Source of the DNA: Massalongia carnosa
Taxonomy: Eukaryota
Direction: 5' to 3'
Assembly (NCBI GenBank): GCA_965645245.1
Contig: OZ287072.1
Location: 1,550,001 to 1,614,000, forward strand
DNA: 64,000 bases
The notes below the pieces were generated by a model. It saw only the letters and a program-made list of their open reading frames with translations. It made no database searches and was not told the DNA's origin. The position numbers and the translations under genes are program-made. This document shows positions 1-64,000 of the stretch, in pieces. Each line of letters opens with the position of its first letter. The first letter of the stretch is position 1.

Positions 1-888
1 ATGCATGAATTGTGCATCATCTTCTGGTTGAAACAAATAAGCATTTTGTAGCCATTGCTTTTTTTTACCTTGTTTGTTTAGAACTCAGTCGGTAAAGATG
101 ATGATTATGACGTCGAGGCCTGCTGGGTCAGAAACCTCTACGTGGTGCAGGCTATCAACACCTCCTCGGAGGTGGCCAATATCTGATCATCGCCAACGCG
201 GAAGTCCACCTCGGTGTCCATTTGAACGATCAACGTCTCTACTGATCATTCGTCACCTCGAAGGCACACATACAAAGCCCATTCATTCGGAATGGCCACA
301 CCCCTCAGGCGGAAGCCTTTCACCACATCGAAAAAGCCCATTCATTTAGAATGGCCACACTTACACATCTTCATTTATACGACACCACGATCTGCCCTCG
401 ATCACGGCCAGTCTTTCCTCCATTGAATCAAAAGATTTAAAGAGAGAGAACGTTCGTCGAACGTGTGGAAATACACTGTCTAGTTCATCGAGTCTATAGG
501 ATTCCTAGCGCTTGAAGATCTGGGTGTATGCACCGCGTGGTAGAAGGACGGTCTCGTTGCGTTCAACATGGAACAAGGGAGTGGTTTTACCCTGGGGGCC
601 AGGTTTCCACTTCCTGACTGTTGTTTATGTACATAAATAGCAGTCACAGCGTCATGTCCTTAGGATGCATACGCTTAATGAATTAATAATAATAATTATG
701 ACGTCGGCTGCATTCATGATCTCGGTCAGGACCATGTGTCATGGTGTGTAGGATATCGTCGCTAAGTGGTACATTATTAAAGCGGTTAGACTGAAGTTGT
801 TTGAAATGTAACGCGAGCGGACGGTATAAGTTTAGTCCGGCCCTGTTAGCGGGCTAAAAGGCGTAATCCACAGTTGAAAACAGCCCTA

Positions 889-890
<2 letters not shown>

Positions 891-940
<50 letters not shown>
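891..940. repeat. (CTA/TAC)n microsatellite, about 16 units
   Basis: Perfect ctactactac... run read directly from the sequence. Confidence 0.97.
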
Positions 941-941
<1 letters not shown>

Positions 942-1045
942 ATATCAGAAGGCCTAGGGGACGTTCAGGCTGGCCCTGTGAAAATGAAAATGAAAATGTG
1001 ATAGCGCGGAGAAATTTTGTGAATGCCGGTTTTTCGGGGAGGTCT

Positions 1046-1963
1046 ATGAATTCTCCGAAGCAGAGCAAGAAGTCGAAAACAAGAACCGTTTATCCCGACC
1101 CCCTTGTGATCTCACCTTCCATTGAACACTCTCACACTTTTATCATTCTTCACGGTCGAGGCAGCAATGCCTCGCGCTTTGGATTGAAATTTCTCGAATC
1201 GGCAGTCACATCCGGAAAAAATCTACAGCAGTTGTACCCTGGCATGAAGTTCATTTTCCCTACCGCCAAGAAACGCCGCTCTGCCATCTTCAAGCGAACA
1301 CCTATAAACCAGTGGTTTGACAATTGGTCGCTTGATGACCCTTCTGAGCGTGAGGAGCTGCAGGTCGACGGTGTGCGAGAAACGGGCTTGTTCATTCACG
1401 GGCTGCTTAGGGCCGAGGCGGAGACGGTGCCTTTAAAAAACATCCTGATTGGTGGGTTGAGCCAGGGGTGCGCTATGGCCCTGCATGTGCTTTTGAGCTT
1501 TACGTCTACTTTGGGTGAATTTGAGGCCCTGGGTGGGTTTATAGGAATGAGCGGGTGGTTGCCGCTTCGAAATTCGCTGGAGGAGATTATTCACCCGGAC
1601 GACAATGACGCCGATGACGATCCATTTTCTCATAGGAGTGACGATGGCCAGGATGGGCAAAGCATCGCTGTCCGCGTTATCAACTCCGTAAGAGACAACA
1701 TGAATCTTCCTCCGGTCAGCAATGCTTCGTGTTTACTCACACCCGCCTTCCTCGTCCACGGCTCAGCCGACAAGAAAGTTTCGGTGAAGCTTGGCGAGCA
1801 GGCGGCGGCGACGTTGAGAGACGTGGGTATTGATGTCAGGTGGAAGGCCTACAAGGAATTTAGCCACTGGTACAAGGTTCCGGACGAAATTGAGGACATT
1901 GTCAGGTTTTTAAGTGAAAAGGTTGGGATAAGGGCTGAAGGCGACGAGGGGAAGGGGTCTTGA
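1046..1963 (+). CDS. Phospholipase/carboxylesterase (acyl-protein thioesterase-like alpha/beta hydrolase)
   Basis: Single ORF with LHGRGS oxyanion motif, FIFPTA, GLSQG nucleophile elbow, HGSADKKV (Asp) and FSHWY (His). First ATG is at 1046; the ORF track starts at GTG 998. Confidence 0.88.
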   Translation: MNSPKQSKKSKTRTVYPDPLVISPSIEHSHTFIILHGRGSNASRFGLKFLESAVTSGKNLQQLYPGMKFIFPTAKKRRSAIFKRTPINQWFDNWSLDDPSEREELQVDGVRETGLFIHGLLRAEAETVPLKNILIGGLSQGCAMALHVLLSFTSTLGEFEALGGFIGMSGWLPLRNSLEEIIHPDDNDADDDPFSHRSDDGQDGQSIAVRVINSVRDNMNLPPVSNASCLLTPAFLVHGSADKKVSVKLGEQAAATLRDVGIDVRWKAYKEFSHWYKVPDEIEDIVRFLSEKVGIRAEGDEGKGS

Positions 1964-2277
1964 CTTCTATTGCGTATAGTTATGAATACCGTAGGCAACT
2001 ATTGTTCAATCAGGGTGATAGTTGTTCATTATATCCAAGCTCTCTCGATTGGTTTTTTATTCTTAAATTGAGCTTTAGATCGAGCTCTGTTCTGCTGATG
2101 AGGGGACGCATTAGATGACCATTTATTAAATGCCCTCTTCCTATGACGAGTCGCTGAAGAGGATTTAAGACTGGAGAAAATTACCTCGACGTGCCTCACA
2201 ACTCAGCATTCATCCCCAACGTCACCCTTGCGATAAGCCCCAAGACTACCGAGCTAGTGCGATAAGTGTTTCCCGAG

Positions 2278-2294
2278 ACGCGACGCGACGCGAC
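2278..2294. promoter_or_regulatory. Three tandem ACGCG cores (MCB-like G1/S elements) upstream of SLD2
   Basis: ACGCGACGCGACGCGAC lies about 90-100 bp upstream of the SLD2 ATG; ACGCG is the MBF core. Confidence 0.5.
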
Positions 2295-2379
2295 AGCTAA
2301 TTGAATTCCAGATTGTTCCTAGATCTAAATTCTCCATGTATGGCAGGGACACAGGTACCCAAACAAAGCCTATTGAAAT

Positions 2380-4026
2380 ATGCCTGTTCTCCCACCCCAA
2401 ACCCGAGAAGACTCCATGCAGGAATCCCAGATTCTTCGTCTCGAGCTTAAGGAATGGGAAAGGTCCTTTGCGGCTAGCAATGCTGGGCGTAAGGCCAGTC
2501 GCGAGGATATTAAACAACATCCAGAAATTGGTATACATTCTTCCCTCCCCAATCTCTCCGTTCCCCACCCGTCAACTCCAAACGCTAAAAAAACCGCGAC
2601 ATTCACAGCCGAGAAGTACAAAGTCTACAGCAAACTCCGCGCCGCCTCATCGTCCCAATCTCCAAGCTACTCCATCGCCCCTCCCAAACCCAAACCCAAA
2701 CCCAACAGGCAGTTAACGCACACTCCGCAAAAACTCCCTAAGCAGACCTATTCCCTTCACCCTTCCGCCCTCGACATCTACGATCACCCCCTCTCTGCGC
2801 AAAAAACCCCCACACCCCGTCGCACATTTATAGGCCCCACCCCGCAGAAAGACGGCCGTGTCCTCGGCCTCTTTGATCTGCTTTCCCCTGCCTCGAACCC
2901 CGCTCCCACACCCTCGAAGCAGGCCCGGAACACCCTAAATCTAATCCATTCGAATATCGTGGTCACTCCTTCGAAACGGCTCGCTGATGCTACTGAAGAT
3001 GCACCCTGGGACCATCACAACTATATCCTAAGCGCAAAACGCCTCCAACCAACCTATTCTAGCGCCTTAAATGGCGCTTCCTTTCTCACGCCCTCAAGCC
3101 ACCGTGTAGCCACTGCGGCTCTATCCCAGACCACCCCCAATTCCTCTCGTGGCGGCGTCTCTAAATTAAAATTTGACGACACCCCGGCATTCCTCAGACG
3201 AGACAGCCAGCGCGCACATTCTGGCCAAGAACAAAAAACAAGTCTCGATGGTGAAAATGACGACGCCAATGGCGATTTGCAATGGAGCCCCTTTCCGAAG
3301 GTACGCATGCCTGCTCGACAGCTTGCAGGCAAAGGGCTTAGCGCGCTGGTACGAAACTTGCGTGAGATGGAAGATGAGCGACTAGACGAGGAGTTGGATC
3401 TTCTACACGAACTAGATGGCCCATGCGGTGCCACGGTCCCCAATCCGACAGCGCTATGCCCAAAGTCGAAAAATTTAAACCCCACCCTACGCCCCAGCAC
3501 CGTCTGCGTGGTAGATAGACAAGGCGCCGAAATGCCCCTGGGTCCAGACGGGACCCTTGCTAGCGAAAGCGAAGAGGAAGCTGAGAAAGGACATATGGGG
3601 GGAACGAGGAGGTGGAAGAAGCGCGGGCAGAAGAGGAGCACGAGGATGGTAGTTATGAAGCCTTCGAGGGGGAAGTGGAAGCCGGAGCCGCTATGGGGGG
3701 GCGAGGAACCCGGTGAGGGCGATGGAGACGAGGATGAAGCAGTGCTGGAAACTCAGCCTACGCATGTAGGGGTTGAAGGTGAGGATTTGCTTCTTTATGA
3801 TGACGAAGGGGGAGAGAAAGGTGATGAGAATGTAAAAGGGGAGGAGAAGGAGAAAAAGAAGACAGTTTACACGCTAGAGCAGAAAGCGCCTGCAGAAGGC
3901 GAGCCGCCAGCAAAGCTGAGGAAGAAAAAGAAACTCGCGGCAACGGCCAATGCCAACTTTCGGGCGCTGAAAATCCGGAGTCGGGGCAGTGGAGGAGGGA
4001 AAGGGAGGTTTGGCAGGAGGCGATAA
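2380..4026 (+). CDS. SLD2: DNA replication regulator Sld2/Drc1
   Basis: N-terminal LRLELKEWERSF..GRKASREDIKQHPEI-AEKYKVYSKLR after removing intron 2531..2608. Also IGPTPQKDGRVLGLFDLL, many S/T-P CDK sites, and a C-terminal ANFRALKIR..GRFGRRR. Confidence 0.88.
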   Translation: MPVLPPQTREDSMQESQILRLELKEWERSFAASNAGRKASREDIKQHPEIGIHSSLPNLSVPHPSTPNAKKTATFTAEKYKVYSKLRAASSSQSPSYSIAPPKPKPKPNRQLTHTPQKLPKQTYSLHPSALDIYDHPLSAQKTPTPRRTFIGPTPQKDGRVLGLFDLLSPASNPAPTPSKQARNTLNLIHSNIVVTPSKRLADATEDAPWDHHNYILSAKRLQPTYSSALNGASFLTPSSHRVATAALSQTTPNSSRGGVSKLKFDDTPAFLRRDSQRAHSGQEQKTSLDGENDDANGDLQWSPFPKVRMPARQLAGKGLSALVRNLREMEDERLDEELDLLHELDGPCGATVPNPTALCPKSKNLNPTLRPSTVCVVDRQGAEMPLGPDGTLASESEEEAEKGHMGGTRRWKKRGQKRSTRMVVMKPSRGKWKPEPLWGGEEPGEGDGDEDEAVLETQPTHVGVEGEDLLLYDDEGGEKGDENVKGEEKEKKKTVYTLEQKAPAEGEPPAKLRKKKKLAATANANFRALKIRSRGSGGGKGRFGRRR

Positions 4027-4805
4027 GGATCGCTCCCGGGGAAGTCTCAACGTACGGCGTTACGGAACAGGGGGTGAAGCTACCTACCTACTTTGAGCTG
4101 GCGTGTGCGCTTAGGATTCTGGAACATGAGTATCAAGAGAAAAGTGAAGCTAAATGTTGGATTGACTTGATTTTTGGCTGCCCCTTTTCGAAAGTTGTTT
4201 GCTATACCTAGTCTTTCCCCTTGTGGCTGAAGCTTGGCGTCTGTGACGCTAATATGCATAACTCAGGGAAGCTCCCATGAGCGAAGATCCTCAGGATGGT
4301 GAGAGGAGTTCTGGGTGTTTCTTGTGGGACAGTGTACGAGATGTATGTATATATGAATAATAAATGAAGCATATCGTGAGCTAGAAAGAAAGGTTTTGAT
4401 AGGGAAGTTTTCGGATATATGTAAGGCCGCTTCGTTGAGCCCCTTCTCCCCTAAACTAAGGGTTGGGTGTTGCTAACAAATACTTAGGTAAAGCACAAGC
4501 TTAGAGGTAAAGAGGTATGGTGTAATGCGGAGTTGGCGGTTGGGGAAATTTTTGCTTTATTGAAAGAACGTTTTACGAACCGGAGGAGTGTTTACCGGTT
4601 GTTGTTTTGTTTGTGGATATTGGAAAAGGGGGGTGGGGGTCAAGCTTACGTTTGCTGTTCCGTTCGCCTTGAATTTTTGTTACTGTTTACCCAACGTTGA
4701 ATTTCACCCAGGGTGGTTCTGTGGCGGGGGAGATGCTATGTGTGTTCGATTGAGTGTATGTAACTAAAATCGAAGTCAATAACCCTTGTTTTTCGTCGCT
4801 GCATC

Positions 4806-5846
4806 CTATCCCGGAAAGTACGGGTGTGCGCTTTCGACACGGCGCCGTTTGGGAGATGAATATTGTTTAGGTCGTTGAGAGCTTCTCTTACTGCCAGTCC
4901 GCTTCAGGGACGGTAATCTATCCTGGGAGTCTCGTGCTCGGCTAGCAGGTGTAGAGCTATTGCATTTTTCCTCCTCCGATATCTTGACCTGAGCTTGACC
5001 ATACTGCACATGGCGATCCCAATCCTCTAATAAAACATACGGGCTCCGCAGCCAGGCCCCAAGCTCGTGCAAGAAAAGCCGCGCGTTATCTCGGCCTAGA
5101 AACTCTTGCAGCATCTCCTCAGCCTGCCCGCCAGACCCCTTGAGCTCTACTGACTTCAAGATCGCAACGATATACTCGAGCAGGAACTCAGCGTTGTTGG
5201 CTTTCCGGCGCCGCGTGCCAATAACCTCTTCCTGCTCCTGCTCCTGCTCCTGTTCTTTCTTACTCGTGTAGTAGTCCGGGTTCAAGAACTCGAAGACTTG
5301 CAGCTCGCGCCGTATCCATTTGCGTGCGCGAGAGATGAGCTCTTCGTCTTGCTGCAAGGATTGCAGCGCTAGGTCGCTGAAGCGGGAGAGGCGATTTGTG
5401 CCTACGTGGGAGGAGTACAGCTTGTGACGGTAGATGTGTCGGCGGCGGAGGAGTGCAGCGTCGGAGCTGAGAGATGGGCATGGCCGCGATCGTCGTGGTC
5501 GCCAGTTCGTATGCGTTCGGAGTCCATGGGAGGACGGGACGACTGCTGGCGTGAAAGCTTGTTTCGACGGGTTCAGGGGGACTTTGTATACTGTGAAGTC
5601 TTTACGACTCCGCCAGCCATACTCGACAGCCTCTACCTCAGCCTTACAAAGTGGGCAAGTTGGACTTTCTTGCAGCCAACTAACGAGACAGAGGAAGTCA
5701 AAGCTGGAATGGCGGCATGGAGAGGCGACTGCACGCTCGGAGACGATATCGAGGCAGATAACACATCTGTTCGCTTGCCCAGTTGCCTGATCTTCTTCCG
5801 GTATGTTATGAACTGCTTTTGGTCTAGTTTCTGTCTTTTCTTCCAT
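4806..5846 (-). CDS. C3HC4 RING-finger protein (Topors-like putative E3 ubiquitin ligase)
   Basis: RING motif CVICL..PCRHSSFDFLCLVSWL..CPLCK; conserved fungal C-terminal block (WIRRELQVF, FLHELGAWLRSPY). Confidence 0.85.
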   Translation of the reverse strand: MEEKTETRPKAVHNIPEEDQATGQANRCVICLDIVSERAVASPCRHSSFDFLCLVSWLQESPTCPLCKAEVEAVEYGWRSRKDFTVYKVPLNPSKQAFTPAVVPSSHGLRTHTNWRPRRSRPCPSLSSDAALLRRRHIYRHKLYSSHVGTNRLSRFSDLALQSLQQDEELISRARKWIRRELQVFEFLNPDYYTSKKEQEQEQEQEEVIGTRRRKANNAEFLLEYIVAILKSVELKGSGGQAEEMLQEFLGRDNARLFLHELGAWLRSPYVLLEDWDRHVQYGQAQVKISEEEKCNSSTPASRARDSQDRLPSLKRTGSKRSSQRPKQYSSPKRRRVESAHPYFPG

Positions 5847-6104
5847 CCGTAAACTAATAAATACGAATGGTTTATGAAATGGACGTCAGGTATGAAGGGA
5901 TTGACGGGATGATGCTAGATTCGTGCCTTTCGTCTTCGGTCCCGCACGGCGGCGCGACGGCCCGAAATACCCGAAATATCTACTATTTCCCTTAGAATTG
6001 TTCACTACATTTGGCAATTCACCTATCCATTGTCAATGCTGCCCAGCAAATGAACCATTTTCCAAGCTTAAGCCAAAAGTTTTAGATCTGCGAAACTACC
6101 TAGC

Positions 6105-8171
6105 ATGGCCACTCCTCTGACGAACGGGTCAATAAATGTGGCCGCGAAGAAGGTGGTATCTCACACAATCACAGGCCTGAAGAGATGGTCTTGCGGAGTT
6201 CGAGAGCTACCAGGTGAGATCATATATATAAATCTTCAAGCCGACAGCTGATAAAGTCTAGCCATCTCTCAGATCAAGGCGGTCCACGTCTACGACTTTG
6301 ATAATACGTGTGAATGCTATCGATTTCGGGACTATGCGGGCATTGAGGCTAATGGTTTTAGTGTTCATGAGCCCATTGCCCAACCCAAGACTATGGACAC
6401 CGCAATCAGTGGGATTTTTACAGGCGCAAGACTCATTCGCGAACGGAGGATGGTGGCACGATCAGCATATTCTGGAAGCAACAGGAGGGGGTGTTGAAAG
6501 AGAAGAACCTCTGGCATGGCAAGGCTGGTGGAATGAGCATATTGTTAGTCTGGTCAGTTTGCATGCAGATGTCATTAACTGAATCGAAGTAGGTCAGCCT
6601 GGTGACTCTAAGTATGGCCCAAAACGACGCTCTCACAGTCCTCTTAACAGGCAGGGGGGAGAAAAACTTTGCAGATCTCATCAGCCGGATGGTGGCAAGT
6701 AAGAAGCTCGATTTTGACTTGATATGCTTGAAACCTCGGGCTGGACCCACCAATCAGCAGTTCCGCTCCACAATGATCTTTAAGCAGACCCTGCTTAAAG
6801 ATCTTATCCACACATATAAGGATGCCGATGAGATAAGAGTCTATGAGGATCGACAACAGCAGTATGTAGCTGTTTGAAGCTCAACTTAAGGCTCCTTAGC
6901 TCACCTAGTATAGCACCAAGGCGTTTCGACAGTTCTTCGAAAGCTTCAACAAAATGGTCTTATCCCCATCCGAACCTACCCCCCGCAAGCCAATCGCTGC
7001 AGAGGTTATTCAAGTAGCAGAGCTTATGACAAACCTCGGCCCTGTGGTTGAAACCGCCGAGGTGCAACGAATGATCAACGCCCACAACCTAGCCATCCGT
7101 GCAGGAACCACGAACCACAACCGTGGACTCGAAATAAGGAAACAAATACACTACACTGGCTATCTCATCTCTCCTGCTGACACTGCCAAACTACTCACTC
7201 TCATTAATCTTCCATCGGGCGTATTAGAAAGCGGGATTAATTTTCTTGCCAACAATATTCTCATCACGCAACGTCAAAGCAATGCTTCTGACCTCGAAAA
7301 AGTCGGCGGTATGGGTCATAAGCAGACCTGGCAAGTTACCGGCACAGCTGTTTACGAGTCAAAGATTTGGGCCGCACGTGTGGCACCAGTACCTCCAAGC
7401 TCTAACTACTATACCGATAGACCTTCTCCGATCGTTATCCTCGCACACGTCAAAACCGCCAGACTGACCGATGCCAACAATATTCAGCAATGGGAGTCTG
7501 TAGCCTCGGAGAAGCAGTATGTATTCCAAACCGAGGTAGGCGAGAAAGTGCAGTTACACATCGAGCGGGAAGGCGCCCCGGGCAACCAACACAAGAATCC
7601 GTACGCCAACCAAGAGCGTAAAAGAAAGCACACCGGTCCAGAAGATACTCAGCAGGATCGAGATGTCTCCTCCCGCCTCAATCAAGGGCCATCGCAACAC
7701 CAACGTTTCAGCTACGGTAATGACGAGAACCGGAGACCTGGCGCCGGAGGAAACCATGGTGCTAGCTACCGAATAGCCCCTCAGAACCGAGGCCGTGGTG
7801 GCTCCTCCGGAAACAGCGGCGAACGGCATGGCTACCCCCCACATAACGGTGGACGAGGCGGTAGAAGTGGGAATGGCGGCGGTGGCCGTGGTGGCAACCG
7901 TGGTGGGGGAGGCGGCAATAGAGGACGAGGCCGCGGAGGTTATAAATCGCTCGATGACGTGGGCGGGTCTGCCACTGGCCGCTACGGCGGGAACCAAGGG
8001 AGCGGGTACCAGCATTCACAGCAGCAGCCGAATTACGACGACGCTCCTGCTCATGGTGCCGGAGACACGTATAATGCTACGTTTCCACCATTAGGTAACG
8101 CTAGCGGAGGCGGAGGCAGAGAATATCACAGCGGGATGAATGGAGGCGGGGGTTTACCTTATGGGCAGTAA
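6105..8171 (+). CDS. HAD-superfamily 'Swiss Army Knife RNA repair-like' domain protein with RGG-rich C-terminus (5 exons)
   Basis: Spliced model MATPL..HTITGLKRWS / VHVYDFDNT-LFMSPLPNP / VLLTGR / CLKP / IRVYEDR gives HAD motifs I-IV. GT-AG introns near 6214-6261, 6310-6361, 6544-6592 and 6862-6913; Gly/Arg-rich tail. Confidence 0.8.
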
Positions 8172-9852
8172 AAAGTTCTCTTTGATTCGTCTCTTCGTGA
8201 CGGTCGCGTAGGTGGTTCGATGTTATGCATTACTTGATTGGACTGGGGAGCATATTGGAAGTTTTTAAACGTCGTTACACGCAAGAGAGGAGATAGTCTA
8301 TGGGTTATTCGATCGACATTTCTTTCCTCTTGCTCCTAGCAATTCAGTCAGTCTTATGTTTCTTTAATTTTCAGTTTCATGTGATGGCTTCCCGTTAGTT
8401 CTTTTATTTCAACGAAGGGGGACGCTAGGGATTTAAGCTCGAAGAGGCTCCTGGGTAAACATGAATGGCGTTAGGCGTGGCGCCGAGTTTAGGCATGAAG
8501 GAACAATGCGAAGTTTTGCGCAAGGGGGGGGGGTCTAGGGGTTGAAAGAATTACTCTTGTATTGGGCGAGGCATATATATGCGTGCGGTATGGTGTAGGA
8601 TGGGATAGGGTGGGGAAGCACCATATCGATATTCTGAGATACCTACTCGCTTGTATTCGTCCATACGAAGCGTTATGAGCTCTTTAAATGAGGAAGGGGG
8701 TATGAACGGGATGATTTATACGGACCATAACCATACAGGGTGCCTATATTTTTATATGCACTAGGCATACCTACCTCTCCTCTCCCCCCCCCTTTACTTT
8801 CTCTCTACAAACTTGGTTTCAGGTTCAGATTCAGGCTTCAAAAATTATAGAAAGATAAAAACTAGTTCATCCATTGACCCAACCAACTCTAATACAATCA
8901 TTCTAACCCCTTCATACTTTTTCTCTATCTCTATCTCTTTCTCTTTCTCTTTCACCTAGAACGCACCTATCCGCCCACAACAATACTTTATTCCCCGAAC
9001 AAACTCAACTGACCGACCAAGAACAAACGGAACCAACTCTCCACGCTAACCCTACATCCGCCCTCCCTCCCTTCCTCCCTCCTTCGCCGGATACATTGAT
9101 AGCTCGATCAATAGAAAGAGCCAGCCCAACCGACCCGCGAACTCGATTTCGCAGCTCAGATAAATTCGAAGGATGGTATCCTATCCCGTATATTGGGATT
9201 TGAGGGAGGGTTCGCCGACCTCACCTGCTAGCTGGCTGATTGATTGGTTGGTTGCGATGTATGTACGTTATACACGCACATACATATATATAGGAAACGA
9301 TAGATAGCATACATACATACATACCGTCGAAAAATCAAGCGGAAGGAGGGGGGGCGGGGAATGAGGAGTGAGGAGACAGAGGGTGGGGTAACTTGTTATA
9401 ATATCAAGTGCTTATAAACGGGCTATCATTAGATGTTGATTAAGAGAAAACTGCGGCGAAGCGGCGAGAGAGAGGGAGGAAAGAACGCAGGGAAGCAAGC
9501 GAGAGAGAGAGAAAGGGAAATAGGTGAGGGGGTACACATGAGTGGATGGATTTTGAGGAAAAAATGATTAATAGTTGGCAGGCAGTAGGTACTTAAGTTA
9601 GTATCGAACCGTGAAAGGGGAATATGAGTAAACAAAAAGTACAAGCAACAAGAAACACCAGGGATCAAATGCTCACGGAGAAAATGCCGTCTCCATCAGC
9701 CGGAGAGGAATAAGAAATCCCCCCACAACTCATATTTACGTCCAATGCTGCAATGCTCCTCTCTCCTTCTATTTTATCATCTCGTTTCATCCATCCATCA
9801 AACTCCACTCGGCCCACCCCAATGATCCAAAGCCACCCAACCAACCAACCAA

Positions 9853-10841
9853 TTACTCATCCGTCAACCGATTCAACAGACTAATACTTAAAATCATGAC
9901 CAACAGCCCAATCGTCACGATGATCAATAGCGCGAAGCCGAACCAGCCCAGAATCATCGCCGTGGCACCGACCCCGCTCCGCACGCTGCCGTTGCCAAGG
10001 TCCTGCGCAATGGTGCTGGCGGCCACCGAAGCCGTATGCTGCCACAGCACTGACACGAGTACGAACACTGACGCGACAAAGATGAGGGCAAGGGCGATCT
10101 GGGAAACGGGCCGCGAAGGGAAGGGCTTGACGTCGCGCTCCGATCCGCGCTCGTCGATCTCTTCGTGCCAGCCGGGGAAGGTGGCCAGAAGGACGAAGCA
10201 GATAAAGGCAAGGATTATGGCGACGATTCTGAGGGAAACGTGTTAGTTCCAGGGTTTAACCAGGGGGAAGGGGGGAGGGAAAGCTTACATTAAGTATGGA
10301 AATACAATGCTATCTTTAAACGTACTTGCTATCCATATCAGGTTTAGTGGATCCTGGTCAACGCTGACCTCGCTTGCCAGGCTGCTGGCATTATTGCTGC
10401 ACAGAAATGCACCGCCATCTCGATTGATACAGATGCCAAAGTAACCGACACGAACTTCCAGCTGGGCTTGGCCGACTATGTTCGCAATGGCGGTGGTCAC
10501 GCCTGGATCGACCTGTGCCGGATCGAAGGTGGGCCGGAAGGGGTGGTAGTAGAGGGATATGAGGAAAATATCTGGGATCCCCCGTGACGAGGAGGAGCAA
10601 CCTGCTAGGAGGAGAGCTGTTTGAAAGGGGTTGAGGTCAGTTCGGGAGGATTTATGCAGGAAGGAATGTTGAGGGGTACGGACAGAGAAGTATTATGGCT
10701 ATTGCGATCAGGATCATGAGAACATGGTGGTAGCCGAGGAATGGTATTAACCCTACAGGTTTGGTGCATCAGTCAATTGCTCTCTCAGTAGATGGATGTT
10801 GACATACGCCCTAACCCGGTTGCGAATCGCATACTCGCCAT
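9853..10841 (-). CDS. Fig1-family (claudin-like Ca2+ regulator/membrane fusion) membrane protein, 4 exons
   Basis: Spliced: MASMRFATGLG-RLIPFLGYHHVLMILI..LLLAGCSSSS..VRVGYFGICI..LCSNNA..DPLNLI..VLWQHTASVAA; several hydrophobic helices. Confidence 0.78.
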
Positions 10842-11520
10842 TTTGGCTACGCCTTCTTTCCACCGCCAGCTCTAGTCGAGATCCCTCCACGTCCCAGTCC
10901 TCCGAAAAGGACCTTGACCTAGAGTACCGCTCCGTCCTCGTGGTTTGTCTTGATCTATGGAATGCGGTGTTGTGGAATGTAGGGTTCGCTCACGAGGAAT
11001 GTGGCAGAAAATGAAGGGCTTGAATCCTCTATAATCGTCAGATGTATATCCTTAGGACCAGCAGCGTGATGAGTGAGATAGTGTTGGGTAGTAAAGAGCT
11101 CCCCTGATGGTGTATATGTGTATGAGACTCTATTGCCTTAAAATTTCAGCATAACCAAATACTGATTATCAATCAGATCTTGAAAAATAATACAAAGTAG
11201 CTTGCAGAAACAAGTGGATGGCTGGTTTGGGGAGGGAGGTTGGCGGGATCTCGGGCAGATGTAAAGTAAACACAGGGGCTCTTGCCCATAGCAACCGGGA
11301 GAGCGGCTCGTGATTGGTTCTCAACTTTAAGCATTTTCCAGAACGTGGAAATCCTGCCGGAAATTTCGAGTTCCGCTATGCCCAGTGCCGCTTGACGTCA
11401 GCCACCAATTGGAGCATCATCCCCCCACTCACCCCATCATCTTCCTTAACTTTTACCACCGTATTTACTCTGTAGCCTAGTTATCATCGAAAGACATTCC
11501 CATACCTAGTTATCATCACA

Positions 11521-11875
11521 ATGTCTTCCAACAAATCCCAGCAACCTTCAACCCAAAATCCCACCAACAAAGCCACCTCCCAATCCACAAAAGCGGAATA
11601 CAAGGCCCCAAGCACCTACAAGATCATAAAAGACGGATGGGGCAGCAGACCAAATTTCCAGGCCTCCTACGGTCTTGGAATGGGTACTTCCTCCTTCTCC
11701 TTCAAGATTTCATTGCCTTGATTTCGATTGCTGTTTTAGGGAAATTGAGGCTTATAATATGTTTGATAATGGTGTAGATCCTGATGGCATCGACGAGGGC
11801 AATCGCATTTTGAATGGGTATCGGGAAATGGATAGGATGACTTGGGAGGCCGAACAGGGAAATAAAATAAAGTGA
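11521..11875 (+). CDS. Small (about 86 aa) fungal hypothetical protein, 2 exons
   Basis: Intron 11684..11777 (GTACTT...TAG) joins KDGWGSRPNFQASYGLGM to DPDGIDEGNRILNGYRE in frame. Confidence 0.72.
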
Positions 11876-12685
11876 AGAGGATTGTTTTGCTGCATTTGTG
11901 TGGTCGAAGCTGAGAACTCGTTCGCTCGGAAGGATGGAGAGTAGTCTGTCGGTTGGCTCTAGCTACACCCCTCAAGGTAATCCCTCAGATATGATCATTG
12001 GATCTGACTACTTCATTGAGTACTCTGAGCTGGGGAAAGCTAAAACCCGATTCAAAGTATATACCAATGACGGACAGTTAATCAGATACATCAAATCGAA
12101 TATCTACTAGCTCACATCTACGAACGAAGGTCTACTACCACGTATATAGTCTACACCCCAACCAGTGTTTACGTTTCTTGCGGGCACCTTGTCGAATCCG
12201 GGCCGACTGCCACGCATATAGTCTCCACTCCGTTGAACGTGATGATGCTGTCTTATTTCCCCCAATTTAGAGTACAGGATTCCTGAGCGCTCGAAGATTC
12301 CAAATGCAATCCGCGGGGTAAACAAGAAAGCTCTTTTTCCCCGGTTACTCATTCGTGATTTGAACGTTATGCAATAAACTTTAAAGAAATAACAGCAAGT
12401 TTTTTCGTACAGCCAATGAAAAAACAGACAAAAAAATATATTTGCATCAAAACTGGGATCGATGTACCTCCTTCTGGTTAGGTCATAAGTATGTATCAAA
12501 TCAGCTAGTCTAGGCATTTCAGATATAATCAAAGAGAGCATCAAAAATACTCAAATTGATATCTTTTAGGTTTCTCGGGTTTCGATCGGTTTGAGACTTG
12601 TTGGAGATCTTTTGTACACTTGTGGCTCAGTAGTGTCACACTTCTATGCTAAGAGAGCAAGACGCCTCCAACCCCAAAAGAATAA

Positions 12686-14297
12686 CTATTGATCGTCGAT
12701 GACATGCAGATATTTTTTCTCTTCCCTCTTTTCCCGCTCAGTAGCTGGAGGTAGATCATAAAAGGCCGAGCTTCGATATCCTTGCTACAAATGACACCAT
12801 TCATCAGCCCTTGACCTGACTTGAAATATTAGAAAGGCCAAAATGCTCACCAAATAGAAGAACGTGAAGTTAGATAGTTCACCCGGCTCGATGCCCAGAT
12901 CCTTGAACGTCTTTGCTTTGGGATCAATCACCTGATCAATAAACTCCCTTTCGATTTCGTCCGCAGATGTGGTTTTCCACCAAATCAACTTGTTGAGAAG
13001 GTTCGCCGTGGGCTTTAGGAGTCGTTTCGGAATATTCAAGTGACGGCGATGCTTGATGATTTCTCGATCAACAAGTTCCGCGATCTCAGCCATGGAGTAA
13101 TTTTTGGGACCATACAGCTCATAGGTCTGGGATGCTGTGCTGTCGTCCTCAGACATTTCTGCCAGGGCTTTCCCAACGTCAATAGCCTGGGGCCCTTGTC
13201 AGGATAGAGAACGGGTAATGGTCAAATGCGGCTTACATGAACGGGCCAGAACCTTTGCTGCATCCAGTTTGAAGTGAAGAGATTTGTCACGCCAGCGAGC
13301 TTATGAAGAAGCCGATCTTCAAATCCAAAGACCGGAGCGGGCCGTACAATGGTTGTTTCAGGGAAGATGCTTCGCACAACCTCCTCGCCGCGGGCCTTAG
13401 GAACCCTCTCTTAGCTTACGCCGCTCGCATCTCTCAGTCAAACCTACCTTAGTGCGGAAAAACTCCGAAGGCGAATTTTTATCTACATTGTGGGAAGAAA
13501 CATGAATGAATCGGTCCACGTCGTATTTAGCAACAGCTTCGGCTATGCGCTCAGCACCCTCAACGTGCACATCCTCAAGATCAAAGTTTCTGGGGGTTTC
13601 ATTAGAACCGAGGATATAAACATGACATACATGGAAGTACTTAGTTGGATAGTCTTTCCCCACAAGGTTGTAGACCACGTCCGAGTGACGAACGCTTTCC
13701 TCAAGCGAAGGGGTGTTTCGAAGATCGTATTCCTGGCCGAATCAGATTGGTAAGAGGGCAAACCTCCATCAAGATGCGTAGATCAAACCATGAAAACAAT
13801 CCTTCCCAGATCTCCCGTCACTTTCAGGTGCCGTCTTGCCATATCTTCCCGAAATGGGACTACGACGGTACATCCTTTCCGAGCTGCATTCAATCAGTGA
13901 CAATCCCCACATCCAGTCCCTTGCGGCTTCTCTACCTAGTCGACTAACAACATAGCGTCCCAAGAAGCCCGTAGCGCCAAAGACAGTCACGGTATGGCCT
14001 GGAATGGTTCAGCGAGAACACCTGAGGGTTGAAATAGCTCGGTTTACCTCCAAGAGATGAACTATGTAGTAGCAATCAGCCCTTATTCGTTTTGAAATAA
14101 AGCCAAGAAAAATCGAGATATGAATCCCACAGCACTCACCGGCCACCCTGCACTCTAATAATAGGTTTCCCCGTCCTTGTGATTGAGATGTCTTGAAGTC
14201 CTCGTTGGTGGGAAAGTGCAACTGTAATTTTCCGAGCCTTGCAGCATTGATTTATGACGCGCAAACCCGCCGTCGTGGACAAGCTCCCTTTTTGCAT
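12686..14297 (-). CDS. NDUFA9: NADH:ubiquinone oxidoreductase 39/40 kDa subunit (NDUFA9 homolog), multi-exon
   Basis: Mitochondrial-type presequence, RTGKPIIRVQGGR-SSLG-GHTVTVFGATGFLGRY Rossmann motif, DVHVEGAERIAEAVAKYDVDRFIHVSS; C-terminus KKYLHVIDDQ*. Confidence 0.93.
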
Positions 14298-14635
14298 GGC
14301 GTCTCAATTCGCCGCCGCCGAAGTTGACGGATTGGGGGGCTTTGAAGATCGAGGAGGTGGGTGTTCCGCAGTAGGCGCCAAGCTAGTTTCGACAATACCT
14401 CAGTGGCATTCAAATCATTCCTAGTCTCCACGCGGCGAAAAGCCCTCCACCCCTAAGGAACGATCTTCATAAGCTGCCATAGCTATCAGCAATAAAATGC
14501 GCATCTACATCTTCCTTCTCTCAAGTCTTCCCCTCGTTCATTGATCGTTTGGTTCCTTGAGGCTCTGAAAAATAGCTAATTCAACTTATCATATTCTGAC
14601 CAGCTGTCCCCCAATCTTTCCCCCTCCCAGCTACC

Positions 14636-15853
14636 ATGGATCCCGAAGTCATCTCAAATTTCCTATCTGAGCAACGAGAAGCCGCACCTGAGGATCTACA
14701 ACAGAGCTTCCTGATGATAGAAGATCACTGGGACCATAAACTATGGCATCAACTTACAGATGTCCTTGTCGAATATTTCAAAATCCCCGCAAGCGCCTCA
14801 CAGAGACTGCCATTGTTCCGAAACTTCATCCTCAGCTTCGCCGAGAAAATTAACCAGCTTAAATTCGTCTCCTTGGGGCTACTGGCAGCAACACAATGCT
14901 CAGGTTCGTTCATGCTAGACTCCATATTCTACTGAATTCGCATCATTTAATAAGTCACGCCCTGGTGTCTAGACGACCGAGAACGCCTCGCCTTCCTTAC
15001 CGACCTAACCAAAAAGGTCAACAAGCCCTCCTCCCAAGACGCCTTCATCTACGCCCTCGTTGCCGCGGCGGACGTGAAGCTTCGCCTCGATGACCTCGCC
15101 GGCGCCCGTGCCGACCTCGATACGGCCGAGCGCATTCTCGATACTTTCGATAGCGTCGAGACGGAAGTGCATGCAACCTTCTACCGCGTCAACGCCAGCT
15201 ACCACCAAGCATCGCTCGATTTCGGCGCTTATTACAAGAACGCCCTGCTCTACCTCGCCTGCATCGACCTCGCCTCCCTCTCCGCCGACGACACTCGTGC
15301 CCGCGCCTACGACCTAAGCGTCGCCGCTCTTATCTCCGACAGCATCTACAACTTCGGTGAGCTGCTGCTACACCCGATTCTCCACTCACTGCGCGACGAC
15401 CCTCAGAATGCCTGGCTGCGTGACTTGCTCTTCGCCTTCAACCGGGGCGACCTGGCCGCCTACGCCGCCATCGAGAGCAACCTAGCCAAGTCGTCGCTGC
15501 TAGATCAGCATCGCGCCTTCCTGTGGCAGAAGATCTCCCTCGCTGCCCTCACTGAGGCTGTCTTTCGCCGGCCTCCCCACGACCGTGCCATGACGTTCGC
15601 CACCATCGCCACTGAGACCCGCGTGCAGTTAGCCGAGATCGAGATCCTGATCATGAAGGCGCTGAGCCTGGGCCTGCTGCGCGGCAGCATCGACCAAGTC
15701 GCCGAGGTCGCCCGCATCCAGTGGGTGCAGCCCAAGGTGCTGGATATGGCGCAGATTGAGAGCATGCGGCTACGGCTCAAGGATTGGGATTCCAGCGTGA
15801 ACCAGCTGGGGAACTGGATCGAGGGCGTGGGCAAGGATGTTTGGGCTGCTTGA
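14636..15853 (+). CDS. RPN9: 26S proteasome lid subunit Rpn9 (PSMD13)
   Basis: KLWHQLT, KINQLKFV, IYNFGELLLHPIL and PCI C-terminus MKALSLGLLRGSIDQV..WVQPKVLD; one intron at about 14904-14971. Confidence 0.95.
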
Positions 15854-16172
15854 AGGGTTCAGGGGGTTGTGAGGCGGATCATTGTTTTTTTTTTACTTTT
15901 TCGAGCGAAGATGAGATAAATAGAAATCATCCAGTCCTTCGACTTATGTGCTCATTGTGATTGATCCTTGATGGGCCTACACCTATGAACGTTTATAGTA
16001 TTACTCCTATAGGGGAATACATCAAGGCCGAACAACGATTCTGAAAGGAGCCATCCGCTGCATCATGTTAACAAGACCGCATTCCCTTAATTTCCCACAA
16101 ATAATAATGACAGGAAGAACAACCTTATAACTTACATCCATATCTTCCCCTCGAATTCCAAACCTTTGGCAC

Positions 16173-18270
16173 TTAGCATAGCGGACTCACCACCACCGCA
16201 CCTAGCAACCACGCCGGCCACCAAACACACCACACCACCACCTGCGTCCACAAACCGCTGACCCTCCATCCAAACGCCGCCTCCGCCACCATGGCTCCCA
16301 CGTCGACGCCCCACCATCTACAGCCTGCAATCGCAACCACAGGCGGCGAGAGCAGATGCAGCAACGCGCTTCCAAGGAGCTTCTTTGCCAGTCGAGGCCT
16401 CGGCGTCGCTTCCGAAGAGAGGCCATTGGGGGAGAGAGGCGGGCCGAGGAAGGATAGTGGGGTGGAGAGAAGGCCAACGATGAGGGCGAGAGAGAAATTA
16501 AGGGTGGCGAGGGTAGCAAGGAACATGCCCAGGAGGAGGAGGGAGATACATTTGGCAAGGAGAAGGTGATGAGGGGAGAGGAGATTTAAGCGGGATATTA
16601 GGGAGGAAAAGACATTGGGGAGGAGAAGGTTGGAGAAGATGAAGGCGATGAGGGTAGGATAGAGGGCCTGGAGGAGATGTAAGTAGATGTAGTTATTTGA
16701 AAATTGGAGTAATTTCGCACAACTCACATTGCTGGTGGTGTTGTTGAAGATGTAAAGGGGAATGACGCCAAGGAAGTGTATAAATACGACAAAGGCAGTT
16801 GGAAGGAATAACTGGCGTTCTTTTATTACCAGATCCTGTTTCGGAGCAATAGCTAGCATCCCGTCTTTTTTAACAACATCGACTTCCGGCTTGCTCTTCT
16901 TGCCCGCCAAGCTGATGACAAAGTTGGGAGCTTGTGAGCGCCCGCTTTGAAACCACAACGCTATTGCCATAATGGTGAAGTTGACAGCTACCAGCATGGC
17001 GCTCGGGAGATACGTGCCGATACTGACAAAGCGATTCGCCTGCATGAGCAGGTAGAAAAAGAAACTCTGATGGAAATGCTCCAGTAGATTGTTCAAGCTC
17101 CGAAAAATGCTCTCTACGCATCTGCCCATGGCCATTTCATCCTGCCATCCATTCCCTACTGCTTGAAGAGTAATAGCGTCAACATGATAAGGGATGAAAC
17201 TGCTATGCGGGCCCGATGGATGACCTAGGCCCTGGCTAACCATTCCTCGTAACATAGTCCGTAATCTTTCTCCATAATTATCTCCATGCTTCCACATACG
17301 CTGGAGAGAGACACCGATACCCATCTGTCCGCTAGCAATGGAAACGGCTGTGTTAAAAAGATCGAGGTTAGGAAGCTGTCCATTTATACCGTCGTACACA
17401 ATGTGTAAAGACTCGAATGGATGGTCAAGAGCGTTGTCTATCACGACTACACCTTGTAATGCTCCACTTTTGATGGGAAGGGGCTCAACCAAGGGGTATG
17501 AGTGCTCATTGTGGTAGGCGTCGACCCATGCTTGAGGACCAGCTTTACTATCTGCAGTAATTAATACAATGATATCCTTTGACCAAAGAGACCATCCTAG
17601 CTAAAACGTCAGCTTCCTCAACTACCTCAACTCTCGGAGAGGGACTCGCGGTTAAAATATCTTGCCAACGTCAAAGCTAACGCCACACCACTCTGATTCA
17701 ACTCGCCATCCATGTTAGTCCACGCAGCAACCAGTACGATGGCTTCCGTAGCGTCTCCTCGCGGGGCATGGAGTATCGAGTAAACATTTTCGCCCCGATA
17801 CGTATTACCCCCTGCTTGATACTCGTATTTCTGGCTTGCGGCCCTTAAACCTGCAGACTTGAATATATCACCAAGCTTCACGGTGATCCTATTGAATCAA
17901 GCCATCAACATGAGCCAGTTATCCAGAGATAAAGTCTCCAACGTACTCTTCCTGCTCCTTCCCCGCCAATGCATTAATCTCATACTTATAGGCATTGAAG
18001 ACGTTCTGTTCGCTTCCTCCAAAATATGTGTGCACTTGACCGGGGAGAAGAGCGTTTTCTGAGATATAGGTCTGTCTCGAATACTCATTAAGTGGCAGTA
18101 GAAGAAGCCAGGCAATGCCGATGAGGATGCATATTGCAGAGAGATATGGGGGGGCTTTGAGGAGGCGGGGATCTCTTCGTAGAGCCAAAATGGCCGGGGC
18201 TTCTATAAACGTCAGCGAGTGCTGCGAGTAGCATCTGTTTGAGAAAGTTTTACGCACAGATTAATGCCAT
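16173..18270 (-). CDS. GAA1: GPI transamidase subunit Gaa1, multi-exon
   Basis: RQTYISENALLPGQV, HAPRGDATEAIVLVA, WSKDIIVLI, NGQLPNLDLFN, RSLNNLLEHFHQSFFFYLL and C-terminal TM helices. The first exon (MALI) is inferred. Confidence 0.92.
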
Positions 18271-18751
18271 AGGGAATCCTAACTTGAGGAGTCAGGAGTT
18301 AGTATCAATAAATAGGATGTATTAGGTATTTAGTCACGTAATATTTACAAGTGTAGTATTTATGTAACACCTATCCCCTATTTGGCCATTCAGTTCATCT
18401 TCTTTCCTTCCTCTCAAGCAAAGTAAAATATAAGCCTACCCAAACGAGCCAATCTTAGGAAGCATTCAAGCAGCTCCGTCTGTCTTCCACGCGCAGATGC
18501 ATCATAAGGGAGAATCAGATTGAGATTTAGATCTCAGTAGTTTACAGAAACTTAAGGGTAGTTTATAGTTCTCTAGGTAGAGAAAGACTAAAGGGGGGGG
18601 TTAGGGGCGGGGGCCCGAAACGTTGGCTTTAATAGGTGAAATGAAGTCCAAATGGGTTGTTCGTCTGATACATCAATCGAAGAACCGTATAAGTGGCGTA
18701 ACCCTGTACGGGTGTAATAATATCCCTTTCATCACTTGATCTTTAAAAGGG

Positions 18752-19959
18752 CTAAGGACCAAGTCTCTGCGTCGAACCCAAATAAGTCGGCACCTGGCCC
18801 TCTCCTGCCCCTGGCACTGACGAGGTGGGCAAAACGCCGTACCGACCGTACGTCTTCTGATCTATCGATACATAATGTGGGAGACGACCGAGCAGGTTCA
18901 GTTTTCCTTCGATCCAGCGAAGAATTTTTTCCGGAGGGGCGAGAATTTTGAGGTAACCAAGACCATCTAGGGATATATGAGCAAAAAATGGGATTTGAAG
19001 CCACAGAGGAAGAATGTCATAATGGGGAATTTGAGTGAGTCTGATTATAGGAGCAGAATTAGAAGAGGTTAAACGAACATATATAGCCGATGCCGACACT
19101 GCAGAGGTGGCCTAAGAAGGATGTGTTCGGGACTAGCGCGGTGACGAAGAGAAGGACCACGAGGGGGGTGGTCCATGTCGGTATTTTGTATGTGCTTATC
19201 CTATGAAAATTATTAAGCATCTTTTCACCTGTGTAGCATTACTTGGCTCTGACGAAGGAGAAATTACGCGAAATAGGGGTTCGCTCGAAAAGCCTTGATA
19301 CCCTCTATACCTAGCAGAACAAAAACCCAGACACTGCATAGTATGTTAAACTCGCTAAAAGTAGATATGGCGGGTTTTGGTATTACCTTGCCCCTGAGAC
19401 AGTAGCGTTACCGCGTAAAGCTCCTCGCTCAATGAGAAGGTATGCGGCAGCTGGAAGAGTGGAAAGAGCTAAAATACAGTATAGATTAGTAAGTTTAAAT
19501 TTCACGAAGGCGAGATGAAAGACTAAAGAACACATACGTCCGGCAAACATTGCTCCCGTCAACAAGGTACCGTGTTCGGCTTCGAATCTTTCCAATAGTG
19601 GCAGAAGGGCTATAGCATTGAGAAGGGCATGAATAAAGCCCAGGTGTATAAGGGGATAGGTATTGGTTCGATACACTATGCCAGAATAATAAATCAGCAA
19701 TCTATGCCTATAGCCACCCAGCCGCAAAGACCGTGGAGCCTTCTCAGAACAGAACGCTGACACAAGCGATGTTCTTACTGGTGCCCAAGCTGACCTCCTG
19801 CGGTATCAGCGCTCCCCATTGCACAACGTTCCATGCTGACTGCAGCCCTAATATCCAAAACAAGACGATCAACAAGAGTACAATACGGGTAAACAAAGGA
19901 AGTCGAAAGATGTAGGATCGCAAACGTGCAGGATTGAAGGAGGGCAGCGTTGGTGCCAT
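18752..19959 (-). CDS. RBD2: Rhomboid-family intramembrane protease Rbd2, multi-exon
   Basis: RLPLFTR, YRTNTYPLIHLGFIHALLN, catalytic GAS (spliced VSGAS-VWVF) and SFLGHLC; C-terminus GSTQRLGP*. Confidence 0.88.
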
Positions 19960-20235
19960 CTGGATGCAGGACTCGGGGGAAGCTGAATTGACTTGATTAT
20001 GGCAGTGTCATTTAGAACTTTTGGGTTGGCGTTAATGAAGTAGTGTCATATCGGCCTTCCAAGACTGCCTTCATTTTGCGGGGAGACAAATACTTCTGTA
20101 CGTTTACAACAACTAGATCCGGAGTTAAGCCGCACATGGTTCCTACATGCGCCACGCGACGGCTCTACCCGGTAGTTCTGATTACGAGTAAAGGGCATTG
20201 AAGAGGCAACTACTCTGTATTTTTTAGGTCTTTAT

Positions 20236-20274
20236 CCCTCTCGCTGTCATTCTAGCACCCCCCCCCCAAGCTAA
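20236..20274 (+). repeat. Left-coordinate terminal inverted repeat of piggyBac (39 bp, C10 run)
   Basis: Matches the reverse complement of 22371..22406 except for homopolymer length. Confidence 0.95.
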
Positions 20275-20379
20275 ACCATTGTTGGTTAGAAAGCGCTAAA
20301 CCTTAAAATTTTGACCAATCAATGTTATTCCTATTCACAAGAAGTTCATTTTCATATGTACGGAGTATCAGATACCTAT

Positions 20380-22230
20380 TTACTCGTCCCCTATCATATG
20401 AATAGCTTCCCAACAGCTGGCTTTCTTACAGCAGGGCTTGATTGGATTGCATCCTCCACAAGCCCATATAGTCTGAGCACCCCTTCGCCTTCTTTTTCGC
20501 CCATCGACACTTATTTCAGCCAGTGGCTCTCCCTTCCGCTTTGAAGGTCGTTTTTTCTCGGCGTTACATTGTACACATCTTTTTCTGCCTTCAAGACGAA
20601 CGTAATGATGAATGGGAGATGGTACTAAATCATCAATCTCGGTATTGATGCTTATCTTTGATGAGCCGGGCCTGATGCCCGCTTGATTTGATATCAGTTC
20701 AAGAGCAATCCGACGAAGAAATTCAGAACGAGTAAATTTTTTCTCCTCGGAATCGAAAGAGTTCAGCGAGTAAAGTTTATAGGCATTCAATCCGGCTGCA
20801 TCTAAAATAAAAATGAACAAAGGCCACCAGTAACGATCCGTTCGACGATTGTATGAGTAAATCGCTCGTTGCTAAGCGTCTCCATCCGATCCCCCCATAT
20901 GAAGATTATATTCTTTGATTGGGGCTGGTATCGGTAATCCTAAGGGCCGTTGAACCTCTTGATTGAGCAAGGGAATGGAGTGAGCCAGAGTTGATAGGAA
21001 ATACGGTACAATAGGTTGAAGAGAGGTCTCGGGAATTCCATATCTCTTGTGCGGATTTATATAGTGCATTTCGTACAAGTCCTGAGGAGAATGACCGGTG
21101 GTCATGTACTGCACAACATTATTATCCACCCAGCCCATACAAAGCACCTCATCGTCAACCACCATATGGGCCTGAAGACCCCAGTCTTTTCCTTTTGAAG
21201 TGACGTCCCGTATGGCCAACAATTCTTCTGGAAAGCCCGAGCCCTTTTTAGCAGTTCCACTGGCAGCTATTCCGATTGATCGAAGTGCCTCGAATAATTT
21301 CGTACTAGTAAAGAAATTATCACAGAAAAGATGATAATTCAGTGAGGATAGAAGTTCTTTACATAACTGAATCACTAGTAAAGCACTAGGAGTTAGTTTA
21401 TCTTTTGGCAAAAATCCCAAGTGTCTGACGGTTTTCAATTCACTTATTCTGCTACTTTTCGAGGCAAACATAAATGGCAACAGATAATTATCCTGACAGA
21501 GACTGTAGATTTTGAATCCTTTATGGGCACTTTTTGTAGTAATCTGCAAGGTATGTCGAGAACGGCCCTTGAATAACACCAGCTGTTCATCTATAGATAT
21601 CATACTTTCTGGTCTGCAATGTTTCAATGAAGTCTTTCGGAAATCAGTAGCCAACGGTTCCAGTTTCTTCCACCAATCAGGTCCTTGACCAAGTCCGATA
21701 GGGTCAGTCCGTCCATTATTGATTTTCAAAAATCGTTTGATTTGTTGAAATCGACCAAGCAACATCGCGGACAGAATAGGCATGATGACTGGTTTGTCAG
21801 GACGTTGATTCCAATAATCCTCTGTAGCATATAGATGATCGAGTCCCATAAGAATTATTATGCCCAAAAAAACCTCAATTTCCGAGTCAGTAGTGTCAGT
21901 CCAAACCCGATGATTGTTCTCCTTCTCCTTTTCCATGTAGTTATATGCTTTGATATTGGTATGATTTGCGATAATACGACAATGCTGCCTTGTTATAAAT
22001 AACCGAAATAATCCCAAAGGATTTCGAGAATCGTTTTCAACGAGCGGAACAAAAGGCCTGTTTCAACCCGAATGGGGGTATATTTTGAGGAAATAGGGGG
22101 AAGGTCAATTAAAATATCTCGAACACTTCTTTTGCGATTTATTTATGTTGCTTCGCTGAAATGGGAGATTTGTCTGATACACTCGGGATTTCTTCTTCAT
22201 TGAGCGTCAGACTTATAATATCAATTCCGA
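20380..22230 (-). pseudogene. piggyBac DDD transposase, disrupted by an in-frame TAG at 20872..20874 and by frameshifts upstream of about 22060
   Basis: SIDEQL, FCDNFFTS and YNLHMGGSD catalytic motifs, then RYWWPLF and a C-terminal Cys-rich domain (CVQC..CGGC..CC..CWEAIH). ORFs 22017..20872 and 20820..20380 are in the same frame. The 5' boundary is approximate. Confidence 0.9.
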
Positions 22231-22370
22231 AGCTAGAAGAATAGTAATTTATGTGATTTATTTTGATTGAATGACCGAATAGTATTCTTTGAAAAGTAAA
22301 CAAACGCGCAAACACTCAAGAGAAAACTAATGTTCTGATGACTCATCGGTGCGGAAGCTAGTCCAATAGA

Positions 22371-22406
22371 TTAGCTTGGGGGGGTGCTAGAATGACAGCG
22401 AGAGGG
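22371..22406 (-). repeat. Right-coordinate terminal inverted repeat of piggyBac (36 bp, G7 run)
   Basis: TTAGCTTGGGGGGGTGCTAGAATGACAGCGAGAGGG read directly. Confidence 0.95.
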
Positions 22407-22529
22407 ATAAGTAAATAACGTGTGCTAGTGTTTTACGTCAATAGCCTACATAATCCCAACCCTCAATTTACATCTATACTCTGTGCCATCACCGCAAAAG
22501 GCAATTTCACCAAGGAACCAAGTTAGGCC

Positions 22530-23526
22530 ATGGATGATGAACTGCTGTCAGTAATGTTCTTTCGCTTGTCCGGTTTAAGAAACTGAGAACCTTGAAGAGA
22601 ACTGTCAAGTAGCACTGTTGCCGCTCTCCAAGAGTTTTATACGGAGAGAGATTTCCAGGAAAAGCGATTTGAGGATCTCAAAGCGCAGACCGAGCAAGAG
22701 CAAGGCGCCACCCACGGACCGCTATCGATGGATACCTTCTCGGAAGATTGGAATGCTAGTCAGTTCTGGGTACATTCTCCCTCCTAGACTAGGTAGGAGC
22801 ATTCTGATGTGCTCAGTACAGCAATGAAACAGCTACATTGCTAGCCAGAGAGCTTCTTGAAGGTACAACGGGACAAAGCCGGATTGCCATTATCTCTGCT
22901 CCTAGCGTTTTCATCCAGCTCAAAAACCTACTTGTTTGTCAATTGCTCTAGTCTTGAGGTTCCAAGGCATTGACCAATCACTCAAGGCTTCTGGGTTGCA
23001 TGCGACTCCTCATATCAGCCTCTTGGAATTCGACAAACGCTTCAATGTTTTTAAAGAGTTTGTTCATTACGATTTTCACTACCCATTGAAGCTTCCTCGT
23101 GAGTGTGATATAGATACTGATCTAGGACTTTGCCATAATTAACTCTCAGTTTCAGTTGAACTAAAAGGGAGTTTTGATCGAATTATCTGTGATCCCCCGT
23201 TTCTCAGTTCCGACTGCCAAACCAAAGGCGAGTCATATTGAATGTACATAAATGTTCTACTTCGCTGATACAACACAGCCGCAATGACTGCGCGTTGGCT
23301 GTCCAAGGTCCACCAACCACAATCCGAAGACGATAATATGCGAGTCATTGTATGTACAGGAGAACGGATGGAAGAGCTCATCCTCAAGCTGTATTGCAGG
23401 ATCCATACAACTACCTTTGAACCCAAGCACGCACAAGACCGACTTAGCAACGATTTTCGATGTTATGCCAATTATCAGAGCGAAGCATGGACCTGGACGA
23501 GCACAAAAGCCAGCGGGGATTCTTGA
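22530..23526 (+). CDS. EFM5: Protein-lysine N-methyltransferase Efm5 (N6AMT2/EEF1AKMT1 family), 6 exons
   Basis: Spliced: AALQEFY, FSEDWNASQFW-YSNETA, IAIISAPSVF, LLEFDKRF, IICDPPFLS, VIVCTGERM, LSNDFRCYANY. Confidence 0.88.
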
Positions 23527-24076
23527 GAGCCCGATTAAGTCCCTGGAATCACTAGGCCACGATTATTGGTATTAGTCACACCGACTGTGACTGGAAACCC
23601 CTACTTTGCCCCGAGCGCGTTCAACATTAGAGTAAATCATGCGACCATTTGCATGCCGCTGATGTTCGGATCCTTCCGGTTCAGTATGACTCAATCTATA
23701 ACGAACATGGGGGATTTTTCCTCTATCCGGGTTGGCAAAGTCATCTCATTTGCTGGGTGAAATTTCGGTGCGAGTTTTGAGCAAAGGGAAAGGTTTTTTT
23801 TTTCATTGCCAGTGAGTATCAAGTATCGAGTGACTCATTTCTGCCTACGTGTTTGATCAAGGATATCGGATGTGATTGCCCTGTCAAGCCCGCCGGTTAG
23901 AGTTGCCTTTTGATTTATTCCTTCTCCATTTCCATTTCCCACTTCCCAACACAGAGTTTATCGATACTCAAAAGCCGTGACCCTGTGCTCGGAAGATCGG
24001 CTTTAGCAGGAAGCGTAAAACCAACTAGTTGTTGTTACAGTCTTAGCTGTATTTAGCGGATCATGTGTATCTGTGG

Positions 24077-24120
24077 TGCAAGTTATGTGCAAGTTATGTG
24101 CAAGTTATGTGCAAGTTATG
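24077..24120. repeat. 11-bp tandem repeat (TGCAAGTTATG) x4
   Basis: Read directly from the sequence. Confidence 0.93.
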
Positions 24121-24487
24121 TACGAGTTGTGTTGAGTTCTCGACCTTTGTGCTGTGGTGACGCATGTTGCATCATTCCCTTGGGTTTCCCTATCCTAGCA
24201 GATGGCAATCAACGGTTTGCTGACATATTCATCCGACTTACCTCACTCCCAGAAAGGCACTTTACCTACCTCATCCTCTTAGTGATGATGCCGGCACCAT
24301 ATAATATTAATACACAGCTTCACCCCCCTTGGTCGCTGTTCCAACGCATGTGTTTTTTCCCGCCTTAGAGGTCTTCGACATTTCTACCTCTTAAAGCATT
24401 TTTGCTCTCTGCAAGCTTTTTGTACTGGTGGCCAGGAAACACTATCTTTATTCAAACCATAGAAACAAAGCCAATTCTCCAACTCCC

Positions 24488-26443
24488 ATGGTTCGCAACT
24501 CAAGCTTCTTACTTTATACAGCCTTGTCGATGCTCAAGGTGACTGCTGCTCACGTACATGGGGCTCACTTTTCTAGTCTTGGGGGTATCAATGCTTCGGG
24601 ACCGAGCAAAACCAGTCCACCCTGGAACTCCACGTCAGCTACCGTGGTGAGCTCTTCATTGGCTTCCGCCTCGAATTATTATGCATATCATGGAGGAACA
24701 GGTCTTCTGATAGCCCATGTAATCCTTATGGTAATCGCATGGATTTTAGTGCTCCCATTAGGTAAGTTGTGATTTAGGTGTGTCTGCTGAAGAACTCGTG
24801 TCTAATGAGTACATTTCAATCAGGAGTTATGCTAAGTCTTGCCCAATCGCGACTTACGCTGGTCATACGACTGTCTTTTCTAGGGTTGAATGGCGCGGGT
24901 ATTTGGCTCGGAAGGATATATAACAGTAATACGCCAGATCTCTATGTGAACAACGCGCATCACACAATGGGTTGGGCCGTTACGTGGATCACCCTTGCGC
25001 AGTGTATCATTACAGCTATCAGACCTTATGCTGACCTGAGAAGGGGTCCCCACACCAACTTGGAAGAGCAAGCGGCATTGATTCCTGTGTCGGCCGAAGC
25101 CATAGCTCAGCATCAGCCAAAGTTTATAAATCGCATGTCGGAACACTGTAGGTACTCTCACGATAGTGGCCATGGCACAGAGCCGCAGTCGTCGAGGAGC
25201 CTTTCCACATCTTCGCTGCACAGTGAAGAGGACGAGCTTCTTAAGCCTGTGGAAACACAACGGGTCAACGCAGATGTAGGGTATCAGGAAAAGCCAAGAA
25301 TCATTCCGCTATCACGAGTTAATCGAATCCTATTCTGCATGGCCAGCGTGCTCTCGAGTCGACTCTTGATAGTCTTGATTTTTTTCCACGATGCAGTTGA
25401 TCGCTTGATCTTCCTGCTTGGCTTCATCGTAATTGTCTCGGGTATCGTCGTTTATGCGGGTGTATTTGTGGGTCCTCCTCCTGAAATTCGAAATCAAGAC
25501 TGACTTCTCACAGCGAAGTAGCAACGTCCTAAATGGGCTTGCACACACAGTCAAAGGCGGCATATTTTTTTGGTACGGTTTACTGACACTGGGACGTTGG
25601 ATGGGCTGCTTTGTTGAATATGGCTGGGCGTGGAATGTGCGACCTCCCGTGGGTGTTATCAGCTCCCGTAAAGCTGCGATGCCTTCTGCGGAGTTTGTAG
25701 AATCATTTGTAATATTTTTGTATGGGGCCACAAATGTGTTTCTCGAACACTTGACTGCATGGGGAGGGGCATGGACTGCGCGGGATCTTGAACACGTTTC
25801 AATTTCTATAATGTTTTTTGGCGGCGGCCTGGTAAGTGCTCGAATTTCCCACGAAGATATCTGGCTTACGAATCCCTAGTGCGGCATGCTCCTTGAATCG
25901 GAACGAATTCGTGATCTCCTCAACACGACGATCCTATCCCTCTACTCTAACAACAGGCTCCCCGCCCCCATCGACCGCTGGGACCCCCCCAAAACTTATC
26001 CTTTCTCGACCAACCCCTTCCCGGCCCTGATCATCTTGCTTCTAGGCCTCCTCATGAGCAGCCACCACCAATCCTCCCATGTCTCCACCATGATCCATCA
26101 GCAATGGGGCACGCTTCTTGTCGGCTTTGCCCTCGCTCGCGCCGTCACCTACCTCGTCACGTACGTCTCGCCCCCGACGTCGTTCCTGCCTTCGCGTCCC
26201 CCAACGGAGATCGTGGCGTCCTTTTGCTTGATCGCCGGTGGGCTAGTGTTCATGGCCAGCAACAAGGATACGGTGGCGGCGATGGAGCGGCACGGGTTGG
26301 ACGCCACGTTTAGCTTCACGGTGACGATGGGGTTCACGGCCTTTCTGATGGCATGGACCATCGTCGTGCTTGCGGTTAAGGGGTGGGCGGTTCGCCGAGA
26401 ACACGGGCGGGTCTTCCACGAGCCTTGTTGTGGCGTGGCGTAA
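24488..26443 (+). CDS. Ytp1/DUF2427-family integral membrane protein, 4 exons
   Basis: Signal peptide, AHVILMVIAWILVLPLG, TPDLYVNNAHH, LAHTVKGGIFFWYG, NVFLEHL, DLEHVSISIMFFGGGL, MSSHHQ, RPPTEIVASFCL. Confidence 0.83.
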
Positions 26444-26962
26444 TGTAGCGTTGGTTTTACCAGGGGGGTATGGCGTCGTCGGTGGATGGGCACAACCTGT
26501 ACCTTTCATTTCATCTTCCCATCTTTTCTTATTTTTCCCTTTCGTCTAGTCGTAGAAACCATTCGCTGTTATCTACCTAGCTATCAATTTCGCCCCAACC
26601 CTTTTCGTCCCTTTTCTCCAAAACACGAAGTTGTCCATCCCCCTCCCATACCTTGGCGTGCCCTGCCTATTTGCCTTGGTGTAGCTACGTGTTTTATATA
26701 TTCATTCCGTCCTTCTCTCCGACTCCCCGACAAGAAAAGGGCGAAAGGAACGGAAAGTGCGGGGTGCACCCGTGGCCAACGATTCCATGAGCGCTGGTAA
26801 ATAAAGCTACCTAGGTACGTACCTACCCATTTTACCTCCCAAACATCATGCTCCCTCCCGTCCTCGCCCATGCACGCACAAAGCCGAAACCCCAACACTC
26901 GAGAACACCCGCCTACCACCAGTACGTTGCCCATCCGTTCTCCCCATTTCCACGTCCCCAGT

Positions 26963-28882
26963 CTAAATACTCCCGCCATCCCGCTCGCCCACCCCCCGAG
27001 TAACATAAAACAGCAAATACGGATCCACCGCCAACACCGCCGTCTCCCCCACCACCGTAACCTTGTGGTCGTCGAACCGCAACCATTGCCCACCGCGCTT
27101 ACAAAAGATGATGTAATGACCCCCTTGCATCGTGCCCAGATGCACCACCACCGACGAGAGGTCGTACCAGCCCTTGGAGCTTGGAGATAGGGGGGAGCGA
27201 GGGGAGACGGGGGGTGGTTTGATGGAGTGAGATTTGCCAAACGCTGGGGCGATGGTTGTCGCGAGATCAGGATCGGGATCTGTGATGGTGGCGAAGGTTG
27301 AGGGAGTCAGCGAGACAGACATGGAGTGGGAACTCGAGATGTGATGTTGGATGTGGGTGGTATACGGCGACATGTCCAGCTGCAGGGGAAAAGCGACACG
27401 GGTGGATAGTTTCTCCGCCGAAGTGGCAGAGCCCGCGTGTTGGTAGCGCTTGAGATGGATGCAAAGCGTTGGCGGCAGCGTGTTCAGCGTGAGCTGCTTC
27501 GCCACCGGCTGTGGGGTGTTTTGGCATCGCGCGGAAACGCATACATATCCGTCCACTACCAAAAGCCGCTCGGGGACTGTGAAGTTGAGGAGGCAGGTGG
27601 TCAGGTTAAGCGTACTCCCTGCGGCTTCTGCTGGTGTTACTGTTGCCCAGCTTGCTGATATTGCTGCCTTTATAGCCGTGGAAGAAGAGTCTTGGCTCGT
27701 TTCAGAGGAGGATCGGGCTCGCCCAGCGGATCCGTGAATGTCGAGGCTTAGGTCTATAATTGGATCAGAGGAGACGGTGACAGCGCCGCATTCAAGGCAA
27801 GTCACTGTACTACGCAGCTCGCTGGCAAAGGTTTGATGGGAGATGCAGGGGCAGTCCTTGGTCCTTTTCCAATGAGAGACTATGCTAGTATCGTGTATAC
27901 TATTGATGAGGAACTGAAAGTACTCATGCGCGTCTTGTTGGGCGTAACCTGCCAAACTCTAGTGAGGGTTAGGGAAGGAGAACTTCTTGACGGTAAAGCG
28001 GGAGGGATAAGTTACCAAACAGTTCTGCCATGACCTGTGGAGTAAATCCACCGGCGCATATGCTTCTGTCTCGTCTGTAGTCCAAATTTCACGAATAGAC
28101 TTTCTCAAAGCGCATCCAAGACATTTCTCAGCCGCGCAGTTTCTGGGTCTATGTTCCCTGCCCTGGAAATATGCCCTTTTGAACGGATTGTGCGCCATGG
28201 CTTGGAGAATGACACTCAAATAGCATGTTTGCCCGAGATTATAAAGTCCTCGGGGCGCACCAGCGTGGCAAGAGACGGGAGTCGAGAGTTGCACCTTCGG
28301 AGGAGCGAGCATGACATCCAACTTTTTTTTTCTCCTACCTGGACCTGGTCTTAGCCAGGATTACGGGTGGCATATTCTGCGACTGACCTTTACAAGTTGC
28401 TTGAATCTCACCACGAATCCTTTCAAGTTCAGGATCATAAACAAAATCGTCACACCTTGCACAATACAGAAATCCCGATCTGCTCTCCACCGCTAGTTGA
28501 CACGTTAATACTGTTTCATCCAGCTGCTGAAAGAACTAACAGAATACATGCTTTGTAGAGCACGAATGCGCTTTGATTCCTTCTCCACGGCAAATGCTAG
28601 AGCATTGAGTGCAAAGGTAAGTCGAGCGAAGAACCGGGGATGTCTTTGTTTTAAATTTGTAATTGTTTGTTGTCTGCTTATATATTGCCGGCAGTCTAAA
28701 AACATATTTTTGAAGGTGTGAAAACGCTTTTTGGAACCTTTCTGACGTCCTGTTTGATCTTGACATCATTTTTTCAAGGTGCTCTAGGTTATGTTAGATA
28801 TTTAGACCCGAAGAGATACATTCAGGGTAAATCCGCATACCACAACCAAAAGCTATTGTTTGGTTAATCTGAGGCGCTTCAT
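26963..28882 (-). CDS. UBP8: Ubiquitin-specific protease Ubp8/USP22-like (ZnF-UBP plus C19 domain), 5 exons
   Basis: Spliced FGC-EHL, CTQC..H..KHVF-SVESRSGFLYCARCDDFVYD zinc finger; Cys box GLYNLGQTCYLSVILQ; QQDAHEY; His box HLGTMQGGHY..WLRFDD. The start codon is uncertain. Confidence 0.78.
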
Positions 28883-29985
28883 CCTCCACGCTACTTGGCT
28901 CGTGCGAAAGTAAAAGCTGTTCCATGGTCTATGTGCATATACGGTTTGATGTTGAAGCAAGGTTGTAGCCGAAGATGGACAAATTGACCTCTATCAATTC
29001 AAGCAAAGCGCTTGGACTCGAATGTATTGAGAAAAATGCAGTAGCCAGTTTTCACTCTTTTCAGCTGGGTAGGAATCGAATTGAGTTACATAAAAACCCC
29101 GAGAACGATAGATTAAGCTGGACCTCGAGGGATGGGACTGCTGGGGAAATGTAGGGTATGTGACAAACGATAGGCTGAGGACGGAGAGAAGAAATATTAT
29201 ATAAGGTTGATTAGGTCCACAATGTTGGCCTTGCGAGCAAGCTGTATGAATATATATAGAGTAGATGCTTGAGAGAAAACACAAGAATTGGAAGAAGCGA
29301 GGAACAAAGAGAGCAAAGGATTTGCTTTTACATATGTTCATCATTACGACTGTCACGACTGCCAGGTGCTACCGATATATTCAAGGAGGCAAGCGATAGG
29401 GAGCGAAAATTGGTACTTGGGTAAGACTATCTTACTTACCTTTTGTGGTGGTGAATTTCATATTTGGGGCTTTTCGCGGCTTCTGGTGGTGCAAGAATGG
29501 CACGCTAAGATCTCGTCTCCAGATGGTCGGATTGGCCTCTAACTAGTCTCCTGCAGCCACATCGGACACAAGTCGCGGGATCTCGTGGCTATTCCATATG
29601 CTTTGGACGTAATCTGAGCAGGCTGGATAGATCTCATAAACCGTACATCGTAGACTAATACATCTTGATCATGTGTGACGAGGCCCTGATATATGTCCAA
29701 TTATTCTAGGACCGAGTGGCATAGCACCCCTAAGCATATACCGATATCCGTATGCTTATCCTCTATCGCAAACGGGGGATCGTGAATGACAGCCGAGTTG
29801 TGAATCCGTGGTTCGACCGTAGTAGAGCTCCCTAAAGACTATCTTGTAAGGCCAAAAAGTGCGCTTCGGGTCAAAGGTTGTTATCTGCGCAGAGACACTA
29901 ATCGGATCGCTTTCCGGCAAAGGCGACGAACAAGCCTTGAGGAGGCCTTGTGATGTCCTTTCCGAAAAGCACCCTCCCCCAAATT

Positions 29986-30790
29986 TCATCTTGCACCGCG
30001 GGGCTTAGCCCTGGCCAAGCCGCTTCCTCTTATTCCTCGCCCATCACCACGAGCTACTCCTCCTCGAGCACCTGTACCAGGCCCTCCAATTCCGCGTTTA
30101 TTGAGTCCAGAGTTGGGGCGAGATGTTGACGCTAGTGTAGGGTATTTCGACGAAGTTCGCGACGATGGTGGAATATTGGAAACACAGGAGGTATCCGCCG
30201 TCCTTGAGTAAAACAGATAAGCCTTGTTACTCCACGACTAAGCGAAAAATACTCACATAAAGGTCGTCTCACCATCGGCATCTTGGCGGTAACCATCTAG
30301 CTCCGTCGAATGGCCTGCTCATTCAGCTTAGCTTCTCAAACCCATGCCCTGTATATTGAATATCTACCAGATGCCTCTTCATTCCGTGCGGCTCGTTTAA
30401 ACGACTCTGGTACTGGCGCCTGGAGCAACATAGTGAATGACATGAAAACATTTGGAACCCTTCCCAACGAACCTCCGGAAAGTCGACACAAAATGCGTTC
30501 ATATTCAGGCCATATAAGAAACTTGCAAAGCTCTCGTTAAATCTCGATAAGCTCTCATGCATCAACTGTAGATGCATGAAGTTTGCCTCTAGATCTGCCA
30601 TAGAGTCTGAGAGCTCAGCGAAAGCTGGTTCCAACGAGTCCAATGGGAAGCTGGTAGAGCTGTCGCCAGTAGAGAAACCTTGACTATCTCTCAAGGATAT
30701 CCTTGAGCTAGGACGAAGAGGTGTTGTGGGTCGGGATGGGGGGTGGCTGCGCGACAAAGAGGTCGATCTTTTGGTGCCATTATTTTCCAT
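29986..30790 (-). CDS. DAM1: DASH complex subunit Dam1, 3 exons
   Basis: SRPTTPLRPSSR; FAELSDSMADLEANFMHLQLMHESLSRFNESFASFLYGLNMNAFCVDFPE-APVPESF; Arg/Gly-rich tail. Confidence 0.92.
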
Positions 30791-31127
30791 TTCGAGATTA
30801 TCCCCACTAAAAGCTAGAGAATTAACAGTAACTCAATGTTTCGAGAAATCTAGGATAGATCGCGGAATAGGAGGTTTAGCATTTAAGAAGCGTGGACGGA
30901 TTCCAGAGTATTGTACAAGATGCAAATATACCCCGCGACGCGAGCTGGACTGCCGAAGCGGGATGAGATGACGGCGACGTCGACTAGGTATGTATGTACT
31001 TACATATGTACTCTGAAGGACACATACTTTGAAGATACATACTTCCACCGAGAAAGGGCTTCATGCAACTCCAAGGCTTTCGACAAACACAGCATTGCCA
31101 ATTCTTCTTAGCCTTGTACGTGCTTAC

Positions 31128-33081
<1,954 letters not shown>

Positions 33082-33452
33082 TTATTGCTTTGCGTTATGT
33101 GACGTTTACTGTGGTGGTGGCGGTGGGGATGTATATATCTATCTACATACATGTGTATATGTTAGACACCTCGATGCATTTTATGATGCTATTAAACAAT
33201 TGATGGGTTGATGTATTGTTGGGGTGGGGTGTGGTTTCGTGTGGAGTGGTGGCCTTTAAGGACCATATTTAGGGTTAGGGTTGATATCAACTCTACCTAC
33301 CTCACCAAGCGAGCCATTAGTTTACTCATTTGTTGGCCCGAACCCTCTATCTCGGGTTTTATGATGTTGAAATCAGCTATCCTCTTGCGAATATTGCCAA
33401 TTGGCCCCTTTCCCTTCCCTTCCAATCTCCTTCTTTTCCCAATTCACCCCGC

Positions 33453-34727
33453 CTACAGCTTCCCCTTCAGCTCTTCGTGCAGCGCTTTCAAGCGATCCAT
33501 GTCGGTCTGGCCAGCTGGCCATGTAATTCCAAGGCCTTCTTGGGAGTTTGGTTTTGGAATCTAGGGGTTCGTTGGTTTCCAGGGGGGGGATGGGGGGGTG
33601 GGATAAGGCAGGCTTACGATATGGAAATGTACCTACACCACCCCCCCAACATCCCACACATAGACACGGTTAGCTTCCAGCCCTCCGAACTCATCATAGT
33701 ATTAATTTTCAAAGATGCCTTTTCAAAGTCGACGCATGGAAGAAGGAAGCTAGAGAAGACGCGGGAAAGGAGTAAAAGAGCGGGTAAGTGGGGATGGGAG
33801 ACATAGGAGACGTACGTGATCGACAACTTGGTGCGCCGCGAGGCCGTTGTTTTGTAGGAGGTTGTAATCGGCCGTGCCGGTCGCTAGGACGAGTCTTTTG
33901 GCGACGGGCTGTTGGGGAGGTGGAGGGAGGTTAGTTGATTCGTGGAATTTTCGAGGAGCTTGGGGGTTTATGGCAAAGGGGAAGGGGAAAGGGGGAAAGG
34001 AGGTTCGTCATAGATATCCGTCCTATCGCCAGGACTTTTCTCTTTGTATTCTTTCGCGCTCGACCCATCTCCAAATCCAGCACTTCCTACACCATTGCCA
34101 CAAGTAACCCCTCCCCCTAGCAGCGAAGAAGAATTCTCAAAACCCACGTACCAGAATCTCCGCTAAGTCCTCATCCGGCACATCGGTCAATTTCGCCGCG
34201 TGAAATTTCGGTATCACCAACTAAATCCCTCCACCCAGACGCTGAGATTCAGCATTTGTTTTTTTCTTTGCTTGGGGGGAGGGTAGATTTCATTCAAGGG
34301 AGAAAAGGAGTCATCAGAAGAGCAACGAGGAGCCCGAAGAGAGCCCGATGAAGGTAGGCTAAACATAACGAAAAAGAGGCGAGAAAATCTTGAAATGGGG
34401 AGAAGGGAAAAGAAAAAGAAAGAAGGAAAGAGAAAACCAACAGCATGCCCTCGACTCAGCGGCTGAATGTCTAGAAATGCAAAGACACGGTCGCTTTCAA
34501 AGAGCTTGAACGAGGGGATATCGCCTGCGATTCTCTCTCTGCACGTTAGCTCCGAACCATTTCTCAGTTTCTGCATGAAATACTAAACGACGAGAATGGT
34601 GGCGGGTTTGTGCTGCGGGGAGAGCGGCAGAGGTGGGGGGATGCGGGGGATTGAAGGTAGCAGGAATATAGGAAGGGAGAGAAAGGGAACCTTTGATGAT
34701 TTTACAAAAGATGCAGGCGGCTGCCAT
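33453..34727 (-). CDS. HNT1: HIT-family nucleotide hydrolase Hnt1, 6 exons
   Basis: ACIFCKIIK-GDIPSFKL..AFLDIQPLSRGHA-LVIPKFH..-YNLLQNNG..AHQVVDH-VHFHI-IPKP..GLGITWP. Confidence 0.93.
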
Positions 34728-35158
34728 TGCGCGGAGGAAGGTGGGTGGAGATTGAGTAGGGTTGGTAAATGAAGTCGAGGAATAGCGGGAATGAGAGCTT
34801 GGGGGTGGAGGGGTTTATCGGTTGGCAGGGACGATTTAACGAGACCTGGACGCGTCGATGCGTGAAACCAAAGGATTTTTACACACATGACAATCTTGAA
34901 CTCTATGTCGGCCTGGGAATACATCGTGATCTCGGTTGAACAGTAGCAGCTAGGGATGGGATATCCAGCTTGTTAGGGGAGCACCAAAGAAGGGCTACGC
35001 CATGCCGTTGGGGCAGTATCGTCACTTTCGTAAAAGCATGCTCATTAATCGAAGAGAAACCCCCGCTCTTTAATCCACCCCCTCCTCCGTGCCATGCGTG
35101 CCTCGTCCCCTAAAACAGCCCAATATCTCTTCAACTCTTCCCGTCAACCCCCTGTGTG

Positions 35159-36243
35159 CTATGGCTTCGGAATGTGTATACTCCGACTAACCATTGCACA
35201 TCCCCATACCACAAAAATACCCACAATAGGATGCACCTCTGCCCATCCTCCTTCAACCCAAACCCCGCCCACAACCCCCCCTCCCCCACCTTCGACTTTC
35301 CCCGCCCAGACGCACCACGCCATTGCAGCGACAATGCCCAAACTCGTGGGAATAGGCGTGCCCTCGAAATACTTGGATTTGCCCGTTGCGTCTTTGGGCA
35401 CTGAAGCTACAGTAACGTTAAAGCGGGCTAGGCGTGTGAGACCACACAGGACGAAGAAGGAGAGGAGGAGCGTGTCGAGAGGAGTGCGAAGGCCCAGAGC
35501 AAAGGCGCAGACAGCGGGCGAGACGCCGAAGGAGACCTAGAAGGGGAAATAGCTGTTAGCCTTGGATCTAGTTTACTTGATGGCTGAGAGGTCAGGCAAA
35601 GGTAGTTATTGCTTTAGCCTCCTCCTAAGATGTCTCTTGGGAAAAGTTTGGGAAATAAAGTCCTGAACGGCAATATCAATAGTTGAGTCACCGCTTACTA
35701 AATCAGCTAACGAATCCAGCTCTTGCCCCATCAGACTGCTCTTGCCCCTCCACCTCGCAACTTTACCGTCCATAAAATCAAAAAAAAGCCCGAAAGGCAT
35801 GAATGCCAATGCCGCCCAAATGGGGCCATGCGAGTCGGGGGGCCCAAGGCAATACCGCATCGAGCTAAGGATAGACATGAAGCCGCAAAACCCTAAGCCG
35901 GGGAAGCGAATCAGCGAACCACGAATGTAAGAAGAGCACAGCAGGCGACGAACCATTCAGTTCGGTGATCAGGTCCGCTAGGTGAAGTGCTCTGGGAAGC
36001 TAAAGCTTAGGAACGTGTTGTCTTGGGGGAAGAAGGGTGGATGCAGGCGTACTTTATCATGGAGAAATGACCTGAGTCCGACTCAAGGAGCATCTTCTGC
36101 TTTTCTTGACCTAGGAGTAATGTTAGCGTTATATTTAAATCAGACCTTCGCATGCTGGAGCGAATGAACCGACTTCCTTCAGAGACACTCGACGACGATG
36201 GTTTTTCGGCGCTGCCATTGGGGACGCTTGTGCGGAGAGACAT
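35159..36243 (-). CDS. CHO1: CDP-diacylglycerol--serine O-phosphatidyltransferase, multi-exon
   Basis: [26 protein letters not shown]-alcohol motif [43 protein letters not shown]; ends HIPKP*. Confidence 0.93.
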
Positions 36244-37060
36244 TTGGGTAAACTTGTGGGCGCGCAATAGGGAATAGATAGTAAGGTCGAAAGCTGTGGC
36301 TGGGTAAGACACAAGGACTGGCTTTATAGGATTCTTCTGTACAGGAAAGATACACCTAGTAGGTGTTGATCTTGTAGATTGTACGCTTAAGACCAAGCTT
36401 GCGATGGACGGATATTCAAGATTTCGGCACCACCAACGTCATTTCATATACGGCCCAAAAACAGATACCGACATCCATTTTAGGTAGCTAGTGCTAACAA
36501 ACTGTCGTGTTAGTTAGACTTTGATATCTACGCACTAGCTGCACAGAATTGGCAATCACACACGTCAGATGGGATTGAGGGTTCGAGCTCGTCTCTATGA
36601 TAGTGCATTGCTCCTTACCTCTCATTCAGATATCCTGTGCAAAATCGTACCAACCATCCATCTGCTGAACGCCATCAAAGAGCATGACAATGCCTCCCTT
36701 AAGAGAGACAACGTACAAAAGACCCTTCCCGCTTCAACATCCACAATGAAAGATGCATGATTTGCCACATAGACGATAAAAGAGAAGGAACAGAAGGTAG
36801 CTCAAGGTAGGTGGTATGTAAAAAATGTGCGTCTGATCAGGCCCTACTCCCATCGGTCCTTCGATCTACTCCAGCCCAAGGGCTAGGTCAAAACCTGGAC
36901 TCTACTTTCCCTGCCTTCCTTCTTGCGCCGAAGCCCTGGTGAACAAATACATTGAAGAAGGGAAACAATTCGAAAATCACCTCCTGCTACATGAAGGAGA
37001 GCGCCAACAGATAGATGAGATTCGTTTTCGTGAGTAAGTAAAGCTTGATCGAGATTGAGG

Positions 37061-38099
37061 TTAAGAACCATCAGGATTTGTGACCTGGCAACGTTAGTCT
37101 AAACGAACCAACTATGTTTCACATTGTTTTGCTAACCTTGAGAATCCTTCTTGAGTAATCTCGGTTGTCTGCGATACTCCCATCACTTTGCCTCCTCTGC
37201 ATCATCACTGATGGCTCCAAGCGTGAATCAGACATGTTGGAAGTTGTTGGAAGGGGATTCGCAGAGTTTCGGTGGAATTCCTCCTCAATCGCTCGTCGCT
37301 TTCGATTCCGTAGGAAGAAAAAGAGCCCACCAGCAATAGCGCAAGTGGCAACAACACCAACAACAACTCCAGCAGCAATGCCAGCTGTATTCGTACCTTT
37401 TGCCTTTGCTCCTGTACTACTTGATACTTGAGAACTTGCTTTGCCCGACGCAGTGACCACAATGGTGCTTGCATGTGTAATGATCACCGACGCAGGCCCA
37501 TTCGTGGTACTGTCTGGAGTTGTAGAAGCGTCGGGTTTGAACACCGGAGTCGAAGTAGGTGTGCTTGTGCTGGTAGATTTTGAGTTGGAGTTTCCACCTC
37601 CACCTGGACTTGATCCAGAGCCATCCACATTGGAAACAGAGTCGTCCACCCCAGTTAACTGAACCGACCATGTATTTTGTCCTCCGCCTAAATGTATGTT
37701 AGATACTAAGAAAAAATAATATACGAGAGTGAAGGTGAACTTACAAAAGTCCAAGCCATATCCGTTACACTTTGTATTACATTTCGAATCCGCTACTTTG
37801 CTATTGGCAGCTGGAATTAAGTCGCCACACCAACAATTCGAGCCTTTTGTTGTTCCCATTACAGGTTTTCCAAGCTTTACGCATGTCGTCTGACAATATC
37901 CTGCCGATTGAAATGTCCACGAGCCTTGGTCTTCGAGGGGGTCCGAGGATGAGAAACAGCCCAGCGGGGTGAGAGGTTTTAAGACTGGCGTTGTAGAGTC
38001 TTGAGCGGAAACTGGAGCAATAGCACACAGCATAAAACCCACCCATACGGCTGTTATCGATAATTTCAATTCCATGTTGGTGCGATAGTGTAATGGCAT
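37061..38099 (-). CDS. WSC-domain cell-wall integrity sensor (Wsc1/Slg1-like), 3 coding exons
   Basis: Signal peptide (from M at 38075), Cys-rich WSC domain (GCFSS..CWCGD..CGG), Ser/Thr stalk, single TM helix, cytosolic DYSRRILK-VTNPDGS*. Confidence 0.9.
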
Positions 38100-39667
38100 G
38101 AGGGCACCCAGCGCACGATGTTGTGTGGCGGATTATTTCGCTGCAAAACACGCCTAATTAGTATTTGATCTGTTCGAGACCATGCTCCGGCTGAGGAGCA
38201 GAAATATTACCTAACAGCGAAGGTTTGCTTGGTTGTTATTGTTCCTAAGATTATGACGAATGATAAGATTCTTTGCCTTGTTTGCGAAATTTGAGCGGAG
38301 TCACAAGATTTCCAGATGCAAGCACGATCAACACTTCGACAATCAGTAAAGACGTCGTCTGGTCCTTCAAATGGCAATTATGAAGTCGAATGTGCATAGA
38401 CAATGAATGCTTTCGTGGAGTGTAGTTGATCCAGGCGCCACTTGCTTTCTCCTAGGAGTCGTCCTACGTGATATTATGTCGAACTGCCTGCAGCCCCCGT
38501 AAATGCTGATGAATGCCTTCTACTGCATCAACCCAGCCAAACTTTTAAAACGTCACGTCGTGTAACTAGAATGTGGTTTCAGCGTTGCCAAAGGAGACGG
38601 TTTTCGGAGTTTTCTTTAGCAAGCAGTTGTGGAGTGTAGCGACAGTGAATAAGTATGTCTTAGAAAGACAACGCGGGAAAATAAACGATTAAAGAGTGAA
38701 CGTAGCTGGTGTCGCTATGATGAAGATTGTCTGACAACGAATGATGGTGCTGAAACCGGAAAATATCTCAAAAACGGACTTGCACTATTTTTTTCTTCCC
38801 TCCACCTCAACACGAAAGATGATGATCAGTTAATTTGGTTTGTTGTAATTTCACGTTCACGGAAGAGAGGGAGAAGGGGGTTTCCCCGTGGCGGGTCCCG
38901 GGTAACCGAAATGAGCTCTTGACGCGGCGCCAGTTGTCATTTATTCCGTATCGGGAAACCCTCCCTTCCTTATCTTGTCTCGTGTCCAATCGATTTTCTG
39001 ACTAATCTAGCTAAATCGACGGATCTCCAAAACCAGACGGTCAAAATTTTGACCCTTACTCGTATAACATTCAAGTTTCGCACTGCAACAATGTGTCTGG
39101 TCCGGTCACATTGGGGCTGCTATGGACACCTACTCTGATGTTCTTTTTTTCAGGTATTTGGGGCTAGCAAAGTAATAAAGTTTTCGGAGTTTCTACGTCT
39201 TCATCATCAAACAATCACAATAAAATACAGATCAGGGATGACGATAATTAAATGTCAGCTACAATGGAGATGTCCTGGTCCAGACCGTGTTTACAGAAAA
39301 TAGTCTGTACAAAGTCGCGGAGAATGGAAATACCAAGGGTCTAGCTTGTTTAAGCGTGGCGACACGCGCTCTAGACCCCTGGGCGGATCATATACATACC
39401 TTGTACTAGGTACCTAGTTACCTAAAGGTCTAGGCTCAACGTGCCTACCAATCCACAAGCCACCACAAGCCGAGGCTGAAGTTTCCTTTTAGCCAGCCGC
39501 GGGTTACACATTGACCTGAAACAAAATGAATCTTGATCTCCTTTTTCTATTGCGATCATGCAACAACGATGAACGATAGACCATCAGGAATTGCTCCACC
39601 TTGGAGTCAAAAGGAGATAAGACAAAGTTGAAGATATGAGGACAGCATACGCCGTGTGCATTTCTGC

Positions 39668-42600
39668 CTAGCTATAGTACCTTGGCTCATTGAACACATG
39701 ATATTTGTGGCCTCGTCTACCCTCGCCGCGGAATATGGAAGGGAAGCGTAGACCAGGAGCAACTTTATCTTCATCGATCCGTTCATTGCCGCCCTCGGGT
39801 TGGCCAACGATGAACTTCCCAACCTAAGATCGCCTGAGTTAGCATATGTATGATATTGTAATTCACAGAAATAGAGCGTACCTGGAGCTCCGTGTCTGTG
39901 ATGGTGGACCTGCTCACACGTGCATATCCAGAACGTTTGATCCCCTTGTATAGTATATATTCGCACCATCTATCTGAATCGGTAGGGTCGATATCTTTCA
40001 TCCCGCTTTTCTTGCCAACATATGTATTGTAGTTCCCTTCATTGGGCTTGATAACCAGATAGCTCAGTAATATCAGTGGCCTCGGCGATTCCCGCGTAAG
40101 CCGAGCCAGATATTCCGACTGAAGCCTTCGATCTTCTGGATCTTCATCCTGCCCCGAGTGGAAGACGACGACGTCAATGAGTTCCCCGTACGCATTAAGA
40201 GTCGCATGAATTGCTGGAGCTAACTCTCCGACCGGCGATGGAAGCAGATGATGAGTCGAGTTCAGAATTGGGAACTTGGACAGCAGAGCGGCGCCCCACG
40301 TGTGCTTGTTTGGACCAGGACCGTAATCTACATACATACCGAGATCTTCGGCGATGAATTGCGTAGTGTCACGATTTCCCATAATAATTCTTTGGAGATC
40401 TGATTCAAGAAATCCAATGACGTCAATTTCGAGTTCCTTGACTAAATCGCGTATTCGTCGCTCTGAGGACCACATGTCATTATCCAGTGAGAAATGGATA
40501 GTCCAAATGCCAGCCGTGATGACCTTGTCATCTTTGTGATGCGGGGAGTAATTGTTAGTGGGGAACCGCAGATATGATATGGATACAGCCAGCAACTCCA
40601 AAAAGATAAGCACATAAACATAGTACGAAGTATGCGTGCTTGAAGCCTGCTTGCTGGACCTTCTTTGTCCTTTGGCAGAGCTAGTAGATCCTGATGCGGC
40701 GTAGATACCAGTTCCAATGAGTAGTACTGTTACCGTCATGACCCAGTCAGTGTGCTCTCGCATGATTGGCCCACCCGGTACAAATGCATAAGCAACAACC
40801 CATACATGAGCCAAAACTAGGATATTGTATATCAAAAAACCCAGCCCAAAGGTCATGGGACCTTGGCGCACCGCGGAAGTAATCAGTGTTGGGGTAGCTG
40901 ACATTAAGTTAGATGCCAGGAAAAGGGCGCCGAGATAACCTCTCCAGTTACTATAGTTTGATAGAAAAAACGCGCCAATGCTAATGACGGAGAGACTCGC
41001 GTAGTTTGAAATTTTGTCTTGAAGGAGGATGCCAACGACGATACCAAAGCCCATTGCCATTATAGTAAGTATACCGTTGGCAGCAATAGGACCTTGCACA
41101 GGAAACCCCTCCCAAACCCAGAGTATCATAGTGCTTGAGTCGGAGAGTAGGGAATGCAGCCCAAAGAGCAGTCCACCAAATCCCAGGCCAGCCAGAATTG
41201 GAGAGCTCTGTGATTCATGAGATGTTTCAAGGCCACTTCGACTCTCACGGACGCGCCTGGATGAACGAATAATAGCAGCAACGGCAAGGGAAAGACCTAT
41301 TTTGTTCCATCCTCCATTCTCCGGATGCACAATAGGCCAGATAGGGTTACTAGTCCGGAATGCAAATTTAGCGATACTTGATGCTATCAAGCCAATGCTC
41401 CAAGCTAAGATCTTTGCCTCTAAGCGATCAGCCTGAGATCGTTCGGCATAAAACGTGGCTGACCAAGCAAGACACGACAGTGCTACACCGAATGCCACAG
41501 AGAAAAGTCGATATTCTGGGGATAGCACGAGATAGGCCGCAAGTCCTGTGAGGGAAAGAAGGTGGATGAATCGTACGTAAGTTGTAGCGAGGGAACGAAC
41601 GGGCCGAATCCCTAGCAAAAATGGAGAGACGGTGCACATAACCACAACCTCGTAACCAGATATGCCCATATGCCATAATGGGAAGTCTATGTATATTAGC
41701 ATCAATACCAAACAGCAATCGAGATTGAAATACTGACACCAAACGGTAAGCCCAAGAGATGTCAGCATTGACCAAAACACGAACTTGACCTTATGTTAGC
41801 AGAGCTGACTACATCAGCAGACAGGTTATAAGTGTACTAACACCGTTATAGATATCGGCAGCTGCATCGATAGTTGCAGACCATGAAAAACCAGCGCCAA
41901 ATATCTTACCCACGGGCTTGTCTTTTCTGATGAAAAATAAGATTATTGATCAGGCTCTCTTCGTTGGCGGTACTTACTCTTTCTCTAACATAGCATCGCC
42001 TACTTGTTGATTTTTACTGTTAAGAAAGACTAGTTAACAAAATGGGCCGAGATAGCATAGCATCATCTATCATCATACATTTATTTTGGGAGCCAATACA
42101 CATACCCTCTGCTAGAACCCTTGACTTCACGGACAACGAGTTCAAGGCCGTCGAAATCCAAAGCCGTGACTGCATCGAAGCCGACATCAAATAGTACAAG
42201 CGCCCATTCGAAGAATGCGTAAATAGTATATGCTAGGCCCATGTCAGCACGTCAGCACGGTGTCTGGGGATCTTTGGTACCCACCACCTGCAACTTTGTG
42301 GACTTTGTGTTGAATGAAGAAGTAGATTAAAGGTATTAAAGTACCAAAGAAACATCCTGCTAATCTTTTTCTATATTTTACCGCTCGCGGATTCTGCGGA
42401 CTCAAGGCAAGGCAGCCAAGCGTCCACGGGAGCGTAGCCACCAGATACGAGATCATAAATATGTCATGCCAGCCATGGTCGTCTGTGGACGTAACGTATG
42501 TCCAGCCACCACAAGTAATTGTACGAAAAACCCCCACACCTGCGATGAACTTGGGCAAAGCCGAGTTTGGGCGAGTGGTAAGCATATACCATAGGAATAC

Positions 42601-42972
42601 GAGGACAAAGCGAGGACCTTGGTCATTTATATTCAGTGGATGAATACCTGATAGGTAGAAGCTATAATCTACCTGATGTAATTGCGATAAAGAATTGAAA
42701 TACAGAACGCTCCGGATATCGATCACCAATTGTAGCAGACACTGAAGGAAACCACTCCTGAGGATATCCCTTCAAGTAATTAGATCAAATTTTGAGTACT
42801 TGTATACTGAACTTACGTAGTATTCGTTCTCGACAATCTTATGGTAATGGAGATACAGTCCAGTGATCAACGCGCCGAGAAAGGCAGAGTATGCCGCGAG
42901 AGTGTGAGCCCAGGAAATCCATTTGCCTGATAATACCACCACCACTTCGCCATCCTTAACTTTTGATGCCAT
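39668..42972 (-). CDS. CWH43: Calcofluor white hypersensitive protein Cwh43 (Frag1/PGAP2 plus PGAP2IP domain), multi-exon
   Basis: [94 protein letters not shown]. Confidence 0.94.
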
Positions 42973-43230
42973 ACCCAGTTGACAAGTACACACAGAAAAC
43001 AAGAGGGCTAAAAAGCCATTTATTTGATTGCGGACTGTAGAGTGATATGGTAGCTTGGTGCTTGCCTTAGTACTATACCTCAGACGTGCCCGGCTAAGTC
43101 CCTTCAGGTTAGCCTTACAGAAAGTTAGTTAAGTCACTTCGGGTTAACAAGCTGCTTTTCTTTAGCACTTTATCCTTGTTGAACATAACAACACCACATC
43201 ATAAAACTCGCAACATTGTATTAAACTCTA

Positions 43231-44654
43231 ATGGCTGGTACTAGTGATAAAGCTCGATTCTACCTTGAGCAGTCCGTCCCAGAGTTGCAAGATCTTTTGC
43301 GAAAAAAAATATTCACCAAAGTCAGTGCCGTCTGCAGCAACACCCTCCACTTTTGAATCTAATAAGATGGAAGACAGAAATTACGTCCATTGCAAAAAGA
43401 AGGTCTGAGTTTGAACACAGAATAAATGCGCGGGGGTCACAGTCCTCGGATTATGCTCGCTATACAGAGTATGAGATGAATCTTGAATCATTGCGCCGCA
43501 AGCGAGTGAAGAGGATGGGCATCAAAATTAGCATGCATGCTGGGCAGCGGCGCATCCTTTTCGTTCTGGAACGCGCAACAAAGAAGTTTCATGGTGACAT
43601 CGCACTATGGATGCAATACATAGAATTTGCCCGGAAGCAAAAGGCAAATAAAAAGCTTTCTGAGATTCTTACCAGTGTCCTTCGCATGCATCCTGGGAAT
43701 CCAGATCTCTGGATTTACGCTGCCGATTACGCTTTAGAGGGACGGAATGATATGAAAGAAGCAAGAAGCTACATGCAGAGAGCTTTGAGATTCTGCAAGA
43801 ACTCAGAAATTACATGGCTTGAATATGCGAGGTTGGAGATGATTTACATCACCAGAATCTCACAGCGAGGACGAGCCTTGAACCGGAACGGTGACACCTC
43901 AAATAAAGATTTTGTTTCCGGTGCTGATGGCGGAGCTGGAGACATTGTTACTCTCCCTCCAATTCCAAACCCTTATTCTGACCCCAACGTTCATGCAGAT
44001 GATTCGCTTGATCAAAAAATACTCCAAGAGCTTGAAGCAACCCCTGTTCTATCCGGAGCCATACCAATGGCAATATTTGATGGCGCTATGGGACAATTTC
44101 CTGGAAACTCTACTCTTGGCCTGCATTTCTTTGATATTGTAGGCGACTTCCCAGGTGTGCCATGTACGAGAAGCATTTTACAACATATTCTCGACCATCT
44201 CCTCGCTGTTGCGCCATTAGATTCTACCACCCTGCTCTGCTTCATTCGCCAACCCGTTATTGGCATCGAAACTATATCACCCGATTTTCCGGTAGCTTTA
44301 GGAGTATCGTTGAATCGTTTAGAATCTGTCTTAATGGCAAACATACCTTCTGCAGAGCTAACGAAAAACTTTAGCTGCCGATATACACTTTGCCAGCAGA
44401 TTATAGAATGGATACTCTCGTTTATTGTCGAGGGTCTAGATACTGACATCCACAAAGTGCTATCCATGACGCTACGGAAACTGTGGAGTCTGTATCATGA
44501 AGCCATCCAGCAAGCTCCTGGAACAGACAGTGGTAGTTTTGCGAAGGTCTTCAACGAGCTTCAAAGTGCAGGGTACCAGGACTTAGTAGATCCAGCAAAG
44601 GGAACAGCATTGCACTTGTGGCCTAATGATCGCAAGCTCCTAAACCTTCAATAA
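43231..44654 (+). CDS. UTP6: U3 snoRNP-associated protein Utp6 (HAT repeats)
   Basis: Exon 1 MAGTSDKARFYLEQSVPELQDL..KIFTK, intron at about 43321-43373, then EITSIAKRRSEFEH, YEMNLESLRRKR and HAT-like W..Y repeats. Confidence 0.9.
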
Positions 44655-44677
44655 TAGGGCGTGGAGCTTGTATTAGT

Positions 44678-45408
44678 TTAATAATCTGCACCTCCACTAT
44701 CTACCTTCCGGGAGCGTTTCTTTCCACTATGAGACTTCTTAGCCCTGAGCCGAGCTTCATTCCCTTCTTTCTGCCTTTGTTTTTGCCGGTCAGCCAGATC
44801 GGTGATTTCTGATAGTTATAAATGAAATGGAGAAAACGACATACAATCTTCGAACCTTAGCAACGTGTTCAGGCGATGTTTCTCCCTTTACAGCATGCTT
44901 ACCAGCATCAAGCACCAGAAGGTTAAGCTTGTGAAAGCACTCCTGCACGTTGGCGGTCTGCTTCCGGCTTCCATCGGCCTGAATTACCAAACTTTGAGAT
45001 CTCTCTGCAAAGTACTTAGATGCTCGTAGTTGCGGGAGGAGAACATCAGGAATGATATATGATAGGTCCTTCATCTGAAAACGGACCGTTGCTTTAGAAT
45101 TCACTCTGTGGAGTATAAGCACCTATCAACCAACAGTGGGACTAACTGTAATATTACTTATTGACATTTTGGCCACCAGGCCCAGACGACCTGCTAAAAG
45201 AAATATCACCTAGATCTCGGGAAATTGTGTTGGGATTGAATCGGTTAAGCCATTCTCTTGCATCTGCCTGGTCTTGATCTGAAAAATCCTCGGAGTTGTG
45301 TGTCGTGGTAGAGGTAGAGATATGACTGAATCGATCAATGCAATGGGGCTTTGATGGAATGAGCTGTGCCAGCTTTGTTGTCAACGAAATGCGTATAGTT
45401 GCCGCCAT
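44678..45408 (-). CDS. Mitochondrial peptidyl-tRNA hydrolase / codon-independent release factor (ICT1/Pth4-like), 3 exons
   Basis: FSRSSGPGGQNVNK-VNSKAT GGQ motif, IQADGSRKQTANVQEC, basic C-terminal tail. Confidence 0.88.
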
Positions 45409-46000
45409 CCCAAGCTCGGTCAATTTGCTAGACATACTCAAGGTAAAACATCTTGACTTAGAGACAGGTACTCTGTAGATAATCCAGATGGAGAGCTTAA
45501 CCTCGAAATCCAAAGCAGGAAGTGAATTGGTGATTTTGGCACGTGATACCCGACAACAAGTCGAAAATTCTCTTCTCCACTTCAAGTACACGAATAAGTA
45601 TCAACCGTACGGTACTCTGTACCATCTTACGCTGTCACCGTGCCACCATAACCTGCACTGCTCACAACATCGATATCTTACTCAAAATTTCCATCATACT
45701 ATATCAACTCCCACGAAATTCTCTTTCCCTATCCTCCATTCTTGCTACACATATCAAGGTTTGTCAGAACCTACCACCACTACTCTTGAAGTGGAATTCA
45801 ACCGCTATCCATATCGCAACTCACCACTCCTGCGCTGCACCTTCCAAAGCATTCAAAACATCCAGTCGCTCCTAAGATCACCTTGCGCTCGGGTCATGTG
45901 GGCATACCATCAAGTCTTCTAGCTCTCCTGTCCCTTAACACAAAGCCCCATGTCGTAATTAATTATCTACCTCGACCACTCCACTCCATCTATCGCGCCC

Positions 46001-48937
46001 ATGACTTCTAGTCCGCCTTCTGAAGCACCATATTTTGGGAAGTCGTTAACCCCCGAAAGCCCAATTCCTCTTCATATCCCTGAGCCATCCAACATACCTA
46101 TTCTTCAAAATCAGATTGATCCGATCTTCAACCAAATGTCTACACATATGGAGCAACATTTGGGCCCGAGAAATACGGTTTTGAGCACTACGCAACACGC
46201 TTTCACGGGTCTGACCTATACTCCAGAAGGTTTTACCGACGGTGATACTATGTTAGTTCATGGAGGAGGTCTTCAAGACGATAACAGATCCAAAGGCGAT
46301 GGCGATAGTGGATATGTCACATTGCAAGGGATTGCGGGGTTACAGCAGCAGCAGCAGCAGAGTAAAGATGCTTTGCAAAATCTTTCACCTTCGCCTGTTC
46401 TTCAGCCAACTTCATCTGTCGTTGCCTTTGACAATACCTCGCCAGCGCTGCCTCCAAGCCAAAACCAGACCATCTCCGAAGAGCCAACCCACCAGACCTT
46501 AGACCCCTTTGAGCCCCCCCAAGATGCTTCCATGACCCAGGGTTCACACATCATAGGGCATGATCCACCAGACGAACGCAATAATATTGTGCAATCCACC
46601 GATACGGACGTGAATGGAGGTGTGAATTATCAGACTTTGCTGGATAACCTCTCCCCCTCCACTGCTACCGCTCCCAGCGCTGACAACATCCCATCAATAA
46701 CAACAGCTGCTCCGTCGGATGCAGCCAGTGTTCCCCGATCAAGTAGTGTTGATTCCCCTATCGGCGCTCTTCCCATCCCCGCTGGCCTTCCGCCGCGGCC
46801 GCCGCCACAAGAAAAGCCGGCCATTCATCCAAACTATACTCCCGGAGAAGATATACGATCATATCATTATCCCCACACTCAAACCTCCAATTCCCATTCT
46901 TCTTACTCCTCGCAACCCAGTAATTCGTACCGATCTTCACAGGGTTACCATCATTCCGTTTCGGGCCCTGCTGTTGGTGCCAATGGCCTCCCCCCTCCAC
47001 CCCTTGCTACCTTCCAACAGCCTACGCAGAATGCAGGCCCAACGCAACAAAGTCCTCTCACGTCGCTATCCCGTCAGAAGGATTCGTTGGCAAGGAAGGG
47101 CGAGAATGTTACGCTGCCAGCTAGTGAAGAGGAAGATGAAGTGCCTTGGAGTCCTGATATAGAGAGGAAATACGCACAATTTCTACACGATGAGGCAATA
47201 TACGTGACTGAAGGGCTTTGGGATAGGTTTCCACCAGGTTCTAGGCTTTTTGTCGGTAAGATTACGCCTGTTGCAAGACAGCTATGGGTTCTGCTAACAG
47301 GGGCACCTAGGTAACCTGTATACCGAGAAGGTCACCAAGCGCGATCTCTTTTATGCTTTCCACAAATACGGTAGATTGGCACAAGTGTCTATCAAAAATG
47401 CTTATGGATTCATTCAGTATCTCGATTCAAACTCGTGCTCACATGCGCTCCAGTCTGAGCAAGGCATGGCAATTCGAGGGAGAAAAATGCGTGAGTAAGC
47501 CTTTGTTAAGCACATGGTTGACCGCTGTTAATAATTCTCAAGACCTTGAAATTTCCAAGCCACAGAAGAATACTCGGAATGCAGCAGCGACGGCGGCTGG
47601 AGATAGCTTGCGAGCAGGATATGGCAGACGATCCCGATCTCCAGAATATGGGCGTGGAATATCCCAACGAGGCTCTGTCCAACGGGGAGGAGGGTTTGGA
47701 GTTGACCGAGGTGTTCCCCAAGGTGGCTATCGAGATGAACCCAGACGTAGAGACGATTATCGCCCGGGACGATCGCCCTCACCAAGGGGGTTTCGTGGGC
47801 GGGATGAGTATCGCGGAGGCCGAGAGAGAAGTTTAGATCGGTATTATGGGGGACGCCGGAGTCGGTCAAGATCGCCTTACAACAGAAATGGACGTTATAG
47901 AAGTCGCAGCCCAAGAAGTCGAGATCCGGATGACGAAGCAGATTTGCCTATTCCAAGGCGCGATTCAAGGGATGTGCCTGATGTTCAAATGATATTGGTG
48001 GATGAAGTTGACAGGTAAGGAGACATTCAGGCTCCTTACCGCCAGTGGCTAACGCCCTAGCAGGACCTTCGTCGCCTATATTGAGAAGTCTTTCCGTGAC
48101 CGCGGTCTTCGTTGTGATGCCTTTCAGCTACCGCGAGTATCTCTGGCAGCTGTCGTCAAAAGGCAAATCCTTGAAGGGGTTCAAGCCGTCGTCAAAATTT
48201 TTCGCCAGTCCCAAATCACCGGCAAGATACCTTTACAAGTATTTGATCGCAGCGGAGGTGTAGATAACATCCGCTTTGAAGGTAATGATTTACGTTCATC
48301 TCATGATCTCAATGCTTACTAATGTGTGCCATCAGAGTATGACGAACTGGATGCAAATATCGCTGCTGAACTTGTAATTCGAGCAAAATCTACACACCTG
48401 GCGCCCACACCCGGACCTGGACTTGGGGCTTACAACGCCGTTCCTACATACGGAGCACCCCAATATGCCCAAACTCCACAGCAGTTACCACCACAGCAGC
48501 TTCAATCACCTGCAGCTAACCCAAACCTTGCGAATCTTATTACCTCAATGGATGGTCCTGCTCTTCAGAAGCTCCTTGGCGCTATGGCGCAGAACCCGCA
48601 AACCCCTCAAAGCGCCCCCAATCCGCAATCTCAAACCTCACAGCAAACTCAAATCCCCGACTTGGCTGCGTTGCTTAGCAGCGTTACGCGTCAACAAGCC
48701 GCACAGCCACACGGGTATCCGTACGCTCAACAGCAGCAACAATCGCAACCAGCCCCTTACTCGACACCAGCCTCTAATCTTTCCTTTGCAAACAATTCCG
48801 CTTTATCTTCGCTACTTAGCAATACTGGTAATAGGCCTCCGCAGCAGGGCATGTTAAACCAAGAGCAGCAAATGCAGCCGGTACAACAGCACCATGTTCA
48901 AAACATTATGGAGCAGCTCGCCAGATGGAAACAGTGA
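46001..48937 (+). CDS. Nab3-like RRM RNA-binding protein with RS/RG-rich and Q-rich regions, multi-exon
   Basis: FPPGSRLFVG-NLYTEKVTKRDLF..YGRLAQVSIKNAYGFIQY..-LEISKPQ RRM; RSRSRSP region; anticodon-binding-like VPDVQMIL..EGVQAVV block. Confidence 0.82.
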
Positions 48938-49367
48938 ACTATGTGTCTTGGCCTTGGAGAAGACTTTTGCTCGCGGTATACCACGTGCCTTCAAAATTTC
49001 ACCAGGGGCATATTCCCGCCGCTGCCTTAGCGTTCTCCGGGCTGAATATTTTGAGCGTTCCTCAGCAGCAAAATATGTAGATAGACTCGGCCGAGAAGTG
49101 TAGGTAGCCTGTCACTGCTATTGCATTGGTGAAATACGTCTCTACAATGAACCAACTCTGCAACCCGAACTCAAGAAGACCTTATCGGAAAGGTTGATTT
49201 AGTTATTGAGCTGAATTATCAATCTATACGTGACCGTGCCTGTTGTGATCAGCTTGAGAGCAGTATTATACAATTCCACCTCCCAACCCTAAACCGTTGG
49301 AGATGCGATATCCAGCCTTTGACACCGCCCACCCCTACCCCCGGGTCCCGGGCCTCGGGCCTCGGGC

Positions 49368-50483
49368 TTAACCAGTCCCCCATGCCGAAGGTCCCTCTAA
49401 TATCAACGCCGTCAGTGGCCGCTTTTTCCTTGCCTGCAGCCAGCCCTTCAGCTCCTCCCTCACCGCCCCGTCCGTCTTTCCCGAAACGTTTAACCCCCTC
49501 GTCTCCGCCGCCAGCTTCACCTCCTCCTCCTCCAGACCCTGCGCGCCCCCGTCTCGCTCGATCGCCCTGTCGTCGAGCTCGAGCTCATGTAGCCTCCGCT
49601 CCACCCGGCGGCGGATCGCCCACGTCGGCTTCGCAGGCAAACGGTCCCACCACGCAGGATACGCGCCCAGGATTTGGCCCACTCGGACTGCATGTTCTCC
49701 TTCTGCGCCCCGCGCTCCCGCGGATGGTTTTTCCGATGATCCAGAAGAAGTCGCCAATGGGGACGTGGACGTAGATTCGTACGCCAGCCGCCGCCGCTCC
49801 TCGGCCTTCTCGCGCGCGCGCTGCACCTGCTTGGGGATCCACAGCGTTCGCGGCACCAACCCGCTCAGCGCGATCACTACCAGCGGCGTGAACTCGCCGC
49901 ACACAAGGTACATGAGCACGAACAGCGGGATCTTGCGCACATCGTTGCTCGTGCGGTGCAGCAGCTGAAACTCAGCGCGGGACAGGAGGCCGCGCTTGAC
50001 TGCCTCTTCGACGGTACCGGTGGCTGCGGCGTCGGCGGATGAAGAAGAGGAAGAAGAGGAGGAGGAGGAGGAGGAGGAGGAAAGGCGGGCGCGCAGGACT
50101 CGAGAGGCACGGTGGTTTTGCCAGATGGCGCGGATGCCGGACTTGTAGAAGTTCACGTAGGCTTTTCCGAGCGCGAAGTAGTAGGAGAAGACCGATTGGG
50201 AGGGAGTGCGGCTGGGGGGAAGGTCGAGGGGTGGGGGGCGGGCTGTGGGAGGGGGGTTGAGTTTCAAGGCTAACTGTTGGAGGGCTGCGAATTCGGGTTT
50301 AGAGGGGGAGGACGAGGTTGCTGTGGCTGGGCTGCGTGCGGGTGGGTTTGGGGAGGGATTGGCGTGGTTTGTGGAGAGGCGGGAGGCGGAGAGGTGGAGG
50401 TGGAATGGGAAGGGGGTTGGTCGTAAGGAAAGGTGGGCATAGCGCACGCAGCGTAGGCTTGCGGGTGGCGCTCTAGAAAGCAT
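49368..50483 (-). CDS. Mitochondrial LETM1-domain (Pnt1-like) protein
   Basis: Arg/Ser-rich presequence; GKAYVNFYKSGI, DVRKIPLFVLMYLVCGEFTPLVV..VPRT, LELDDRAI..EEVKLAAETRG. Confidence 0.8.
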   Translation of the reverse strand: MLSRAPPASLRCVRYAHLSLRPTPFPFHLHLSASRLSTNHANPSPNPPARSPATATSSSPSKPEFAALQQLALKLNPPPTARPPPLDLPPSRTPSQSVFSYYFALGKAYVNFYKSGIRAIWQNHRASRVLRARLSSSSSSSSSSSSSSSADAAATGTVEEAVKRGLLSRAEFQLLHRTSNDVRKIPLFVLMYLVCGEFTPLVVIALSGLVPRTLWIPKQVQRAREKAEERRRLAYESTSTSPLATSSGSSEKPSAGARGAEGEHAVRVGQILGAYPAWWDRLPAKPTWAIRRRVERRLHELELDDRAIERDGGAQGLEEEEVKLAAETRGLNVSGKTDGAVREELKGWLQARKKRPLTALILEGPSAWGTG

Positions 50484-50689
50484 AGCTATGGATACGTATA
50501 TTGTAACACAAGCAATCGGAGGGTTGTAAAGTCCTTTTCGTAGTCTCCGTTTGCTGGTGTGTTTTGGGGGGAATGCGGATGGGAAAGGGTTCGGGTTTTT
50601 ACCTAAGTAAAAATTTTTTTAAACAAGGAATCAACCCCCACACGAAACGTTGCAGCTACGTAATTCCTCACTTTACCCTCGCAGCGAGA

Positions 50690-51545
50690 ATGCCCGACAA
50701 GGCGACTAGGTGAGTGATGTATTCCGAATATGTATTTCTCAACGGAACTGTGGCACGCACTCACTAAACCGAATTAGCCAAAAGGCGCCAACCAACCCTC
50801 GAGGAATCCCGTATGCGCCGTTCGTGAACAAGGTCGAGGACTACGTTGCCTCACGAGCCGAGGTGGACGGCACGATGAAGAATTTCCAGGAACTGATATC
50901 GTACGAGTGGTCTCGGTCGTGTGGTCGTACAGCAGCAGCAGCTGATGGAGCTTTCCGCCTGAAACAGGAAATACCAGTTCATGGAAGCCAACACGCAACG
51001 GCGAGGGGCAGGATTGAAGGAGAAGATCCCCGACATACAGAAAACACTCGATACGGTGCAGTTTCTCAAGACCCGGAAGGTTGGTCCATCGCCACCGCTG
51101 TCTGCAGGTGGGGGGTTCGCTGCTAAGTCGCATTGTCCGTCCCTTCAGCCCGACTCGGATCCCATTGAGGCCACGTTCGAGCTCAACGATACCCTCTACG
51201 CCAAAGCGCTCGTGCCACCTACGGACGAAGTCTACCTGTGGCTCGGCGCCAACGTCATGCTCTCGTACCCTATTGTTGAGGCCGAGACGCTGCTGGAGTC
51301 GAAGCTCTCGGCCGCGCAGGAAAGTTTGGGGAATTGCGAGGAGGATTTGGATTTTTTGCGGGAACAGATCACGGTGAGTTTACCCTCCGGGACAGCAAGA
51401 TGGGCGGGTTTCTGACCGTGGGCTTTAGACGCTTGAGGTGGCGACGGCGAGGGTGTACAACTGGGATGTCACGCAAAAGCGAAAAGAGAAGGCTGAACAA
51501 GGGGAGGATGGGGAAGGGGATGGGAAGATCCCACCTAATGGCTGA
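50690..51545 (+). CDS. PAC10: Prefoldin subunit 3 (Pac10/Gim2), 5 exons
   Basis: TNPRGIPYAPFV, KYQFME, FELNDTLYAKA, VYLWLGANVMLSYP, DLDFLREQIT-TLEVATARVYNWDV. Confidence 0.94.
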
Positions 51546-51704
51546 CATCGAGGGATTTCGACCGCATTTGATCTGGTAAAGGGCTTCTCCCAACCGCATG
51601 TCACGAGGGATCCATGATGATATGACACGCCAAACCTACCCACTACCGCCTTGGGAATGACAGCCGGCAACCGTTCTCCATTGTTATCAGGGGGGGGGAG
51701 AGTA

Positions 51705-51802
51705 GGATGTAGGATGTAGGATGTGGGATGTGGGATGTGGGATGTGGGATGTGGGATGTGGGATGTGGGATGTGGGATGTGGGATGTGGGATGTGGGATG
51801 TG
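51705..51802. repeat. 7-bp tandem repeat (GGATGTA)x2 followed by (GGATGTG)x12
   Basis: Read directly from the sequence. Confidence 0.95.
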
Positions 51803-52560
51803 AGGTATGGAATGGAGGTCGAGTATCGTACTCTGTGGGCCAGTTTTACATGTCATGTGACCTGGATGAATTACGAGCGTTGATAGCGAGTACCGCCACG
51901 TAAATGACGAAAGCATAGATGACATGTGGGGTTGAGTGGGGTTTGATGGTTTGATGGTTGAAATGGAATGACACGACACAAGCGTTCGGCATGTTCGGAA
52001 AGTTAATGCCGACGCCAAGATGGTTCGGTTTTCAATTTTCAATCCATCGGTCTGTACATACACAGTACTCGTGCCGCGGGACTCTGTACCGCTATATAGA
52101 AAGCGGTCGACACCGTTGTGATTTTCTGTATTGATTACCGACTGGGTACTCGGTACATATTTTACCAGCACAACCACCCACCAATCCACTCGCACGATCT
52201 GTATCCATTGTATCTCTGTTCTCTGTTTTACCACTAGAGTATCTATCTCCACGGTACCGAGTACGGAACCCAGAGTACAGAATACAAAATACAGAGTAAC
52301 AGAGTAACAGAGTACAGAGTACAAAGTAGAGTATCTCCCCCTCACCCACATTACTTTTATTTTTAACCCTATCGTTTCCCCCCCCTTTAATTATCTTTTC
52401 CGTCAAAACACATAAATAAGCTTCTTCCTTCCCCCAATTATCTTGCATCGGTACTCTGTACAGTAACCAGCTTTCAAGCTATCCAAGCTATCCAAGCTAC
52501 CTGCAAAGTTACAACAGCTATTACACACCCTTGCATATACTCTTCCGCCCCCCCCACCCC

Positions 52561-52620
52561 ACCCTTCCACCCTTCCACCCTTCCACCCTTCCACCCTTCC
52601 ACCCTTCCACCCTTCCACCC
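52561..52620. repeat. 8-bp tandem repeat (ACCCTTCC), about 7.5 units
   Basis: Read directly from the sequence. Confidence 0.95.
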
Positions 52621-52864
52621 TCTTCCGTCCTTTCCCCTCCCCCACAACCCACAACCCACAACCTACCAAAAAACAATCAAAAGCACGCGATTGATCCCCC
52701 AAACCCCCGCCATAACACATCCCTCACCCGCTACAGTATCGTCCGTCACAAACCTGCCCACCTTTTACAATCAACATCAACACCCAATCACCCCCAATCA
52801 CCCCCAATCACCCATCTCCTCCACGAATGGTGAGACTTGCCACAAGTCTACAGCAAACGTCCGA

Positions 52865-55636
52865 ATGCTGCTGCGACTCCCACACAGCCTTCATTATCCC
52901 ATCACCGTTACCGAGCTGTTGAAGCAACCAAACGACAAGGTCGAGAGGTTCGCACCGCTATTCTCGTACTCCTACACCACCACAGTGACAGAAGGTGACA
53001 ATCTGGGTAATGAGTACCAGGTCGAGAAACCCTTTCCGACCAGATTCGAGTCCAACGTCGAAGGCGTGCTTCAACGATGGATGATTGGAAAAGGCACCGT
53101 CATCGCAACCCACGGGTAGGCGCGGCCCATCCCCCTTCCCACAAGTACCGCGGAGCCAATGCTGACCCCCCCCCCCCCCCCGAAAAGCCTCGTGGTAGCG
53201 GAGATTGAGGAACCATGCACCCATGGCGTGCAGTACGCCGGCCTATGCGGCAATTGCGGCAAGGATATGACCGAGTGAGTGCCGTGGCCGGATGCCGTGG
53301 AGGGGATCGTGCTGACGGTCAAACGAAGGTCATCCTACGTTACAACACAGGTCGATTCCACGCGCGCGACCATCAACATGGTCCATGACAACGTCTCGCT
53401 GACCGTCAGCCAAGACGAAGCCGCCAAAGTCGAGGACGAGGCCAAAAGGCGCCTCCTCGCCTCGAAGAAGCTATCGCTGGTGGTGGATTTGGACCAAACC
53501 ATCGTTCATGCCACGGTAGACCCCACCGTGGCAGAATGGCAAAAGGACGAGAAGAACCCAAATCACGGGGCCGTCAGAGACGTACGGGCATTCCAACTGG
53601 TGGATGACGGACAAAGCATCCGGGGATGTTGGTATTACATCAAGCTTCGACCGGGATTGCAGGAATTCTTGGAGAACATCTCCAAGCTCTACGAGCTGCA
53701 CATATACACCATGGGAACGCGAGCGTACGCGCAAAACATTGCCACTCTCATCGACCCGGGCCGCAAGATTTTCGGGGAGCGGATACTAAGTCGCGACGAG
53801 AGCGGCAGCTTGGTGGCGAAGAATTTGCAACGACTGTTCCCGGTCGATACGAAAATGGTGGTCATCATCGACGATCGGGGGGATGTGTGGAACTGGAACG
53901 AAAACCTCATCAAAGTTACGCCTTATGACTTTTTCGTGGGCATTGGAGACATCAACTCCAGTTTCTTGCCCAAAAAGCCAGGAGCAAATCTGTCCTTCAA
54001 CGCCGAACCCGTGGCATCATCGGATCCGCAGCCAGGTTCTCCTGGTAAAGGCGTGGGCGGCGAGGAAAGGGATGTGGAGTTGCACGGCGACGCATCGAAG
54101 CAAGTAGGGGGCTCGTTAGCGCTTCCAGCCGTGTCCACGACGTCCGGCGTCTCTGCTTTGGAACAGTTGGTTTCGATGGGTGGCGGCGACGATCCACTTA
54201 CGCTGCAAGCGCAGACGAGCCGTCAGCTTGAGACGGTGGCAGCTCAGCTTCAAGAGCGGCCATTGCTCCAGAAACAGAAGCAACTGGAAGCGGAAGATGC
54301 GGCGGCGGAAGCTTCTGTCCAGAGCGGCGAAAACGAATCCAGCTCCGGTTCATCAGATGCTCCCAGCGATTCGGACCCTACCCGTCACAAACTTCTCCAA
54401 GATCGCGATCAGGAGCTCATCCACCTGGAACAGGCGCTTCGAAAGGTCCACACCGCATACTTTGATACTTACGCGCCACACCGAGCGAACGTGCAAGGAG
54501 GTCGTGTTGCCGAACTCCGCGGCTCCCAGAAGCGGAAACAAGCTCCGAGCGACCATTTGGATCTGGCGATGGTTCCCGACGTCAAAACAATCATGCTGCA
54601 GATGAAATCTCGTGTCCTCGACGGCGTCGTGATTGTGTTCTCTGGCGTCATCCCGTTGCATTTGGATTGGAATACCAATGACCTCACGCTGTGGGCACGG
54701 AGTTTTGGCGCCAAGGTCGAGAAGGACGTCAGCCGCCGGACCACACACGTGGTTGCCGCCAGGAACCGGACCGCGAAAGTCAGGCAAGCTGTTAAGCGAG
54801 GAAAAGGCAGGATCAAAATCGTCAGTCCCGGCTGGCTGACGGATTCCATCATTCGATGGAGGAGGTTAGATGAACGGTCGTACCTCCTGAACGTGGAAGA
54901 AAGCGAAGCTGCATCTCCGAAAGGCGGCATGGGTGACGACGATGAACTTCTTAGCGTAAGCGAAGAACTAGGCAGCGGGGCCGAATCAGATGATGACGTT
55001 TCCAGAGCAAATGACCACGGGCTCTTCGGGACGAGGATCAGGCCCCCTCTCAGCCTGACCATCAACGAAGCGGACGACGAATCCGACATTGAAGGTCTGC
55101 TCCCCGCTGATCTCGAAGACGATCATTCCCCCGTAGGCGGCACCAACGAAGATTGGAGCAAAATGCATGACGAAATGAACGAGTTTTTGGGCAGCGACGC
55201 CGAAGATTCCGACGGCGACAGCGAAGCCAGTCTCGAAAGCAGCATCAGCATTCGAGGCAAGAAACGAAGTCGGGACGAGAGCGGCGACGAGTCTTCGGGC
55301 GAGAACGCGACAAAGCCAATCGGCAGGAAGAAGCAAGCTGTGAGTCGCGGGACCAGCCTCAGCCACACCCTGTTGCCTGGGAGCACCGCGAGCGCGGAAG
55401 GCGATTCAGGTTTGCCAACGCCGGATATTACTGCCGGGGAAGAGGGTGATGGGGACTGGAAAGACGACGACGACGACGACGACGACAACGACGCAGACGA
55501 AGATGGAGACGCAAATGCCATCGAGCCGGACGTGATTCCTGCCACAAACGTAGAGGGCGATGGATGGAGCGACTTTGAAGACGACCTTGAGGCCGAGATG
55601 GAGAAGGCTGCGACCGAGGAGCAGGGTGAGGGATAG
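52865..55636 (+). CDS. FCP1: RNA polymerase II CTD phosphatase Fcp1, 3 exons
   Basis: MLLRLPHSLHYPITV, EEPCTHGVQYAGLCGNCG, catalytic LVVDLDQT, KLRPGL, VIIDDRGDVW, BRCT domain (TTHVVA..TAKV..WL), acidic tail. Confidence 0.95.
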
Positions 55637-56290
55637 CTTTGCGTCGTTCAACGCCTCTCTCGCCTTCCTTCCCCGTCTTTTTCTCCGACGAGAAAAAAGG
55701 ACCCGAGCCCCGTTTGCCGTTTTTTTCTTCTTCTTCTTTTCTTTCTGTTACGGCATGGGCCATGAGGTGTGTGTGGGCGAATGGCGAAAGCGAGCGCATC
55801 TGGAATACGGCCTTCTGCCTTGCCGTGTTGTTTTCTTTCCGCTTGTTCCGTTCTATACCCCGGGAAGGAAGGACAGGGTGTTCCAGGCTAGGCTGCGCCT
55901 ACGGTGGCATGCGTCTTGTTTGCGTGGGCCGGTTGTGCTCTTCCGTCGTTCGTCTCCGAGGTACATGCGAGTGGGATGGAACTAGGATACGTGGCGCTAC
56001 GGCCTCAATATGTCCACTGGCCTCGTAGACTCGGAGTTTTTTCGCGGGTTTGGACGACGAGAGATTTAGCTAGCTCCGGATCCGCATCCGGGTAGGATAG
56101 GAATAGAGGCGGCGGCGGCGAGTCCACTGTATGTAGTGAGGAAAGGCATGGGAGGCGACGACCAGGGGGAATGATCCATCATCCTAAACTAGGTGTGGCG
56201 CAGGCTGATTGATTGATTGATTGATTAATACCCCGTCCCCCCCCCCTTTTCCCCTTTTCCCGCTTCTCGTTCCCTTCCATAATCTCCCTC

Positions 56291-56295
<5 letters not shown>

Positions 56296-56334
<39 letters not shown>
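56296..56334. repeat. (CT)n microsatellite
   Basis: Read directly from the sequence. Confidence 0.93.
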
Positions 56335-56340
<6 letters not shown>

Positions 56341-56766
56341 GTAAATATTTATGTACAAACTAGCAAGAAGATAGGAAAAGAAAGAGAAAAAAAAGCAAAG
56401 AAAAGGGGGGGGGGAAGGGAAGAGTGAAAATAGATGATCTCTTATGTAATGGTGTTTATGTATATATCTATTCATGCATGCTTCGCCAGCTTTTGTTGGG
56501 GAAAAAAAGAAGAAAAAAGCAAAAGAGACTCTCGAGTTCACGTAATCGTATCATAGCCATTATAAACCTGCGGGATTCTGTTCAGATATCATGCTCGCTC
56601 GCTAGCCGGGATTCCCAGGCGCGAAAAACCAAATCATCTCTCTCACCCTCGCTTTCTCAAACGAAGAGATTCTACCCTTTAGACTTTCTCCCTGGCTCAG
56701 ACGTATCCTTCCTGCAATATACACACCCCCCCCAGCTCTGCAGTCTCATCGATGATCCCAGCTGTA

Positions 56767-59700
56767 TCATCCCTCCCTCCCCATCCCTTCACCCACCGAT
56801 CTTCTACCCATCAAATCCCCCCCTCCGTGCCCTGCCTGCGCCATAGGCTCCCATTCGGCGATCCTTCGCGCAAGTTCTGGGTCCGATTCGTCGCCGATAA
56901 AGGTCCAGCTCTCCTCGTCGGCAGCGCCACCAAGGTCGTGGTCCGTGCCTGCGGCAGCGCGGTTCTTGATGAGCGTTTTGGCGTATTCGAGGTCGCGGTA
57001 GATGGTTTGGATGGCGGTTGCGACGCCGGTTTCCTGTAGAACAGTGAAAGCGGTATCAATAAGCGATTCAAAGTAAAAGGGCAAGGAAAACAACGTGAAC
57101 GTAAAAAGTGCATGCCTTTCGAATCTCTTCGCCAAGAACTTTAGCCTTGATGATCATCCGCTCGCTGTGCGTCGCTTCCCATAGCGCACGGGAGAACACG
57201 GTCACGTTCAGCTTCTTCATGCAGATCCCCACACCCAGGTCCTCCAAGCGCGAGCCGAAAAAAAACTGGTCGCCAAAAAACGGCTTCACAATCGTGGGAA
57301 GCCCAGCCTGGAGGCTGGCTCCTGTGGTCCCAGCGCCACCATGATGGGCCGCAGCGTCGATTTGCTTGAAGAGCCAGTCGTGCGGGGCTGACTTGATCTG
57401 GTGGATCTCTGGTGGAAGAGGTACCTCGGGGACGGTGGCGTCCTGACTACCAAGCCGGTCTGACCAGCCCTTGGAGAGAACGCAGCGGACGTCGGCTTTC
57501 AAGACGGATTCGATGATGGTTTTTGTCAAAGCCGCAGGGTCGGATACTACGATGGAGCCGAAGCCAATGTAGACAATTTTCTTGGCGTCGGCGCGCGCTC
57601 GCTTAATGAAGTCTGTAAGCTCATTGGGCGGCGTCCAACTAGAAGCTTCGTCGAGAAACCAATATCCTGTAACATGGATCCAATCACTGTAGTCCAGGGG
57701 TGGAACTACAACTGAGGGACTGAAATTGTAAAGGAAGGGGACCTTGTTCGGCTGCATCTTATCGAGGTTCGTACTTCGGAGCCCGAGCTCCTTCTTCCGC
57801 CACCGATTGACCTGACCAGCAATGGCTTTCCAGAAAACATTATCGAACATGACATAGGTAATGTAGTTATATGCACCTCCAAGTTTGTGTTCTGGGACAG
57901 CAAAAGCATGAGGATACGCTCGGGTTCGCGTCCAGGGCATAGTGAAAGCCCGGAAATACGGAACCCCTAGTGCCTCTGCGATATGAATGCCTGCCATCGC
58001 GCTGGGGCTTTCGATAAGTATGTCCGTGTCTTGACAAGCCTTCCATGCCGAACTCAGGAGCTCGTCGATCCATCCACGGAACTTGAGTGATGCCTCCTTA
58101 AGGAAAGAATATGTAAACATACCATTTTCAACGCAAATCCTCATCAACTCGGCTGGGTCACCGTCCACAGGGGCAAACCCAATACCATGCTTTCTGATCC
58201 ACGGTTCAAACTCTGCATGTGTAGCAATCTTTGGTCGATGTCCGTCCTCCAGCAGTCCTCTACATAACGCAATATAGGGCTGTACGTCGCCTCGAGAACC
58301 AATAGTGAGGCAAGTAACTCGTAGGGACTCTGTGGGCTTAAAATTGAGGATAGACGCTCGTGGGTCATCGAAGAGTATCGGCGGTGCTTGTGGATGTAGG
58401 GCTTCTTCAGCAGACTGTTGAAGTTTCAAGTCGTGTTCATTGTAGCCGTCTTGCCTTGCCTCTTGAAGCATTCGATGCTCAGCTTTTGCGTTTTCGGCAT
58501 GTACCTTGTCCTCCTGCGCCAGGAGTCCAGATTCTTGAAGATATCTCATAGATGCTAGGTTCTCAAGCAGAGTAACCGCGCAATCATCGCGAACCTCGGA
58601 TTGGCTGAATTCGAAGAGAAGTTCTTCGTGACCACGAATAACAACGACCAGACCCGAATATCCAAACCTAAAACCCTTCTCTTTATCAACGTTCTTGATA
58701 TCTTTGAGAGAAAGAACCATCTTTGTTCTCGTGCCAGGTAAAAGACTCCTGAAGCAGAATTTCCTGTCGCTGATGTAGACCTTGCCGTAAAGTGGTAGAA
58801 CCCGATGGAGATAACCGAAATATGTCGCTTGAAGCTTCTCAGAGGCCGGTAAAGCGAAATGAGCTCTAAACCGGTCGTCATATTCGGAAAAATCGTCCTC
58901 GCCCTCAAGGCCATCTAAGCAGTCGTCTGGCAGCGCCCTTCCGCCCTCACCGTAATGTTTTCGACCTCCCGTCCACATGCCCGAGACCTTCTCCACATAC
59001 CCCATAGACTCGGTAGCTAGAAGATGGGTCATTCGTTTTGACCGGGTTCGAAGATAGCCTGCAAAGCCTGCTGCTCGTTGCTGAAGTGTCAGTGACGAAG
59101 AAGACTGCTGTAGTTGTCCTTCGCTTTGTGAGAGATATAGTGTTCCCGTGGGTGACCTTTGCCGAATTTGAGACCGGGGTAGTGGCTGTGTCCTGGCGCT
59201 TGCATGAGGTGAATTCATTCGACCAGCAGCGTCTGGTCGCTTTCGATCTATGTCCTTAGATTTGGAGGAAGATCGCCCGACTTTTTGAATTGTCGGTGAA
59301 TGGAAAACGTCGCTCCGGCTGAGAATTTGACTACCTGATGCGTGCGTATCGTTGCCTGAATGGTTTAGGGTAGAGGATTCGGTACCACGTTCCAAGGAAT
59401 GAACATATGAGCCCGAAGACCCATGTAGTCTGGATGAAGGTGGCTTATCTGGGGAACCTTTTCGAGCAATGCTCATTCGACTTATATTCACACTTCTCCT
59501 GCCTCGATCAAAGCTTGAACGACTGAAGTCTTTACCAAGATCTATACTCTTTCGACCTAGTTCCCCACTGCTCCTTCCCCAGTCACCACTCAAGCGTGGA
59601 CTAACTTGACTGCTCCCTTGGGACGAAGCTGGCATGAGCGTCGCACGAACAGCTTCATGGAGTATTGGGGTCCTTGGATCCGATGGGTCTAGATATGTTA

Positions 59701-61277
59701 TGTCCTGGGACCTCCTATGTTGGGAGCGATCACGGGAACAGGGAAGATCGTCATCTCTGGGTGAAGGCGATAAATACTCGGCTGGTATTCTTTGCGCTGG
59801 GGTATCATCTACCACAGACCGTAGAACATCAAGGGCGTCCTTGCCAAAGCTGAAGAAGGAAAAAAAGTACTAGATCATGGTCAGCAGATCTCATCTAAGA
59901 TGGTAGTTAGACCCACCTCATCTATTGCATAGGTCTCATCGCTATCCACGACTCGAATCTTTAACGTCTCAGCGAATTCGATAACCGGGCTTTCTTCAAT
60001 GTCTATCACATTCTCTAAGGGTAGAGAGATCTTCACGCTATCGCCCTCATTGTGAGATCGGAATATCACTTTCTGAAGAGTCTTTACCCATTCTTTGGCG
60101 CTTGCGGCACTGTCCGCTTTGAAATAGTACGTTCGCTGATCGGTGGCAACTGAAAACTTAGTAACATCTTTCCCTTTTTCTTTGGGTTCGACAAGAGTCG
60201 CAGATATGCCGTATCGCAAGTCAATGTTTCCGCTAGGAAAGTAAAGATCAGAAGGATCAACATAGTAGGAAATTACATCGCCTTTGAGAGTGAACCAGTA
60301 TCGATTATATTTTGGATTCTGCTTGCCCCTTTTAGAGAGATAGCCCGATTTCACTGTTACATTCTATGCAGATATGAGCACGAGGGCCTCATATGTCGGG
60401 GAATCACTCACATATTTTTTCGGTAAGTAAGCATAAAAGCAGATATGGTATTTGGTGATGTACAAATATCCTTGAAGCAAAACGCTTTGTAGAAGCCAGC
60501 ATGGATACTCTGAAGGTCGATTAGCAGCGTCTTCTTATCGGATGAGAAAGCTTCAAACATGCCAGAAATCACCTCCTCGGGCTGTTCGAATTCAAATATC
60601 TCTTTCAGGCGACTGACGAGATTGCTATGGCTATATGGATTATCCGAATCTCCTAGAAAATCTGCGTGTACCATTTCTGTGTCCAATCTTCCCATAGAAG
60701 CACCCATCTGGGCCCGCGCTTCAAGCATCCTGCTCATCACAGGTGCATCCCGCGGTGTAGCACGCATCGGACTCGAAGCAGAAGATGGCAGATCATCAAG
60801 TGCTATGTGTCTGCTTTCTAGCATGTAGCTCTTATCTATTATGGGCCTTGGGTTAAGTTTTGGTAAGGATTTCGGAGCCCTGTGCTCTGGAATCTGCCCA
60901 TGCTGGCTTCCAAGCTTTTCATCTAGGAGGCTTTTTTTTTTTGGCTCACCGGCGCCTTTATAAGTGTAAGTGCCGGCGGCAGGATGCGATTCAGGCCCAT
61001 ACGAAGGGACTGGGGATTTATTCTCCTCCTCGCTATCACTACTTGCATCGTCGAAGCGTGCATGAAAGTCGACTTTAGATCCCGCTGCAGCAATCATGGA
61101 GAAAACGGACTGGTTCAGCTGCTGCGATGGCCTCCCGTTTGCGGCTGTGACATCTTCGTGAACATCATCACCTTCCTTCAATCTTTCTGGGTATTGTACG
61201 GTTGAATTTCTTTGGGGATTTCGTTTCTTGGTGAGCTTTCGACCAAGTCGTTTTTTGGTATCCTGTTTAGAAGCCAT
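56767..61277 (-). CDS. ATG26: Sterol 3-beta-glucosyltransferase Atg26/Ugt51 (GRAM-PH-GRAM-GT), multi-exon
   Basis: [19 protein letters not shown] domain ([15 protein letters not shown]), [33 protein letters not shown]. Confidence 0.96.
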
Positions 61278-62052
61278 GTCGATGGAGCCTGTTAGTCCAG
61301 AGAGGAAGGCGGGTCTGGAAACTTTATCTTATAGTCATGAGGGTTTTGATAGAAACCTCAGGTGACGCGTGACGAGCTTCGAACGTTCGTTAAGAGGCCC
61401 ATCACGACCTCAAGGAGAGCCATCAGATAAATGCTCGAGCGACCTCTAAATATGGATGATAGCGCAGGTCTATATAGCTATCAGTCAATGGGTGAATATG
61501 ACTGCTACCCTGTACCTTGGCCCTTTCATAGAAATAATAAGTGCTTTAGTTGGAGTTGCCGCTCAAGTGCTCAGGTGCTCTGGTGCCTGGAGGAAGCTGG
61601 GAGCTTGGTTAAGGCAACACGCGGAAGCCGGAAAAATTTAGAGCAGTCATCCAACATACTTGGCTCATCTTCGCCCATTAGTGGGAAGAGCGGGATTCAA
61701 CAGGTCTTTGGATATAACTGTATGCTTTATAGCCGATGATGTCTTTACAACTTCTTGTCGGGTCCTTTCCCCAAATGGTGGAGCTATGGATCTACTGCAT
61801 GAACAAACTTTCTGCCACATAATGTTTAGAAAACCTAAACGCTGAAAGGGTTTAATCACAACGATATCAATCAGAAGCGAATGAGAAGCTATTGCTAGCA
61901 GGAGTGACTATTGAATATGAATACAGAGTCTCGTAAGAGGCCCAGACCAAGAAGGCGAAACAACCTATCCACCGAAGTTCAACGTCCATGAGAGCATTTG
62001 GCTCTCCCTGACCAGTTTCATAGAAGATGTTTCCAAGATCTGTATGTACCAT

Positions 62053-63529
<1,477 letters not shown>

Positions 63530-64000
63530 GATCAAAGTGGCACTCGTAGGAGAAGATGATACTCGGAATGGAGTGCACTTCGTATGCTGTTGCGTTGCAG
63601 AAGAATATACGAGTCTGAAGGAGACGGGGTGGCTGGAAGCCTGGGATGATGATTTGGTTTACGTCCCTTTAGCTGCCTGATTACGTACACATTTTAGGTT
63701 CATAACCGTATCACCATGGCAATTTCAACCTCGGCACGAGGTACTCCGTGTAGAGTAAAATACACACCTAGGTTACCCATGTTGTAAATACACACCCATT
63801 TGCAGCATGCTAATTAGTAATTACCCAAGAAGAGGTAAAAGAGTCATATTCACAGTATTACGATATTATTTGAGTCGTTTTGCCGTAGTAAATTTTAGCG
63901 TATTGCAGATGGGGGTAAATACGAGTATCGGTCATCAAAACCTGAAACTCATCGATACATGATGGTTATGTACGGCGTAACTTCGAAACACTTCTTCGAT

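Follow-up and report, generated by a model that had tools for sequence, protein, structure and literature searches.

What target site was used by a piggyBac-type element that is bordered by TTAT on one side and ATAA on the other, and not by two copies of TTAA? The question is raised by an insertion in Massalongia carnosa, found in a stretch of 64,000 nucleotides (assembly GCA_965645245.1, contig OZ287072.1, positions 1,550,001 to 1,614,000) that we call the window; all coordinates below are counted from its first letter.

The element occupies 20236-22406 (2,171 bp), has perfect inverted repeats starting with C (CCC...GGG), as is expected of piggyBac, and in its context reads TTAT/CCC...GGG/ATAA, where a slash marks the terminus. 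The left junction is ...GGTCT-TTAT/CCCTCT, with TTAT at 20232-20235, and the right one is AGAGGG/ATAA-GTAAA, with ATAA at 22407-22410. These are the junctions given in the original prediction, which had rightly described the two tetranucleotides as reverse complements rather than direct repeats and the terminal inverted repeats (TIRs) as free of substitutions: the perfect inverted repeat is 33 nt long (20232-20264 and 22378-22410), both flanking 4-mers included. Together with an inner pair of arms of 21 nt with 90% identity (20261-20281 and 22364-22384) it makes up a whole repeat of ~50 nt spanning a C/G run of variable length. The 23-nt TIR tip occurred twice in the window (three mismatches or fewer) versus 0.00 occurrences expected from 100 shuffles; an exact scan of metagenome contigs with a 22-nt tip gave 0 matches. 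The features of the locus are as follows.

19383-19805, minus strand: gene fragment with a rhomboid domain (PF01694, E-value 1.7e-6), called RBD2 in the original prediction; outside the element
20232: ordinary flank base T (position -4, variable among 61 ends)
20233: T, the outer base of TATA on the left, also present in the empty allele; 55 of 61 ends have T at -3
20234-20235: left copy of the putatively duplicated AT (joint 20233 to 22407, two letters fitting either side; AT at the terminus in 58 of 61 ends)
20236-20264, plus strand: left TIR, starting with CCC, with a perfect 29-nt core and imperfect on to ~20281 across the variable C run (junctions, repeat search, tip scan)
20380-22315, minus strand: defective piggyBac-type transposase gene (PF13843 match; 96% identical to the intact 645-aa relative P0002)
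22378-22406, minus strand: right TIR, ending with GGG (junctions, repeat search, tip scan)
22407-22408: right copy of the putatively duplicated AT (empty-site joint, flank table of ends)
22409: A, the outer base of TATA on the right (empty site, flank table of ends)
22410: ordinary flank base A (empty site, flank table of ends)
22808-22951, plus strand: gene fragment, probable N6-adenine methyltransferase (PF10237, E-value 6e-8), called EFM5 in the original prediction; outside the element

Thus, the genes on either side of the element are divergently oriented, and the element lies upstream of a candidate start codon, at a distance of ~125 bp, if this codon is correctly assigned. In other copies the left TIR has length variants at 20258.

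The transposase gene assigns the element to the piggyBac superfamily. In the window piece Pfam gave a match to PF13843 (DDE_Tnp_1_7) with E-value 3.3e-43 and 148.8 bits against a cutoff of 22.4; this piggyBac domain was the only match, and no Tc1/mariner domain was found by Pfam in the window transposase. The same domain covers profile positions 1-349 of 349 in the intact P0002 (E-value 4.8e-52). Phmmer searches matched T. ni piggyBac (6x67, E-value 5.9e-17) and piggyBat (9c0f), and in the phmmer alignment D243, D333 and D478 of P0002 fall on the catalytic D268, D346 and D447 of T. ni piggyBac; the motifs SIDEQ, CDNFF and GGSD are present in the window copy as well. The C-terminal tail has the pattern C-x2-C ... 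C-x2-C ... CC ... C-x4-H, conserved among relatives, in a region of 162 aa to which Pfam assigns no family.

In the window copy itself the frame contains a TAG (20872-20874), single nucleotides are deleted near 22060 and near 22141, and Val and Leu occupy the positions of the two candidate start Met of P0002. All other contigs compared have G instead of A at 20874, and in most other copies a further T follows both 22060 and 22141. The intact P0002 heads a 90%-identity cluster with 56 members on Mb-scale contigs, and in sequencing run X1 the depth of the element was ~20-fold the depth of its flanks, a ratio which is not a copy number. The window element is itself defective, one copy among many of a cut-and-paste transposon of the piggyBac superfamily; as its ends are perfect, it could still be mobilised in trans by intact copies.

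The allele without the element was found in another strain, in X1, a run from a different study than X2-X4. We compared the insertion site in X1 (empty) and in X2 and X4 (occupied, since their flank contigs run into the TIRs); the site lies outside the coverage of X5. A contig of 48,702 nt from X1, with depth 25, spans 17800-20233 and 22407-24800 contiguously (contig record 19350 to 19351): base 20233 is joined to 22407, 2173 nt are skipped and two letters fit either side of the joint. With TCT-TTATAA-GTA as the empty site, this locus has gained the element plus 2 bp (AT) in a TATA core. One of the two models in the original prediction, a duplication of AT with the empty site ...TCTTTATAAGT..., had described exactly this allele. 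The insertion is so recent that strains still differ in it, and the X1 allele fits a never-occupied site or a seamless excision alike. The 2-bp gain was observed at one locus with one empty site; a BLAST search with 250-nt flanks of 24 elements (23 loci) of relatives returned no empty site, only the same insertions from other samples.

The flanks of relatives tell whether TATA is a property of the locus or of the lineage. We detected 86 ends in 80 related loci plus the window; 61 of them were non-redundant, 59 from relatives (metagenome contigs) and 2 from the window. The reading TAT/C.. was seen in 54 of the 61, AT adjoined the terminus in 58, position -3 was T in 55, and not a single one of the 61 had a TTAA flank. 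Position -4 was variable (C 22, T 19, G 12, A 8). All 24 complete elements had AT at both ends, with T..A outside in 22. Symmetry of flanks beyond -3 was found in 5-9 of the 24 elements per position, about the one in four to be met by chance; palindromes reaching further than TAT/ATA had looked too frequent (L014, L069, L076, L080), an impression that was gone on this counting. The flank signature is thus the same across the lineage and, judged from these flanks, what is conserved of the target is four nucleotides, T-AT-A, and not all six of TTATAA. Of the palindrome TT-AT-AA proposed originally, the duplicated central AT stands, while its outermost T and A are not conserved and the core shrinks to T/AT/A. 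The more general expectation of a non-canonical target specificity was borne out by the 61 independent ends.

Some ends depart from the consensus. Locus L048 reads c-AT/CCCC...GGGG/AT-c, where AT is a direct repeat and the outer bases are not T and A; the protein P0132 (653 aa) matches its coding region with 98% identity. A TAG flank was found in L005, a degenerate copy with truncated right end, and an AAT flank in L031. For another element, in L029, the two ends gave TATA/CCC and TACA/CCC. The register of the left end of L050 was set by hand. The tips of relatives are mostly CCC, with some CTC, CGC, TCC or TGT, and for these latter tips the terminus boundaries follow our own priority rule. 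The TIRs, ~30-50 nt in the window element, reach 79 nt in relatives.

Besides the changed target, this lineage has replacements in the omega loop of the transposase. In T. ni piggyBac, Tyr283 and Arg275 of this loop shape the TTAA hairpin and the target. The structural account of that enzyme (PMC7351741) has Y283 stacking on A3T, N440 recognising A-2 and T-3 lodged in a pocket. The flanks in TTAA/CCC and nTAT/CCC have two bases in common, T-3 and A-2. A regular expression for the omega loop matched only 9 of 80 loci, and residues were scored by tblastn alignments instead. In these alignments the equivalent of Tyr283 was absent from all 81 sources (K 37, R 26, N 9, C 3, Q 2, M 2, S 1 and one stop), while Y439/N440 were retained in 52 of 52. 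Both R275 and Y283 are present in T. ni piggyBac and piggyBat; in the window lineage both are replaced. Hence the transposase of this lineage combines the DDD triad with replacement of two omega-loop residues that bind target and hairpin in the T. ni enzyme.

In a quick-search, midpoint-rooted tree of 62 of the 195 proteins, a branch with SH-aLRT support of 100 splits 52 rows from 10. On the side of the 52 there are 51 rows without an aromatic residue at the Tyr283 position; on the other side nine of the 10 have an aromatic residue there, and the tenth, P0031, has Tyr two residues further on. Complete TAT..ATA elements, assigned by best hit, numbered 3 and 21 in the two subgroups of the 52 and 0 in the 10.

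We consider it probable that this is a fungal piggyBac lineage that does not use TTAA, integrates at T/AT/A and duplicates only the central AT, implying a 2-bp rather than a 4-bp stagger; such integration leads to copies that read TAT/CCC...GGG/ATA. If T. ni piggyBac is a guide, the transposase would nick at ...GGG-3', and a short hairpin would arise from attack of the 3'-OH on the opposite strand, 2 nt inside the flank. Once the hairpin is opened, the element would carry 5'-AT flaps and the donor 5'-AT overhangs. As AT is self-complementary, the donor overhangs could reseal seamlessly to TATA, and the flaps could pair with the gapped target after a strand transfer with 2-bp stagger. In the piggyBac dimer the placement of active sites is described as mandating a 4-bp offset (PMC7351741); therefore, a 2-bp offset requires a different geometry. 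We lean, if only slightly, towards the broader view of a widespread fungal lineage in which an offset of 2 bp has replaced one of 4 bp and TATA has replaced TTAA as target, with loss of Tyr283/Arg275, the seamless chemistry being kept via the self-complementary AT.

Three other explanations have to be weighed against the AT duplication. An ordinary TTAA-duplicating piggyBac could have left these flanks if its TTAA copies had mutated, or if a rare off-target insertion at TTAT/ATAA had been fixed by mismatch repair, the latter being the second model of the original prediction. A survey of piggyBac-like elements indeed ascribed flanks such as TTAT, ATAT, ATAA, ATAG and TTTT to mutation (PMC5381638). 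Such origins leave 4 nt between GGTCT and GTAAA; the X1 allele has 6, which excludes the target TTAT/ATAA as well as the empty allele GGTCT-TTAA-GTAAA that the original prediction had named as speaking for a mutated TTAA. Also, none of the 61 ends is TTAA and 54 have TAT, while two further ends of the same family, on a contig from X2, read GGG-ATA-(19 nt)-TAT-CCC. We give this explanation almost no credence. A duplication of TA, of the Tc1/mariner kind, appears quite improbable to us. It would place T-CCC...GGG-A between two copies of TA, with TCT-TTAA-GTA as original site and the X1 allele as an excision footprint retaining both TA. Excision of Tc1/mariner elements leaves footprints. Every TAT/CCC end can be parsed as TA followed by T-CCC, and this is the register published for the Tuber element Ti_tr1, 'integrated at TSDs represented by TA' (PMC3864998). 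However, neither TA of the X1 empty site, taken as target, yields the occupied junctions, so X1 would have to carry an imprecise excision product and not the ancestral allele. In L048 the two duplications would differ, CA against TC; exceptions to T at -3 (L031, both L048 ends) outnumber those to AT at -2/-1; and Pfam finds only the piggyBac domain, not one of Tc1/mariner.

A harder case is a blunt insertion with no duplication at all, in which an element T-CCC...GGG-A (20235-22407) enters TA^TA with a 0-bp stagger and each copy of AT consists of one host base and one element base. Its occupied and empty sequences are identical to those given by a 2-bp stagger, it fits all 61 ends, L048 included, and, AT being invariant and palindromic, the two are inseparable by sequence alone. 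There are cut-and-paste elements without duplications, the Spy group being described as such (PMC4122938). Yet a blunt insertion would have cleavage occur away from the conserved CCC/GGG terminus, while in TIRs of piggyBac-like elements the first cytosine is reported to be the only position that is well conserved (PMC5381638); it would demand a change of stagger by 4 rather than 2, and the logic of self-complementary overhangs behind seamless piggyBac excision would be lost. For these reasons we hold it rather unlikely and prefer the duplication of AT.

The closest published case is Ti_tr1 of Tuber indicum (Belfiori et al. 2013, PLoS One, PMC3864998), described as a 2351-bp insertion polymorphic between strains, with a DDE_Tnp_1_7 transposase of 566 aa and 52-bp TIRs, without TTAA and with a 'TA' duplication; its authors left the classification 'unclear'. 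By this description Ti_tr1 and the window element are alike in being fungal (Pezizomycotina), in PF13843, in TIRs of ~50 bp and in a 2-bp non-TTAA duplication, and differ in that the duplication is given as TA and not as AT. Compared by description only, they probably belong to the same lineage. The account of Ti_tr1 in that paper is of a single copy, with no target consensus, lineage-wide survey or link to transposase residues. The 2017 survey of 157 piggyBac-like elements, mentioned above, had its odd flanks in five single-copy elements (PMC5381638). Thus a 2-bp non-TTAA duplication in fungal piggyBac-like elements was in part known already; these two papers were the only ones on piggyBac with a 2-bp, TATA or TA duplication that our literature search returned, a search that covered sources other than Repbase Reports and subscription journals.

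With canonical piggyBac (T. ni IFP2 and piggyBat; PDB 6x67/6x68 and 9c0f) the window lineage shares PF13843, the DDD triad, a putatively equivalent Cys-rich C-terminal region, CCC...GGG termini, a single ORF, a length of 2-3 kb and T at -3 with A at -2. It differs in the target and net gain (TATA and 2 bp in place of TTAA and a 4-bp duplication), in the replaced omega-loop residues R275 and Y283, and in its longer TIRs. In the window the flanks are TTAT and ATAA around an empty allele TTATAA, and TTAA is missing from all 61 ends. Excision of internal eliminated sequences (IES) by PiggyMac in Paramecium also involves a piggyBac-derived enzyme, TA-containing boundaries and a precise junction, TA being present at each end and a single TA left after excision (PMC6143343). 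Yet PiggyMac is a domesticated excisase and not a transposon, with boundary consensus TAYAGYNR and no integration. Tc1/mariner elements share a 2-bp duplication inside an AT-only target; their transposases belong to an unrelated fold family and their duplication is TA, which does not give our junctions from the observed empty site.

The TTAA site with its 4-bp duplication has been treated as defining for the piggyBac superfamily and has been built into discovery pipelines; e.g. a mining study of 2025 retained only elements with a TTAACC-like motif (PMC13461360). If our interpretation is true, elements of the present kind are invisible to pipelines demanding TTAA, and annotation of fungal piggyBac elements should look for TAT...ATA flanks. 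A piggyBac core with CCC/GGG ends and a 2-bp gain at TATA indicates that offset and target choice are evolvable within the fold, with the omega loop as the place where both may have changed; the lineage offers natural enzymes for testing how hairpin geometry is coupled to target choice in piggyBac. Possibly, it could also provide seamless vectors free of TTAA with a different site preference. Many fungal relatives of the element would share its use of TATA with AT duplicated, which bears on element discovery and gene-delivery tools alike. For the lichen-associated fungus that hosts it, a preference for TATA would make TATA-box-like promoter sequences the favoured landing sites.

An inverted-repeat search of the window returned a perfect 33-nt repeat (20232-20264 / 22378-22410), and the 23-nt tip of this terminal inverted repeat (TIR) occurs at only two places in the window, both of them element ends (0.00 expected). 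The element is flanked by GGTCT-TTAT on the left and ATAA-GTAAA on the right; the junctions TTAT-CCC and GGG-ATAA, as well as the inverted ends, had been correctly written in the original prediction. The features are as follows.

20236 (CCC) to 22406 (GGG): element proper, 2,171 bp
Minus strand: transposase reading frame, 396 + 163 codons, split by one in-frame TAG at 20872-20874

Between copies, the C/G run within each TIR (20258-20266, 22377-22384) varies in length, with 1-2 letters left out or 2-3 put in.

The 396-aa piece matches the Pfam piggyBac core domain (PF13843, DDE_Tnp_1_7; E 3.3e-43). Closest in the public protein collection is P0002 (645 aa, intact), which shows 96% identity over the whole window copy and heads a 90%-identity cluster with 56 members, on Mb-scale contigs. 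Among solved structures P0002 matches the canonical TTAA-duplicating piggyBac of T. ni (6x67, E 5.9e-17) as well as piggyBat (9c0f), and its D243, D333 and D478 align to the catalytic D268, D346 and D447 of the former. In the window copy TAG replaces CAG (20874 is A>G in every other contig among the sequencing-run copies), two 1-nt deletions are seen near 22060 and 22141 in comparison with P0002 and the run copies, and Val and Leu stand at two candidate start methionines of P0002 (22313-22315 is listed among the damage sites). Judged by these comparisons, the window element is a dead copy with ends still perfect, in a family that has intact members. The two deletions put the N-terminal part of the transposase out of frame, and where the window copy departs from what most copies have, the change is in many cases G>A or C>T. 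Some run contigs were also seen to skip 114-208 nt within the element (20504-20672, 21686-21895, 21829-21944 and 22010-22141), and these probably represent internally deleted, non-autonomous copies.

Of the ORF fragments flanking the element, Pfam gives one a rhomboid domain and the other a probable N6-adenine methyltransferase domain, in agreement with the gene names RBD2 and EFM5 originally assigned to the flanks. The genes on either side of the insertion are divergently oriented, and ∼125 bp downstream of it (22407-22535) an ATG at 22531 is followed by GTAATG, a splice-donor-like motif. As a speculation, a TATA-seeking element may here have hit a promoter TATA element.

Five public sequencing runs (X1-X5) contain all or part of the insertion stretch. 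In X2 and X4, both from organism A and study P2, flank contigs enter the TIRs without mismatch, so the allele in both runs is the occupied one. X1 is a lichen metagenome from another study; there, one 48,702-nt contig with flank-level depth spans 17800-20233 and 22407-24800 at consecutive record positions; at the joint 2,173 nt of the window are skipped, with 2 letters fitting either side. As the contig has 15 other differences from the window over 4.8 kb, it belongs to another strain. The empty allele, the sole one obtained, reads TCT-TTATAA-GTA; hence the occupied allele equals the empty allele plus the 2,171-bp element plus AT. An empty allele from another isolate had been proposed as a check, and this one site matches to the base the AT duplication in TTATAA that was originally put forward. 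Element depth in the runs was ∼20 times flank depth, a ratio not equal to copy number. In X5 (organism B) the element had a depth of ∼200 and flank parts ∼5-9, some without differences, a ratio similar to that in X1; the probable cause is a small amount of this fungus, or of one very close to it, in the sample, and not transfer to another species.

An X2 contig links the right and left ends of two further copies (GGG-ATA-(19 nt)-TAT-CCC), so that TAT/ATA is present at 4/4 ends of the window family, with T, T, C and A at position -4. The TIR tip of the window element was not found in metagenome contigs. With a profile of six relatives (A2) we obtained 157 confirmed relatives there; of these the best 80 loci (26-42% identity) were kept, and ends were located by inverted-repeat searches bracketing the transposase matches, followed by BLAST of the TIR tips. 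The inverted-repeat searches found long TIRs, almost all of the form TAT-CCC...GGG-ATA. With each site that recurred in several samples counted once, 86 detected ends were reduced to 61: TAT adjoins the terminus in 54 of them and AT in 58, position -3 is T in 55, position -4 is variable (C22/T19/G12/A8), and a TTAA flank was seen in 0/61. The predicted non-canonical target specificity was therefore borne out once copies and relatives were tabulated.

Among 24 complete elements, all have AT at both termini and 22 have the outer T..A at both ends; beyond T..A the flanks are reverse-complementary in 5-9/24 per position, no more than chance. Flank symmetry thus ends at T..A, and while the AT of the original proposal stands, the conserved site is T-AT-A and not the hexamer TTATAA. 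Two exceptions, locus L048 (c-AT-CCCC...GGGG-AT-c; coding region 98% identical to a 653-aa protein) and an a-AT end at L031, indicate that the terminus-adjacent bases are the most constant, the outer T/A behaving like a target preference. L005 is a degenerate copy with a TAG flank and a truncated right end; for L050 the register of one end was set by hand. The two exceptional ends at L029 come from a different element: at 2223-5893 another TIR element, ∼500 bp long and with the ends TATA-CCCGG and GGG-TGTA, harbours an L076-family member. The outer element may be a relative that duplicates 4 bp (TATA) or has a different register; a second copy of it was sought and not found. In one family TAT-TGTCC tips replace CCC with the TAT/ATA flanks kept (L056 2109-4809, L035 ∼5061, L061 ∼6336).

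Duplication of AT, duplication of TA and blunt insertion produce identical occupied junctions. We consider AT duplication around CCC...GGG in T-AT-A the probable reading, because piggyBac-like elements have a conserved C/G terminus and cleavage stays there, the stagger changes by 2 and not 4, and the self-complementary overhang, the basis of seamless piggyBac excision, is kept. Blunt insertion of T-CCC...GGG-A into TA^TA would give the same sequences, since AT is invariant, but it moves cleavage off that terminus, shifts the stagger by 4 and loses the overhang; we regard it as unlikely. Duplication of TA around T-CCC...GGG-A seems somewhat less probable still: the observed junctions cannot be derived from the X1 empty site with either TA, so that imprecise excision would have to be the origin of the X1 allele, and the duplications of L048 would become unequal. 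A family targeting TTAT/ATAA, the second model originally offered, needs 4 nt between GGTCT and GTAAA, as does a TTAA site mutated after insertion; the X1 allele has TTATAA there and excludes both. A mutated or off-target TTAA element is very improbable; the small remainder we leave to some explanation outside these four. With one empty site, and with blunt insertion kept at the weight stated, we take the finding to be real and the originally preferred model to be right.

According to the structure paper (PMC7351741), three features of T. ni piggyBac keep the TTAA hairpin and the TTAA target in the same conformation: the omega loop (R275, Y283, K290), N440, which reads A-2, and a pocket that takes the methyl of T-3. 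A3T is paired with T0T and stacked on Y283. T. ni piggyBac and the window lineage align without gaps between the first catalytic Asp and the PNKP motif. Tyr was observed at the Tyr283 position in 0/81 sources (K37, R26, N9, C3, Q2, M2, S1, one stop), the R275 position is mostly S, T or K, and Y439-N440 is retained in 52/52 sources; both solved TTAA enzymes, T. ni piggyBac and piggyBat, have R and Y at 275/283. The bases common to N-T-A-T-CCC and TTAA-CCC are exactly T-3 and A-2, whose readers are conserved, while the two differ at -4 and -1, bases whose interplay involves Y283. The flank change correlates with the loss of Y283, short of a demonstration.

Relatives of P0002 among public proteins number 8,081 at E<=1e-3, and 141 of them reach E<=1e-30. 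Among 148 loop-covering proteins, 137 have no aromatic at the Tyr283 position; the 11 that do are the most distant (22-29% identity). In a quick maximum-likelihood tree (62 rows covering residues 140-500, <90% identity, midpoint root only) a branch with SH-aLRT 100 divides 10 rows from 52. Nine of the 10 are aromatic at this position, and in the other one, P0031, a Tyr follows two residues later; 51/52 in the larger group are non-aromatic. By best hit, 3 of the 24 complete TAT..ATA elements go to one subgroup of the 52 and 21 to the other, with 0 in the 10-row group. Three proteins (P0019, P0020, P0047) were flagged as unlike the others: their composition is skewed towards I, K, N, F and S, which would fit repeat-induced point mutation of the copies that encode them.

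A 2017 survey of 157 piggyBac-like elements (PMC5381638) ascribes to mutation the TTAT, ATAT, ATAA, ATAG and TTTT flanks of five single-copy elements, and records the 50-bp TIR of a Paracoccidioides element. TTAA is treated as general in the 2020 structure paper (PMC7351741) and a 2026 review, and a 2025 mining study demanded a TTAACC-like motif (PMC13461360). Full-text literature searches, with Repbase Reports and subscription journals outside their scope, returned no account of a 2-bp piggyBac lineage that targets TATA. Belfiori et al. 2013 (PMC3864998) describe Ti_tr1 of Tuber indicum, with a DDE_Tnp_1_7 transposase and 52-bp TIRs, as a strain-specific 2,351-bp insertion without TTAA, with 'TSDs represented by TA', and leave its classification unclear. 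Compared by description, Ti_tr1 very probably belongs to the lineage of the window element, given in another register. The inverted repeat of metagenome locus L014 (2466-4816) spans 2,351 bp when 5 flank bases per side are counted in, the element proper being 2,341 bp; the equality with the reported Ti_tr1 insertion length may be a coincidence. A single-element precedent has existed since 2013 without being taken up in the piggyBac literature, and the TAT/ATA flank characterises a broad fungal lineage, not the window copy alone.
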